Source: Octopus vulgaris (Eukaryota). Taken from it: DNA of 64,000 nt. Below the pieces are notes generated by a model. It was not told the DNA's origin, did not search any database, and saw nothing but the letters and a program-made list of their open reading frames with translations. The position numbers were made by a program, and so were the translations under genes. The stretch spans positions 12,400,001-12,464,000 of the forward strand of contig OX597820.1 of assembly GCA_951406725.2 (NCBI GenBank). The letters are read 5' to 3'. This document shows positions 1 through 64,000 of this stretch, one piece after another. Numbering within the stretch: the stretch's first letter is position 1; every line of letters starts with the position of its first letter.

Positions 1-148
1 ATTCATATATATATATATACACACACACATACATATATTACGAGACGAAATAAACAAAGGGAATCATTAAATTTTATGCACACATTTGTAATCGGTGTAC
101 AATTGAAAAACGTATTCTTCATCGTGAGATGGCTCCGAGACGATAAGC

Positions 149-216
<68 letters not shown>

Positions 217-2710
217 GTAAAACAGATTTCCCTTTATAAACATCTAATGAATGTGAGTAAATACAAGTAAATATATATATATAAAGTTAAGTGCTTTTGT
301 GTGTATTAAAACGAAGTTAATATTTTTCATAATTTGGGCCCCAAACAATATTTCGGATTTATAGATGAATTATTGATTATAAACTTCGAACTATCTAGAA
401 AATTAAAATACTTACCGAAAAGGAAAAATACAAGCACTGTTTCAAGAATGAACACCTGGGCAGAAATTAAAATTTTCTAAAGTTATATTTGCAATACTTC
501 TAGATATCATATTTTAAAAGGTTTTTTCTTCTAATTGCAATGTAATTTATAGTGACAATACATGTTCTATTTATTAGCGTTTACGGAAAGAAAAAAGTAA
601 CATTTAAATTAATAATATTTCTAGTCGAAACATATTTTTATATCGTGATATTCAGTATCATGTAAGCCATGTGTATCAACATCGTATGAGCCATGTATAT
701 GACAATCTATTTTTTTTATTTCATTCATGCTACTAGGAATCATACTGCTAGGAGTCATATTGCTGTTTGATTCATACTGCCAGGTTTAAATATCATATCA
801 TTTATATTTTCATCTGAATAGACTAGTTTATGAAACCCCTCATTTAAATACCATGTTGGTTGTGAATCCGAAAAATCCGAAAAATCTAAATATTTGTTTG
901 AATGTGAAGGTATTATATTTAGTTTTATTGGCTGCGAATTTCCTTCTGGTATAATTTCATTATCAAGTGTTATATTTATTTTTAATACGTATTACAATAA
1001 GGAATGATTTTTTCCCTAAAAACAATCAATAATGTCATTTACTTATAACGATAATCTATAAACCTTGTAATACGCTGAAGCATTCATGTATGAACTTCAA
1101 CAAAATTCAAATGTTTTAAGATAATTGTCATAACAATTAACACTTATTTGCTACACTACAGATAATGATAAAAATTAGAAAACATTACTGACAGAAAAAA
1201 GTATATCTTTAGGATAAGCTCTTTTGACTTAAATAATTTGTACTCCAACTATTTTAATACAGATCATAACATAGAGGATTTTACTTTTTCTTCAATTATA
1301 GTTCGATAAAAAAAGTGATGTCTATTCAATGTAATATACCGTTATCATATAATATAACATTTTGTCAACTGGAACGAGCAACATACAGTAATTTAATGCG
1401 AAGTCCCTCTATATAAAGAGCACCTGGATTGATACTCGCATTGAGGAAATTCTGTTCATATATTTTGCTTATATCAGTCATACAGATAAACTTTGAAGGA
1501 ATTTATGAAGGAATCTTAATAAGTTATTGTTTATTTAATTAATAGTAGTGCAATATTACTCAACGAAAAATGCTGTAGAACTTTTCGGCATCAATGAATG
1601 TTAGCAAATATTGTCATATTAGAAATAACGTATAATTGTTATTTAATGAGAAAAGTTCCAAATGCTTGCTTGATGAATGAAAAAAGAAGGCTGCTTGAAT
1701 AACCAAGAAAATAATTATCCAAGATTATATATCTAATAAACAACAAAAAATCCGTCATATGAGATGATTTCTGTGCCTATGTTTAGGAAAAAATTATATA
1801 ATTATCGAACTGGCAAATGAATGAACAACATTTTCTTAATTAATTCTTTACTGGCAATGCAACTTTTATAAGGCTATTACTTACAACGTAGGTCGAACAG
1901 TCTTTTGCTATCATCTTTCCACACTAAGATCTCCTTCAGAAATGGAAATAATCGAAGAGATGATACTTTAAAAGACACACAGTTACGAAATCGATAGTTA
2001 TTTCTATAGAATATATTAGCAATTATAGCAGTATCCTAAAGGCTTCCCATCAATGTTTCGCTCAGGCATTGTCATTTTTAGCTGTGTGCTCCGGTAGCCT
2101 AAAGCTCAATGCATTCTTCCCCAAAAGATGATGCATCGAATTATATATTTAATATACAAAAATCAAATGCGAATAAGATCCTCTAAGAATTATCAATAAC
2201 ATTCAATTCTCCTGAAATATATTTAACTCTGAAGAGTTCTTCCAATTCATTCTAGCAATATCCATTTTCTTTCTCTGTTAGAAGAATATGACTAAAATAA
2301 TATAAAAAATGACATCACGTATGCCCGTAGGGGCGCTGCCCGAATATTAGTCAAGCTCACGTTTTGTTTTATTTTCAGAAACTTTATCCTTTCCTATACA
2401 TTGATATTGCTTAACCGGTCACTGTCTGGTCATCTTATATCACTTGTTTAATCAATTCTTTGAAATTCATGTTCATAATTTTTTATTAGTCCCCAAGCCA
2501 TTGAGTCTTCGATTATATTATCAATTTTCACAAGATTTTAAATTGTATTTCCTTAATATCTTTCAAACTTCATTTCTGGTCATAGTATATGTGGAACCTA
2601 TTACAGAAAAAGTCTTTAAGAGAAAGTCAGAGTCATGTTAGGCTTGTTTAAGTCACTGCTGTATATAAACATATGTGCGCGCTTGCGTGTATGTTCATGT
2701 ATGTATGTTA

Positions 2711-2713
<3 letters not shown>

Positions 2714-2759
<46 letters not shown>

Positions 2760-2819
2760 GCATACATGTACGCACGCAAGCACCTATACTCTATATGCTG
2801 GAACGTAGTGGACACGCTT

Positions 2820-2877
<58 letters not shown>

Positions 2878-2918
2878 ATGTGTATATATATATATTTGTA
2901 TGTGTATATATATATATG

Positions 2919-2962
<44 letters not shown>
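2714..2962. repeat. Compound (TA)n microsatellites, representative of dozens of TA/CA/GA/TACA/TCTA/AAT tracts in the window
   Basis: Directly visible; source of the YIYI-, VCVC- and IIII-type ORFs. Confidence 0.98.
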
Positions 2963-2965
<3 letters not shown>

Positions 2966-3119
2966 ATGTTCGTACATATGACCAAAGTGATGTTCCGCCG
3001 AATCATCAATAAAACAATTCATTTACCATTGTGCAGTTTTGGAATTAGAACATTAAAATATCGAATTAGATAGCACAACGGATTTAAAATGCCGCAAAGC
3101 TTTTTATCGGATCTTCTTA

Positions 3120-3300
3120 GCAGTTTTTGAGAAGATGAAGAAATCGATTACATTGACTAGTACATGACTGGTACGTCTTTATTCCTCCCTGGGAGCAATG
3201 AAAGGCAAGGTCGATGTCGTAACTCAGAACGTAAAGACGGTTGAAATTCCGCCAGGCATTTCGTCTGCATGTTAACGATACAGCCAGTTCGCTGCCTTAA
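3120..3300 (-). mobile_element. tRNA-derived SINE family A (Meta/MESC-like core), degenerate
   Basis: Matches the core tgaaaggcaaagtcgac...gaactcagaacgt seen in more than 10 copies in this window. Confidence 0.75.
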
Positions 3301-3399
3301 TAATAATGAGGGTTTCAAATTTCGACAAAAGAAAATCTACACATTTTCTTTGTCGGTGGGCAAGTTTGGCATCTGTTCATAAACTCATCTCTTTGGCGG

Positions 3400-3737
3400 A
3401 AACGCAGTCCTGAGTCAAAAAAATACATAAATTGGGTGCAAGACTTACTGCTTTTTACAAGTAGGGAAATGCAGTTGCTGGAAAATTCACCTTAAAATAT
3501 ATATAGGGATCTGTCGGTGGGTAAGAGCAGTGATGTTCGCAGGGAAACTTTAAGGCGAACTAGTTGGCCTTTTCCGGGGAAATTTCGATCCGGTGACTAC
3601 TATGGATAACTTCTAGAAATCCTTGGTCTGACACTAAGAGCAGTGCTTGTTCGAGATAAGGTCTACAGGCACCGAAGTGTTGCCAGGCAGGACTGCACAA
3701 GATGCGTGTAGACCAACGAAACCGTTGGTCTACATGC
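3400..3737 (+). mobile_element. L1/Tx1-like LINE ORF2 C-terminal relic
   Basis: RAVLVRDKVYRHRSVARQDCTRCV*TNETV resembles the CxxC...ETxxH zinc knuckle. Confidence 0.55.
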
Positions 3738-6658
3738 TTTTTAATTTCTCCTACTTAGGTTCGCTTTTCTGGTCTTACTATTAATGGTTACGTTAGCAGT
3801 TTGCCGTTCCTACTCTCACTCTATCTCATTCAAAATCTTTTCTTTTTACATGAAATAAAAACATGGTAACACAAAAATACTAAGAGACCAAAGCACACCA
3901 GTTCTGCTCAAGCGAAACACATCAAGCAAACTATATTAATATTAATAAAAACAATAATTACTAAATCATAACAAATACCTCAAGGTACCTCGACCATACA
4001 GTGTCAAAATCAATACTGACGTATGAATAGAGAAATCAGTAACGCAATGAGAAAATAATTACAACCAGCCATAAGAGAAATCTTTCCAAGGTTCACTGCT
4101 CCATGTACTCTTTTGCATAATTCTGACATCATTTATACAAACTGTTGAATTAAACCGGTATTAATTATGGATGACTCGGATAAACTTTAAAGAATCTCTT
4201 CTATATGATTGAATTAAACTGTGTCTAAGACGGAACTTTTTCAAATGCGTATATAAAATTAAATACGTCATAAAATAAATATAAGTTTCGACAAATGTAC
4301 CAAAGCTACTACTTAAAAATGCAAAGTAACTTAAACGAAGAGCATTAAATGAGATGCAGTCATCGAAATTCGAGTATTACTAAAGACGCACAATTACACA
4401 TTTACACATATCACGGATATGATTTGATGCAGCACAGAAATGAAGGATGAAATTTGTGTAAAGAGCCTCTTCAACTTCTGAACAAAAGCTGGTGTTGACG
4501 AGGAGGGTTTTTTGGTTTGTTTCACTGATTTTGTTGTCGTTGTTGTGGCTGTTACTTTTGTTGAGCCTTTTGGTGTTCGTTTGAAAGTTATTGCTTCTTC
4601 TTTTTCCCCAAACTTGCTATGTTAGTTGTTGTGATTGCGGTTTTGGATATTGCTGTTTTGCCGCTGGTTCTAGTTATGCTAGTTTTGAAGGATTAGGTGG
4701 TTAGTTTTCTGAAACCCGTCGAGTTCCCTGGCTTTGGATACGGGTGGCCCTTTCAGTTTCTACGTTTTTCTTAGAGCGAAAAGCTACATTTATATGTTGT
4801 TGCCAACCTAATTTCCATCTATTAATATATTATTTATATAATCTCACTATCTCATTCGTTGGCATTTCATTACCTCTTTTTCTACAATTACCCTCATGTT
4901 ATCAATTTCTCCCTCTTCCTAGTTTTCATTTTATATGAATATCCGAAACGATTTATGTATCGAAGTACCTGTTTTAAGTTAATTCTAAAATTCACTATCA
5001 GAAAACAGCAACAATTCTGTTACGTGTTTAAGTGAATATGGTACGTGATATCTCGATGCAACTGCGTATATTTATTTTTATGGAATCATTTCCTTTCACA
5101 CACCATAAATCACATTAACAATGTTACTGCCAGAAGTTACTCAGAGAAAACAACTTGTTAGGTAGTGTTGCTATATTTAATGCAAAAATCATCAAAATAC
5201 CGTGATTCTCTTGTTAGTGTTTTGTCAAATACAGTGAAGTTTGTACTTTGCTAAGATGCTTTGATAAGATTGAAACAGGTTCGAGTAAAAATGATCAAAA
5301 CTATATTAACTGTTGAAATAATATATTTTTCGTCGCATAAAGGAATACCTTTTCTCATGATTACTGCATTAAATACATTAACAAAAGTAACTTATGTACA
5401 CTTATCCAATGTGTGTTCAGTTTTACTGATGTGGAAGGATATCATATGTGTGCCAGTAATATGATTATTTGTAAACTTTACAGAGATGTGCTTACGAATA
5501 TATCTGCTAAAATAGTTGCGTTAAGTATAGAGACTATTTTTTTATGAATAAATCTATTACACGAGTTAAGGTGCAACAGTTCAATAACGCGTTATGTGCA
5601 TGAGCTGTGTCATGTGACTTGATTATATTTCTCACAATGTATAACCGTGTGGTGTGTACACTATTTCCCATAGTATTATTTTGTAGGTGGCAGATTCTTT
5701 ACATTCCTCATGGTGTAATTTGCACGTTATGTCTACCGTTTCTATCTTAATCATATTATATAATTTCCTGATTATGACGTGAAGATTTTGAGAAGTGACT
5801 GTCGTTCGTCAATGCTTTTAGTTTCCCGAACGAGTTTTTTTTACTAAACTGAAAGAAGTTAATATTTTATCATCTAATTTATTTCGTTTCACTGTTTCTC
5901 CTGCTGCTATTCATAATGTTGCATCTGCTGTCACAAGTATTAAAGTTCTAGCATTTTGTAGATCATTCTCATGTCCCTCACATACTCTGAGTTCGATCAA
6001 GGAGAAGTTATACGTTTGCTTATACATGGCTACATATACAGTGTTATGTACACATGGTTAGTTCTATGACATAATTTACTATAGACAGTAGACTTCACAT
6101 TGCTCTTCTCTTAACTTCCATAAAAATATTTAATTAAATTTGTGATTTTATTCGAAAATGGTTGCCTGAAATATTAAAGTATGTAGTTATAAATATTTAA
6201 AGACGTATTTTTTGTGCAGGTGTAATTCTTATTAAGCGCTGTATTTTCTTCATATTTTCATTGTATGACGTTTGCATAACAAGACATCTACTTCCTATAC
6301 CACTTGAATCACATTTGCAGGAATGACTAATGCACATTAGTTTCACTCAAGGATCGAATGACACACGCATCCATCTGATTGATCACTTGGCCACATTACC
6401 ACATTCTAATCCATTCATTACTGCTTTATCGTATAGTGTATAGTAGTCTACTGAATTTGGATTAAAATATTTGCTATATTATGTTATTTTTGTCTCTGTA
6501 TTTGCGAAGTCGTTAACTGAACTTTGTACACGACAAATGTCTATTCAGTTGTTTGTTGTTAATAGTTTAGATAAAAGTGTTTCTATAAAGAAAAGAAATC
6601 AAGTAAGATTCATAGCAAATAGAGAATGAAATAAACCTAGAGAAAAATAATAAATATA

Positions 6659-6915
6659 CAATTGCAGCGTGGAAGGTGTTTGTAAGCCATTTAAGAAACA
6701 CAAAAGCCGTTCGATTCACTTCAACATTGTCAGTGAACAGGTCGCGGATTTTAGCGACGAAAATATTTTGACAAATAAAACTTAAATGTTGAAGTGAATC
6801 GAACGGCTTTTGTGTGTTTCTTAAATGGCTTACAAACACCTTCCACGCTGCAATTGTTCTCGTTCCAGCACACGATCTCAGATCAAATCACTTGCTATGC
6901 GAGTACATCTCCGTA
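6659..6915 (+). mobile_element. Fold-back element (Penelope pLTR/retrozyme-like), family 1 copy A
   Basis: ~70-bp inverted arms (6659-6728 and 6785-6856), one extended to ...gagtacatctccgta. A near-identical copy lies at 26012-26331 in the opposite orientation. Confidence 0.75.
6727..6774 (+). ncRNA. Minimal type-I hammerhead ribozyme-like motif with G3-C8 core
   Basis: TTGTCA GTGAACA G GTCGC-ggatttta-GCGAC GAAA ATAT TT TGACAA: stem I, stem II, GAAA and palindromic stem III AATATT are all present. Confidence 0.65.
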
Positions 6916-7399
6916 ATAATAAATATAAAATCCCAAAACAAAGCAAATTAATAAATATGATTATAAAGATAGAAATTACCAAACAAGAGAGCAAAGAATA
7001 AAGGCGTCGTTAAAGAAGTGCATATATGGTATTGCATGCAGAGGTTTAAGCGGATAAAGATGAACGTGGGGAATAGAGAAGCAGTTTCTTGCTATTAAGG
7101 ATAATGATACGATACTGCCATTAAGGACATTGATATATATTTTCCTTAAATGAATTGCCGTTTGCAACAATATATTATTAGTGCGGCATAAAGTTCAAAC
7201 ATATATCCTCACCTTCATCATTATATGTTGTACTAATTATTCTTCAACACACTCAGGTACGAAACAGCCGCCGACATGTCCATGTCCATTTGTATCAGAG
7301 CCTTTGTGAAAAGAAACGAACTTTCAAAAACAATCTAAAGCAGCGAAGATCAGTTTAATTAATAACTTAGGAAAATAATTCGGTTGTAGTACCCATTGC

Positions 7400-7439
<40 letters not shown>

Positions 7440-7440
7440 G

Positions 7441-7778
7441 TGAAGGCGCATGACTCAGTGGTAAGATCGTTGAGCTTACGATCGCGAGATTGTGAGTTCG
7501 AATCCCGGACCGGGCTGCGTGTTGTGTTCTTGAGCAAGACACTTTATTTCACATTGCTCCAGTTTACTCAGCTGTAGAAATGAGTTGCGACATCACAGGT
7601 GCCAAGCTGTATCGGCTTTTGACTTTCCCTTGGATAACATCAGTGGTGGCGAGAGAGGAGGCTGGTATGCATGGGCGACTGCTGGTCTTCCATAAACAAC
7701 CTTGTCCGGACTTGTACCTGGGAGGGTAACTTTCTAGGTGGTGCAATCCCATGGTCATTCATGACCGAAGGGTGTCTC
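7441..7778 (+). mobile_element. tRNA-derived SINE family B inserted in (ATT)n
   Basis: A-box/B-box-like head (tgactcagtggtaaga...gagttcgaatcccg). A homologous copy lies at 60531-60865. Confidence 0.9.
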
Positions 7779-7780
7779 AG

Positions 7781-7862
<82 letters not shown>

Positions 7863-9274
7863 TCACTAAGCAGTGTGTAATAAGTTTCTAATAATAGTAT
7901 TGTATAAGGCTAAATATAGTAAAACATTTGGTTTTATAATTGACCTTTCAGTATTAAGATCTCCCTTGAACAATGAAATAGGAGTTAGATTTTAGAGTTC
8001 TTTCAGACATTTTGTCGTTTTTGTCTCAATGCATTATGGCTATTATCTATACAGAGAATGTACTGGCGTCATAGAAATAATAGACCACATACACTTTACG
8101 TTTTACAAAGTTTATAGTAATCATTTTACATTCTGATCGCAAAATCTACTTCGGCCGACCTTTATCATTTTAGCATCAGCTGAATTTGAAAAACGCATGA
8201 ATCTGATCAATGAAATCGCCAACAATTTATCGCATTTTGCCAATTTAAGTAACTAATTTCATAGTTGTTCTAATAGTCCAACTAAGTAGTTTAGTTTTAC
8301 TAATTATACTTGTAGTATTAGGCCTTCTATTATTCATTTATACTAATTTTACTTTTAAAATCATGGCTCAGGAAAATCCCTTTTTCCATCAAGTTCAACA
8401 AAACATAGGTGTAGTTATTTGAAAGAGTTTTAATTTATAATTTACCACTTGTATATAAGAGTGTATAGTTACCGATACTGATGCACTCATATTTTCACAT
8501 TCCACTCATATGAAATAAATATTATATATCACCAGCACATTTCCCTGGAAACACCTTATAAAATCTTGGACAAATTCAAATTAAATGTATATCCAAGAAT
8601 TTTATATCTCTTCTTTCAGTCGTTTGAGATTTTTCTAAAACACTTTTTTTAAACAAAGCTAAATGGAAACAATAACAGTTATTGATTAGCTCGTCCTATT
8701 AATTCCATTTATGAGAAATGTATATTATGTGTTTACCTTTCGGCTACCATATATTTACTTCTGATAATATGAAAACGTAGTCTAAAATTCATACTTATGA
8801 AGGAAAATAGGATTTTCGAATTAGTTTTTTTAGAAACAGTACATTTAAAATATGTCAAGAGTTGACTATTTTTGAAGCTGTTTTATGCTATGCTCTGTAA
8901 CACATTTTATGTAATATAATTTTGTTTTAAGATATATTTGACAGCTCAAGTAAGATTCACGATTAAATATTGTTATTACTAATCCAAAACTAAAATTTAA
9001 ACACTTTTTTCAAAATAATAGAAATAAGAGATGTGATTTTTCACAGTTGTAGTATCAATTTGCTGATTTTTTCAGTAATTACTAACACATAAATGCAATT
9101 TTCTTACACCGATAATATTTCAAATGTGATTTGACTGTGTGTGATATGAATAAACACTGTTAGTTTTAAATCGTACGTTTTATCCCTGCTATTCATTTAC
9201 TAATCAGTTTCTGCTTCGTTTATTTATTTTTTTTAATGTTTTACTCCATACCACCAAAACTAAAATATCTACAG

Positions 9275-9396
9275 GCGTTGGTAGCTGAGACTTTGATATT
9301 AGCGAAAACCCATGGCTACGCGGATAAGATTGAAAATGAGTTGGAAGAAGAATTGCGTCGTGACAGTAAGGGGCCCCCAAAAGAAATTTCGGCGAG
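9275..9396 (+). CDS. Internal coding exon, N-terminal cytoplasmic region of Hv-like proton channel (ALVAETLILAKTHGYADKIENELEEELRRDSKGPPKEISA-R)
   Basis: ctacag acceptor, 122-nt open frame, AG|gtaagt donor. It ends in phase 2, and AG+A forms an Arg codon with the exon at 46924, giving ...KEISARLRRKGEMFFHSRF. The link across 37.5 kb is inferred from phase only. Confidence 0.7.
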
Positions 9397-9746
9397 GTAA
9401 GTGTTCGGTTTGGCATATTTAGAATTTTATGTGGTATTAATTTCAAATGAACATCGAATATAAAGAGACTCTTTGCAGGTAGCATGAATTTGCTAATGTG
9501 GGGAATATCTACCATATCAGTGTAGAATAATTGTTAGCTTAAGAAATATTTTAATGCAAACTGGTATTTCAAACTCCAAGAGTAAATTGCGTTTATAAAT
9601 CGGATGATTTCTGACACGACTAACTTCTCTGGTTTCGGGAAGGGAAACCGTTAATGGATTCTTCATTTTCCTTACACTTGCCTTTTTAATAATAGGAGAA
9701 CCCTGTTTTTATTGATATATGACTTATATAAAACACACAGACACAG

Positions 9747-9797
<51 letters not shown>

Positions 9798-11049
9798 CAC
9801 ACAAACACACATCAATATATTGAAATTTAAATGAAAAAAAGCTTCGATTATTATTTGAAATAACCCGAACGCTGGGAACATACATATCTTTTAAATTAAT
9901 GTTCTATCAAAAACGTTTCCTTTCATTTCTCAAACTAACGTTTCCACGTGACCGTTGGCTGGTTAAAAGTAAAAATAATATAACTGTGTAATGCAGCAAA
10001 ACGATTTTTTCCCATCTGCGACAACTAAAAAGTTGATACATTTATAAAAAATTATTTCTGGATTATAAAATATTTGAAGTTAACTGCAAGACCTCACAAC
10101 TATTAAAAGATTTAGAATATGCATAATAATATTATACCTAAAGAATTATGAACAATATATTTTCATAAATAAATTTTCGTGTAAATTCTATGTGACAGTC
10201 ATACAGTAATTTATATTAATTATATATTGCTAGACAACCTAATAAAACTTCAAGCTATGCTTCGATAACCCTATTGAAGAGTTGTAGTCAATTATATAGC
10301 TTCGGGGAAGTTTATATGTAGCACATATTTTAACGATTTGTTTCATAACACCGCTAAGAAATACATAGGCCATTCATTTGTCAAACGCTGTGATCATAAA
10401 GTCAAACATAGAGACAAGTATATGCAGAAAATGATACACAGAGACACAAATGTAGTTACACTCACAAACATGCATACAAAGACACACATAAATGTATTCA
10501 TGCTTGTGTCTATACATGCATATACATGTATACATAGGCACATGCAAACACAGTTGTAGAAAGAGTCTTTCTACGATGCTCAATATTTTCCTTGTCACTA
10601 AATCTCAACGTTTTCATGTCTGAAAGAGTAACCAATATATCTCGCTCAACTGTTCCCATTTCATTTCGCTCACTTTTCTTCCAGCTTACTTATTACATAA
10701 ATTGTTAGAAAGATAGAAAGACAGAAAGATAGTTGATAAGAATAGAAGAAATCTATTTATATATCGTTGCAGGAAAGGGATTCTCGATGTAGGACATACA
10801 GTGAGAACTTTTATGTAATGATTTAAAAGTACTAAAAGCATTCAGGTCGACATAATTTTCGTTGCGATTTTACTTGCCTGTACATACATACGTACAAAAG
10901 TGCATACATAAAAAATACATAAGTGACCACACATATATGTATATATATGCATATATATATATGCATGTATATATTTGTATGTATGCATGTATGTATGTAT
11001 GTATTTATGTATGTATGAATGTATGTGTGTATGTATGCATGTATGCATG

Positions 11050-11215
11050 TATGCCCGTGTGTGTCTTTGTATCTGCGTTTGCCCACACCAGCGCTTGACA
11101 ACCGGTAGAATACATACCAGGTTTTAAAATAAAATTAATGGAATCGATGCGTTCAATTAAAACTCTTACAGACGGTACCCCAGCATTTCTGCAGTCTAAA
11201 AAAGCGATAAAAGCA
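11050..11215 (+). mobile_element. SINE family C 3' fragment
   Basis: cgcttgacaaccggt...cggtaccccagcat..ctgcagtc matches the family C 3' half. Confidence 0.6.
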
Positions 11216-11292
11216 GTACATATATACGTATCCTATATACATATATAATACATGTATGTAGGTATATATAGATGTTTGTATGTGTGTGTGTA

Positions 11293-11335
<43 letters not shown>

Positions 11336-11337
11336 AC

Positions 11338-11369
<32 letters not shown>

Positions 11370-11432
11370 TAATAATAAAATGACAACAAACGAATCAAAC
11401 TTCGATATTAGGTAAATAGAAGAATTTATATA

Positions 11433-11624
11433 TGTATAGTTTAGGACAATCAGTAAGTTGTCAAAATAGGACTCAGAGTTTCAAATGTCGGATCTAAAAG
11501 CTACGACGCATTCTCAACCTCTATGTTATAATAGCCGATGAGAATGCATCGTAGCTCTTAGCAACGGCATTTGAAACGCTGAGTCCTATTATGGCAACTT
11601 ACAGATAGTTCTAAACTATATATG
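11433..11624. mobile_element. Fold-back element with imperfect ~85-bp arms, hammerhead-bearing
   Basis: 11433-11516 is the diverged reverse complement of 11539-11624; TA/TG repeats flank it. Confidence 0.7.
11528..11592 (+). ncRNA. Type-I hammerhead ribozyme-like motif (CCGAUGA core, GUC site)
   Basis: ATAATAG CCGATGA GAATGC...GCATTT GAAA CGCTGA GTC CTATTAT: 7-bp stem I, 6-bp stem II base, GUC triplet ending at 11585. Confidence 0.65.
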
Positions 11625-12420
11625 TGTATGAATGTGTGTGTGTGAGTGTGTGTTTTATGCAATGTTTGAATTTGTATTTATAAATCAATATGAATTAAGT
11701 AATTGTGTATGTTATGAATGCTTAAGGTGCTTTTTATATCTGCATAGTAGATTAAACGAAAGAAGACTTTTTCAAAATTTGTTACTGTGAACAAGACCAA
11801 TTTGTTATCCGGTAGTGTGAATAATTTCCTTTTAATTATTATAATGATCTCCTTGCAAATATCATTGCAATATATAGGTTCTGGTGGAAATCAGACATTT
11901 TAAATGTGATAAAGGGAAATGAGCATCAGCCACAGAACGGAAGTATGATATCGGAAGATAATAGGTACGAATGTTAGACATAAAGGTAAAATAAATGAAA
12001 GATAGAACGACAAAAAGAATAAAGTGTAAAAAAAATGCTTGAGTTAGAGCAATAATATCAGCTGTCTGCCTGTATTGTGGCTCTAACTGGGTGATTCGCA
12101 AGTTTCTAAGTAGGTACATTTCAATATGTCTGCATTTTTTAATTACCTATGATCTAAAGTTTATAAACGATATTGTTTCCGTAGTCCACGAGAGATACTT
12201 CTTTTTTCTCTCTATTGTATAAAGATCATAACTTTCATTTCAAACCTTACAATATTGCAAGTATGTTATATATCTTACCTTGGCATGCACACCATGCTTA
12301 ATCGAAGGAGAGATACCTGACAACATTTATGGACGAGATATTCACCTTAACGGTGAATAATGTGCATCTTTTTATCAAGTACAATTCGGTATTATTTATA
12401 GTAATTAGCAAATATTGTAC

Positions 12421-12489
<69 letters not shown>

Positions 12490-12553
12490 TTGTGAGTGTA
12501 CGTATATATATATATATATATATCATACATACATGTACATATATATATATATT

Positions 12554-12598
<45 letters not shown>

Positions 12599-12644
12599 GA
12601 AATATAAAATATAAAATACACGTGGAAATGTAAGGGTAAAATAG

Positions 12645-13022
12645 GAAAAATCAACGAAAATGCACATTGCAAATAAAAAAATCCTATTTATGACAGGTAA
12701 CGAAAAATATATACATTTAGATTGACTGAGGTAGTAATACAAGTCATAAAAGCCATTATCATGAAATGATTATAAGATGATAATAAAGTAAGAGAACAAA
12801 GCGAACCATGGTTTACGCAAACTATTCATCGTTTTGATGAATAGCTTTGCGTAAACCATGGTTCGCTTTGTTCTCTTACTTTATTATCATCTTATAATCA
12901 TTTCATGATAATGACTTTTATGATTCATATAACTACCTCAGTCAATCTAAATGTATATATTTGTCGTTACCTGTCATAGATAGCATTTTTTTATTTGCAA
13001 TGTGTATTTTCGTTGATTTTTC
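12645..13022. repeat. Long palindrome, ~185-bp arms, 5-nt loop, between (TA)n tracts
   Basis: 12645-12830 is the reverse complement of 12836-13022, nearly perfect near the centre (ttcatc gtttt gatgaa). Confidence 0.9.
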
Positions 13023-13061
13023 ATATAAATATATATTTACATATATATATAAATATATATA

Positions 13062-13110
<49 letters not shown>

Positions 13111-14130
13111 GTATGTTGTACTGTTCAGTATATATTCAGTGTATTTGTGTGTGCGTGCATGTGTGTTTCGTTATTGGTAGGCTGGAAAACATGTACTCCA
13201 TTGAGTGAGAGATAAATAGCATTTAATAAAAACGTGGTTTAAATGTGCACTACCATAAGTAACTTGCTCGCATACTGCCGTAATAAGACAGGATGGTATA
13301 GTGTGCCGTTTAGTATGCGTATCTTCTGTAGAAGTTAAGTTAAATAAATATGTAATGTACATATATAAATATATACGTACTTACATGTATATATACATAC
13401 ATATAGACAGACAGACACACGCGAACAGACAGACATATGTTTGTGAATGGGTATATATATATATGTAAATACATGTGATTGTGTGCTTATATGTGTGTGT
13501 GTTAATATTTTCATATGCATACAAATACACGCACAAAATTGTTTTCCGGTAATAATACTTTTCGTCGAACTCATGGATTATTTTCCTCCTTATATCTTAT
13601 AAAGTGAATCTTTCCCAAACCGTTATGGGCTATAAAACCATTAAAATATCGATGGAAGAAAATAAAACATGTCTTCATTTTAATTTATTTACATAAATTT
13701 AACTAATTTTCATTTTTGCATAACTTCTCACCTGCTTTGAAGGAATGTTTCTTTCAAATATATATTTTACACATAGCAATGGTTTAAGCAAGCCTAAATA
13801 TACTAATATAATACATATAGACGTGTGTGTACTCATATGGATGATTTTATAAAGACACCTACTATGTTAAACTATGTTTTTCGTGTAGTATAACGATTTC
13901 GAACAATGAAATGTTCCTAATTGATGACCAAAGTATGTTGTGAAACTTAATGCATTACACTACGTTCTTTTCAATGTGCAGTTCTTTAGAGGTCCCAACT
14001 TCATTTTTCTACCTTTTCGCCTGAGAAAGTGCTTTCGCCTGAGTAGATTCGAATACAGGTTTATTACTAGAAGTGACTTTTTCTATCTTAAACAATTTTT
14101 TGATAATCCCAGGAGTATCACGTAAGAAAC

Positions 14131-14226
14131 ATATGTAGAGAAATGTCTAAATATGTAGACAAATGCCTAAATATGTAGACAAATGTCTAAATATGTAGAC
14201 AAATGTCTAAATATGTAGACAAATGT
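14131..14226. repeat. 20-bp minisatellite (atatgtagacaaatgtctaa) x~4.8
   Basis: Direct tandem copies with no spacers. Confidence 0.95.
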
Positions 14227-14932
14227 ATTCTCAGCAATGAAAAGTTTATAAACGCCTGTGGCCATAAGCCTATGTACGTGAGAGTTTCTTTTATCGTGTT
14301 TACTACTTTATACTAAACCTGTTAGAGTTTAGTGATAACGAGGCGACGGAAGAGGATATGTATTGATTGATACATTAATCTAATTAAAATGTAAAAGGAA
14401 GGAAATCGATAAAAACACTTCAGAGTGACGTTGGTTTGTTGTGAACAATAGAATTCAAATTCGTCTTGCATGTTTATCATATCAATCACCACTAATACCT
14501 CTAATTGCTATGCTCAAGAGATGATTCTTTAGTGGTACCTAAATACCGTTGCGTATAATTTTCCACAAATAATAATCTTCTTTAGAAATATATGTATAAA
14601 CCATGCAGGCAGTCGGTCTGTATTTTATTGTTCAAAAATGACTATTTACATTTTAGTTTCATTTATTTTAGCGATATCCATTTATCAAATTTAAAACCTA
14701 AAATATTACTTATGACTACTTTTAGCATTTCAAGTGTTATTTTAGTTAAATATCTTTATCGTATCGAAATATCTATGAATCCCGCTTAGTGTAAATATGT
14801 TATTATTCCAAGGAAATCATATTGTGTCCGAGAGGCGTTCTTCTTAAACGTCAGAAAATAACTTATAAACAGATCCTTACATTGTTTTTGCCGCCTTTTT
14901 TAATTAATCCATACTTTATTATTTGTAGCAGT

Positions 14933-15135
14933 AAGGCGGTGAGCTGGCAGAGTTGTTAGTGCGCCGGACAAATTATTTGGCGGAATTTCACACATGCTTA
15001 TGTTCTGAGTACAAGTCCTGCTGAGGTCCACCTATCATTTCGGGGTCGATAAAATAAGTACCAGTCGAGTAATGGAGACAATGTCCTCGAATTACATCCC
15101 ACCCGAACGTGTTGGGTTTGGGACAAAATTTAAAA
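14933..15135 (+). mobile_element. SINE family A
   Basis: aaggcggtgagctggcaga head; ttcggggtcgataaaataagtaccag core. Confidence 0.85.
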
Positions 15136-16779
15136 TCAATATTTAATAATAACCTGTATATTGTAAAACTACTTTGGGATTTCTTGTATTTTTATTTGTA
15201 TTGACTAGACTCTTACTGCATAGTCATCGTCCAGTTCCTCTCCTGCTTGTGTTAATGATAATGTTTACTATACATTATGAAGAAAGAATATTGCAAACTA
15301 CAGAATTCGTTTACTGCTGCCCACAAACATATAGAGTTCATTTAAATTATCATTTAATCTATGTATTTCATTGTCTCTTGTCTTTGCAGAGGCACTTTTA
15401 GTCATGATATGTATCTCTATAAATCGTGTGATAACAACCTACGTATAATATGTAACAGCTAATAGATTACTAACGTATAAATAGCAGCTGGATTTTATTT
15501 GATTCCTCCAGTCATAGAAGAATGTAATGTTGTGTTATTCGTTGTCTGTACTGTGTTTGTGTTAGTGCAAACGTTCGATAATTATGTATCATCAAAGTCT
15601 GTTTAAGTTTTAAACATTAATATAAATTTAATATTCTGTAAGTCTATTCTGTCTTATTTCTATATTGATTGTATGTGTTGTGGTTAACATGAGATATTTA
15701 TTATATTGCTTTATTGTCTGTTGAAATCAGTTCATCTGCATGTTGAGGCCATATATATCTGCTGAAGTTTTAAATGTCTAAATTGGCTTGTATCTCAGAT
15801 TAAAGGTCACCTTATCCGCAACATATAGTTCACATATGAAATTTTTGTTTGTATATCTGAAAAGTAAATTCATATGAATAACAAAAACCACAGTTGAATA
15901 TAGAACTAAGAAATTGATAAAAGAATTTTAATATTACAGCATCATATAGACACATTAAAACATAATAGTAGAATGAAAAATTGATAATGCAGTGACGAAC
16001 TCCATCATATGTGAGCTGTTATGTCACAATAATGGAAGGACCTATATATAACAGAGAAGATCATAGCAATACTTAATCTGTAGCTGCAAGGTATATTATT
16101 TGTAAATATGTTATTTAAAGCATGAGTCAACAAACTTTTATCAGAGAAGCTTTTATATCTTGGAGGAGTAATGATGCTTTTAAGCGACACATCTAACACA
16201 GTCATGACACCCCTACTTCAAATATATAATAAAAGTTTACATTACCGATGTAAATTTGTAAATTCCTAATATTTGGGATGGAGTGCACTTTATTTATGAG
16301 GTTGTTTGTCACTGTGTCTACACTCTCTCACTGGGTTGGAGTTCTTTTCTTTACACGAATTCGTTTTTAGCGAAGCTGTTCAATGAATAAATTGTATTTT
16401 CAACTATACTTTCTGTATGGTTGATATTATTGCATTAAAGTAAAACTTTGATAAAAGTAAAAGATTTAGCGTAAGATGTCAATAGTAGTGTAAACCAAAA
16501 AAAAAAAAAAAACATTTTCATCATGCGCACAAGTCTGCACTATTCTTCAAAAATTCTCTACGTGATACACGGACGCAAGCATAAAAACGCATTCATACAT
16601 ATCCACACACACACGCGCGCACGCACATACTCACACACACACAAATATATATACACGTCAGTGTGTTTAAGTGCAGTAATGTTTGGTTATATGTGCTCAC
16701 ATGTAGATATGAATACACACATATAAATAATGTAAGCAATTTGATAATTCATAATATCAGTTCTCTTCTTTCTAATATC

Positions 16780-17320
16780 TATTTCTAATAATCATTTATA
16801 GCAATGGCTATCTGATTTCAACGGAAAAATGTCAGTTATTATCCAACAGTATCACTCAAGTTGTATCAGACAATGTAATCGCTACTAATTTTGTGGAATT
16901 TGTTCCTGGACAATAATTCGTTTTCACTCTTTTTCGCGATAATGATAGTTGGTAAATTACATATTTGTGCCTCTGATCACCATTCTTTTGTTGAAGTTGA
17001 CATTTTTGCTTTCTGTTTTGTCGCAGTTTTGAAATTTATTTTGTCTCCTCACGTTCCTGTTACTTACGACTGCAAATATATCTGTTTTGAATTTATTTTT
17101 CTCACCCTCAGTTACACTATTACTATTCCTCCTAGATCTCGAAATAAACTTTTCAAAGACTGCAACATAAGTGTCGTGGAGGACTTTCAGCATGATCTTT
17201 GAGAGTATTTTCTGCATTCCGCTATCAAGACCATGGTGAGAGTCTGCCGCAACAGTATTTTCAACTGTTTGTCTCCCAGCTCCATGCAAAGAAAAACAGA
17301 CTTGTCCCTAGATAAGCTGG
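16780..17320 (-). mobile_element. Probable RTE-type LINE endonuclease relic
   Basis: RMVIRGT and ..PGTNST..DYIV resemble the NLVIGGT...PDG...IDHI motifs of APE endonucleases. This would explain ORF 16957-17289. Confidence 0.35.
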
Positions 17321-17559
17321 TAGTCTCTTAGTTATGTGTACTTTGAACAATACAACAATGTTTTTCGATGTTGTGAAGTTTCCGCAATTCAATCATTGCA
17401 TGGATACTGTAATTGAGTTGTATGTGTATAAAGACATGCGTATATATGTATGTATATATGTGCACATGGCAATAAGATTTTGTATGATTCCTAATATGAC
17501 CTAATTCTAATAATTAATATGTGCGCGCGCAATTGGTGTATGCATTCTTTGTGCTTTGT

Positions 17560-18060
17560 GTACATAGCAATGTTTTTGTAGTGTACACGTGTCTGATCAC
17601 CATGCCTTATTCCAGGAAACATGTAATCATATTAAATGATGTGTTCATTCGCTTATTGAAACAGAGACGGATTTGGTTAGAACCCACCGCGCAAAGAATA
17701 TCTCAGGATAACTCGGATGAAACTGTGAAGTCACTAGAACTGCGATATATGCAAAGTCATCTGAAAAAGAATATTGCGCGAGTATTGTCCTTATTTTTGA
17801 GGAATATTTTTCCTGCGCTCGGCAAATTACTGGAGCTGAAATCGATTTAGGCGTTTTGTATGCAGAATATTGCCAAGTGTTCACTAAACTTAATCAGCTG
17901 GCCAACGTGATTGTTGGAGCATAAACTCTGACATTCTGTAGTGGAGTATATGAATGACAATAACCAGACAACAGGTCAATGCATCGGATGAAAGTTTAAC
18001 ACTTCAGCAGGACATTCATGTGCAAGGCTATGAAGAATTCAGTTTCAAAAAGACACAGTA
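17560..18060 (+). mobile_element. Highly decayed mariner-like transposase relic
   Basis: Faint similarity to the HLKKxCARWVP and IVTGDETW regions across frames. Confidence 0.35.
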
Positions 18061-18739
18061 AGTCTGTGATGGGGGGGGGGGGGGCGGATGTAGACAAATA
18101 GACGGGTTGCAGTTGACATCAATCAATTCTATCCAAGTTGAATGTATCGCGAATCCATTCGGAGTATACATGTTTTGTGTCGGTTCAGTGAAAAAAGTCT
18201 ATGGAACCATATCTTACAATTGGTGTCACATGTGGAGTGTATTGGACAATCAAGTAAGTAAGTGTATCTCGACGATGACTCATCCCTTTCCTTTGTAGAG
18301 AAAACCCCGTCAGTCTTTGTCTCTGACAAGAGACGATGGCGAACAAAGTTGGGTGGTGGAAGCAGTAAAAAACACTGAGAGTAGACACTTATCTCTCAAC
18401 ACAATAACTCACCAGTTTCCTGAAATATCACTTGAATGGTAAATATTATGTTGGAGAATGCGAAAACCCTACAATAACTATGTGTCTGCGGGCTGGCTGT
18501 GAGAAATTCTCAGCTAACACTTCCTTTTGGTGTGTCAATTTAATCTTGAATTTTATATGGATAAACTCATTTCGGGAATACTTTTCAATTCTTATCTTGC
18601 TAATTGTCCTTTATTATTATTATTATTGTTTATAATTCTCATTTTTATTTACTCATATTACTGAATTCGCCATTTTTCTCAGTATACTGTCTTTACCTTT
18701 TGTATTTGTACTATCCCCAATAATAAATAATTAGTATCA

Positions 18740-19760
18740 TTTCCCCATATCGTGTGCCTTCAGAGCCCTGCCGAGCGCATGCAGTGTTTGGTTTTGGATT
18801 TGTAGTAAGTGTGCAATGTCAATGGTTACTGTTACTCTGTGTTGTGTATAAATCCTGGTGTTTTGCTTATGTACTTTGCATGCTTCCATTATTTCCCAAA
18901 GCATGATTGTTTTTGTTGTCACATCTCTTCATGTTGGTTATCTCTATCTCCAGATCTTTCGATAATTCTTGCATTTCATTTACAGATACATCCTCATCTG
19001 TTGGTACTTATGCTTTCAGACGCCTTTACTTCTGGGCCTAACAAATGACGGCCTTAATAATACTGTGTGAATTGACGTATTTCCGATTATAGCCGTTTTG
19101 TCATTCTCTTCGGCAACTTATGGTGTACAATTATACATCCTTTTTTCTCACAGTATTTAATAATACAATCACCAACGTTTCCATGCCGGCAAACATATTC
19201 TAGTAAAAATGAGTAGGCAGACAAAATGAGCAAATTGTTTCTTTCCTGTTTGCTCGTCATTCACTTACTTCATTTTGCTTTATTAAATGCTTGTGGTAAA
19301 TTTCCACTGGGGAAGATTTGAAGGTGTGTCGCAATTAAGAACACTTTAATGTCATCTTTCGATCCTGCTCTCAACAAACGCTGCGATTTATTTTTGTCTT
19401 ATTTCATCCTGTCCGCTGTTTTTGACTTTGCTGTCAGTAGCACATTTTAGAGTAGTTTTTAACCGTTTCGAATTGCTATTTTTGGTCTTCTTTCAATCGC
19501 ATTTGGATGTTTTTAAGCAACTATTTTATATTTGTTCATTTCTTTGAAGACAAGAAAAGTTTTAATAGCTTTTAGTTTTCCATGAATTGTATTAGCTTGC
19601 CTTGGTTCTTCACAACATATTTTGTAGTTCGTCATTGAATATTTCTTAATAGTTTTCCAGTTAAATAAGGCCCCTTCTTGCTTGCAATCAATGTAAATAT
19701 AATATTTTACGTCATATTTGGAGTAATGTATTCTAAATGCAGTTAGTTTTGAACGAGTTT
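18740..19760 (-). mobile_element. R4/Dong-like LINE relic
   Basis: The - strand carries KDLEIEITNM...TTKTI and KYISKTPG-like RLE-end motifs. Confidence 0.55.
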
Positions 19761-20682
19761 TTTTAAATGAAATTTCTCAACTTGAAATATACCTATAAAT
19801 GATAGTCCCAGATATATCTGATAAAACACCTATGGGCAGAAAATAGGGTGGGGACACCATCATAATTGATGACACACAACTGTCCAACATCAGACGGCTG
19901 TGATACCTATTACACTAGAGGGACCTTTCTAACTTTCAGCTGGCAAATTTGAAACTTTGTTTTTACAGACGACAAAGTCTTGTTTGAATATTTTTAAACA
20001 TTAAGAAGTGTGGTAATAAGCTTTTTATCGAAGTTACTCGAACGCAAATTGTCTGCGGCGGACACGCGGTTCGATTCCTTTCAATGACTCATTCAACACA
20101 TTGTTCTCTTTTTTAAGGATATTTTATCCGATCTATCATAAATTATATTCCATAGCTATATTCAGTGGCTTCATATAAATCATAATTTTCAAATGAATTA
20201 TTTCTTCATATGTACGAATCAAAGTATTCTTTGTGCTTCAGTTTTTCTTTATAGATTCGCACATTCATTTTGCCTCAATGCAGTAATGGATAACCATAAT
20301 TTATGTGTCTATGACAGCTAGGTTATTAATGCACTTAACTTTAATATGAGTATTAACTTTAACTTCAATCATCTCTCCTATCTATTCCAAATCTCCACTT
20401 TCTGTGTACTTGTTGTATTCAATCTATTCTATTGGTTGCTAGGTGTTTTAGATCCACTAATAATTTAATTGATGTGCTTGCGATTTTTTTATGAAGCAAG
20501 ATATTAGAAGTTTTAATCAAATTTCTTTAATGGTCAGTTTTTTTTTCTAAACTTAATCTCAAAAGAGTTCTTTTAATTCTGCAGAAGTGTTTCTATATTC
20601 AGTGTAATAACTGCATTTGGCCACCACGTAAAAAATATTAATTGCTAACTCATCGAACTTTTACCAGTATGTATTCTAATAT

Positions 20683-20894
20683 AATCCTTTCGACTATAGA
20701 CACATGGCCTGAAATTTGTGGGGAGGGCGTAAGTCGATTTCATCGACCCTAGTTTCTCACTAGTACTTAATTTATCGACCTCAAAACGATGAAAGGCAAA
20801 GTCGACGAAATTCGAACTCAGAACATAGCGGCAGACAAAATAACACTACGCAGTTCTCCCGGCGTGCTAACGATTCTGCCAGCTTGCCGCCTTA
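20683..20894 (-). mobile_element. SINE family A
   Basis: Full head, core and tail in reverse orientation. Confidence 0.9.
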
Positions 20895-21089
20895 ATGTAT
20901 TCTAATATTAAAGGTTTTGGCACCAATGAAGAAGGAATGGATAGGGTAATGCAGTGAGAGTCTATTTCTTTCTTTTCTATCCGCTATTATTCACAAGTGA
21001 ATTGAACTATGTCAATGTATTCCATGCTCATACTTCTTAACAGTATTCAGTTATAGATTTATTACTCAATAATTATCGCCATCTGAAGA

Positions 21090-21378
21090 GAAGGTGCGTG
21101 GCTAAGTGGTTACCCTCAATATTGTAAGGTCGTGCGTTCGATACTTGTGGGCGCGTTGTGTCGTTGAGCTAGATATTTTATTTCATGTCATTCCAGTCCA
21201 CTTAGCTGCCAGAAATGAGCTGTACCTATATTCCAACAGGCCAACCTTGTCTCATTCTGTGCAACTACGTTAAGGGTACGCATGTCTGTGGAGATCTCAG
21301 CTACTTTCAAATTAATTTCACGGGTAGGCTCTTCCGTTGATGAGACCAGCTGGAACTCTTGTCATCGTAACCGACGCC
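21090..21378 (+). mobile_element. SINE sharing the family B head and core, with a different tail
   Basis: aaggtgcgtggctaagtggtta head; ttccagtccacttagctg..aaatgag core. Confidence 0.7.
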
Positions 21379-21645
21379 ATATGAACTTTGCAGCATCTAT
21401 TAGTTCTTCCCGAAAGAGGATGACTTTCCCATTCATATTAATAGTAATGCAACATTAATGTAGTTGAATCTTTGTTAGCTGTTGGACGGCAGATTATGTA
21501 CTTGAAATGTGTAGTGTTTGCTGAAGATAAAGGTTTCGTTAAAATTCAGAATACCTATCTCGCTTCTGTAGTATCTTATCGATCGTTTATGCTGTCACTG
21601 TGTGTGACTTGATCTTTACCACATTACATTGTACTAATGCCTTCA

Positions 21646-21711
<66 letters not shown>

Positions 21712-21950
21712 TCATTACACTAGTCTTGAGTCGTTCCAATTTGGTCAAGTATTTTCGTGGATAAGGCGCACATTAAGTGGTCATTTTTTGCTATCCGAAA
21801 TACTTGATTTTGAACTGTATTTTAGAAATAAATTTTACACGAAGATCGTTTTGGAATAAAAAAAGAGAAATCCGTTATTCAGAAAACTTTTAGCCGTAAA
21901 CTTTTTCAAATGGATTCTGATCTTACGATGAGATAGATTATAACGAATTC

Positions 21951-22290
21951 TGAGGCGTGGCTCTGTGGTAAGAAGCTCCACAAAAGTCCTCTACTATAAC
22001 CTCGAGCCGACTAAAGCCTTCTGTGTGGATTTGGTAGACGGAAACTGAAGGAAGCCTGTCGCATATATATATATACATATGTATTCGTTGTGTTTGTGTT
22101 TGTCCCCCTACCATCGCTTGACAACTGATGCTGGTGTATTTACAGCTCCGTAAAGTAGCGGTGTGGCAAAAGAGACCGATAGAATAAGAACTAGACTAGC
22201 AAAGAATAAGTCCTGGGGTCAATTTGTTCGACTAAAGGCGGAGCTTCAGCATGGTAGCAGTCATTTGACTGCAACAAGTAAAAGAATAAA
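21951..22290 (+). mobile_element. SINE family C
   Basis: gtggatttggtagacggaaactgaa...cagcatgg..gcagtca..tgactg; homologous to 38596-39008. Confidence 0.85.
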
Positions 22291-23200
22291 TCTTTAAGTA
22301 AATTTTTTGGAATAATATGGGGGAGAGAAACATACTATTTTAGAGTTATGGAAGAAAATCAAGATTCGTTATTGTGCAAAGAAGATTGAAATGCCAGTTC
22401 GTGAATTAAGAAAAGAACCGTAAATGTATGTGAGAAGGAAAGCTGTTTTCCCCAGATTAGTACTGGATGATTGTGATTCTAAATCAGAAGAATCTACACA
22501 GAGATATACTATTACCAGTTCTAAAGCAGTTAGTTGTCAAAGGCTTCGAAAAAATTTTTCTGTAGTGAGTGGAAAGAAATGTGATTAACCATCACCATAA
22601 ATCCAGCTGGCGAAAGCGAGTTCCATATTTTGGGGCCAGACTCATTGTTTATTCCACAAATTTTAAATGATGGACTCCAAATATCAAGAAGTTTAGAAAA
22701 AAAAATTGACGACTGGTATATCGACGTCCGAGCAATTTTACACTCATTTAAAACAATGTACGGTCAAAAATTGCACATTTTATGTAACAACTGTATTGAA
22801 AATAGAAGAAAGAACAGTGAGATTGTGTTACACAGAGATTTCAACTAATGAAAAACGAAAAGGTATAGTTTTATTAATCTTCAAGTGAAACGACAGTGAG
22901 TTATATAAACACAGCGGGAAAAAATATTACGTCACCATATTATGTCACAGGTCTCAGCCGTTGGAATGCAGCCCTTCTGAGGCACTATCTTGAAATGTTT
23001 TAAGTTGTCATAAAAATGCACTTTTTATTCAAGTTTGATAATTAATTATTTGTACCTTATTGGTGATTACAGGACACATAGATACATCAATATCAGAAGA
23101 ACTATATAACTATTTATATTGATGTAACTTTAGCAAGAATTCGGGCTTACTCGCACACATACACATATATCTATGCATACGTTTACACGCAATCACACAC

Positions 23201-23249
<49 letters not shown>

Positions 23250-23460
23250 GGTTATAAGAGATAATGGTGTCATTGAGACCCAAAGCTGTCAGGTAATGCT
23301 GGATAAGTGCTATAGACAGACCATAGTTAAGTTCCAGATTCGGTAATATTGCGAATTAAGGGTTCAACGTTGGTTCTATGTCACCGTGTATATATATGAA
23401 TTTTTTGCGTGCTCTAATATCTATACAGCCTTGATTTTTTTTATCTCATTACGCAATAAA

Positions 23461-23528
<68 letters not shown>

Positions 23529-24510
23529 AATATTAAATTTCGTAATATTAGTGTCCGTCCTAGAATCAGGTCAGCGTTAAGTATCAATAAAGAATGCAAC
23601 AGAGATATTTAGAAACGTAAAATTTGAGACTTGTATTGTTAACTATGAATGATTTATAGAACAGAATTGTTCAGAAAGAAAAATGTACATTGGTTCAGTT
23701 GATAGCGTTCGTTATGCACTCCGCTTCAAGGATTTTAATTAGAAATACAGTTACAAAATTGAATGAAGCATATTTTTTTTGTAATTGAATTCATCCAAGT
23801 GACTGGGTAAAGACGCTGTTTTTACGGTACACATAGTCCAAAATATTTCTCATGTATTTTCTTCGTGTTTTCAATTATATTCACGTGTACACCAGTAAAG
23901 GGTGCTATGAAATTCGGAGACTCATTAACAATGTTCATTATTTCAAATGTATCTTTCGTTAAGAAGAATGAATTGAGCAAGTTATTTGCAGTTGTTTCAT
24001 ATGATGATTTCTATATCATAAATATTACTATATTATGCAGCTAAGCATTTGTATATACATCGATTGATTCATGTGGTGTCGTTCTAATAAACATACCTAG
24101 TTCGATTCTTCAGAATCATGCATAAAATTTATTGATAGGGTAAAATCCAAGGTTAAAACTCGAATGAAATTATATAATATACGAGTATATATATATATAT
24201 ATATATGAAATATGACAGGGAATAGCAGTTATAGGTAATCAACTTGTACCCAGTCAGTAACACAATCTATATTACTGTAGCCTTCTCTCAAATCTCATCT
24301 CTTTATCCTCTACATCAATTTTTCACTAAGTGTGCTCCTCTCACTAACGTATACAAGTGTATGGCAACCATTCGCCTTTTGATGTTTAATCTGAATTCAT
24401 CTAAAAACAAATGAAATATTCACATGATTTCAAATCTGAGTGGACGACAGCTTTCGAAAGAGGAAATCATTATTGTTTATTATGAGACTTACCACACTTG
24501 TCAGATGATA

Positions 24511-24913
24511 ATATCCGTTTCTACTCTAGGCACAAGGCCCGAAATTTTGGGGGAGGGGGCAATCGATTACATCGACCCCACTACACAACTGGTACTTAAT
24601 TTATCGACCCCGAAAGGATGAAAGGCAAAGTCGACCTCGGCGGAATTTGAACTCAGAACGTAGCGGCAGACGAAATACCTATTTCTTTACTACCCACAAG
24701 GGGCTAAACACAGAGGGGACAAACAAGGACAGACAAACGGATTAAAGTCGATTATATCGACCCCAGTGCGTAACTGGTACTTATTTAATCGACCCCGAAA
24801 GGATGAAAGGCAAAGTCGACCTCGGTGGAATTTGAACTCAGAACGTAGCGGCAGACGAAATACGGCTAAGCCTTTCGTCCGGCATGCTGACGAATCTGCT
24901 AGCTCACCACCTT
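24511..24913 (-). mobile_element. SINE family A, dimeric composite
   Basis: Two cores joined through an alternative tail at gacgaaatac|ctatttctttac. Confidence 0.9.
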
Positions 24914-25362
24914 GTCTGATGACAATATCAAACACCCTTCTCTTCGTGAAGAAGCCAATAACGATATAATTTTCCGACTGCCATGGAAGACTCTGTTATT
25001 TTTTAGGACCTTATATCTCTATCTTGAAGGCAACATTGATTATTGAATTTCCTTTGAGGACGTTGGACAGTAGTATGTTCTTTTTCTTCGTAAGGAATAT
25101 CAAATATACAGAATATGGATGGAAATGCGACAGGAACATTGTATGATGTAGCACTTTCTGACATAATTTTATGGAGGGCATACCAACGCCATATACAATG
25201 TTCTGTTTTCAAAAAAACATTATGAGCATAAAAGGAACATTGCAAAAGTGGGAAAAAAGAACTTGGGAGAAAATAGGTGTGTAAAAAGAGCATAAAAATA
25301 AGAAAATATATGAAAATAAAAAATAACGCTACGAAATGAGGAAGCAAGAAAAGAAAATAATA

Positions 25363-25775
25363 TTTATTTCTTTATTGCCCACAGAGGGCTAAACATAGAG
25401 GGGACAAACAGGAACAGACAAAGGGTTTACGTCGATTACATCGACGTCAGTGCGTAACTGGTACTTATTTAATCGACCCCAAAAGGCAAAGTCGACCTCG
25501 GCAGAATTTGAACTCAGAACGTAGTGGCAGACGAAATACGTATTTCTTTATTACCCACAGGGGGCTAAACACAGAGGGGACAAACAGGAACAGACAAAGG
25601 TATTAAGTCGATTACATCGAGCCCAGTGCGTAACTGGTACTTGATTTATCGACCCCGAAAGGATGAAAGGCAAAGTCGACCTCGGCGGAATTTGAACTTA
25701 CAACGTAACAGCAGACGAAATGCCACTAAGCATTTCGCTCGGCATGCTAACGATTCTGCCAGCTCACCGGCCTTA
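25363..25775 (-). mobile_element. SINE family A, dimeric composite
   Basis: Two core+tail units in tandem with the same junction. Confidence 0.9.
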
Positions 25776-26011
25776 AGAGAAAAAATATCGAAGTGGTAAA
25801 ATGCAGAGGAAGGTAAAATTGTAGAAATGGAGAAGTGCAAGAAAACGAAAAAGACAAAGAAATAAGATTATAGAAAGAAACAAGCATGAAAAGAAAGCTC
25901 AAGGAAGTGAAAGTCCAAAATTGGATAGCAGTCCTGGAGAGAAAATCAGTGGAAAAATTATTGACAGGTGAAATGACCACTGCTATGTTTAATTATGAAT
26001 CTAATTATTAC

Positions 26012-26331
26012 TACGGAGATGTACTCGCATAGCAAGTGATTTGATCTGCGATCGTGTGCTGGAACGAAAACAATTGCAGCGTGGAAGGTGTTTATAAGCC
26101 ATTTAAGAAACACACAAAAGCCGTTCGATTCACTTCAACATTTAAGTTTAATTTGTCAAAATATTTCCGTCGCTAAAATCCGCGACCTGTTCACTGACAA
26201 AAATCCGAGATGCAGGTCGCGGATTTTAGCGACGAAAATATTTTGACAAATTAAACTTAAATGTTGAAGTGAATCGAACGGCTTTTGTGTGTTTCTTAAA
26301 TGGTTTACAAACACCTTCCACGCACCAATTG
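26012..26331 (-). mobile_element. Fold-back element family 1 copy B
   Basis: ~120-bp inverted arms (26071-26189 and 26213-26331). The same hammerhead-like motif is on the - strand at 26152-26201, with GAAA changed to GGAA. Confidence 0.75.
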
Positions 26332-28168
26332 ATAATTATTACTATTTTTCAGTAAAACTATATTCCTCTTCTCTGTGTATACACATTTGAAAACTTTGGT
26401 ACCTGTAAGTAACACAAGAGTAATTAGAAATGTATTTTTCAACAGTAAATTCTATTTGCCCGCAACTGAGCCACCAAATTTATAATGGATCATATTTTGG
26501 ATAAAACCTCTAAATCAAAAGCATTTTCTTGAAATCCTTGAATTATGCATTTCAAATATCATGTGAGGTAAAAAGGAAAATATCTGGTAAAGTGAGTTTG
26601 TTCCTCTTTGTACGAAGAAATATTTTTTTCGCAAAATTGGCTCTCTTAACCTTGTACAAAATAAGGAGCTATACATGTTACAGATATTATAGGTGACGCT
26701 AAAAAGAATCACTATATCACAATAGAAATTGTCCAGGAACATGATTAATGAAATTCTGTTTTTCCCAGAATACACTCGTCATATTGATTCGACATATTTG
26801 CAAGTGATTTTTATCGCAAATTACTTTCCAAATTGATTGATCTTGCTAAAAATTGATGTATATTTCAGTTAGTCTGTTATCATATGGACACAACTGATTT
26901 ACATAAAAAAAAGGTTCCACATAATATGTCCCATAATTTGTACATTAATGAATTTCACGTTATTATGTCCACAACTCCAATCTTCACAACAGAGAAAGAA
27001 ACCGGTTTTATTTCAAATATTTTATATCATGATACTGTTTTAATTGGCCCTGTAAATTTTACCTTGTGACTACAGTATTCCAAGATAAATTATGCTATTA
27101 ATTTGTTTCAAACCAATTCACAATGAAGTGATAGTATTGAAGCGTTATTGCACATTCGCTGTGAAGTACGTCACAAAGTATCAAAGAAATAATACTATTT
27201 AACCGCCATATAAATATTTGACGAGTCGTTGCATCTGCTTTTCAAACATTCAGCAGTCTTTACGTCCTGATAGGGCTTAAGTTATATGTTAAGTGTGATG
27301 TATTTTGTTATTCATAAAATTTCCATCGTTATTCAAATTTCTGTGGAGTCAATTTCTATTTTTTAACTTAAACCATTTTCTGTATTGTATAAGAATATAT
27401 TACAATGGCATCTATTGTAAGTGCATAGTGAAGCAACGAGAGCATGTCACACTTTTGCGCCCGATGCTGAACACCGTGAGTAATAACATTTATAACTGCC
27501 ATACTTACATAGAATTTTGTATAATGCGTTGGTTGTTTGAAATGCACTCGGTGTTTTGTGGTTTTGTGTTAGTGTGTAAGCCTTCCGTCTGGTGATTTTG
27601 CAGTGTATTCTGAATTTGAGCTTGAGGGCCAGGTGTAATATGTGTTACACTTCTTTTCATGGATTTTAATGACGTGTTCATCCATTTTGTAATAGGAGTG
27701 TATTTCGTTTTCTACAATATGTATGGTTTATTTGTATGCGCGTCAGTAATTTTGTCATTTTATTGTTGTAATTTGTCTGGACTACTAATTTACTAGAATA
27801 CTTATTATTAAACTCTAATAGTGCTAGATCACATTATTATAAACTCCTTTAGTAGATGAACATTTAAAAGCTACTCTAAGAGGGGATTCGACAAATAAAA
27901 TATTGTATATATGGCGACATTCTCTCATAGCGCGTTTATGTCATTCAAAAATTTGTATCCGTAATGAGAGTCTAAAATTCAGACGTTAAAGTATAGGGGT
28001 AGGTTCTGTTTTCAGAATGAAAGTCTTCTCGAGAAATAATCATTAAAATTATAATATATTTTACAAAGCATGGGATAGAGTGAAATAGAATAAAGTGAAA
28101 TTGGATTTTTTATACTTTTCCTGCATTACTGATTATCTATCGATATCTATAACTATCTCACAACGTCA

Positions 28169-28240
<72 letters not shown>

Positions 28241-28579
28241 GTCCCTTACATTATCTATCTATAGATCGATCTATCCGTCTACTTATCTGGTTAGATATCA
28301 ATCAATCCATCTCCAAGGATTAGCTCTATTCAACATGAATATGATTATCTAAGATATAATCAATCTCACCGTTACTACAGTTTCTGCGATAGTAATTATG
28401 GATGATTTGTTTATATATACACGTAAAATATACTTTATAAATACACGTTTTCAAATACACATCAAATACACGTCTTTCTATTACACATCACTTTCAATCA
28501 ATATGAGCAAGAATGACTAGCAAGCCCTAGTTCGTAAAGGTGTTGTCAAATTTCCTGCTATATTCAGTTATCATGAACA

Positions 28580-28781
28580 TTTTCAAATTTTGGTACAAGG
28601 CCAGAAATTTATGGGGAGAAGATAAATCGATTACATTGACACCCGTGCTCAACTGGTACTTATTCTATCGACTCCGAAAAGATGAAAGGCAAAGTCAGCC
28701 TCGGTGGAATTTGAACTCAGAACATTAAGAGAGATGAAATGCCGCCAAGCATTTTACCCGATTTTGCCGGCTCGCCGACTT
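28580..28781 (-). mobile_element. SINE family A
   Basis: Core and head in reverse orientation. Confidence 0.85.
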
Positions 28782-29001
28782 ACCATGAACACTAATATTA
28801 ACACCACAAAGACTGAGTACTAATCATGGATTACAGCTCAAGCTGACTCCAAGTACAATTGACGAGCTACGAACCATCTGACATGCCTAATCAATTCATT
28901 TATAACACAATAACTTTCCTGTAGGATAAAATAAGTCGCACTCCTTTATTTAGAACAAAACAAACATTGGGCAATAACAAACATTGTTATCATACTATTT
29001 C

Positions 29002-29208
29002 TAAGGCGGCGAGCTGGCAGAAACGTTAGCACGCCGGGCGAAATTCTTAGCGGTATTTCGTCTGTCTTTAAGTTCTGAGTTCAATTTCCGCTGAGGTCGA
29101 CTTTACCTTTCGGGGTCGATAAATTAAGTACTAGTTGCGTACTGTGGTCGATCTAATTTCACTGCTCCCCTCCTCCAAAATTTCGGGCCTTGTGCCCAGA
29201 GTAGAAAA
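29002..29208 (+). mobile_element. SINE family A
   Basis: taaggcggcgagctggcagaaacgttagc head through the gcctt gtgcccagagtagaaa tail. Confidence 0.9.
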
Positions 29209-30029
29209 CGTTATACTGTTTCTATATATACATTTACTTTCCTCAGTTAAATCTACAAATTACGAAATATAATATCCATCAATCCAGATTGTAACGGCTT
29301 ACTAAATATATAAGCTTTGATAAGCACCCAGTCCGTAAACACAGACGACAGAACCAAAGCTGTGCTATTATCAAGTAATTACTAGTTTCGATACTTAATA
29401 ATGTACCACAGTGCCAGACAACTAACGTACGAAACGTATATTATTTCTCCCTGCCTAAGGTCCTCTGTAATTATTCATGAAAGGCTGGTCCCAGTTCGAT
29501 GTACCAAATGTTGTCAAGTTTCAATCTTTCAGCAAAATTTTTGTCGTTGAATCTTTCTCTATTCAAAATAATGCCGGTAAATGACAATTTTTTGCTGTCT
29601 GTGTTTACACCGGAAACGATACGTGCATGCACACACCTTTTGTTGACAAGATTTCTACTCGCCGGTGTCGTTAAAATGTCTGCGTTTTCTTTTAGTTGTT
29701 GTTTACTATAAATATTTTACTTTACAATTAAAACTACTTTTTTTGCTTGTTTTGTGTATGTGTCAAAAGTACGCTATTGTACATTTTCCATTGTGTTTTT
29801 GTGAAATTTTGTGTGATATTCATAACCTTTTTTTTTTGTCCATGACCTGAAGGCAAACCTAAGCTGTAAAAAATGTAACACAGACCTTATACTTTTTTTT
29901 TTGTCAACCTCTGAAAGAGGAGAATTCAAACTGCAGAAAGTTCTTTGTATGTTAGTATTCTTTGTAAAAAATGTATTTCCGAGCGAGGTTTAAGAAAACG
30001 TATACATTTGTAAATGATAAAAATAATAA

Positions 30030-30450
30030 TAGTCACAAACTCTGATGCAAGTCCAGCAATTTTGACGGTTTGGAGTAAGTCAATACCATGGACCCAAGTA
30101 CTTGACAGGTACTTTATTTTATCGACCTCGAAAAGATGAAAGACAAAGTTGACCTCGGCGGAATTTGAACTGAAAACGTAATGTGGTGGAACAAATATTG
30201 TAAGGCATTTTTTATTCGACGCTCTGGTGATTATGGCATCTGGCCACCTTGTAATAATGCTTGATAACTTAGACACAAGGCCTCTAATTATGAATGGAGG
30301 GAGAGTCGTCGATACTATCGAATCCGTTACTTGGCAGGTCTTGGAGGGGTAAAAAGTAAAGTTAACATCAGAGGAATTTAATATGAGTACATAAATGAGA
30401 AGAAATTAGCCATAGTATCTTGCCCGACTCATGAACGAAAGCGCCAGCTT
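30030..30450 (-). mobile_element. Two degenerate SINE family A copies
   Basis: Core motifs at ~30100-30180 and ~30300-30390. Confidence 0.65.
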
Positions 30451-30466
30451 TAACATTCGCAATATC

Positions 30467-30523
<57 letters not shown>

Positions 30524-30579
30524 GTAATAGATCGAAGATCAATAATGATAATAACCATGAACAAGTGCTTTCAATCATG

Positions 30580-31560
30580 TGGTAACCGTACCTCCACCAT
30601 AATGAAGGTGGAAGCGGGTTAATTGGTGTAGAAGAATGTGTGAGATTTGAGCGCATTTCATTGTATGAGTTTTTACAGTCATGTAATAAATGGATGCTGA
30701 AGGCAGCGCTGAATGAGTGATTTCTAGTAGAGATAGAATATTTAGTTGATTTTAAGAATCGAGTATATGAAGAGATGGTAGGATTGTGGAAAGGGAAACC
30801 ATTGCGCGGAGCGTTTTCACAAGAAATACTGAGGCTGAATGGACTCAAGTCAGGGAGATGGTTGAAGAATGCTTATCTGAAGAGAGAGACCGAAGGAATA
30901 ATTTTTGCTGCCCAAGAGTAGGCTTTGAGAACGAAGCTCTCATTTGTCCACACATCAGTCACCACTGGTCACAAATTATGGGTAGGAGATTGAAACTGTA
31001 CGTTACAATTTCACTGGCTGCTCATAATTAGCACAGGAGAAGTACTGGCGTCGCTATAAGATCGTTCTTAGGGTGTACTGGAAACTCTGTATGAAATGCT
31101 TTCTTCGTGTACATTTAATTGCTATGATCATGTCCCGCAGTTTTTGGTTAAGAATGAGCGATAAAGTACCTGTGGGATATGACCATCTTTACTAACAGGT
31201 GCATAGAACATAATCGCTTTGACGTCACGACTGTGCACACATGAATGAATCATAGTAAAAGTCGGTGTTTCTGCTGACCAGAATGTTTAAATTACCGAGG
31301 GAGTGAAGGTAGACAAATACCAAGATTTGGCAAGCCAGGCACGAGAAATACATCAAGCAACAGTCAAAATTTGCCCTTTTTGTTATCTGTGCACCCGGAA
31401 CAATTTCAAAGAATCTGGATGCAGTACCTGAGATCTTCGGCTTACATATTTTATGGAAATGTAGAAATGAGTGCGTTGTTTTCAGCAGCTCATGTGGGGA
31501 AGAAAGTGTTGAGTCTCGGAGCTGTTGGCGGGAGCTGAGGCATAATTACACAAAATCCGA
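30580..31560 (+). mobile_element. R4/Dong-like (RLE-type) non-LTR retrotransposon 3' relic
   Basis: Degenerate EGGSGL, FAAQE, WDMTI and DKYQDLA motifs; begins just after (AAT)n at 30477-30522. Confidence 0.7.
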
Positions 31561-31639
31561 CTGTGAAACGTCTAAGTGTTGGGAAAACAACGAAAATATG
31601 TTTTTTTTAATCAACCCCAGTACTTCACTGAACTTCAGA

Positions 31640-32431
31640 ATGACGAAAGATAAAATAAGAGTTCCAAGAACACATACTCAGTGTCTGTAAAGACAAATCG
31701 AACGAAATCTCAGATCAGTTTAATAGCAACCAGAAAAAAGAGAAAACAAGTCTCGAGGAAAAAATCAGGTAAAAACTAAACACTAAATGTCAACAAATAC
31801 TATATGAGAATCTTCAAAAGCTCTTCAGAAACAATATTAGGAAATTTTACTAATAGCTGAGCCATGAGAATTAACATCAAGGGAATGATTTAGCAAATAC
31901 TGAAGTATTTGTTATGTCATACGATCAAATATTTGGAGCAAAGCGGTTCAATACACTTGTGAGTTGAACTGGTTATAGAAGTTTAAAATTGAAATGGCCT
32001 AACGATAAAATGTTTACAAATATACCAAATACAGTAAAAGCTTCTCGATCCTATGTTGTTAGTGGATTCTGCCTTTAAAATCTTACAACACTGCGCAACT
32101 ACATAGATTGTTTCTTACAAACTTTAAAGAATGTGGAACGCCGACATGTGTGGCAAGCAAAAGAACTGTTCATACAGAAGGACAGGTAATAGGGAGGAGC
32201 GTAGATTAGAAATTATAGGCCTGCGACATGTTCAGCATCATTATGAAAGGTACTGTCCTCAAATCAGAAAAACTGAACTGTTTTCCGGTGAAAAATATTG
32301 TGAAACCAGGAGAGCAAATAAAATGTAGAAATAGATAAATGGTTGATTGATACTACGAGAAGAACGAATAAGAACGGAGTACTTATCTGTTGGCTTATAT
32401 AGCCTACAGGAAAGCATACGATAATGCCCAA
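31640..32431 (+). mobile_element. R4/Dong-like RT-region relic interrupted by the Tc1 element
   Basis: Ends in a degenerate AYIAYRKAYDN (AWIDYKKAYDS-like) immediately before the Tc1 TA site. Confidence 0.55.
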
Positions 32432-32433
32432 TA

Positions 32434-33895
32434 CACTGCGTCCAAAGTTTTTAGGCAAATCATCCTTCTCTCAATAAATAAATATATATTCGTTCAAAAC
32501 CAGTTGTTTCCCCACTGATTGTTGGCAACACCAATGTGCGCACGTTCTGTTAAAATAAATCGGATCTGCGCAGACGCCAATAAATGGCGGCCATTTTTGT
32601 GATTGGGAAACATTTTCACCGTCACAAATTATTAGGCAAGTATAATAAAAATGATAATTGTGTCAGAACAAACGTTTAATTCAGCAGTAAAGGTTCAACA
32701 ATAAAATTATCCATAAAGGACTTAATGGCGAACATAATACTACGTTCGAATGAAAATAATCACGAATTATGATGTCATACAGCTCCTAATGTTTGATGTA
32801 TGATTCTCCACAATCAATAACATTCTTTACGCACTTATCCATTGAATTTATTATGGTGATGATATCTTCTTTTGTCATGCTTTGAGCAGCATCTACAATA
32901 GCACCCCAGAGGGTAATTTTACTTGAAAACTGCCGTCCATCTTCGTAAACGCGACTCTTCAGGACATTCCACAATTTCTCGATCGGGTTTAAGTCAGGGG
33001 AACAAGGTGGTCATCAAACGACCGACAGAGAAGCTCATTTGCTGCAGGTATTACCTAGAATTCTTCGCTGCATGAGATGGGGTATTATCTTGTATGAAGA
33101 CCAGCTTTCTCTTGAATGAAAGTTTTTGCATTTTGAACCACGGTTGGGAATTGTCCTTTAAGGAAGTAACATGTGTTTTCGATGCCATCTTAATGCCACC
33201 ATCTTTACTCCAGCCATCATGGGTAGCACAGCATTCGTCAGTGAACAGAACTGTTGAAAAAATCTATCTTCATGTATTCTTCTGTCCATTTCAGCCTCTT
33301 CTGCTTATGAACAGCCTTCAGAGGGGGCCTTGTAACAGGTTTAACATTCCTGTCTACCTACTTCATGAGGTGACACCTGGTAGTTTTAGATACCTCCTCC
33401 CTGCCACAACGTTTGAAGACTTCTCTACTTGTCAGATATGAGTTCTGCACAACTTCCCTTTTCAACCGTGATAAAATACGATTCGAAGTAACCCTCGAAT
33501 GGCCCTTATCTGCCCTCGATCGGACAGAAATAGGAGACTGCAAAATTTTCTTCATTGCTCAGTGATCCCTTCCCAGTATTTTGGATACTTCTATGGTTAT
33601 TTTCCTCTTCCAAGCTTTGACACGATGGTAGACCTCTCATTTGAGGTAAGATCACATTTCTGACCCTTAATGACACTTAAACTGGGTATCTGCCAAATAA
33701 TTTAGGATAGCAGAAATGTTGTTGTTACACGATAATGGCTGCCGTTTGTTTTCGTCTGCGCAGATCCAATTTATTTCAACAGAATTTGCGCAGGTAGGGG
33801 CTGCCAATAATCAGTGAGAAAACAACTGATTTTGAACGCATATACACTTATTTATTGAGAGAAAGTTGATTTGCTTAACAATACGGGACGCAGTG
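32434..33895 (-). mobile_element. Tc1-family DNA transposon, decayed transposase, long TIRs, TA target duplication
   Basis: TA|cactgcgtcc...ggacgcagtg|TA termini and ~145-bp imperfect TIRs. The - strand encodes PPCSPDLNPIEKLWNVLKSRVY and QDNTPSH motifs with frameshifts. Confidence 0.92.
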
Positions 33896-34149
33896 TATTA
33901 TCTTTCATAGTCATGCTATTGCGGTTTCTATATATTCATTTATTTAATATTTATTTATCTACTTGCTATTAAGTATCCTCTGTTATATCCTTTAATGTGG
34001 TAGCATCTCCCCTAGAATTATGTTAACCGCACATGATTTTGAAGTTTTTGTAATTTTTATGCGCAATAATTTGTCCTTCGATATTTTACTCCATGTCTTG
34101 GTCCCTTGCGGCCAATAAAAGAAGCCATCATCTTTTATTGTCACCGAGA

Positions 34150-35100
34150 ACGCTCGTGGTTAATGAGAAGATGAACAATTTATTAGAGAAGGTGACGAGA
34201 TCTTAAGAAACAAAACTAAACTGCAGAAGTGAATTATTAGAAAATGTGAAAGCGTGGAGAATAATATCCCAAGAGGACTCTCTGTCTCATATAATGAGGA
34301 AAGTCACACCTGCAAAAAGAGATTGCTAAAACAAGGGCCAAAATAAATATTCTGCCATTCTTTGATAATCCGTACAGAAAGACTGAAAAATACATGGAAT
34401 CATTAGTTCAATCCGTAAGAATATTTGTTTATAGGTATGAGTCTTGGGCTGAATAAGTCTGCAGTTATTACAGAAACATAACTCAAGATGATATCAATAG
34501 ATTACCGGGAGATAATGAAGGATACAGTTACCTAGGAGGTAAGGACAAACTTTAACAATGAGCAAGTATCTCCACTGTACCTCTTCTGTAATAGAGAAGA
34601 CGAAACATTTGCCTGTATAGAGAACGAATGCCCTAGACTTACCCACAACCATTACAAGCTGTGGTAACACGACGAGGAAGCGAAAGTGCTATATTGGAAT
34701 CTGTGCGAAAAGCGGGGTCTAGGGAGAAGCTAGATGTGGTATGAGTACAAACCGTAGAGAATGGCAGAGTTGAAGACCTTCAAAATCCTGTAGGATTTCG
34801 CAATCCAAATGGACCAGGTACTAGAGCATAACAGACCATCCCTAGTGGTGGTGGAAGGAAGGCAAGAAAATAGAAAAAATATATAAAGTATAATCCTCTT
34901 AAGTAGGAAATAACCCGGATATGGGAAATGAAGAAAGTGAAGATAGTGTCAATTAATGCTGGTTCCTTGGGGACAGCATCAGACGGCATCAAGAGGAATA
35001 TAAAGGAAATTGGAATAGAGTGACCAGTAGAACTGTTACTAAAGGCTTGCCTCCTTGTCACGGCCAGAATAATCATGAAATTATTAGATAGAGGAAAAAC
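34150..35100 (+). mobile_element. R4/Dong-like LINE relic (RT to RLE, internally deleted)
   Basis: Degenerate QGDSLS, GLNKSA, GYSYLG, HDEEAKVLYWNLC, WYEYKP and KIL*DFAIQMDQVLEHNRP motifs. Confidence 0.75.
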
Positions 35101-35179
35101 ACATAACAGGCAAAAATCCCACTATACATGCAAAACTTTGGGAGTTCCAACAAATCTTGAATTAAGAAATAATAATAAG

Positions 35180-35460
35180 TTGTTCATAGATAAAATGGTA
35201 ATGAAGATTGTTAATGAAGAAGGACAAATTTATCAATGGCCTGGACATGCTATCGCAAGACCTATGACATGATTCCACATCTTTGGATTAGAAAATGCTT
35301 GGATATGTCTGTGATTGCAAAGAACGTCAATAATATTTCTCAGAAAAAGCATGGAAAGTTGGAGGACAGAACTAACATCATAAAGACTGCACCAAGCAAC
35401 GTAATAATTCAAGCAGAGTATTTTTTCAGGGTGACAGTGTCTCCTTCCCTATTCGTTAAG
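35180..35460 (+). mobile_element. R4/Dong-like RT fragment
   Basis: ORF MAWTCYRKTYDMIPHLWIRKCL followed by an FQGDSVSP-like motif. Confidence 0.7.
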
Positions 35461-36896
35461 AAATATAGAAAATAATCCGCTGACATGAAATCAGGACTTG
35501 AATCAGGAAGTTAAATCAACATTAGGAAATCCTAAGAAAAGAGAGGTGGTTAAAGTATAAACCAGATCGGGTTCCATAGAATAACAAAGCAGCCATACTA
35601 TGAGATATGTTAATGCATGTTGCCAGAGGTCAATTGGAAAATGTGTGGATTCTAGTCGACTTAACATTCTCAACGAGTGATAATATTTTTCCTAGAGAAA
35701 TGGAGAAATTACTGAGATATGTAAATGTTAGGATTCAATGCAGAAACACTCTCTATGATAAGCGATAAGTGACTTCGAAATAGTGAAAAAAGCTTTAAGC
35801 AAATACTTAGTCAAACATCAATAACTTACAAACTTGCACCTCATGCAGAAATTAACACACATATGTACTGCATATATATCAAGTAGAACACTTAAATACT
35901 ATGAAATTTGGAAACCTCAACAAAACACTTCTACTGAAGGTACGCAGAGATGTGTCTCAAAAGTGCAGTTAAATGATGCAGTATATTTCAGACTGCAAAA
36001 TAATAATAATAAGATGGTTTCACTTGCTGCAAAATTTTAACTACAATATACAGTGCAAAAATTTAACTGAGACATTCTAGTTAAATTTTTACATTTCCGT
36101 AACAGCTTCACAAAAACAAAAACTATGGTTTTAATTCCAATATATGAAAAACCCAAGTCATTCAAATTTGTTGTTGACTGTTTGGAAGTTAAGTTTTCAG
36201 AAAGCCGCGTAGGATAGTGATGTAGTTCTATTGCAAACCCACCTTATCCCACATTTACCGCCAGCACCACTCTGATCGCTCACACCCTACAAATAAGTCT
36301 AGTCCAAAGTCCAAATGTTTGAGAATAAACGGATTTGTACTAAAACAGGATATTATTGCTTACTTGAAATGATTTTATGAGCAATTATGTCAACTACGGT
36401 TGTACTGAATGACACCTGAAGTTAAATGGCAAATGACAATTCGAAAATTGAATACGAACGACAAACTTTCAAAGCAAAATTACTGACCAAATTCCTTTTG
36501 TAAATAATTGCCCGCGAAATTTCACTGACATTTCAAAAACGTTTATGACAGTTATCAGTGTATGTTGTAAAAATACGGTTGTTTCAAATTAATATCCGTT
36601 TATTGTGGATTAAAGACGTTACAAAAATGTAAAACAAATTCTAACTAGTATGTCTAACCCTGATGAAAACCGCTTTGGTATTTCTGAACGCCGTACCTCT
36701 AAAAATAGTTAAGAGACAGGTAAGAATTGTTCATTGTATAACTGAAAGATGCAGGTCAATTCTATCACAAGTGTCATCACAAGAGTAATGTTATGATTTA
36801 TACAGATAATATGACGTGTAACGATTAGGCATTTGGTCAATCACTTGACTCGTATTTTATGTTATTGATTCCGAAATTCGCTGAATTTGGCGTATA

Positions 36897-37517
36897 GAGT
36901 CGAGAAAAAAGTTATGCAAGTTGTCCAACTTCGCAGAAAGAGTGCAAACGCAGACATGACAAAATTGCCCAAAACCTTCACTGGCTAATATACCACAAGT
37001 ATGGATACGAGTTAACGAATGCTTGGTACCAACATACAAGGTAGAGAACGAAAAGAGGAAGGCAAAGATCGTCTGGGAATTTGACGTCCAGACATACAAG
37101 GTGTTAGAGCACTGAATGCCCGATATAGTAACCTTTTGGTGGGACAAACAAGAGTGCCTAATAATCGACGTGGCAGTGCCAGGAGATCAATATATCATCA
37201 TGAAAGAAAGATAGATAAATATGGAGATCTGACATGATGTGGCAGCTACGCGAGTCAAACATAAAGGTTGTCGCTCTTGTCATCGGAGCATTGGGTTCAA
37301 TACAACCAAACCTGAAGAAACATCTGGAAACTTTAGAAATACCATACAATCTAGGTGTATTGCAAAACCTGGCTTTACTTGCAACTGCACGCATATTGCG
37401 TAATATCCTGTTTAACTGAAGTCCTTGTTGTGACTTAACAGATTATACAATAACCCTGGCAGACACGATATCTACTATCAACAACATAACGATATTGGAT
37501 GATGTGCGACGAATTCA
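36897..37517 (+). mobile_element. R4/Dong-like LINE 3' end with (AAT)n tail
   Basis: CPTSQKECKRRHDKIA, VWEFDVQT, PDIV, CLIIDVAVPGD and VIGALGSI...TARILRNIL motifs, followed directly by (AAT)n. Confidence 0.85.
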
Positions 37518-37534
37518 ATAATAATAATAATTAT

Positions 37535-37582
<48 letters not shown>

Positions 37583-37943
37583 TAATAATAAGTGATTGCG
37601 TCATGCAACACATCCTACGCAAGACACTATCAATTCAAGCCAAACAAAAGACACGCTCTATACAGTAAGTACCCTATAAAAAAACAAAGAAAACACCACA
37701 AAAGGCTGGATATCCAACAGAAGAACACAACTCGTATTAAACACACAATACACCATACAGACGCTAATACAACAAAATACTTCAAACAGACAGTATAGCA
37801 AAACTTACTGACGAAATACAACACCGGAAAATAGTTTGTACTTCCCCAACAAGCAAAAAGATCACACAGTGATGTACACACCCCAGCAACTAGTAGGTGC
37901 AGCAGTGGCGCAGTAGAAATTTGCCTGAAACTATCAAAAGTTC

Positions 37944-37993
<50 letters not shown>

Positions 37994-37995
<2 letters not shown>

Positions 37996-38170
37996 CTTTC
38001 TACAATAAGCACAAATTCTGAAGTTTGCGCGGAGAGGGACTAGTCGATTAGATCGGCCCCAGTGTTTCACGGGTACTTATTTTATCGACACGGGAAGAAA
38101 GAAAGATTAAAGCCAACCTTTGCGGAATTCGAACTCAGAACGTAGCAACGGGCGAAATACCGCTAAGCAT
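37994..38170 (-). mobile_element. SINE family A
   Basis: Core in reverse orientation, adjacent to (AAT)n. Confidence 0.8.
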
Positions 38171-38595
38171 CAGTACCAGGTACTAATGCATAACTGGTAC
38201 TTATTGGTACAAGGATCTCTCATATGAAACGTTTTAGAAAATAGGAAGATTTATATAATCATATTTTTGGCACATAATTAGCAGTATTAATTTAATCGTT
38301 ATTAAACTGCAGTCATTATTTTGAAATAATTTTATCGGAATCGGAATATAGAAGACATATTCTGCGGAATATAGATGACATATTCTGTGACCTAGCAGAC
38401 CGCTCAGACATATTTTAGTATTTATGTAGAGACATGAGTCTGTTACGATCATCTGTCTGTGTAGTAACGGCATTCTAAATAGTAGCCTTTATTACGAAGC
38501 TACAATAAGAAAATTATGACTTCAGTGAAACTACTGATGATGTAGTTCTATATACACGATATTGTGTATATATGATCTTATATATAACTATATAT

Positions 38596-39007
38596 AGGCG
38601 CAGGTGTGGCTGTGTGGTAACAAGCTTGATTCCCAACCATATGGCTCCAGGTTTAATCCCACTGCGTGTTAACTTGAGTAAACGTCTTTTATTATAACCG
38701 CTTGCCGACCAGGGCCTTGAGAGGGGATTTGGGAGACGGAAACTGAAAGAAGCCCGTCATACATGTAAATATGCATATATTTGTATATTTCTTTGTGTCT
38801 GTGTTTGTCTCCCCTCCCCATCCCCGATTGACAACCGGTGTTTGTGTATTTATGTGGTCATAATTTAGCGGTTCGGCGAACGAGTAAATATTTGACTTAA
38901 CAAAATAAGTTCTGTAGTCGATTTGTTCTACGAAAAAGACCCTTCAAGGCGGTGGTCCAGCATGGCCGCAGTCAAATGACCGAAACAAATGAAAGAAGAG
39001 AATAAAA

Positions 39008-39008
<1 letters not shown>
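38596..39008 (+). mobile_element. SINE family C, full length
   Basis: aggcgcaggtgtggctgtgtggtaa head, internal AT/GT spacer and aagaataaaagaa tail. Confidence 0.9.
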
Positions 39009-39048
<40 letters not shown>

Positions 39049-39050
39049 TA

Positions 39051-39104
<54 letters not shown>

Positions 39105-40019
39105 AATATATACATCCATACATACATATCACATAAACATATATATATATATGCATTTTATTGTTGTTATTATCATTATTGCCAACAGTTTGATTTCAAC
39201 ACATTCCGAATATACGTGTTACAACACACACGCGCACGTACATACATGTGTGTGTTTACAGTATACACACATACACACTTACTCGCACATATATTGCTAT
39301 TGAAATAATCACCAAAAAGAGCGAATAAGATTATGAGGCAGTTTAAAATGCACAGATAATCCATGAAGTCAAACCAGAAAAATATGTACCAGAAAATGCA
39401 TAGAAATACGAAACGAAGCGTATATTAAAGAATGTGTAACCTGACAAATAATACATCAACGAATGAAATAGAAAAGACTCTAATGTTCCAGTTTATATTC
39501 TCAATAAGAGAGAAAGAACAATAATGAGAAAGTGAAGTGGAAAGGAAGTAGCAACGAAACCAAATTTACAGCGTCTCTGTTATACTGTCGAATACCTTCG
39601 GGACAGAATAACAAAGCTTCAAATGACACAAAACATGTAACATTTATTATTCCGCCGAAACAAATCAGTGTTGCTAATTCGTGGATTAACCATAGCAACA
39701 GAATCCATTCTGTAGATATTCAAATATCAAATCCAATATAAACGGTACATCCATCTCTGGGGTGGGTCCTTATATATATATATAATGAGCTTTGCTGTGT
39801 TAAGTACTGGTTATCACAAAAGTATTAAGGTAAATATATACATTCTTTCAGAATAATAAGGAAATGTTAAAAACAGTTTACAAGAAAGTATTTAAGAAAG
39901 TAAAAACTATTTTGAATTCAATAAAAATCATGTTTGTTTGATAGTATATATATATATATATATATATGTATGTAAGTACACATATATATATGTATGTGTG
40001 TATATATATGTATGTATGT

Positions 40020-40248
40020 ATCACCTGAACACGTGGTCAACCAGGTTGACAGATGCTGTTATAATACATCGCTGAGTACATTGACACTTTGCATCGTTTT
40101 AGCCATCGAATGATGCCACCTCGCTGGGTAGGCGTACAAGCCAACATTCCCAGCAACATGTAATGAAGCGTTTTGCTCGAGACTGGGAATCACAGCTACA
40201 ATCTAGTGATTGTGTGTACAACAACATAACCACTAACTCACGCGCCTC
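40020..40248 (-). mobile_element. tRNA-derived SINE (family D), degenerate
   Basis: Reverse head tgaggcgcgtgagttagtggtta...gattcccagtc. Confidence 0.55.
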
Positions 40249-41617
40249 ATATATATATATATACATATATACGCGCGCGCGTGTGTGTGTATGTAGGTGT
40301 GTGCGTGCTTTTCTTTATGTTCACTTGGAACTGCATTGCCCGAAAAAAGTGTTACTTAATTCTAAATATTACACGATGCATCGGTTGGTTTCGTTAAAAT
40401 CTGACGATGTGAAAAACACATTTCATCCTTGGATGTGTGGGTTTTGTGATGTGGTCTGGTGGTGTTCCGGCGTTTAGTGAAAGCGAATGATTATCCATAT
40501 TCCATACTTTAGAAATACCATGTACTATCAACTGTAATTTGGAATTTTAAAATTTTAGCTTTATTTATGTAAAAACATTTAAAACATGCACACACACATA
40601 CACATAAATACACACACACACGTGTGATCTATTTACTATTGAAGTCTGGTATAAAATTCTAGTCACCTGCCACTGTATAAATAATAACATTCACGATGCG
40701 TACTTGTTTGTTCGATAAGGAACTCATTAACCCAAATTATTGATATATACACCCGATTTATTTCGCTCCAGTAGCTTCCGGACTTTAAGGTTGCAATGCA
40801 TGTACCTATCGTGTGACATAGAATTCGGTAAACAAGAATGGTAAAAATGATGAAATCTGTTAAGTGGGAAGAAGCTACCTATTACATCTGGTAGTCCAGT
40901 CTCTATCGACTCTTTTAACTCTGGTTTTCGATATATTAAGTTCAAATAAGAAACGACATATATCTGTTAATGAAAGAGATGGCATAATAATTAGTGTGAT
41001 TGATATATAGACAGAAACAAAGAAAATCGTTTGTCGGTGAGCGTGTGTTTTTGTGTTTATGTTAATGAAATCTATTAAAAGCTTCATCGTTAATACTTCA
41101 TTATGTAATCTAAACTCTAACGAAATTACACTTTCAATCACATTAAACGAATTCTTGTGACAATGAATTTAATTTATATTCTGTATTGTTATGTATGTTT
41201 TAACTTATATCAGCGGTTCTCAACCGGAGTCTATATGGCACTTGAGAGTTCATATCAGATTTTGTTGCAAATTTTAATGTGTAATAAATTGGCTACAAAA
41301 TTATTTAAAAATTTATAAATTGCTACAATAAAATAGGTGCTAGCCCTAGGTGATGGTGGTGGTGGGGGTGCTTGCCTCCCCTTCGCAAATATAAGGACAC
41401 AGGAAATGTGTCAAAGCCGACAAGAAGCGTCGATGCTTCCTAGGGCTAAATAGCGGTGGCGTGATTCCCTTTACGGGACTGTCACGTTAAGTTGACCGTA
41501 TACAACCACTCTATCGCTCGAGCACCGCTCATGTCTCTCTGAGACATTTAGAAATGCAATATTTCTAATATTAAAAAAAATAGTTTTAAATATACACTAA
41601 CGATTAAATGTTATAAA

Positions 41618-42612
41618 ATATTTATAATCATGTCATTATACAATAGGAACAATTAACAGGATGAGAACAAATAGTATGCTACACCAAGTATGGCAAATGT
41701 TAAAGGACACAAAGTCAGCAATTTTGGGGAAGGTGGGTAGTTGATAAAATTGCCCCCAGCACTCACCTGGTACTTATTTTATCTAACCCCAAAGTTATAA
41801 CAGCAAAATCGACCGCGGTGGATTTGAACTCAGAACGTAAAGACAGACTAAATGCTACTTAGCAGCTTGTCTGTTATGCTAACGACTCAGCCAGTTCGTC
41901 GTTTTCTAACAGCAAAATATTGGTTTGAAATTTTTGGGGAGGTATCAATTAGATTAAATCAACCTCAATGCTCCACTGCGGAATTTGATCTCAAAACTTA
42001 GAGACGAAATGCCGCCAAGCATCTTGCACGGCATGCCAACGATTCTGCCAGCTCACCGCCTTCTAACGATAAAATATCCTTTTCTACTCTAGGCACAAGA
42101 CCCGAAATTTTTGGGGAGGATGCTCAATCAATTAGATCAACCTCAGTACACAACTGGTACTTAATTTATTGACCCAGAAAGGTTGAAAGGCAAAGTCGAC
42201 CTCGGCGGAATTTGAACTCAGAACGTAAAGACAGACGAAATACCTATTTCTTTACTACCCACAAGGGGCTCAACACAGAGAGGACAAACAAGGACAGACA
42301 AACGGATTAAGTCGATTAGTTCGACCCCGAAAGGATGAAAGGCAAAGTCGACTTCGGCGGAATTTGAACTCAGAACTTAAAGACAGACAAAATACCTCTA
42401 AGCATTTCGCCCGGCATGCTAACGTTTCCGTCAGCTTGCCGCCTTCTTCTAACGATAAAATATTGATACAATACTCCTTCGATTAGTAGCACAAAACATA
42501 ATTCACATTAAAAGCCTATTGCTCCTTTAACATTTGTCATACATGGTTTAACATTACATTAGTTCTCATCCTGTTAATTGTCCCTATTATATATAGCCAT
42601 GGTTATAAATAT
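41618..42612. repeat. ~90-bp inverted repeats (41618-41707 and 42523-42612) enclosing a SINE cluster
   Basis: acaattaacaggatgagaac...caaatgttaaagga versus tcctttaacatttg...gttctcatcctgttaattgt. Confidence 0.8.
41708..42445 (-). mobile_element. Cluster of 3-4 SINE family A copies, including a dimer
   Basis: Repeated cores and heads, with heads ending at ~41903, 42062 and 42445. Confidence 0.9.
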
Positions 42613-44730
42613 ACGTACCTATTAGCCAGAATACTGACAATGTATCCCAAATGATCCTCATAAAGCAAGCTGAACGTTTCGACTTCCAATTTAAATCGCA
42701 AATTAAATATACTTAAAAATGTATTCGCTCATAATTTGTCGGAAGTTTTTATTACCTTGTGAAAGACAACTTAAAATTCATGCATAATAGTTGTTTTATT
42801 CTCCTTTGTCAGAATCCCTGATTACATGTTAAGAACGACAATAATGAATTGAATGCTTAATGTTGCGATTCTAAAATTTAAAACTAGTTAAATTTATTGG
42901 GCAAATTGAGGATAAAATAAGAAATCATTGACGAAGCAGAAAACTAATACAAAACAGGAAATTGTCTTGGAATTCAAATTGTCGAAAGAATTGCCTTCAA
43001 AGAATACCGACATTTAAAATAATCTGCAATATATAGAAGAAAACACAAATTTGGTAATACTGAGCTGTACCAATGTAACAGATATAGGAAAGTAATATGA
43101 TGCTTCGTCATTTTGTCAAATTCTAAGCGTAAATGCTGAAAGAAGTTTATTTTCACTAAATTGCAATGCATTTGCATACTTTTGTAAAGAAATGTTCAGA
43201 TCGCGTTGATTAAGAACTCAATATGCAAGATCTGAGTGTCAATAGACATCTTTGTCCGGAAACGTGTCAGATATCGGAAATAGATAACGCTCTACTATAT
43301 ACAGAAACCTAGACTGAAAGACACATACACAGAAGAGTAGAAAGATAGCTATATCGATGAGTACAAATAAAGTGGTGGAAAACGGGACTTTATTTGGTAA
43401 TAGAGGCTATGATTTTGATGATAGTGATGCTGCAGATGAAGATAATTGTGATGTTGTTGAAAATGGAGATACGAAAAAATGGTTGTATTGATTATGATAA
43501 GTCCTTCAATTTCACTCATAACATAATCTATAGTAGTCCCATCATCATCATCAACATCATATCCACAAACCCTACTACCTCATAATGTTATCTTAAACGA
43601 ATATTCAAATGTCGACAGAATAAACGAACACTGTTTTAAGAGTTACTGAAAATGTTGTACATTAAAATTCTCACACCGGTAGCTATTACTGTAAATTATA
43701 CATGCGAATATTATATACGTAAATACTTTTATTGCCATAGAATATACTCACTGCTGGATAATCTGTTAGAAGATCACTCTAATAACAGCCCTAGGGGACT
43801 GATTTTACTTTGCAAACATATCCAATGTCTTTAAGTTTTTATATTTCTGTCCAACAAGCTGTAAGAAAATAATATCTGTGTCGGTTGTATAAAGGACATA
43901 GCATTCATTGACCATAACTTCATTCACTTGAAGTCTACATTCATGAGATACTTTGCCTAGTTTGGAATCACATTTCTGTAATCAGACTATAAAGCATCGT
44001 ATAAAAGAAATCAGTGCCTCGTTTTATCACTGGACATATATTATATTAGTTAGGTGCATCATGACTATGATTTTACAGTAATTTCTGCTTTAAATTTGAT
44101 ATGAAATTTGATCCATATATGTTTCGGCAGTGTATGACAAACAGTTCTAGCGCTGGCGTTAGCGTTAGGGCTAGGGTTATTATTTTCAATGCCATACGAC
44201 AATACTTTTGTTGTAACAACATATTTACACTTATTTGCATAAAACAGAGTATTGTATTGAAGAACTGCTTAAAGTTTTATGCAATTCCATGAAAAGCATA
44301 GTATCGTAGACATTACTGATCCAAAATATTTTTAGGCAAGCCAGATACGGCGTTCCTTTGTGTATATTCCTGTTACCAGATCCATGTGTATATTACTTAT
44401 GTAAACTTGAATGATGAACTTCGATCAAATGATTGTATATGCTTATGAAACATAAAAATCAAAGGAAATGCTGAGGGTTGGGTGAAGTTAATCTATTTCA
44501 ACGACACGGCATATACTCCTTTCTATAGTGCTAAGTGCTATCATTTGTGTGCCATAAGGTTTAATGTTTCCAAATACAAATAAAAATGGTCGGATATGAG
44601 ACCGGCACAAATTCCGTCACCTAACGATGGAACAATTTGCTCCTTTTTCTGCTTGTTTGTATATATTCGAAATTTTATTAACATCTCTTCAAAGATCGTT
44701 CACATATTCCAGTCTAAACAGGGCAATAGG

Positions 44731-44817
44731 TTTACTTTATTGTATACGTTTACTCATTGTATACGTTTATTTTATTGTATACGTTTACTCATACGTTTAC
44801 TCATTGTATACGTTTTT
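44731..44817. repeat. ~16-17-bp minisatellite (tttactcattgtatacg)
   Basis: About 5 imperfect tandem copies. Confidence 0.85.
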
Positions 44818-45023
44818 ATTACAAACCTATCGATTCATTTCTGTCAGCTGTCCTTCATACACCTACAAGAATATTCATATGTATATTATTGTATATATAT
44901 ATATATATATAAAATAGTAAAAAGTGAAAAAACTACAGAAGGCTTGTTTTAAAAGGTTAAAAAATATATATTTGAGTCATTATGTCAGAAGAATGTTATA
45001 AATTTTTTCATACAATATTGCCA

Positions 45024-45057
<34 letters not shown>

Positions 45058-45414
45058 TGGCAATATTGCGAATAAGGATTACTTCGAAGTAGCAACAGCA
45101 TTACCTTTAATTCTATAATCATATACTGCTTTTAACCGTTGCAATTGCAAACCTCGTATAATACGGTGCAGTCTCTTCAGGTTTTTAACTTGATGTTTCT
45201 GTGTTGTATAATGTAGAGTTGTCCGTTCTTACTGGCTAATCATTTTTAGTTCATCATTTGAAAACCTAGTATAATTTAAATGATAATCACTAATTAATAT
45301 TTGGCAAATATAAATTTCCACATGTCCAAGCATCTCAGTGCTTGCTCATGTCTAGAACTTATTGCATTAACCTTGGATGTGAGAATTCTATAAAATCTTT
45401 CTACACGTAGGTCA

Positions 45415-45532
<118 letters not shown>

Positions 45533-46168
45533 TATATGTATACGTATATGTACATATTTACATATATACGTATATACATCAGTGGGCACAGGACGTCACA
45601 GAACGTAAAAAGCATAAAATACGACACGACAATACTAAATACGAATACATGGAATATGAACTTTTTTTACGAATAACGAAAGAAACAAATGGAAAACAAG
45701 GAAAGCAACATAAACAACAGTTATCGGCTGTTTTCTAAATCCTTATCTCGAGCAATTAACCAGATAGGCCTTCGATAAATCAGTTGCACCCGCAAAGCAA
45801 ATTAAATGAAATTTGGGATTTTGCGGAGGGTCAAAATTGGTAAGAAAAACAAGACAGTGAAAAGAAACAGGAAGAGCTGCTAAGCCTAAACGAGTTTAGG
45901 TGGCGAATGCGGAGGGGTAAGCTTGGATAGGTGTCAGACAAGAATGCGTCTGATCCCTCCAGCTATGTCAGAAGGGAAGAGAGAAACACAACTTAGGAAA
46001 CGAAAGATGGCCGATGGTTATGTGGGAGCAACAAGAGAGCAAAGGAGAAAGAGTGAGGGAGAGACAGTGACAGGCAGAGAACGGTGAAGGGGAGAAGGAG
46101 AGATAAAAGAATTAGAGAAAGGAAGAGAGAAAACGGAAGAGTAGCAGAATATATATATATATATGGGA

Positions 46169-46235
<67 letters not shown>

Positions 46236-46923
46236 TGTACGTTCATATATATATTTATATTGCGAGAACAAAAATGGCGGCGATGGTATTATTTTTAATC
46301 TTTCATATACTTATATGCTCACACAAAAACCAACAGAGACAGACATACTAACTGACCTCTGCATATACGCACTAGCTAATACATGCACGTATATTCTCGG
46401 CATCATTTGTCGCTCTGTCACTATACTCAAATTCACACATATACACTCATGCGCACCATATATTTACAAACATGCAGACATAAGTACAGACAAGCAGACA
46501 ACACACACACACACTCACACATACAAACACACATGGACATTCGTATGAACACACACACATATATATATACACACACACATATTTCACAGTGAGTAGACTC
46601 ATAGAAGAAAAGAGAAACTGGAAGTTTTCATGCAATTTGATATCTGGTAGCAATATTCGTGTTATAGAACAGGGGCCACTTCTAATGATTATATAATCCG
46701 AACTCTTTATGTAAACATTTGCGTTTTTCGATAAAGCACTAGCGTGGTATTTTAATGTTTTATTTGCGATGTAGGGTTATTTATTGCCCCCTTCTATTTC
46801 TATGTCAGTCCAGTTGAAAAAGTGACAATAACAAAGAAATCATTATAAAAATGGAACACTTCTTCACAATTACTGATTAATTGTATCTACACTTTTAATT
46901 ATAATTCATTTTAATTATTTCAG

Positions 46924-47048
46924 ATTACGTCGAAAAGGAGAGATGTTTTTCCATAGCCGCTTTGTGATTTTAACCGTTGTTATTTTGTGCGTTCTTGACT
47001 GCGCCTTGGTCCTGGGAGAACTTATTTTGGACTTGCACAGTGTTAGAG
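46924..47048 (+). CDS. HVCN1: Coding exon: S0-S1 helix of voltage-gated proton channel (LRRKGEMFFHSRFVILTVVILCVLDCALVLGELILDLHSVR)
   Basis: tttcag acceptor and G|gtaagt donor. The peptide aligns by eye with human Hv1 [33 protein letters not shown], keeping the D112, E119 and D123 equivalents. The symbol denotes the family; orthology versus paralogy is unresolved. Confidence 0.9.
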
Positions 47049-47499
47049 GTAAGTGATTTGCTTTACCCTAATTATTGTAATCGGTAGAATAATGTTTTAT
47101 GAGAAACTAAAATATATTTTCTTAGGAAAGATATATAAATATTGTTACCAAATTGCCAAATATTTCTTAGGTTACTTTTCTTTGGAAAAGAAATATGAGG
47201 CACTTAGTCTTTGATATAAACAAAGAACCATTCCTTTTCTTTTTGTATATCAATATGAGAACATGATACATAAAAATCCCAAACATATCTAAATTTATCA
47301 TTGCAAGCGTTTTATTTAAGAATTTGAGTCTACGATTATCTGTCCTATAATTAAAATTCCTTAGTCTTATGACCGCCATGCATTATCTATTTAATCTTTG
47401 TATTATTTGATACATAGGTCAGTAATTAATAGATCACTAATAATAAGTCATAGATTGCTGGCCGTCTATCATTGTATTAATATCGCTCGTCTACATACC

Positions 47500-48600
47500 A
47501 TTGATGAAAAGTCAGAGCTCTTTGTTACACAGTTTGTTGGTTTCATACCTCTTTACTAATAATTATTTTTCTAATCATCTTCAAAGTATATTTCATTGTT
47601 CTGTAGCCGTGATTGTTATAACATTGATACTGTTCCTCAAAGGAATATAAAAGGATTGAGATTTATATTCACTAAACCACCCGTTCGCCAGCCTAAAGCA
47701 GAGACACATGAAGCACCACATGGAACGAAATCATTTACATTAGTTTGTAATAAGACGGATTATACGAGTACTTAGCAGAATAACCTTTTGTTTTGATTAC
47801 AGTAGTAATCCCTCTGGCCAGGGAAGCGATAAGATTCTTTAACTCCTGCGATTTATGATTATACAAGCATTCATCTTTCTTACAATAAATTGAGTTCAGC
47901 ACTGTCTGATACTTGAACAGAAATTCTTGTTAGTCTCTCTCTTGCTAAGTTCAGGGATGTTTCCAGGCTATTGTTAAGTGTTCACTTTATAGGTTTTCAA
48001 CAAGTTTAACTAGATTTAGCTGTAGGGCCTTGAGAATAATCTGGTTGAAAAATTACTTCCTGTGAATGACACGTAAAATGGCAATGACAGAGAAATAAGT
48101 TCGTTTCCAAAAAATTTCTGTTTTGTTTTTTTAGCGTTCTCTCAATAATTTGAAGGCAGATAACAATCCTAAAACTGATAGTATTCTTCATTGTTTCTCT
48201 AACACAGTTAGAAAGAAATGTTCTCACGATTTGTATTTCACATATTTCAATCAATCGTTTCCAAAGATTGAGCTTTTTCGCTTCATTTCTCGATGACTTT
48301 GTGCTAAACTTCTGCTATCTGTCTCTAACCAATAAAAAAAGATTTTCCGATTCTCAAGAACATTCCTGCGTGGTCCATTTTTACGTCATATTCATACTCT
48401 AAATCCAATTCCAAAATGCTTCTGTATCTTATATCTATGTTGCTTTAACTAAACCCACCATCTGCTAGCATTTGAGGTATTTCCTTTTACGTATATGGCA
48501 ATCAAAAAGAACGAAGTAAATGTTAAGTCACTTACCATGCTCTCTTGTGTTTCTTCTGTTCTTGTGAATTTAACCCTAATCGTCGTCTCATCTCTCCTAT
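47500..48600 (-). mobile_element. RTE-like LINE RT relic
   Basis: Degenerate TGK(I)FNxII.. and post-YADD-like segments on the - strand. Confidence 0.4.
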
Positions 48601-49071
48601 ACTGGATTTTGTTGCACCTTCTCACTGTCTTTTAGCTAATTGTTAAAAGAATAAAACAAGGTATTGCACATTACTTAATCATCGTTATATGTTTTATCTT
48701 ATATCTAAGCTTTCTATAATATGTAATTTTCTAGATTGTATAATTTAATTTTTCATTATTGAATTGATAAAATGTGTTTTTTTTCTAATTTATATATATA
48801 TTATATTTTGTGAAATTTGATTTAGTATTTCTAGATTGAATTTTTCCCTGTAAGTTTGGAATAATATTCCCTCATATTATATATATATATATATATATCG
48901 GAAGGTTTGGAGATGATGTACAGTTATTATATATTAGAAAAATTGAGGTAATCAGATCAGATGGTTCATATTTGTAGATAATTATTTATATATTACATTT
49001 TTTACATATATATCATATCATATCATTCGGATTTCGGATTAGCGCTTGCTCCCATTCTAGTGGGCTTTTCA

Positions 49072-49111
<40 letters not shown>

Positions 49112-49115
<4 letters not shown>

Positions 49116-49342
49116 CTTTATTTAAAGTAGCAGAAAATTCAACAAAACCTGTTACTCTGAGTTTCCCGTTGCCGCTCATCGGAGAGTTTTTGCTAGCAAA
49201 ACTGTCCGATGAACGGCAAAGGGAAACTCAGAGTAACAGGTTTTGTTGAATTTTCTGCTGCTTTAAATAAAGCATATTACTCTACCACTGGTATTTGAGT
49301 ACTCTTTTTCCACCTTGTTTCACATTTATGTGTTTACTCCGG
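49112..49342 (+). mobile_element. Fold-back element with loop-less centre (gctagc) and 3' extension, between (TA)n tracts
   Basis: ~82-bp arms around 49194/49195; a unique extension runs to ...tactccgg, then (TA)n. Confidence 0.75.
49202..49239 (+). ncRNA. Minimal hammerhead-like motif (CCGAUGA core, GUA site, weak stem II)
   Basis: CTGT CCGATGA ACGGCAAAGG GAAA CTCAGAG TA ACAG. A mirror copy on the - strand has a cg-gcaa-cg stem II. Confidence 0.5.
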
Positions 49343-50427
49343 TATATATATATATATATATACAGGTGTGTGTGTATATATATATATATACACAGGTGTG
49401 TGTGTGTGTGTATGTGTGTGAGTGTGTGCGTGTGTTTGTGGCCGTCGTTTCTGATTTTCATATTTTGAGATTTCGAGGTAATGATGTACAACATTTTAAA
49501 AGTAGTTTTACTAAAGAAGTCGGAATATGTCAACTTACACAATAGGCTTGATACATTTTACATTCTGTGAATACATTAATCCCTCGGCTATCATGAGTCT
49601 TACGTCCCAGAAACTCCTGTGATAGGTGAAAATCTGCGAAGTAGAAACAATACTGTACCGTTTATTTTCTTTTATTATTTTTACAATTTGTATATATTTA
49701 TTGCATTACAAATGCAAAACTACACCACGGAGGAATCGTCGTAAGCTTAAATAATAAACTGCGATAGGTGAACCGAGTTATAGCGAAGGATTACTGTATG
49801 TATAACATCTGTTTGAAGCTGTATGAAATAATAAATGTGTATGAAAATTGTATTTTCTGACAACTTAGCGGAAGTTACGTAAATAAATCCGTAATAGCTT
49901 GATATACACAGAGACACAGAGGTTGAAACAGTCACGTGAGTGTATGTGTGTGTGGATGTTAATATATTTACACACACACACACATTTGTACGAGTGGTTG
50001 TATGTTTGTGTATATGCATGCATGTGATAATGTTTGCTTAATAAATATATAAGCGTACATCCAAGAAACATTTATTTAACTAATACGCGTTACTCTCGAC
50101 ACTTCTCTCATGTAAATAAGTAAAAAGTATGCACATTGTTCATCGTATGTTTGAGTTGTTCTGAGCTACTCCATATCTGTGTACAACACGCAAATATTTC
50201 TGATGAACCAGAGATCAAACAAACCTAGTCTATTTATTCAACCTCTCTTTTCGAAAAAGCTCTGCAGTTTAACCGCATTATCTGTTTACATGTCGAATCG
50301 AAACGTATTGTTACCCGCCGACATGTTAATTTTTAAAAAAATTGAAAAGATTGTCCCAGTATGCACTCCACAAATAGACATGTATTCTTATGTTCTATTT
50401 GTAATTAAAATCCATTGAGAAATGCAG

Positions 50428-50531
50428 TTATATAGTACTGTAGTTATTCTTATATAGTACTTTAGTTTATCTTATATTTACTCTTATATAGTACTGTGAT
50501 TACTCTTATATTGTAGTGTATTTACTCTTAT
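50428..50531. repeat. ~22-bp degenerate minisatellite (cttatatagtactgtagttatt)
   Basis: 4-5 imperfect copies. Confidence 0.75.
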
Positions 50532-51721
50532 TTGAAAATGCAGTTTCATTTATAGAGTAATTTCATTAATTTGGAATCCAGATATCGTCTTTTTATATAT
50601 TAAATTTTTTCGGTATAGGTTATCAATTATTTATTAATATTTTCATTTATTTGTGCGTCACAATATATATATATTTTTAATAAATATCTTCAACTTAGCG
50701 ATTCAGTTGTTCTATATTCCTGCAAACTTATCGTTTGAATTAACCTTTTCCAGTTGTTATACTATCCACAGGTGTATAGAATGGCATTTATAATTTTATG
50801 GAAAACTAATGCATTGTGTATATATATTATATTCAGGCGATGCACATTTTCCATGCAACATTACTTTCAAAATTCTGAAAGAGTATTATTTCTGAGTAAA
50901 TGAAATAGTATATGATAGTGATTCGTGCATGTTTAATATCAGTGGTGTTTCATTATAAATGTTGCTTGTTCTCAGCATCAGAGGAGCTTCAAATTTACAA
51001 GCAGTTCTTATGCGAAAGACATTCCATGTCCCATCTATTTAGAAATCGAATGTTCTGAAAGCAAGGCAGCTGGCGTCAGTGACGCGGAAACTGATTTACT
51101 ATCAGGAGTTGTCATACACGAGAAAAATTATATAGAAAATTTTATCAAAACACATATTATTGTAGAGACTCTTATTTCAGAAACACTTTGCAGCTCATCT
51201 GAAGCAACTATTTGGTTATTTCCAAGAAGTATATGTAACCATTTACAACGCATGAAAAGGTTGATGAAATATATTTATAACGAGAGAGATAGATAGAGAG
51301 AGGGAGAGAGAGATAGTGGGTGTGTGATAACGTATCAAGTCAAATGGAAATTTTCATTTCAACAGCAAATACTGGTGCCAATTTCACCAACAATTGCACT
51401 TAACCATGCAAACAAAAATGCACATTTTGGCAAGCAGATATTATTTATGTTTGTCTATATGTGCGTAGTCGTATGAATATAAAAATCACCACAGGAAAAC
51501 ACAAGCAGGCGCTCTCTCGCTCTCTCGCTCTCTTACTCTCATGCATAGGCGCTCACACCCACATATAGACCTCTATATATGTGTGTAGATACACGCGCAC
51601 ATGCGTTCACATGACCTACACACATATATACACATATGAATATAAATGTACATATGCAAGCATATATATATATAATTCAATACCCATATATATATGCATG
51701 TATGTGTATATGTATGAATAC

Positions 51722-51769
<48 letters not shown>

Positions 51770-51816
51770 CACACACACACAAATACACACATATCTATCA
51801 ATTTATATATATATAC

Positions 51817-51876
<60 letters not shown>

Positions 51877-52212
51877 GGTTTTGCCGTCGCAATTGCGAAA
51901 TATTTTTCTCATACCCGTAGCAATTTTGAAATATACGTAAATGATAACTTTAAGTTTCCAAGTCATATTTTTGTACATACGAAAGGATAGCCATATTATA
52001 TATTTGAAATTACTTTTGAAATAGTTTGTAATTATGCAGCTCACTCTAAAGAGCTACGCTTAGAAAATAATTTTGTTTCTATCAGAGAAAGCAGTTAAAC
52101 TTGTCCATGTATTCTTAAGTTTAGGGTCTATATTTCTCCAGCTCAGTATTTTCTCCGTGCAAATGTCTAGGAATTGGACGTACATAAATACATACATACA
52201 TACATACATACA

Positions 52213-52246
<34 letters not shown>

Positions 52247-52719
52247 CATACATACATACATCAATATCTTAGCATAAAGTTCCATCAAATTTATGACATC
52301 ACACTTGGAATGCTACATCCATACAATCCAAGAACATAAGATCCCCACCAAGTACCTAAAACATAAAAAGGAAACAAACGGTGACAGAGAACGTAGGCTG
52401 TAAAGGTACATTATTAACAACTATGAAAATATGTTTTCGAGGTTTTTTTGCTGGTCAGAATGTTCTGGAATAGGATAACAAAAAGAAAAAGGCTACCTAC
52501 AAAGGAAGCTGACCATATTGAAATGATGGGTCAAATGAATACTGGTAGAACTTGGAAATTAAAGCAACTACTAAGTTAAAACAAAACCAGCCAGATATTG
52601 TTATGTAGAACTACAATTTCTCTTGGATTATTTGTGGAAAATAACGTGTTGTTACCTGAAATTCATTAAAACAATGTAGTGTGTACTATTTTGAGGACGA
52701 CTGCAAATGTAGTAATATT

Positions 52720-53075
52720 GCTTTGAGGGTAGGAGCTAGTCGATTACATTGAACCCCAATACTTTGCAGGTAGTTAGTTTATCGACTCCGAAAGGATCAA
52801 AGGCAAATTCGATCAGAGCGGAATTTGAACTCAGAACGTAAAGACGGATGAAATGCCGTTAGGCATATTTTTCTTTTGTACTCTAGGCACAAGGCCCGAA
52901 ATTTTTTGGGTGGGGTCAGTGAATTAGATCAACCCAGTACACAATTGGTACTTAATTTATAGACCCCGAAAGTATGAAAGGCAAAGTCGACTTCGGCGGA
53001 GTTTGAACTAAGAACGTAAAGACAGAAGTATCGCTAAGAATTTCGCCGGTGTGCTAACGTTTCTGCCAGCTCGCA
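52720..53075 (-). mobile_element. Two tandem SINE family A copies
   Basis: Two cores (52780-52850 and 52945-53020). Confidence 0.85.
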
Positions 53076-54419
53076 GGATTAAGCCAGTAGTAATATTGAT
53101 TAAACAACGTTTAGAAAGCCTCATTGTTATAATGTCAACAAAGAGAAGAGAAATATGTTATTATCTGGTTATAAATGTTCTAAATTTCATATTATAAGGG
53201 AGCTATCTTTCAAAGTTTCAGAAGAGAATCTCGTTACTATCATAAAATATAAAACAAACATTATGACTAAGAAGTTGTTTAATGTGTTTTTATGCTACAG
53301 TAACTTTTATGACTGAATAAAGAGTCGTTATATATATATTAATCTACATAGTCATATGAATTTTATTTGAACTGATCCCTTCGTAAATATAAAAGGAACA
53401 AGTAAAACCCCAAAACTCGATTTTATGTCAATCAAATACTGTGAATGAAGTAAATAGTATAACAACATTTTTTCAACTCATTTCGAATAGGTATTTGCTT
53501 GAATAGGTAATTTTAGCAATGGATAATGTAAAAACTGGTGTTTCCAAATACGATTACGCATTTTGAGCAATAAGCTAACGATTTACTCCCAGTCGCTCCA
53601 TTCTCTCGTTACGTTCGAAATTGTTAATCGGTACAGATGTAAAACCATTGACAAAAACGTATGTATATGGCTTCTTTTCGTACACAACATCACATACATA
53701 TATAGGTTCATACAGGTTTAAACACAAAAGCTGCCCTGCGCATATTATTTTTCTAGCTTGGAGTAGTGCTTTTCAAATGACCAATTTAATGTATATAATA
53801 GGAAATCCAAACAATATGATTTATCATCTGCTACTAATATACATACAAATGTACCCTCAAATATGTATATATATATATATATATAAATATATATATCTGT
53901 GTGTGTGTTTTTGAGTATGTGTGTGAATTCGTTTGTGAATGTGTTTGTGTGTGCGTATCTTTGTGGCTGTGTGCGCGTGTGTGAAATTATATCATCGAAT
54001 AACAGACTATATGATTTTGTGTGTTTTATGTGCATTCAAATGTTATGATAAAAGAAAGTTGGTACATCAAGATGTAGAAATGCAATGAAAGGCAAATAGA
54101 ATAATATGAACAAATTAATAGTCATGTTTTAGCAGATTTCTTTGGCTGTATTGATTTTTGATACCTTGGTCTCTAAATTTCCTTTCACTCTGTACGCTTT
54201 GACTTATTACACAGTTTTGTCTCTTTCTCTCTCCGATTTTATTGAACACTCTTGCATATACGCAAATTATATTTGCCTGTGTCTATGTATGTTCGTATCT
54301 GAGTTGCCAATCCAAATGCGACAATGATATACATTTCATTAACAATGTGGTCTTCCAAGGTTGAACAGCCACTTTTGGGTTCACACAACAATCACCGTAT
54401 GAAAGTGGACGATGCCAAT

Positions 54420-54960
54420 GTGATTATTATGGCAATGGTATTGGCGACGAGCATATCTCCTGATTATGTACTGATCTCGTCTGGTTGCCATCTACATTTT
54501 CAGTATACCAACATCATCTTTACACAGCCGACACTAAAGAGTATGGTCAAAATTAGCATCCTACAACTCCATGCTTCTGATCTCGTAATTCATCTCTGCT
54601 GAGCAGCATCCATATCATCGCCCCAGCCATTGCTGTAACTGGCCTGAAATCTTTGCAGTTGCTTTATGAAAATATTCTAGTGTGACCTACACACACACAA
54701 GTAATTCTCCCGTCGTTCTGAAAGTAACTCATTGCGATGCTATCCAAGGACTTGGTTCCATGACTACAGGCTGCTATGCCTTAAATTTGGAGAGTTCTTT
54801 GTTGATATAGATTGATTCTATACAGTGACCTTTGTCCACTGCCTCTATGCAGCAGTAGACGTTCAGTGACTTTATCCTCAAATATAATGGTACGCCAATA
54901 CGTTAAAAATAGATGCTGATCGTCAACAGCATTGAAGGTAGGACAGAATGATTGAAGTTG
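54420..54960 (-). mobile_element. RTE-like LINE 3' relic
   Basis: Locally higher GC, with degenerate C-terminal RT-like motifs on the - strand. Confidence 0.3.
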
Positions 54961-55917
54961 GCATTCGATTAACAGATACTCACATGCATACATTTGTATC
55001 TGTACATGTATATATGGGTGTGCGACCCTGTGTTTATGTATGCAAGTGAGTTCGTATTTGTTTCCAGGGATATGTATGAGTGTGTGCGTGGCTATGTATG
55101 TCTGTGTGTACGTGGACGTGTATGTGTGTGTGCATAAACTGATTTTAAATTCACACGTTTCTATTTTTTCTTTATACTCTTCAATTCTTTATACATATTT
55201 CCGTCCTAGCTATCTTCTATTTTCATCTATCTAATGTGTGTAATAATCTTTCCCTTCTTCGTTAACTTCTACCTTCTGTCTGCATCTCTCTTTCATTATC
55301 CACTTCTGTTTTGACATCTTATTCTGTATCTCATGCTACTTTTCTCTCTCTAACGCATATTTTATCCATTTTATCCAATATCACAAACAAGTATATCTCA
55401 TGAAATATTTGTAAATTTATTTTACAGCAGCTCTTGAGCTTATTAGTCGATAATACTTTGTACTTCATGTGCAAATGAATACGTTGAATATTTATCATAG
55501 CTGTTTTGCGAAGTTTTCTCGAATGTATTTAGATTAAGATCTACAATTTAGAATTTGAAAGAAAAACGTGATGGTTGTAGTCCCCCCACACACACACACA
55601 CACATCATATATGTGTGTGTATGTGTGTCTTATGCTTATATGTTTCTGTACATCAAGCTATAATTATTCCTTTCAGAAATAATTAATATTGAAATAGATG
55701 ATAACCAATCTGGTATTTTATTGTATATATGTAACTTTTTTTAATACGAAGTTAGATGTAAGAGCATATTAGCTTTGAAAAAACGTTTAATCATAATTAA
55801 TTTAATATAAATTGATTATTTTACCATGTTTACATAATATTTACTGTTTCAATGAGCCAAATATTCTAAACATTATACTTGGAAAATCTCATTTTGTATT
55901 TTTTGCTTACATTTCAG

Positions 55918-56243
55918 ACACGCTGCAAGAAACAGAAAAACTTAGTGATTCATTTATAAATAAACTCAGGAAAAAATACCCAGCAGACATGGAAGGCATG
56001 CAGGAGCACTTGATCTATGTTTATGAAAAAGTTCTAGACTCCGTAATGACGTGGCCCAAGAATAGCTCGGTGCCCAACACAACCCGTCCAATACACCGCT
56101 CGCGACGTGCAGCCGACGTCGACCCTATAATGGAAAAGTGGAATGTTCATGTGCGGTTACCCGGCTCTCATACGCTCGAAGAAGAGATAGGGCACGCCTT
56201 CCATTTGGCCAGTATCTCCATACTTGCAGTCTTAGTCGCTGGT
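55918..56243 (+). CDS. HVCN1: Coding exon: long S1-S2 loop plus S2 helix of Hv-like channel (DTLQETEK...RSRRAA...EEEIGHAFHLASISILAVLVAG)
   Basis: atttcag acceptor; G+AC forms an Asp codon with the preceding exon. FHLASISIL matches Hv1 S2 FHYMSITIL. The donor is either ggt|gtaaat (end 56243) or g|gtgtaa (end 56241). Confidence 0.85.
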
Positions 56244-56889
56244 GTAAATATGCACTTTTAATTTTTCCATTATTCATTATATTCTTAAGAAAAAAAAAAT
56301 GGTAAACGATAAAATTCACTTCACATAAATAACCATTAATTGTGTAAACAAAATATATCTGAGGGTTTATGTGCATATGTGGGTTGTGCGCGTGATGCTT
56401 TGCGTGTATGTATATATGTATATATACTTTCATTGTTTAATTGGCAGGTAGTTATAAAAGTGAGCGGAGGCTCGAGAGATTTTGATATGGCGTTTATCTT
56501 TATTTACGCATACACACGCAAACACAAAAACACGGGTCCGTGCGCTCACACACACACACACGCTTACAGGTTTGGTAGAACAAACAAATTAGTTAAAGTG
56601 CCATGGTATAAAATCCTTCGCTGTTTATTCGCTTATATAATTTATAGGCGATATTCTCAGACGTATCCATATGTAGACATGCATAAATATGTATATTGCA
56701 TATGCTGGTATATTAATTTATTATTAATATATAATTAATATATATATATATGTGTATTATGTACATTATGTATATATATATATGTGTGTGTATATATATA
56801 TGTATATATACTATGTATATGTATATATATATATGCTATATATATATATATCTATATCTATCTATCTATCCATCTATCTATCTCTCTTT

Positions 56890-56942
<53 letters not shown>

Positions 56943-57939
56943 TTAATTTGTCACAAATCATTCTCTTACATTTTATGCTATTAATCCCCTTCTTACCTGA
57001 GTTAGTTTTAAATATTTATCATTATTGAACATGGTAGGTTTTATTCTAGCATTTTCCAGATTGTTTTATTAATCTATTTGCTTACCTATTTAGGTTTCAA
57101 AAAATGCAACTTGAACTGTAAGCTTACAAAATATAATACAGAATGGAGTTATCATCCAATATCTGACAAGTCTTCTTGTCATCATTTCAAAATTATCTTT
57201 CCGCTCCATCTTGTCATGTGACAAAATTTTGTCGAATGAAAGTCATTTTGGAAAGTAAAAATTTAGTTTTATGTAATAATGAAGGACAATCCGCTGACTG
57301 TATCATGTTCTCTTCTCTCCACTTATGATAATATATTAAAGTGATTTTGATGCATCTGTCAAGTTGAAGTAGACACGGATATATTAAACAACTAAAATAA
57401 TGAACGATGAACATTTCATTGCACAAAACAAATCAAATCCGGATTGTAATATATGCGTCTGTCACTCAGTTATTTCTAGTTAATCTGTTATAATTTAGAC
57501 TTTATTTCAATGCCTTCCTACCTTTAATTGTGATTCTTTCATATATTTAACTTACATTTATTCTATTCACTGTTTTGTATATTTTTATACCTAATTGCTA
57601 ATGATAATTTTCTTTCAGTTTCCCTGTCTTCACTTCTAGTGGCATATTTCACAATGAAACTTCCGTATAAGTTTGATTCCTACGACGTATATTATGTGAT
57701 TATATATATATATGTGTGTCTTCCGATATATTTGTGCATATTGAACACGGCTAAATTTAATTATTTGCTGAAGTTTTCTGTCTATTCTAGTCTCAAACTT
57801 TTTGCTGCTGCATAGAATTCTCTTAAGAACGTGGTGTAATCTGTTCGATTCTTCTTTGGTTACAATGATACTATTACAATTACAATGATACCATTGTTAT
57901 TATAATGATACTACTGTATCCAATTTCAGCTTGTTCTGA

Positions 57940-58090
57940 CTCATTATGTTCTGTGTTCAATTACCACCGATATCAACTTTGTTTTTTATCCTTTCGGTTT
58001 CGATAAGATAAAGTATCAGTCATTTAGAAGGGTCGAAGATATCGACTTACTCCCTCTCAAAATGTCTGGTTTGTAATTAACATAGAAATA
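57940..58090 (+). mobile_element. Degenerate SINE family A
   Basis: ttatcctttcggtttcgataagataaagtatcag core. Confidence 0.6.
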
Positions 58091-60530
58091 TTTATTTATA
58101 TTCATGTTTTAAGATAAGTAGGAAAACTATCCTAGTAGTGTTCTTTTCACTAATATCCTCATATGTATGTAATTTGTAAATATCTTTACTGAAGTAGTTG
58201 GGCACCATTACATTTGCACAAATTACAAACAAAATGATAGACGTATTTCTATAGCTGTTTTGCTATGGTAAATTTGTGCCCATTTTTTTCTTGCACAACA
58301 CTATGGTTATGTAGTAGTACCCTGTCGATGATTAGCACACTATAGTCATTTGTCATTTTTTTCGAGGAAAAGCATAGCTGTTTATTTTATTGTTCAATGG
58401 TCGATTTATATGCTGATTATGCATAGTATTTTCGTGTTGTCATCAGAAATATCACGATAATCTGAGTAACACGGATATTTTTTTTGAGGAATTGAAAATA
58501 AGTTGCTAGGCGTATGTAGCAGAGATTTACGTTGTTGCTCCTCCAAGAATATTATTCAACGGAGTTACGCTAAGGTATTTGTTATACAGATATATATGCA
58601 TTTCAGGAACGGCATTACACGCACTTCGTTTGTAATCTGTAGCGTTCTGGACAGTTCATTAAAAATACACACTGGTAACAATCAGCATATTAATGTAGTC
58701 TATCCAAGCTACATTTCTGTGTCTAATTCAGCCATCCAGTTTGCGGAGACTGTCCATATAGAAACATACGTTTTTAGATATTTTTTTGTTCCATTTTGCA
58801 ACAGCTTCAGGAGTTGATATTAGCTGACGGTAATCTAATTCAAATTATCATGAGAAATCTGACACTGGGAATATAATTACTTAAAAGATGGGTGTGAGGC
58901 CTTCTTATGAATTGGAAAAGGAATTGATAACCTGAATACCTTTGTTCCTAAATGTCGCCTTTCAAGTAAATATTGTTGTTTTATGCAGTATTATTGCCTC
59001 GTTTTTACTTAGTAGATTGCTCGTACTATATAGATCCCATATAGGTTTTAGTATCTAATAGATTTCTCGTGTTATGCTTTTCCGTACATTTTTGTCATAT
59101 GACTCAGTATTAACATCATATTTATTTTCGTGCTTATATTTGTATCACCATATGTACGATGTGTATACAGCATTGTCTTATGAGGTACTGGCATGGTATT
59201 TGCCGGGTCCTGTCTCTGATCACGTTGCACTTCCAAGGGCATCCATTGACGGTGATGCCCTCAATCTTAACAGACGGGTATCACCTGATGGAGAAGAGTC
59301 AGCTCCCAACCAAACAACACCAAACAAACACCTCATCAGGACCGTGAAGTCTGGCGTAGCATGGTAAATTCCATTGTCTCGACCACGGTCGAACAATGAT
59401 AATGAAGATGGTATTTGCATATAAAATATAATTTACTTCGTTCAGGCATTTGATTCTTAATTTCTGTCGCTAATTTTGTTTATTTGTTGGGCAAGAGCTG
59501 TAGTTTAGCGATAGATTTCAATTTAGTGAAAATCGTAAAGCGAAAGTTTCTGTGAATTTATTGGGTAGAATTTGGGTTACCTGTGCATTCTGTGAATTGC
59601 CTTATATTATTGGATGATGTTTGTGCAGAAAGCGTATTAAGTCAAGAATACAATGTAATTAATAAAAAATTGCCTAAAATGTGTGACAGCGCAAAGTAAG
59701 TTTAGAATTGTTTAGAGTTGCATACTCTAGGGTCTGTTTCCTTTTTTTTTTTTATCTGGTTGTATATTCTTCTGTTTTGTTTTTTATTAATATAAACGAT
59801 GTTTATATTGCTAAAAATCTTACTCTCGCGGACCTCACTTGCTTATTTCCATTTTAAGGATCTACTATTTAGTTATGTTGGTACATGTATTTATGCAATA
59901 TTTTCGTTTAGTTTCATCTTTAGAAAATCTGAGGCATATATCAATATGCCAAAGAGTGCATTTTAGTGGTCGCCCCTTCTATAAGGCAGCAGCAAAAAAT
60001 TTCTAATTCCATTGTGGACATATGCCCAGCAGAAAAAGGGAGTGGTCGTGGCTAGGGCATCTTTCACCACAGGGCTGACAATTGTTAACATTTCAGCAAT
60101 AAGCTTTCGGTGTCAAAATTTCAAGATATTGCCTTACGAATATAGTTTCTATCCTACCAAATCCGCGAAGGTTGAGCTGGCTAAACTGATGCAATCAATA
60201 ATTTCTCTATAGGGATTGCGTAATCTTTCGTTGGTATTTGTCTCTAGTTTCCTTTTTTAATTTATATACATTTTGTAAATAGCAACAAATCCTCTGTAGT
60301 TAAGGAGAGATCTCGCATTTCATTGCTTCTGTTCCGAGTTTTCGGGATTATTGCTGGGTTTTATTTCCTCTTTGTCAAGTTCAGCAGATTATTAATCGTT
60401 TTCATAAAACGTTTATATAGTGCATTTATAGAGCCTTTTTCACTTATCATCACGTTTCTCTTTTTGCAAATCAAATTCGAATGCTATTGTTTCTTCATAT
60501 ACATACATGCGCATATACAAATAGATAGGG

Positions 60531-60865
60531 TGAAGGCGCCTGGCTCAGTGGTTAGAGTGTCGGGTTAACAATCACGAGGTAACGAGTTCGATTCTCGGAC
60601 CGGGCTGTGTGTTATGTTCTTGAGAAACACACTTTATTTCATGTTGCTCCAGTTCACTCACCTGTAGAAATAAGATGCGATGTTACTAGTGCTAAGCTGT
60701 ATCGGCCTTTGCCTTTCCCCTGGATAACATCAGTTGCGTGGAGAAGGGAGACTGGTACGGTAGGGGTGACTGCTGGTCTTCCACAAACAGCTTTTCACGG
60801 ACTTGTGCCTCGGAGGGTTACTTTCTAGGTGCAATCCCATGGTCATTCATGACCGAAGGGGGTCT
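60531..60865 (+). mobile_element. SINE family B
   Basis: Colinear with 7441-7778 over its full length. Confidence 0.9.
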
Positions 60866-60914
60866 TCGTTCTTTTACAAATAGATATATATACATGCAGA
60901 AATATATATGCACG

Positions 60915-60962
<48 letters not shown>

Positions 60963-61204
60963 CATGCATATACATATATACATGCATATACATGTATACA
61001 TGCATATATATTTAATTCCTTCCTGACCCATAAGATAATAAAGTTAATATCTGTCGCAGAATTACTCATGTTTGCTATCTGATTTGACTGGATCGACGTA
61101 AAATGAAATATTATTGCATATGAACAAGCACATCGGACGCTGAAGCGAGGAATCGAAGCCACAATCTTAGGATCATGAGTACAAATACTAATCACATAAA
61201 CATG

Positions 61205-61291
<87 letters not shown>

Positions 61292-61313
61292 GTCTGTCTC
61301 TTTCTCTCTCTGG

Positions 61314-61359
<46 letters not shown>

Positions 61360-61412
61360 ATATACATATATATATGTGTATATATATATATATATATATG
61401 TGTGTGTATATG

Positions 61413-61463
<51 letters not shown>

Positions 61464-61466
61464 ATA

Positions 61467-62499
61467 TCAGGTTGAGTAAAAGTAAGCAACGTTTTGAACC
61501 ACGAAGAATTTGTAGCGAATTTTAGCAGAGTTGTGAATTTGTTTTAAACATTTTTTTGCAATTGTCTGATAATACAGACATAGACTTGACCAAATGCATC
61601 AACGTATTAACATTGATATATTTCCATCGTTGTTACAATCATCTGAAACGGAACTGTCAAAGCGCGATATTCTAGCAATTTTGCTATTCAATTTCAAAAA
61701 AGGACGTAAAGCAGCTGAAACTGTTTGCGATATCAACGAAACATTTGGTGAGGGAATGACCAATGAGTGGTCAACTCGATATGGTTTGAATGATATCGCA
61801 GTGGGCACCTGAGCCTTGAAGATCGTGAGCGAAGTGGACGCCTGTCTGTCATCGTTGTCGGTCAATTAAAGATTGTTATTGAGAAAGATCCACGTAAAAC
61901 CACTCGAGAACCGGCACAAGAACAACTTCATGTTAGCCAGAAAACTGCCTGAAACCACTTGCATGCGATCGGAAAATCAAAAAAGCTCGACAAATGTGTA
62001 CCACACGATTTGAATGAAAATCGGAAAATGCGCAGATAAGAAATTTGCTCGCCGCTTCTTCGTAACGAGACCGTTCCATTTCTCAACCGTATTGTAATTT
62101 GCGACGAAAAGTGTATTCTGTACAATAAATAAAAAAACGTTCTTCGCAATTGTTAGACCAAAAATGAAGCACTGGAAACCTTCCCTAAACCCGAGCTTTA
62201 CAAAAAGAAGGTTATGGTGACTGTTTGGTGGTATACTGTTTGACTCATTTACTATAACTTCTTAACACCCAGAAAAATCCATTACTGCAGAAACAGATTG
62301 CCATGAAATTGCCAAAATGAACGGAAGACTGGTATTCCTCCGTCCCAGACTGGTTGACAGAAGAGAGTTTATCATTCTTCATGGCAATGCTCGACCAGAC
62401 GTTTCACTAATGACGCTTCAGTAGTTGAAGGAATTTGGCTACGACGACCTTCCCCACTCAGCTTATTCCCCAGAGATTTCTTCTAACGAGTATCACTTT
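61467..62499 (+). mobile_element. Mariner transposon, 3'-truncated transposase pseudogene
   Basis: TA|tcaggttg start. Motifs FKKGRKAAETVCDINETFG, KLDKCVPHDL, IVICDEKCILY, HGNARP and PHSAYSPEI occur with stops and frameshifts. Confidence 0.92.
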
Positions 62500-64000
62500 A
62501 GTATGTGACAGCTGAAGAGAAGCTGCACCTACAGACTGATCTTCATTTGCTCATAAAGGGCAGTGTAATGCCCAGTCCTGAGTTCGAACCCACAGCCTGT
62601 TAACCAGTAAGCTATGTAACGTCCATTCCATCATGTCAGAAAGTGATGATGGTAATCTTTATATGTGTAATCGCCTGCCAAGATTTGTGTTCAATAATTA
62701 AAGCCAGTGTGAATCTTCGTTTATTTTTCTATGACATGTACGCACCCTGTTAACTGAAGCGTGACATATATCTTAAGTTGTAATAAGATATCACAGCGTG
62801 CTTTCCGTTCTCCCTCTTGCATCTTTGTTTCAATCATACCATTGCTATGCAAACACTGTTAGTATCAGTATTTCAACTGACGTACTTTATATGGTATTTC
62901 TTATTTTCCATAGCATTTTTATTAAAACATTCAACCTGAAATTGCTTGCATATATGTAAAATAAACACCGAACATTTGTCTGGCATAAAGAGGAGTGTTA
63001 CGAATAGGTTTTGTGCAACAGAAATATAGATATTAACAAAGATTTATCTACTTTCTCATTTTTTGCCTGTGCTTTACTGCTTTTAAGCATTCTACATTTG
63101 GCTTTACATATATTTACAGACGTTATTAAAAATGATATGTTTCGGCACAAGATTTTTTAAAGGAAAATTGGAGGTAAGTTAGCCATCAGGTGGATTCCTT
63201 ACTTTTCTTTTAAATCGTATGCACATGTGTAAATCTTATATGTCTGAAAGAATGAATTGGATATTTGTTAGAGATGCCAAGGAATGTGTAAACCTGATAC
63301 AAGAAATAACATTATTTTTAGGTAACCCAAGCAGAAATACTTGCTTAAGGTAATGGGACAATTGTAAACATGTTAATAGTATAAGTTTATTCACAAATAA
63401 TGATTCAACAAACTCTAAGATATATATTCATTTGGGAGGGTGATGGAGATAAAATCCTAATGCCATAGGGTTCTTTCTGAAGCAAATATTATTACATGTT
63501 CCGTAGAGTGATGAACTGAGGCTATAAATATTAGTCAACCATCTCATTCTCGGACTGTCAGTAGGTTTCGTACTGGCTGGCTGTGTATGGAACCCTCTCT
63601 TTCAGTTCTTTAATGTGACATTCTTATCACGTGTCTGTAGTATCTGGGAGAAGTAGCGGCGCAAGAATATAACGTTAAGCCGTTATAACGTATCAAAAGT
63701 ATTTAATATGGAGTCAAATGTCAAATGGGCAATAAGGTCAAAATGAAGTTACTGAATCAAGATCTACTGAAAGCTGTATTCTAAGGGCTTTAGAAAATTT
63801 CTTGTGCTAGGGTATCTGATTGAAATGAGGTAAGCATGTGAAGCATATTTACAGACTTACTAAGAAAACAGTATTTACGAACTATTTATCAATTCCTGAA
63901 ATGTATTTATAAATAAATGCTACCTTACAGAACAGTGGAAATACTTTGAAAAAAAACGCTCCAATGAAAAGGGTTTACGATGAATGTTTTGGGTTAGAGA

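What the first reader, a model, noticed from the sequence alone, without database searches (positions are those of the whole stretch)
55918..56190. Hv channel with a ~90-aa extracellular S1-S2 insert bearing a furin-type site and N-glycosylation sequons
Seen: about 90 residues lie between S1 and S2, against roughly 10 in human Hv1. They include NSS and NTT sequons followed by HRSRR|AA (R-X-R-R). Established: the S1-S2 linker is extracellular/luminal, R-X-K/R-R is the furin consensus, and molluscs have several Hv paralogues. Inference: this proton channel may be glycosylated and proteolytically processed in its voltage-sensor loop, a regulation mode I do not know of for Hv1.
Basis: partly seen in the sequence, partly recalled or inferred. 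Interest (0 to 1): 0.7.

Follow-up and report, generated by a model that had tools for sequence, protein, structure and literature searches.

The report
Furin-site loop in Hv3 proton channels
This octopus gene encodes a member of the known mollusc Hv3 proton-channel family, and its long outer loop carries a furin-type protease motif that recurs in about half of the relatives examined, from octopus, snails and clams to annelids and ribbon worms, so these channels are likely cut into two chains as they mature, which is untested.

Summary
Observation confirmed. Exon 55918-56243 encodes most of a 99-residue S1-S2 loop with sequons NSS and NTT and RSRR|AA. The gene is an Octopus Hv3-type proton channel (S1 Asp, S4 LPWRVIR). 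The long loop is already published as an Hv3 trait. I found no furin site reported for it. In this loop alone the motif could be chance (5%). Across the family it is not: R-X-K/R-R occurs in 50 of 104 Hv3-type loops against 3.5 expected. It is directional like furin specificity, much less enriched in the cytoplasmic tails, absent from 11 long loops of non-Hv3 channels, and present in chiton, annelid and nemertean relatives and twice in the recorded Aplysia AcHv3. It lies in a segment predicted to be disordered. Best reading: a proprotein convertase nicks the voltage-sensor loop during maturation, giving a two-chain channel. Cleavage and any effect on gating are untested, and 30 of 104 relatives have no basic site. 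Side result: all 104 Hv3-type sequences lack the Phe150 gasket residue, a simpler candidate cause of the published AcHv3 leak.

The parts
9275..9396 (+). Upstream coding exon, cytoplasmic N-terminal helix (about residues 17-57 of P0001)
   Evidence: tblastn of P0001/P0007 and splice sites CTACAG| and |GTAAGT
46924..47048 (+). Exon encoding S0-S1; selectivity-filter Asp82 (human Asp112 equivalent) at 46997-46999
   Evidence: alignment to human Hv1 5oqk
55918..56243 (+). Exon encoding most of the 99-aa S1-S2 loop and the first 14 residues of S2
55918..56054 (+). Conserved, predicted helical part of the loop (residues 99-144): S1 helix continues to residue 118, short helices 120-139, then Trp144 (28 of 28 in the orthologue alignment)
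   Evidence: AlphaFold2 model, pLDDT about 70-80; conservation
56061..56069 (+). N-glycosylation sequon N147-S-S (use inferred)
   Evidence: sequons in 65 of 65 loops, 2.5-fold over shuffle, reversed control 1.1-fold
56076..56084 (+). N-glycosylation sequon N152-T-T (use inferred; absent in Argonauta P0006)
56097..56108 (+). Furin-type motif R159-S-R-R162; predicted cut before Ala163 (between 56108 and 56109), inside the predicted disordered segment 147-182
56202..56243 (+). Start of S2: His194 (human His140 equivalent), Leu204 in place of the gasket Phe150 (56232-56234), Gly207 in place of Glu153 (56241-56243)
63120..63173 (+). 54-bp exon: end of S2 and the S2-S3 linker. The S3-S4 exon (LPWRVIR) lies just past the window at G000:C7:12465047-12465184

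Best explanation
This is an Hv3-type proton channel whose S1-S2 loop carries a conserved furin-type site and is likely glycosylated and likely nicked there by a furin-like proprotein convertase as it passes the late secretory pathway. Shown here: Hv3 membership, the loop anatomy, and family-wide, directional retention of R-X-K/R-R amid otherwise unalignable sequence. Predicted: a helical extension of S1 followed by a disordered, accessible segment that holds the site. Inferred: cleavage yields two membrane-anchored chains (N-terminus + S1 + helical ectodomain; a 31-residue stub + S2-S4 + C-terminal tail) that stay together as one voltage-sensor bundle. Because 45 of 50 loops with a site have a single site cluster, no peptide would normally be released. 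I commit to a maturation step that unlinks the S1 ectodomain from S2 and so licenses or tunes conduction after the Golgi, in the manner of ENaC. This last step is the weakest (about 0.4 on its own); the confidence given is for in vivo cleavage at this site.
For: R-X-K/R-R in 32 of 65 de-replicated loops against 2.3 expected (maximum 6 in 300 shuffles); the C-tails of the same proteins give 10 of 65 against 6.4 and the N-tails 9 of 59 against 3.9. Wider set: 50 of 104 against 3.5. With TM-core identity thinned below 50%: on average 7.4 of 16.2 against 0.83. Directional like furin: R-[nonbasic]-K/R-R 32 of 104 against 2.9; reversed 5 against 2.7; Lys at P4 3 against 2.9; Lys at P1 5 against 3.4. 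P1' of 35 sites is Ala 9, Ser 9, Glu 4, Thr 4, never Leu/Ile/Val/Phe. In cephalopods the X position varies (Ser, Lys, Asn) while the three Arg stay. In a 28-sequence orthologue alignment R159 and R162 (20 of 28 each) are the best-kept residues between 145 and 182; the next reach 14 of 28. Sites occur in a chiton, an annelid and two nemerteans and twice in AcHv3. Non-Hv3 channels with loops of 40 aa or more: 0 of 11. Site in a pLDDT<50 segment. The genome has 7 convertase P-domain matches.
Against: No cleavage product, glycan or current was observed. 30 of 104 Hv3-type loops have no basic site and 24 have only a dibasic or R-X-X-R site. Seven clam orthologues of this very gene lack it. The two other Hv3-type genes found in this genome lack a canonical site. 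So processing is not essential to the family. The segment is long and predicted floppy, so it is not obvious that a nick changes gating. Homologues are related, so counts overstate independent events. The 0 of 11 contrast is weak because those loops are Arg-poor (about 0.04 expected). The altered S4 and loss of Phe150 can explain odd Hv3 gating without any cleavage.
Confidence: 0.65

Rival explanations
1. The loop is cut constitutively but the cut does not alter gating; it serves trafficking, turnover or inactivation (for example by letting the S1 fragment, which carries the selectivity Asp, part from S2-S4). This shares the cleavage step with the best explanation and differs only in its effect.
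For: Single site in 45 of 50 loops and no conserved sequence after P2'; disordered context; repeated losses in whole clades. AcHv3 has intracellular retention motifs (PMC10911540, section read).
Against: No direct evidence against it; retention across three phyla says only that the site matters, not how.
Confidence: 0.3
2. The arginine cluster is kept as an uncleaved binding patch (for polyanions, matrix or a partner), or is shielded by the nearby glycans and not cut.
For: Many sites are runs of Arg (Arg at P3 in 13 of 35). The sequon at N152 lies 7 residues before the motif.
Against: A charge patch would not prefer Arg over Lys at P1 and P4, nor one direction, nor small or acidic P1' residues. 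K-X-K/R-K occurs in 1 of 65 loops against 2.3 expected.
Confidence: 0.2
3. The motif is a chance feature of a fast-evolving loop.
For: 5% chance in this loop alone; about half of the family lacks the canonical motif.
Against: About 14-fold enrichment that survives thinning to below 50% core identity and is confined to the loop.
Confidence: 0.05
4. The loop is a gene-model artefact and the real mRNA joins the exons differently.
For: Junctions were not checked with reads from this species; the donor at 56243 (GTAAAT) is not the strongest consensus.
Against: In-frame canonical splice sites; identical S1-S4 in 16 of 19 further isoform records; transcript-sized contigs of a relative encode the same joining; the whole family has the loop.
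Confidence: 0.03

Closest known systems
Aplysia AcHv3 and the molluscan Hv3 family (PMC10911540, PMC10377628)
   Same: S1 Asp, S2 His, S4 xPWRxxR, long S1-S2 loop. AcHv3 (P0125) itself has RFRR|S and RRKR|S in its loop and Leu at the Phe150 position.
   Different: The octopus gene falls in a separate 21-row clade (SH-aLRT 98, quick tree), so it is likely a paralogue rather than the AcHv3 orthologue. Loop 99 against about 300 aa, one site against two, Gly at the Glu153 position. Neither paper's main text mentions furin or glycosylation.
Human Hv1 and its cleaved sperm form Hv1Sper (PMC8004680, passages)
   Same: Same four-helix fold (best sequence match 5oqk, E 1.8e-19); proteolysis changes channel properties.
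   Different: Hv1Sper loses 68 cytoplasmic N-terminal residues. Here the predicted cut is external, between S1 and S2, and would split the voltage sensor itself.
ENaC alpha/gamma (PMC11339754, passage)
   Same: Conserved protease sites in an extracellular segment; furin cleavage activates the channel. This is the 'works like' model.
   Different: Unrelated fold. ENaC activation involves release of inhibitory tracts by double cleavage (recalled), whereas most Hv3 loops have one site cluster.
TRPML1 luminal S1-S2 loop cleavage; Shaker/Kv1 S1-S2 glycosylation (recalled, not confirmed by a passage here)
   Same: Glycosylated, and for TRPML1 cleaved, S1-S2 loop in a voltage-sensor-like domain.
   Different: TRPML1 is cut by lysosomal proteases and conducts through a separate S5-S6 pore; in Hv the sensor is the pore.
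Molluscan Hv2-type channels
   Same: Long, His-rich S1-S2 loops with sequons (67-130 aa in six sequences, including an O. bimaculoides protein).
   Different: Conventional LRLWR S4 and Phe150 kept; none of the six has R-X-K/R-R.

Membership tests
Hv voltage-gated proton channels | Four-helix voltage-sensor domain without a pore domain | tested here: met
   Four hydrophobic segments; model matches the Ci-VSP voltage sensor at Z 13.6, rmsd 3.3, 131 aligned, tied with designed four-helix bundles; profile hits human and mouse Hv1. Pfam Ion_trans was not hit by P0001.
Hv voltage-gated proton channels | Asp selectivity filter in S1 | tested here: met
   Asp82 aligns with the S1 Asp of 5oqk
Hv voltage-gated proton channels | Proton-selective, voltage- and pH-dependent current | not testable with these tools
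   Recorded only for the paralogue AcHv3 (PMC10911540)
Hv voltage-gated proton channels | C-terminal coiled-coil dimer | tested here: inconclusive
   Long helix 251-322 predicted; no dimer model obtained
Conventional Hv1/Hv2 | S4 RxWRxxR with the first Arg | tested here: not met
   S4 is LPWRVIR
Conventional Hv1/Hv2 | S2 gasket Phe (Phe150) | tested here: not met
   Leu204; Phe in 0 of 104 Hv3-type and 22 of 23 other sequences
Hv3 family | S4 motif xPWRxxR | tested here: met
   definition from PMC10377628 section 2.1.4
Hv3 family | Large extracellular S1-S2 loop | tested here: met
   99 aa
Hv3 family | Groups with AcHv3 apart from conventional Hv | tested here: met
   Within the 87-row clade that holds P0125 (SH-aLRT 98; quick, midpoint-rooted tree)
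Furin/proprotein-convertase substrates | R-X-K/R-R with a small or acidic P1' (consensus from established knowledge) | tested here: met
   RSRR|AA; family statistics
Furin/proprotein-convertase substrates | Site luminal and accessible | tested here: inconclusive
   External by Hv topology; sequon enrichment in the loop but not the tails supports luminal exposure; disorder is only predicted
Furin/proprotein-convertase substrates | Demonstrated cleavage | not testable with these tools
   Needs Western blot or N-terminomics

The most novel reading that the evidence does not exclude
Hv3 channels are pro-channels: a furin cut in the voltage-sensor loop, inherited from the lophotrochozoan ancestor, converts a silent or tightly gated precursor into a two-chain, leaky proton channel. 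The published AcHv3 leak would then be the behaviour of a cleaved channel that also lacks the Phe150 gasket, and convertase availability would set where in the secretory pathway protons flow.
Probability: 0.3. Interest if true: 0.82.

Novelty: new variant of a known kind. Interest (0 to 1): 0.6.

Why it matters
In Hv channels the voltage sensor is also the pore, so a programmed cut between S1 (selectivity filter) and S2-S4 would split the conducting unit itself; I found no such case in the papers searched. It gives the large, unexplained Hv3 loops a candidate function. It also makes a published puzzle directly testable: AcHv3 was recorded in mammalian cell lines that are expected to express furin (recalled), carries two sites, and leaks protons for unknown reasons. 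Two point-mutation experiments (remove the sites; restore the Phe150 equivalent) would separate the causes.

Tried and rejected
Pfam on the exon alone and on P0001 gave no relevant family. Foldseek gave no match at E<=0.001; the wide VIA search recovered only the voltage-sensor bundle and generic four-helix bundles, and the ectodomain was not folded or searched alone. The ESM Atlas gave no usable hit for residues 94-194. Sequencing-run search: no RNA holder listed on record (14 full holders only guessed as RNA); no reads were laid, so expression and junctions are untested by reads. No dimer or ectodomain complex model was obtained. A tethered-agonist role for the new N-terminus was rejected: residues after P2' are not conserved. 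Release of a peptide as the general mechanism was rejected: one site cluster in 45 of 50 loops. Loss of the site by A-to-I editing was rejected: the Arg codons are CGC, CGA, CGT. A first reversed-motif control (R-K/R-X-R) was confounded by Arg runs and was replaced by non-overlapping controls. The careful tree did not finish; the quick tree was used. Earlier scan findings: nothing. A search for a TRPML1 cleavage passage gave no relevant paper.

Full report
Observation. The exon runs 55918-56243 with canonical splice sites and joins in frame to an S1 exon at 46924-47048 and a 54-bp exon at 63120-63173. An N-terminal exon lies at 9275-9396, and the S3-S4 exon lies about 1 kb past the window end. 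The exon is 100% identical to database proteins named for Octopus vulgaris and O. sinensis; P0001 (416 aa) is used for numbering. The loop from the end of S1 to the S2 His is 99 aa, against 11-17 aa in the ten shortest conventional Hv loops measured the same way. By itself this loop would carry R-X-K/R-R in 5.1% of shuffles and two sequons in 8.4%, so one sequence proves little.

What the gene is. S1 has the selectivity Asp (Asp82), S2 begins with the usual His, and S4 reads LPWRVIR. That is the published signature of the 'unconventional' molluscan Hv3 family, which is also defined by a large S1-S2 loop (PMC10377628, section 2.1.4 read). AcHv2 has a 79-aa and AcHv3 a 299-aa loop (PMC10911540, passages and the AcHv3 section read). 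The long loop is therefore known. In a quick tree of 127 transmembrane cores (loops left out; careful search unfinished; SH-aLRT only; midpoint root) the octopus gene sits in a 21-row clade with gastropod and bivalve orthologues, apart from the AcHv3 clade.

Is the furin motif more than chance? Of 107 homologues from two searches, 85 gave a complete S1-loop-S2-S4 by motif extraction. 22 were dropped, mostly fragments but also three near-complete proteins, two of which show RVKR|S by eye. After de-replication at 90% core identity, 32 of 65 loops have R-X-K/R-R against 2.3 expected (maximum 6 in 300 shuffles). The C-tails give 10 of 65 against 6.4 and the N-tails 9 of 59 against 3.9. Sequons occur in 65 of 65 loops, 2.5-fold over shuffle, while the reversed sequon is 1.1-fold and the tails show no excess. 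A profile search added 118 proteins, of which 62 were complete enough to use. In the joint set 50 of 104 Hv3-type loops have the motif against 3.5 expected, 24 have only a dibasic or R-X-X-R site, and 30 have none. One sequence with S4 LVLWR was reassigned to Hv3 because it nests in that clade. Thinning to below 70, 60 and 50% core identity leaves on average 22.5 of 48.1, 12.2 of 26.6 and 7.4 of 16.2, against 1.45, 1.0 and 0.83.

The signal looks like protease specificity, not a charge patch. R-[nonbasic]-K/R-R occurs in 32 of 104 against 2.9; the reverse in 5 against 2.7; Lys at P4 in 3 against 2.9; Lys at P1 in 5 against 3.4. P1' in 35 sites is Ala, Ser, Glu or Thr in 26 and never Leu, Ile, Val or Phe. 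That furin prefers such sites is established knowledge, not tested here. In an alignment of 28 orthologues, 17 have the canonical motif, 3 oysters have R-X-P-R, one Mytilus model lacks the segment, and 7 clams lack it as one clade; R159 and R162 are the best-kept residues of region 145-182. Sites also occur in a chiton, the annelid Owenia and two nemerteans, and twice in AcHv3. Eleven non-Hv3 channels with loops of 40 aa or more have none (Fisher p 0.002, not corrected for relatedness), but those loops are Arg-poor, so this shows absence rather than avoidance.

Anatomy. The AlphaFold2 model (45-sequence alignment, mean pLDDT 67.5, pTM 0.50) has S1 continuing as a helix to residue 118, short helices at 120-139, and low confidence at 147-182, which holds both sequons and the site; S2 resumes at about 185. 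The transmembrane part matches the Ci-VSP voltage sensor (Z 13.6, rmsd 3.3, 131 aligned). No fold was assigned to the ectodomain. The genome has 7 convertase P-domain matches; which of them is furin was not determined.

Mechanism. The likeliest course is N-glycosylation in the ER and a single convertase cut after Arg162 in the late secretory pathway, leaving two membrane-anchored chains in one bundle. 45 of 50 loops have one site cluster and the sequence after the cut is not conserved, so neither peptide release nor a tethered agonist is the general rule. I put in vivo cleavage at about 0.65. Whether it licenses conduction as in ENaC (PMC11339754, passage) or only affects trafficking and turnover is open; I favour licensing, at about 0.4. 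Against a central role: about half of the family lacks the canonical site, as do seven orthologues and, as far as seen, the two other Hv3-type genes of this genome.

A competing cause of Hv3 behaviour. All 104 Hv3-type sequences replace the S2 gasket Phe, which 22 of 23 other sequences keep (register from the alignment to 5oqk). The AcHv3 paper suggests a gasket breach as one possible cause of the leak but does not name this residue in its main text. With the missing first S4 Arg, this may explain the leak without cleavage. The residue labels His140 and Glu153 are recalled human numbering; Asp112 and Phe150 appear in PMC10377628.

Prior art. Searches: 'voltage-gated proton channel' + Aplysia + S1-S2 + mollus (3 papers); Hv3 + mollus + proton channel (1); 'voltage-gated proton channel' + furin (15 papers, 12 listed, none on this by title or abstract); furin + cleavage + 'S1-S2 loop' + channel (0); Hv1 + proteolytic cleavage + extracellular loop + glycosylat (3, unrelated by listing); AcHV3 (14). 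The main texts of PMC10911540 and PMC10377628 have no hit for furin or glycosyl. Not seen: their supplements, the FEBS J Hv4 paper, and an announced Hv3-family manuscript, any of which could mention the motif. Hv1Sper shows that proteolysis of an Hv channel is known, at the cytoplasmic N-terminus (PMC8004680, passages). TRPML1 loop cleavage and Kv S1-S2 glycosylation are recalled only.

Verdict. A real feature and a new variant of a known kind: the channel family and its long loop are published, while the conserved convertase site appears not to be. The evidence is comparative and statistical only. Interest 0.6, because cheap mutations in an already recorded channel can test it.

Noticed in passing
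window 56232-56234 and 104 Hv3-type homologues: The S2 hydrophobic-gasket Phe (human Phe150) is Leu 81, Ile 11, Met 9, Val 3 in 104 of 104 Hv3-type sequences, against Phe in 22 of 23 others. The AcHv3 paper suspects a gasket breach but its main text has no hit for 'phenylalanine' or 'F150'. A direct candidate cause of the Hv3 leak.
   Followed up: partly
window 56241-56243: The S2 counter-charge Glu153 equivalent is Gly in all 8 cephalopod sequences; it is Glu in 81 of 104 Hv3-type and 23 of 23 other sequences.
   Followed up: partly
P0171, P0164, P0175 (Owenia); P0158 (Lineus); P0159 (Tubulanus): Annelid and nemertean channels have the LPWR S4 with proline, although the review PMC10377628 states the proline is missing in these phyla.
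   Followed up: partly
G000:C25:17056538-17056675 (-) and G000:C25:17573377-17573514 (+): Two further Hv3-type genes about 0.5 Mb apart. The first has a 177-aa loop with only a dibasic RR; the second matches P0166, whose loop has no basic site (its loop exon was not located in the stretches fetched).
   Followed up: partly
P0024-P0029, P0080 and other site-less loops: Loops with no basic site usually carry a Cys (24 of 30, against 18 of 50 with a furin site). In seven clam orthologues a single Cys sits about where R-X-X-R was: possibly a disulfide in place of a cut. Not corrected for relatedness.
   Followed up: no
P0018 against P0023 (Mytilus): One gene model lacks 20 loop residues including the RVKR site that the other has: alternative splicing of the site or a model error.
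   Followed up: no
P0111, P0113, P0117 against P0007/P0008: Asn/Asp variation in the loop among unnamed transcript-sized contigs; compatible with A-to-I editing or with an allele.
   Followed up: no
G000:C7 downstream of the window (L002-L010): Many alternative C-terminal exons; database isoforms run from 359 to 474 aa with S1-S4 unchanged.
   Followed up: no
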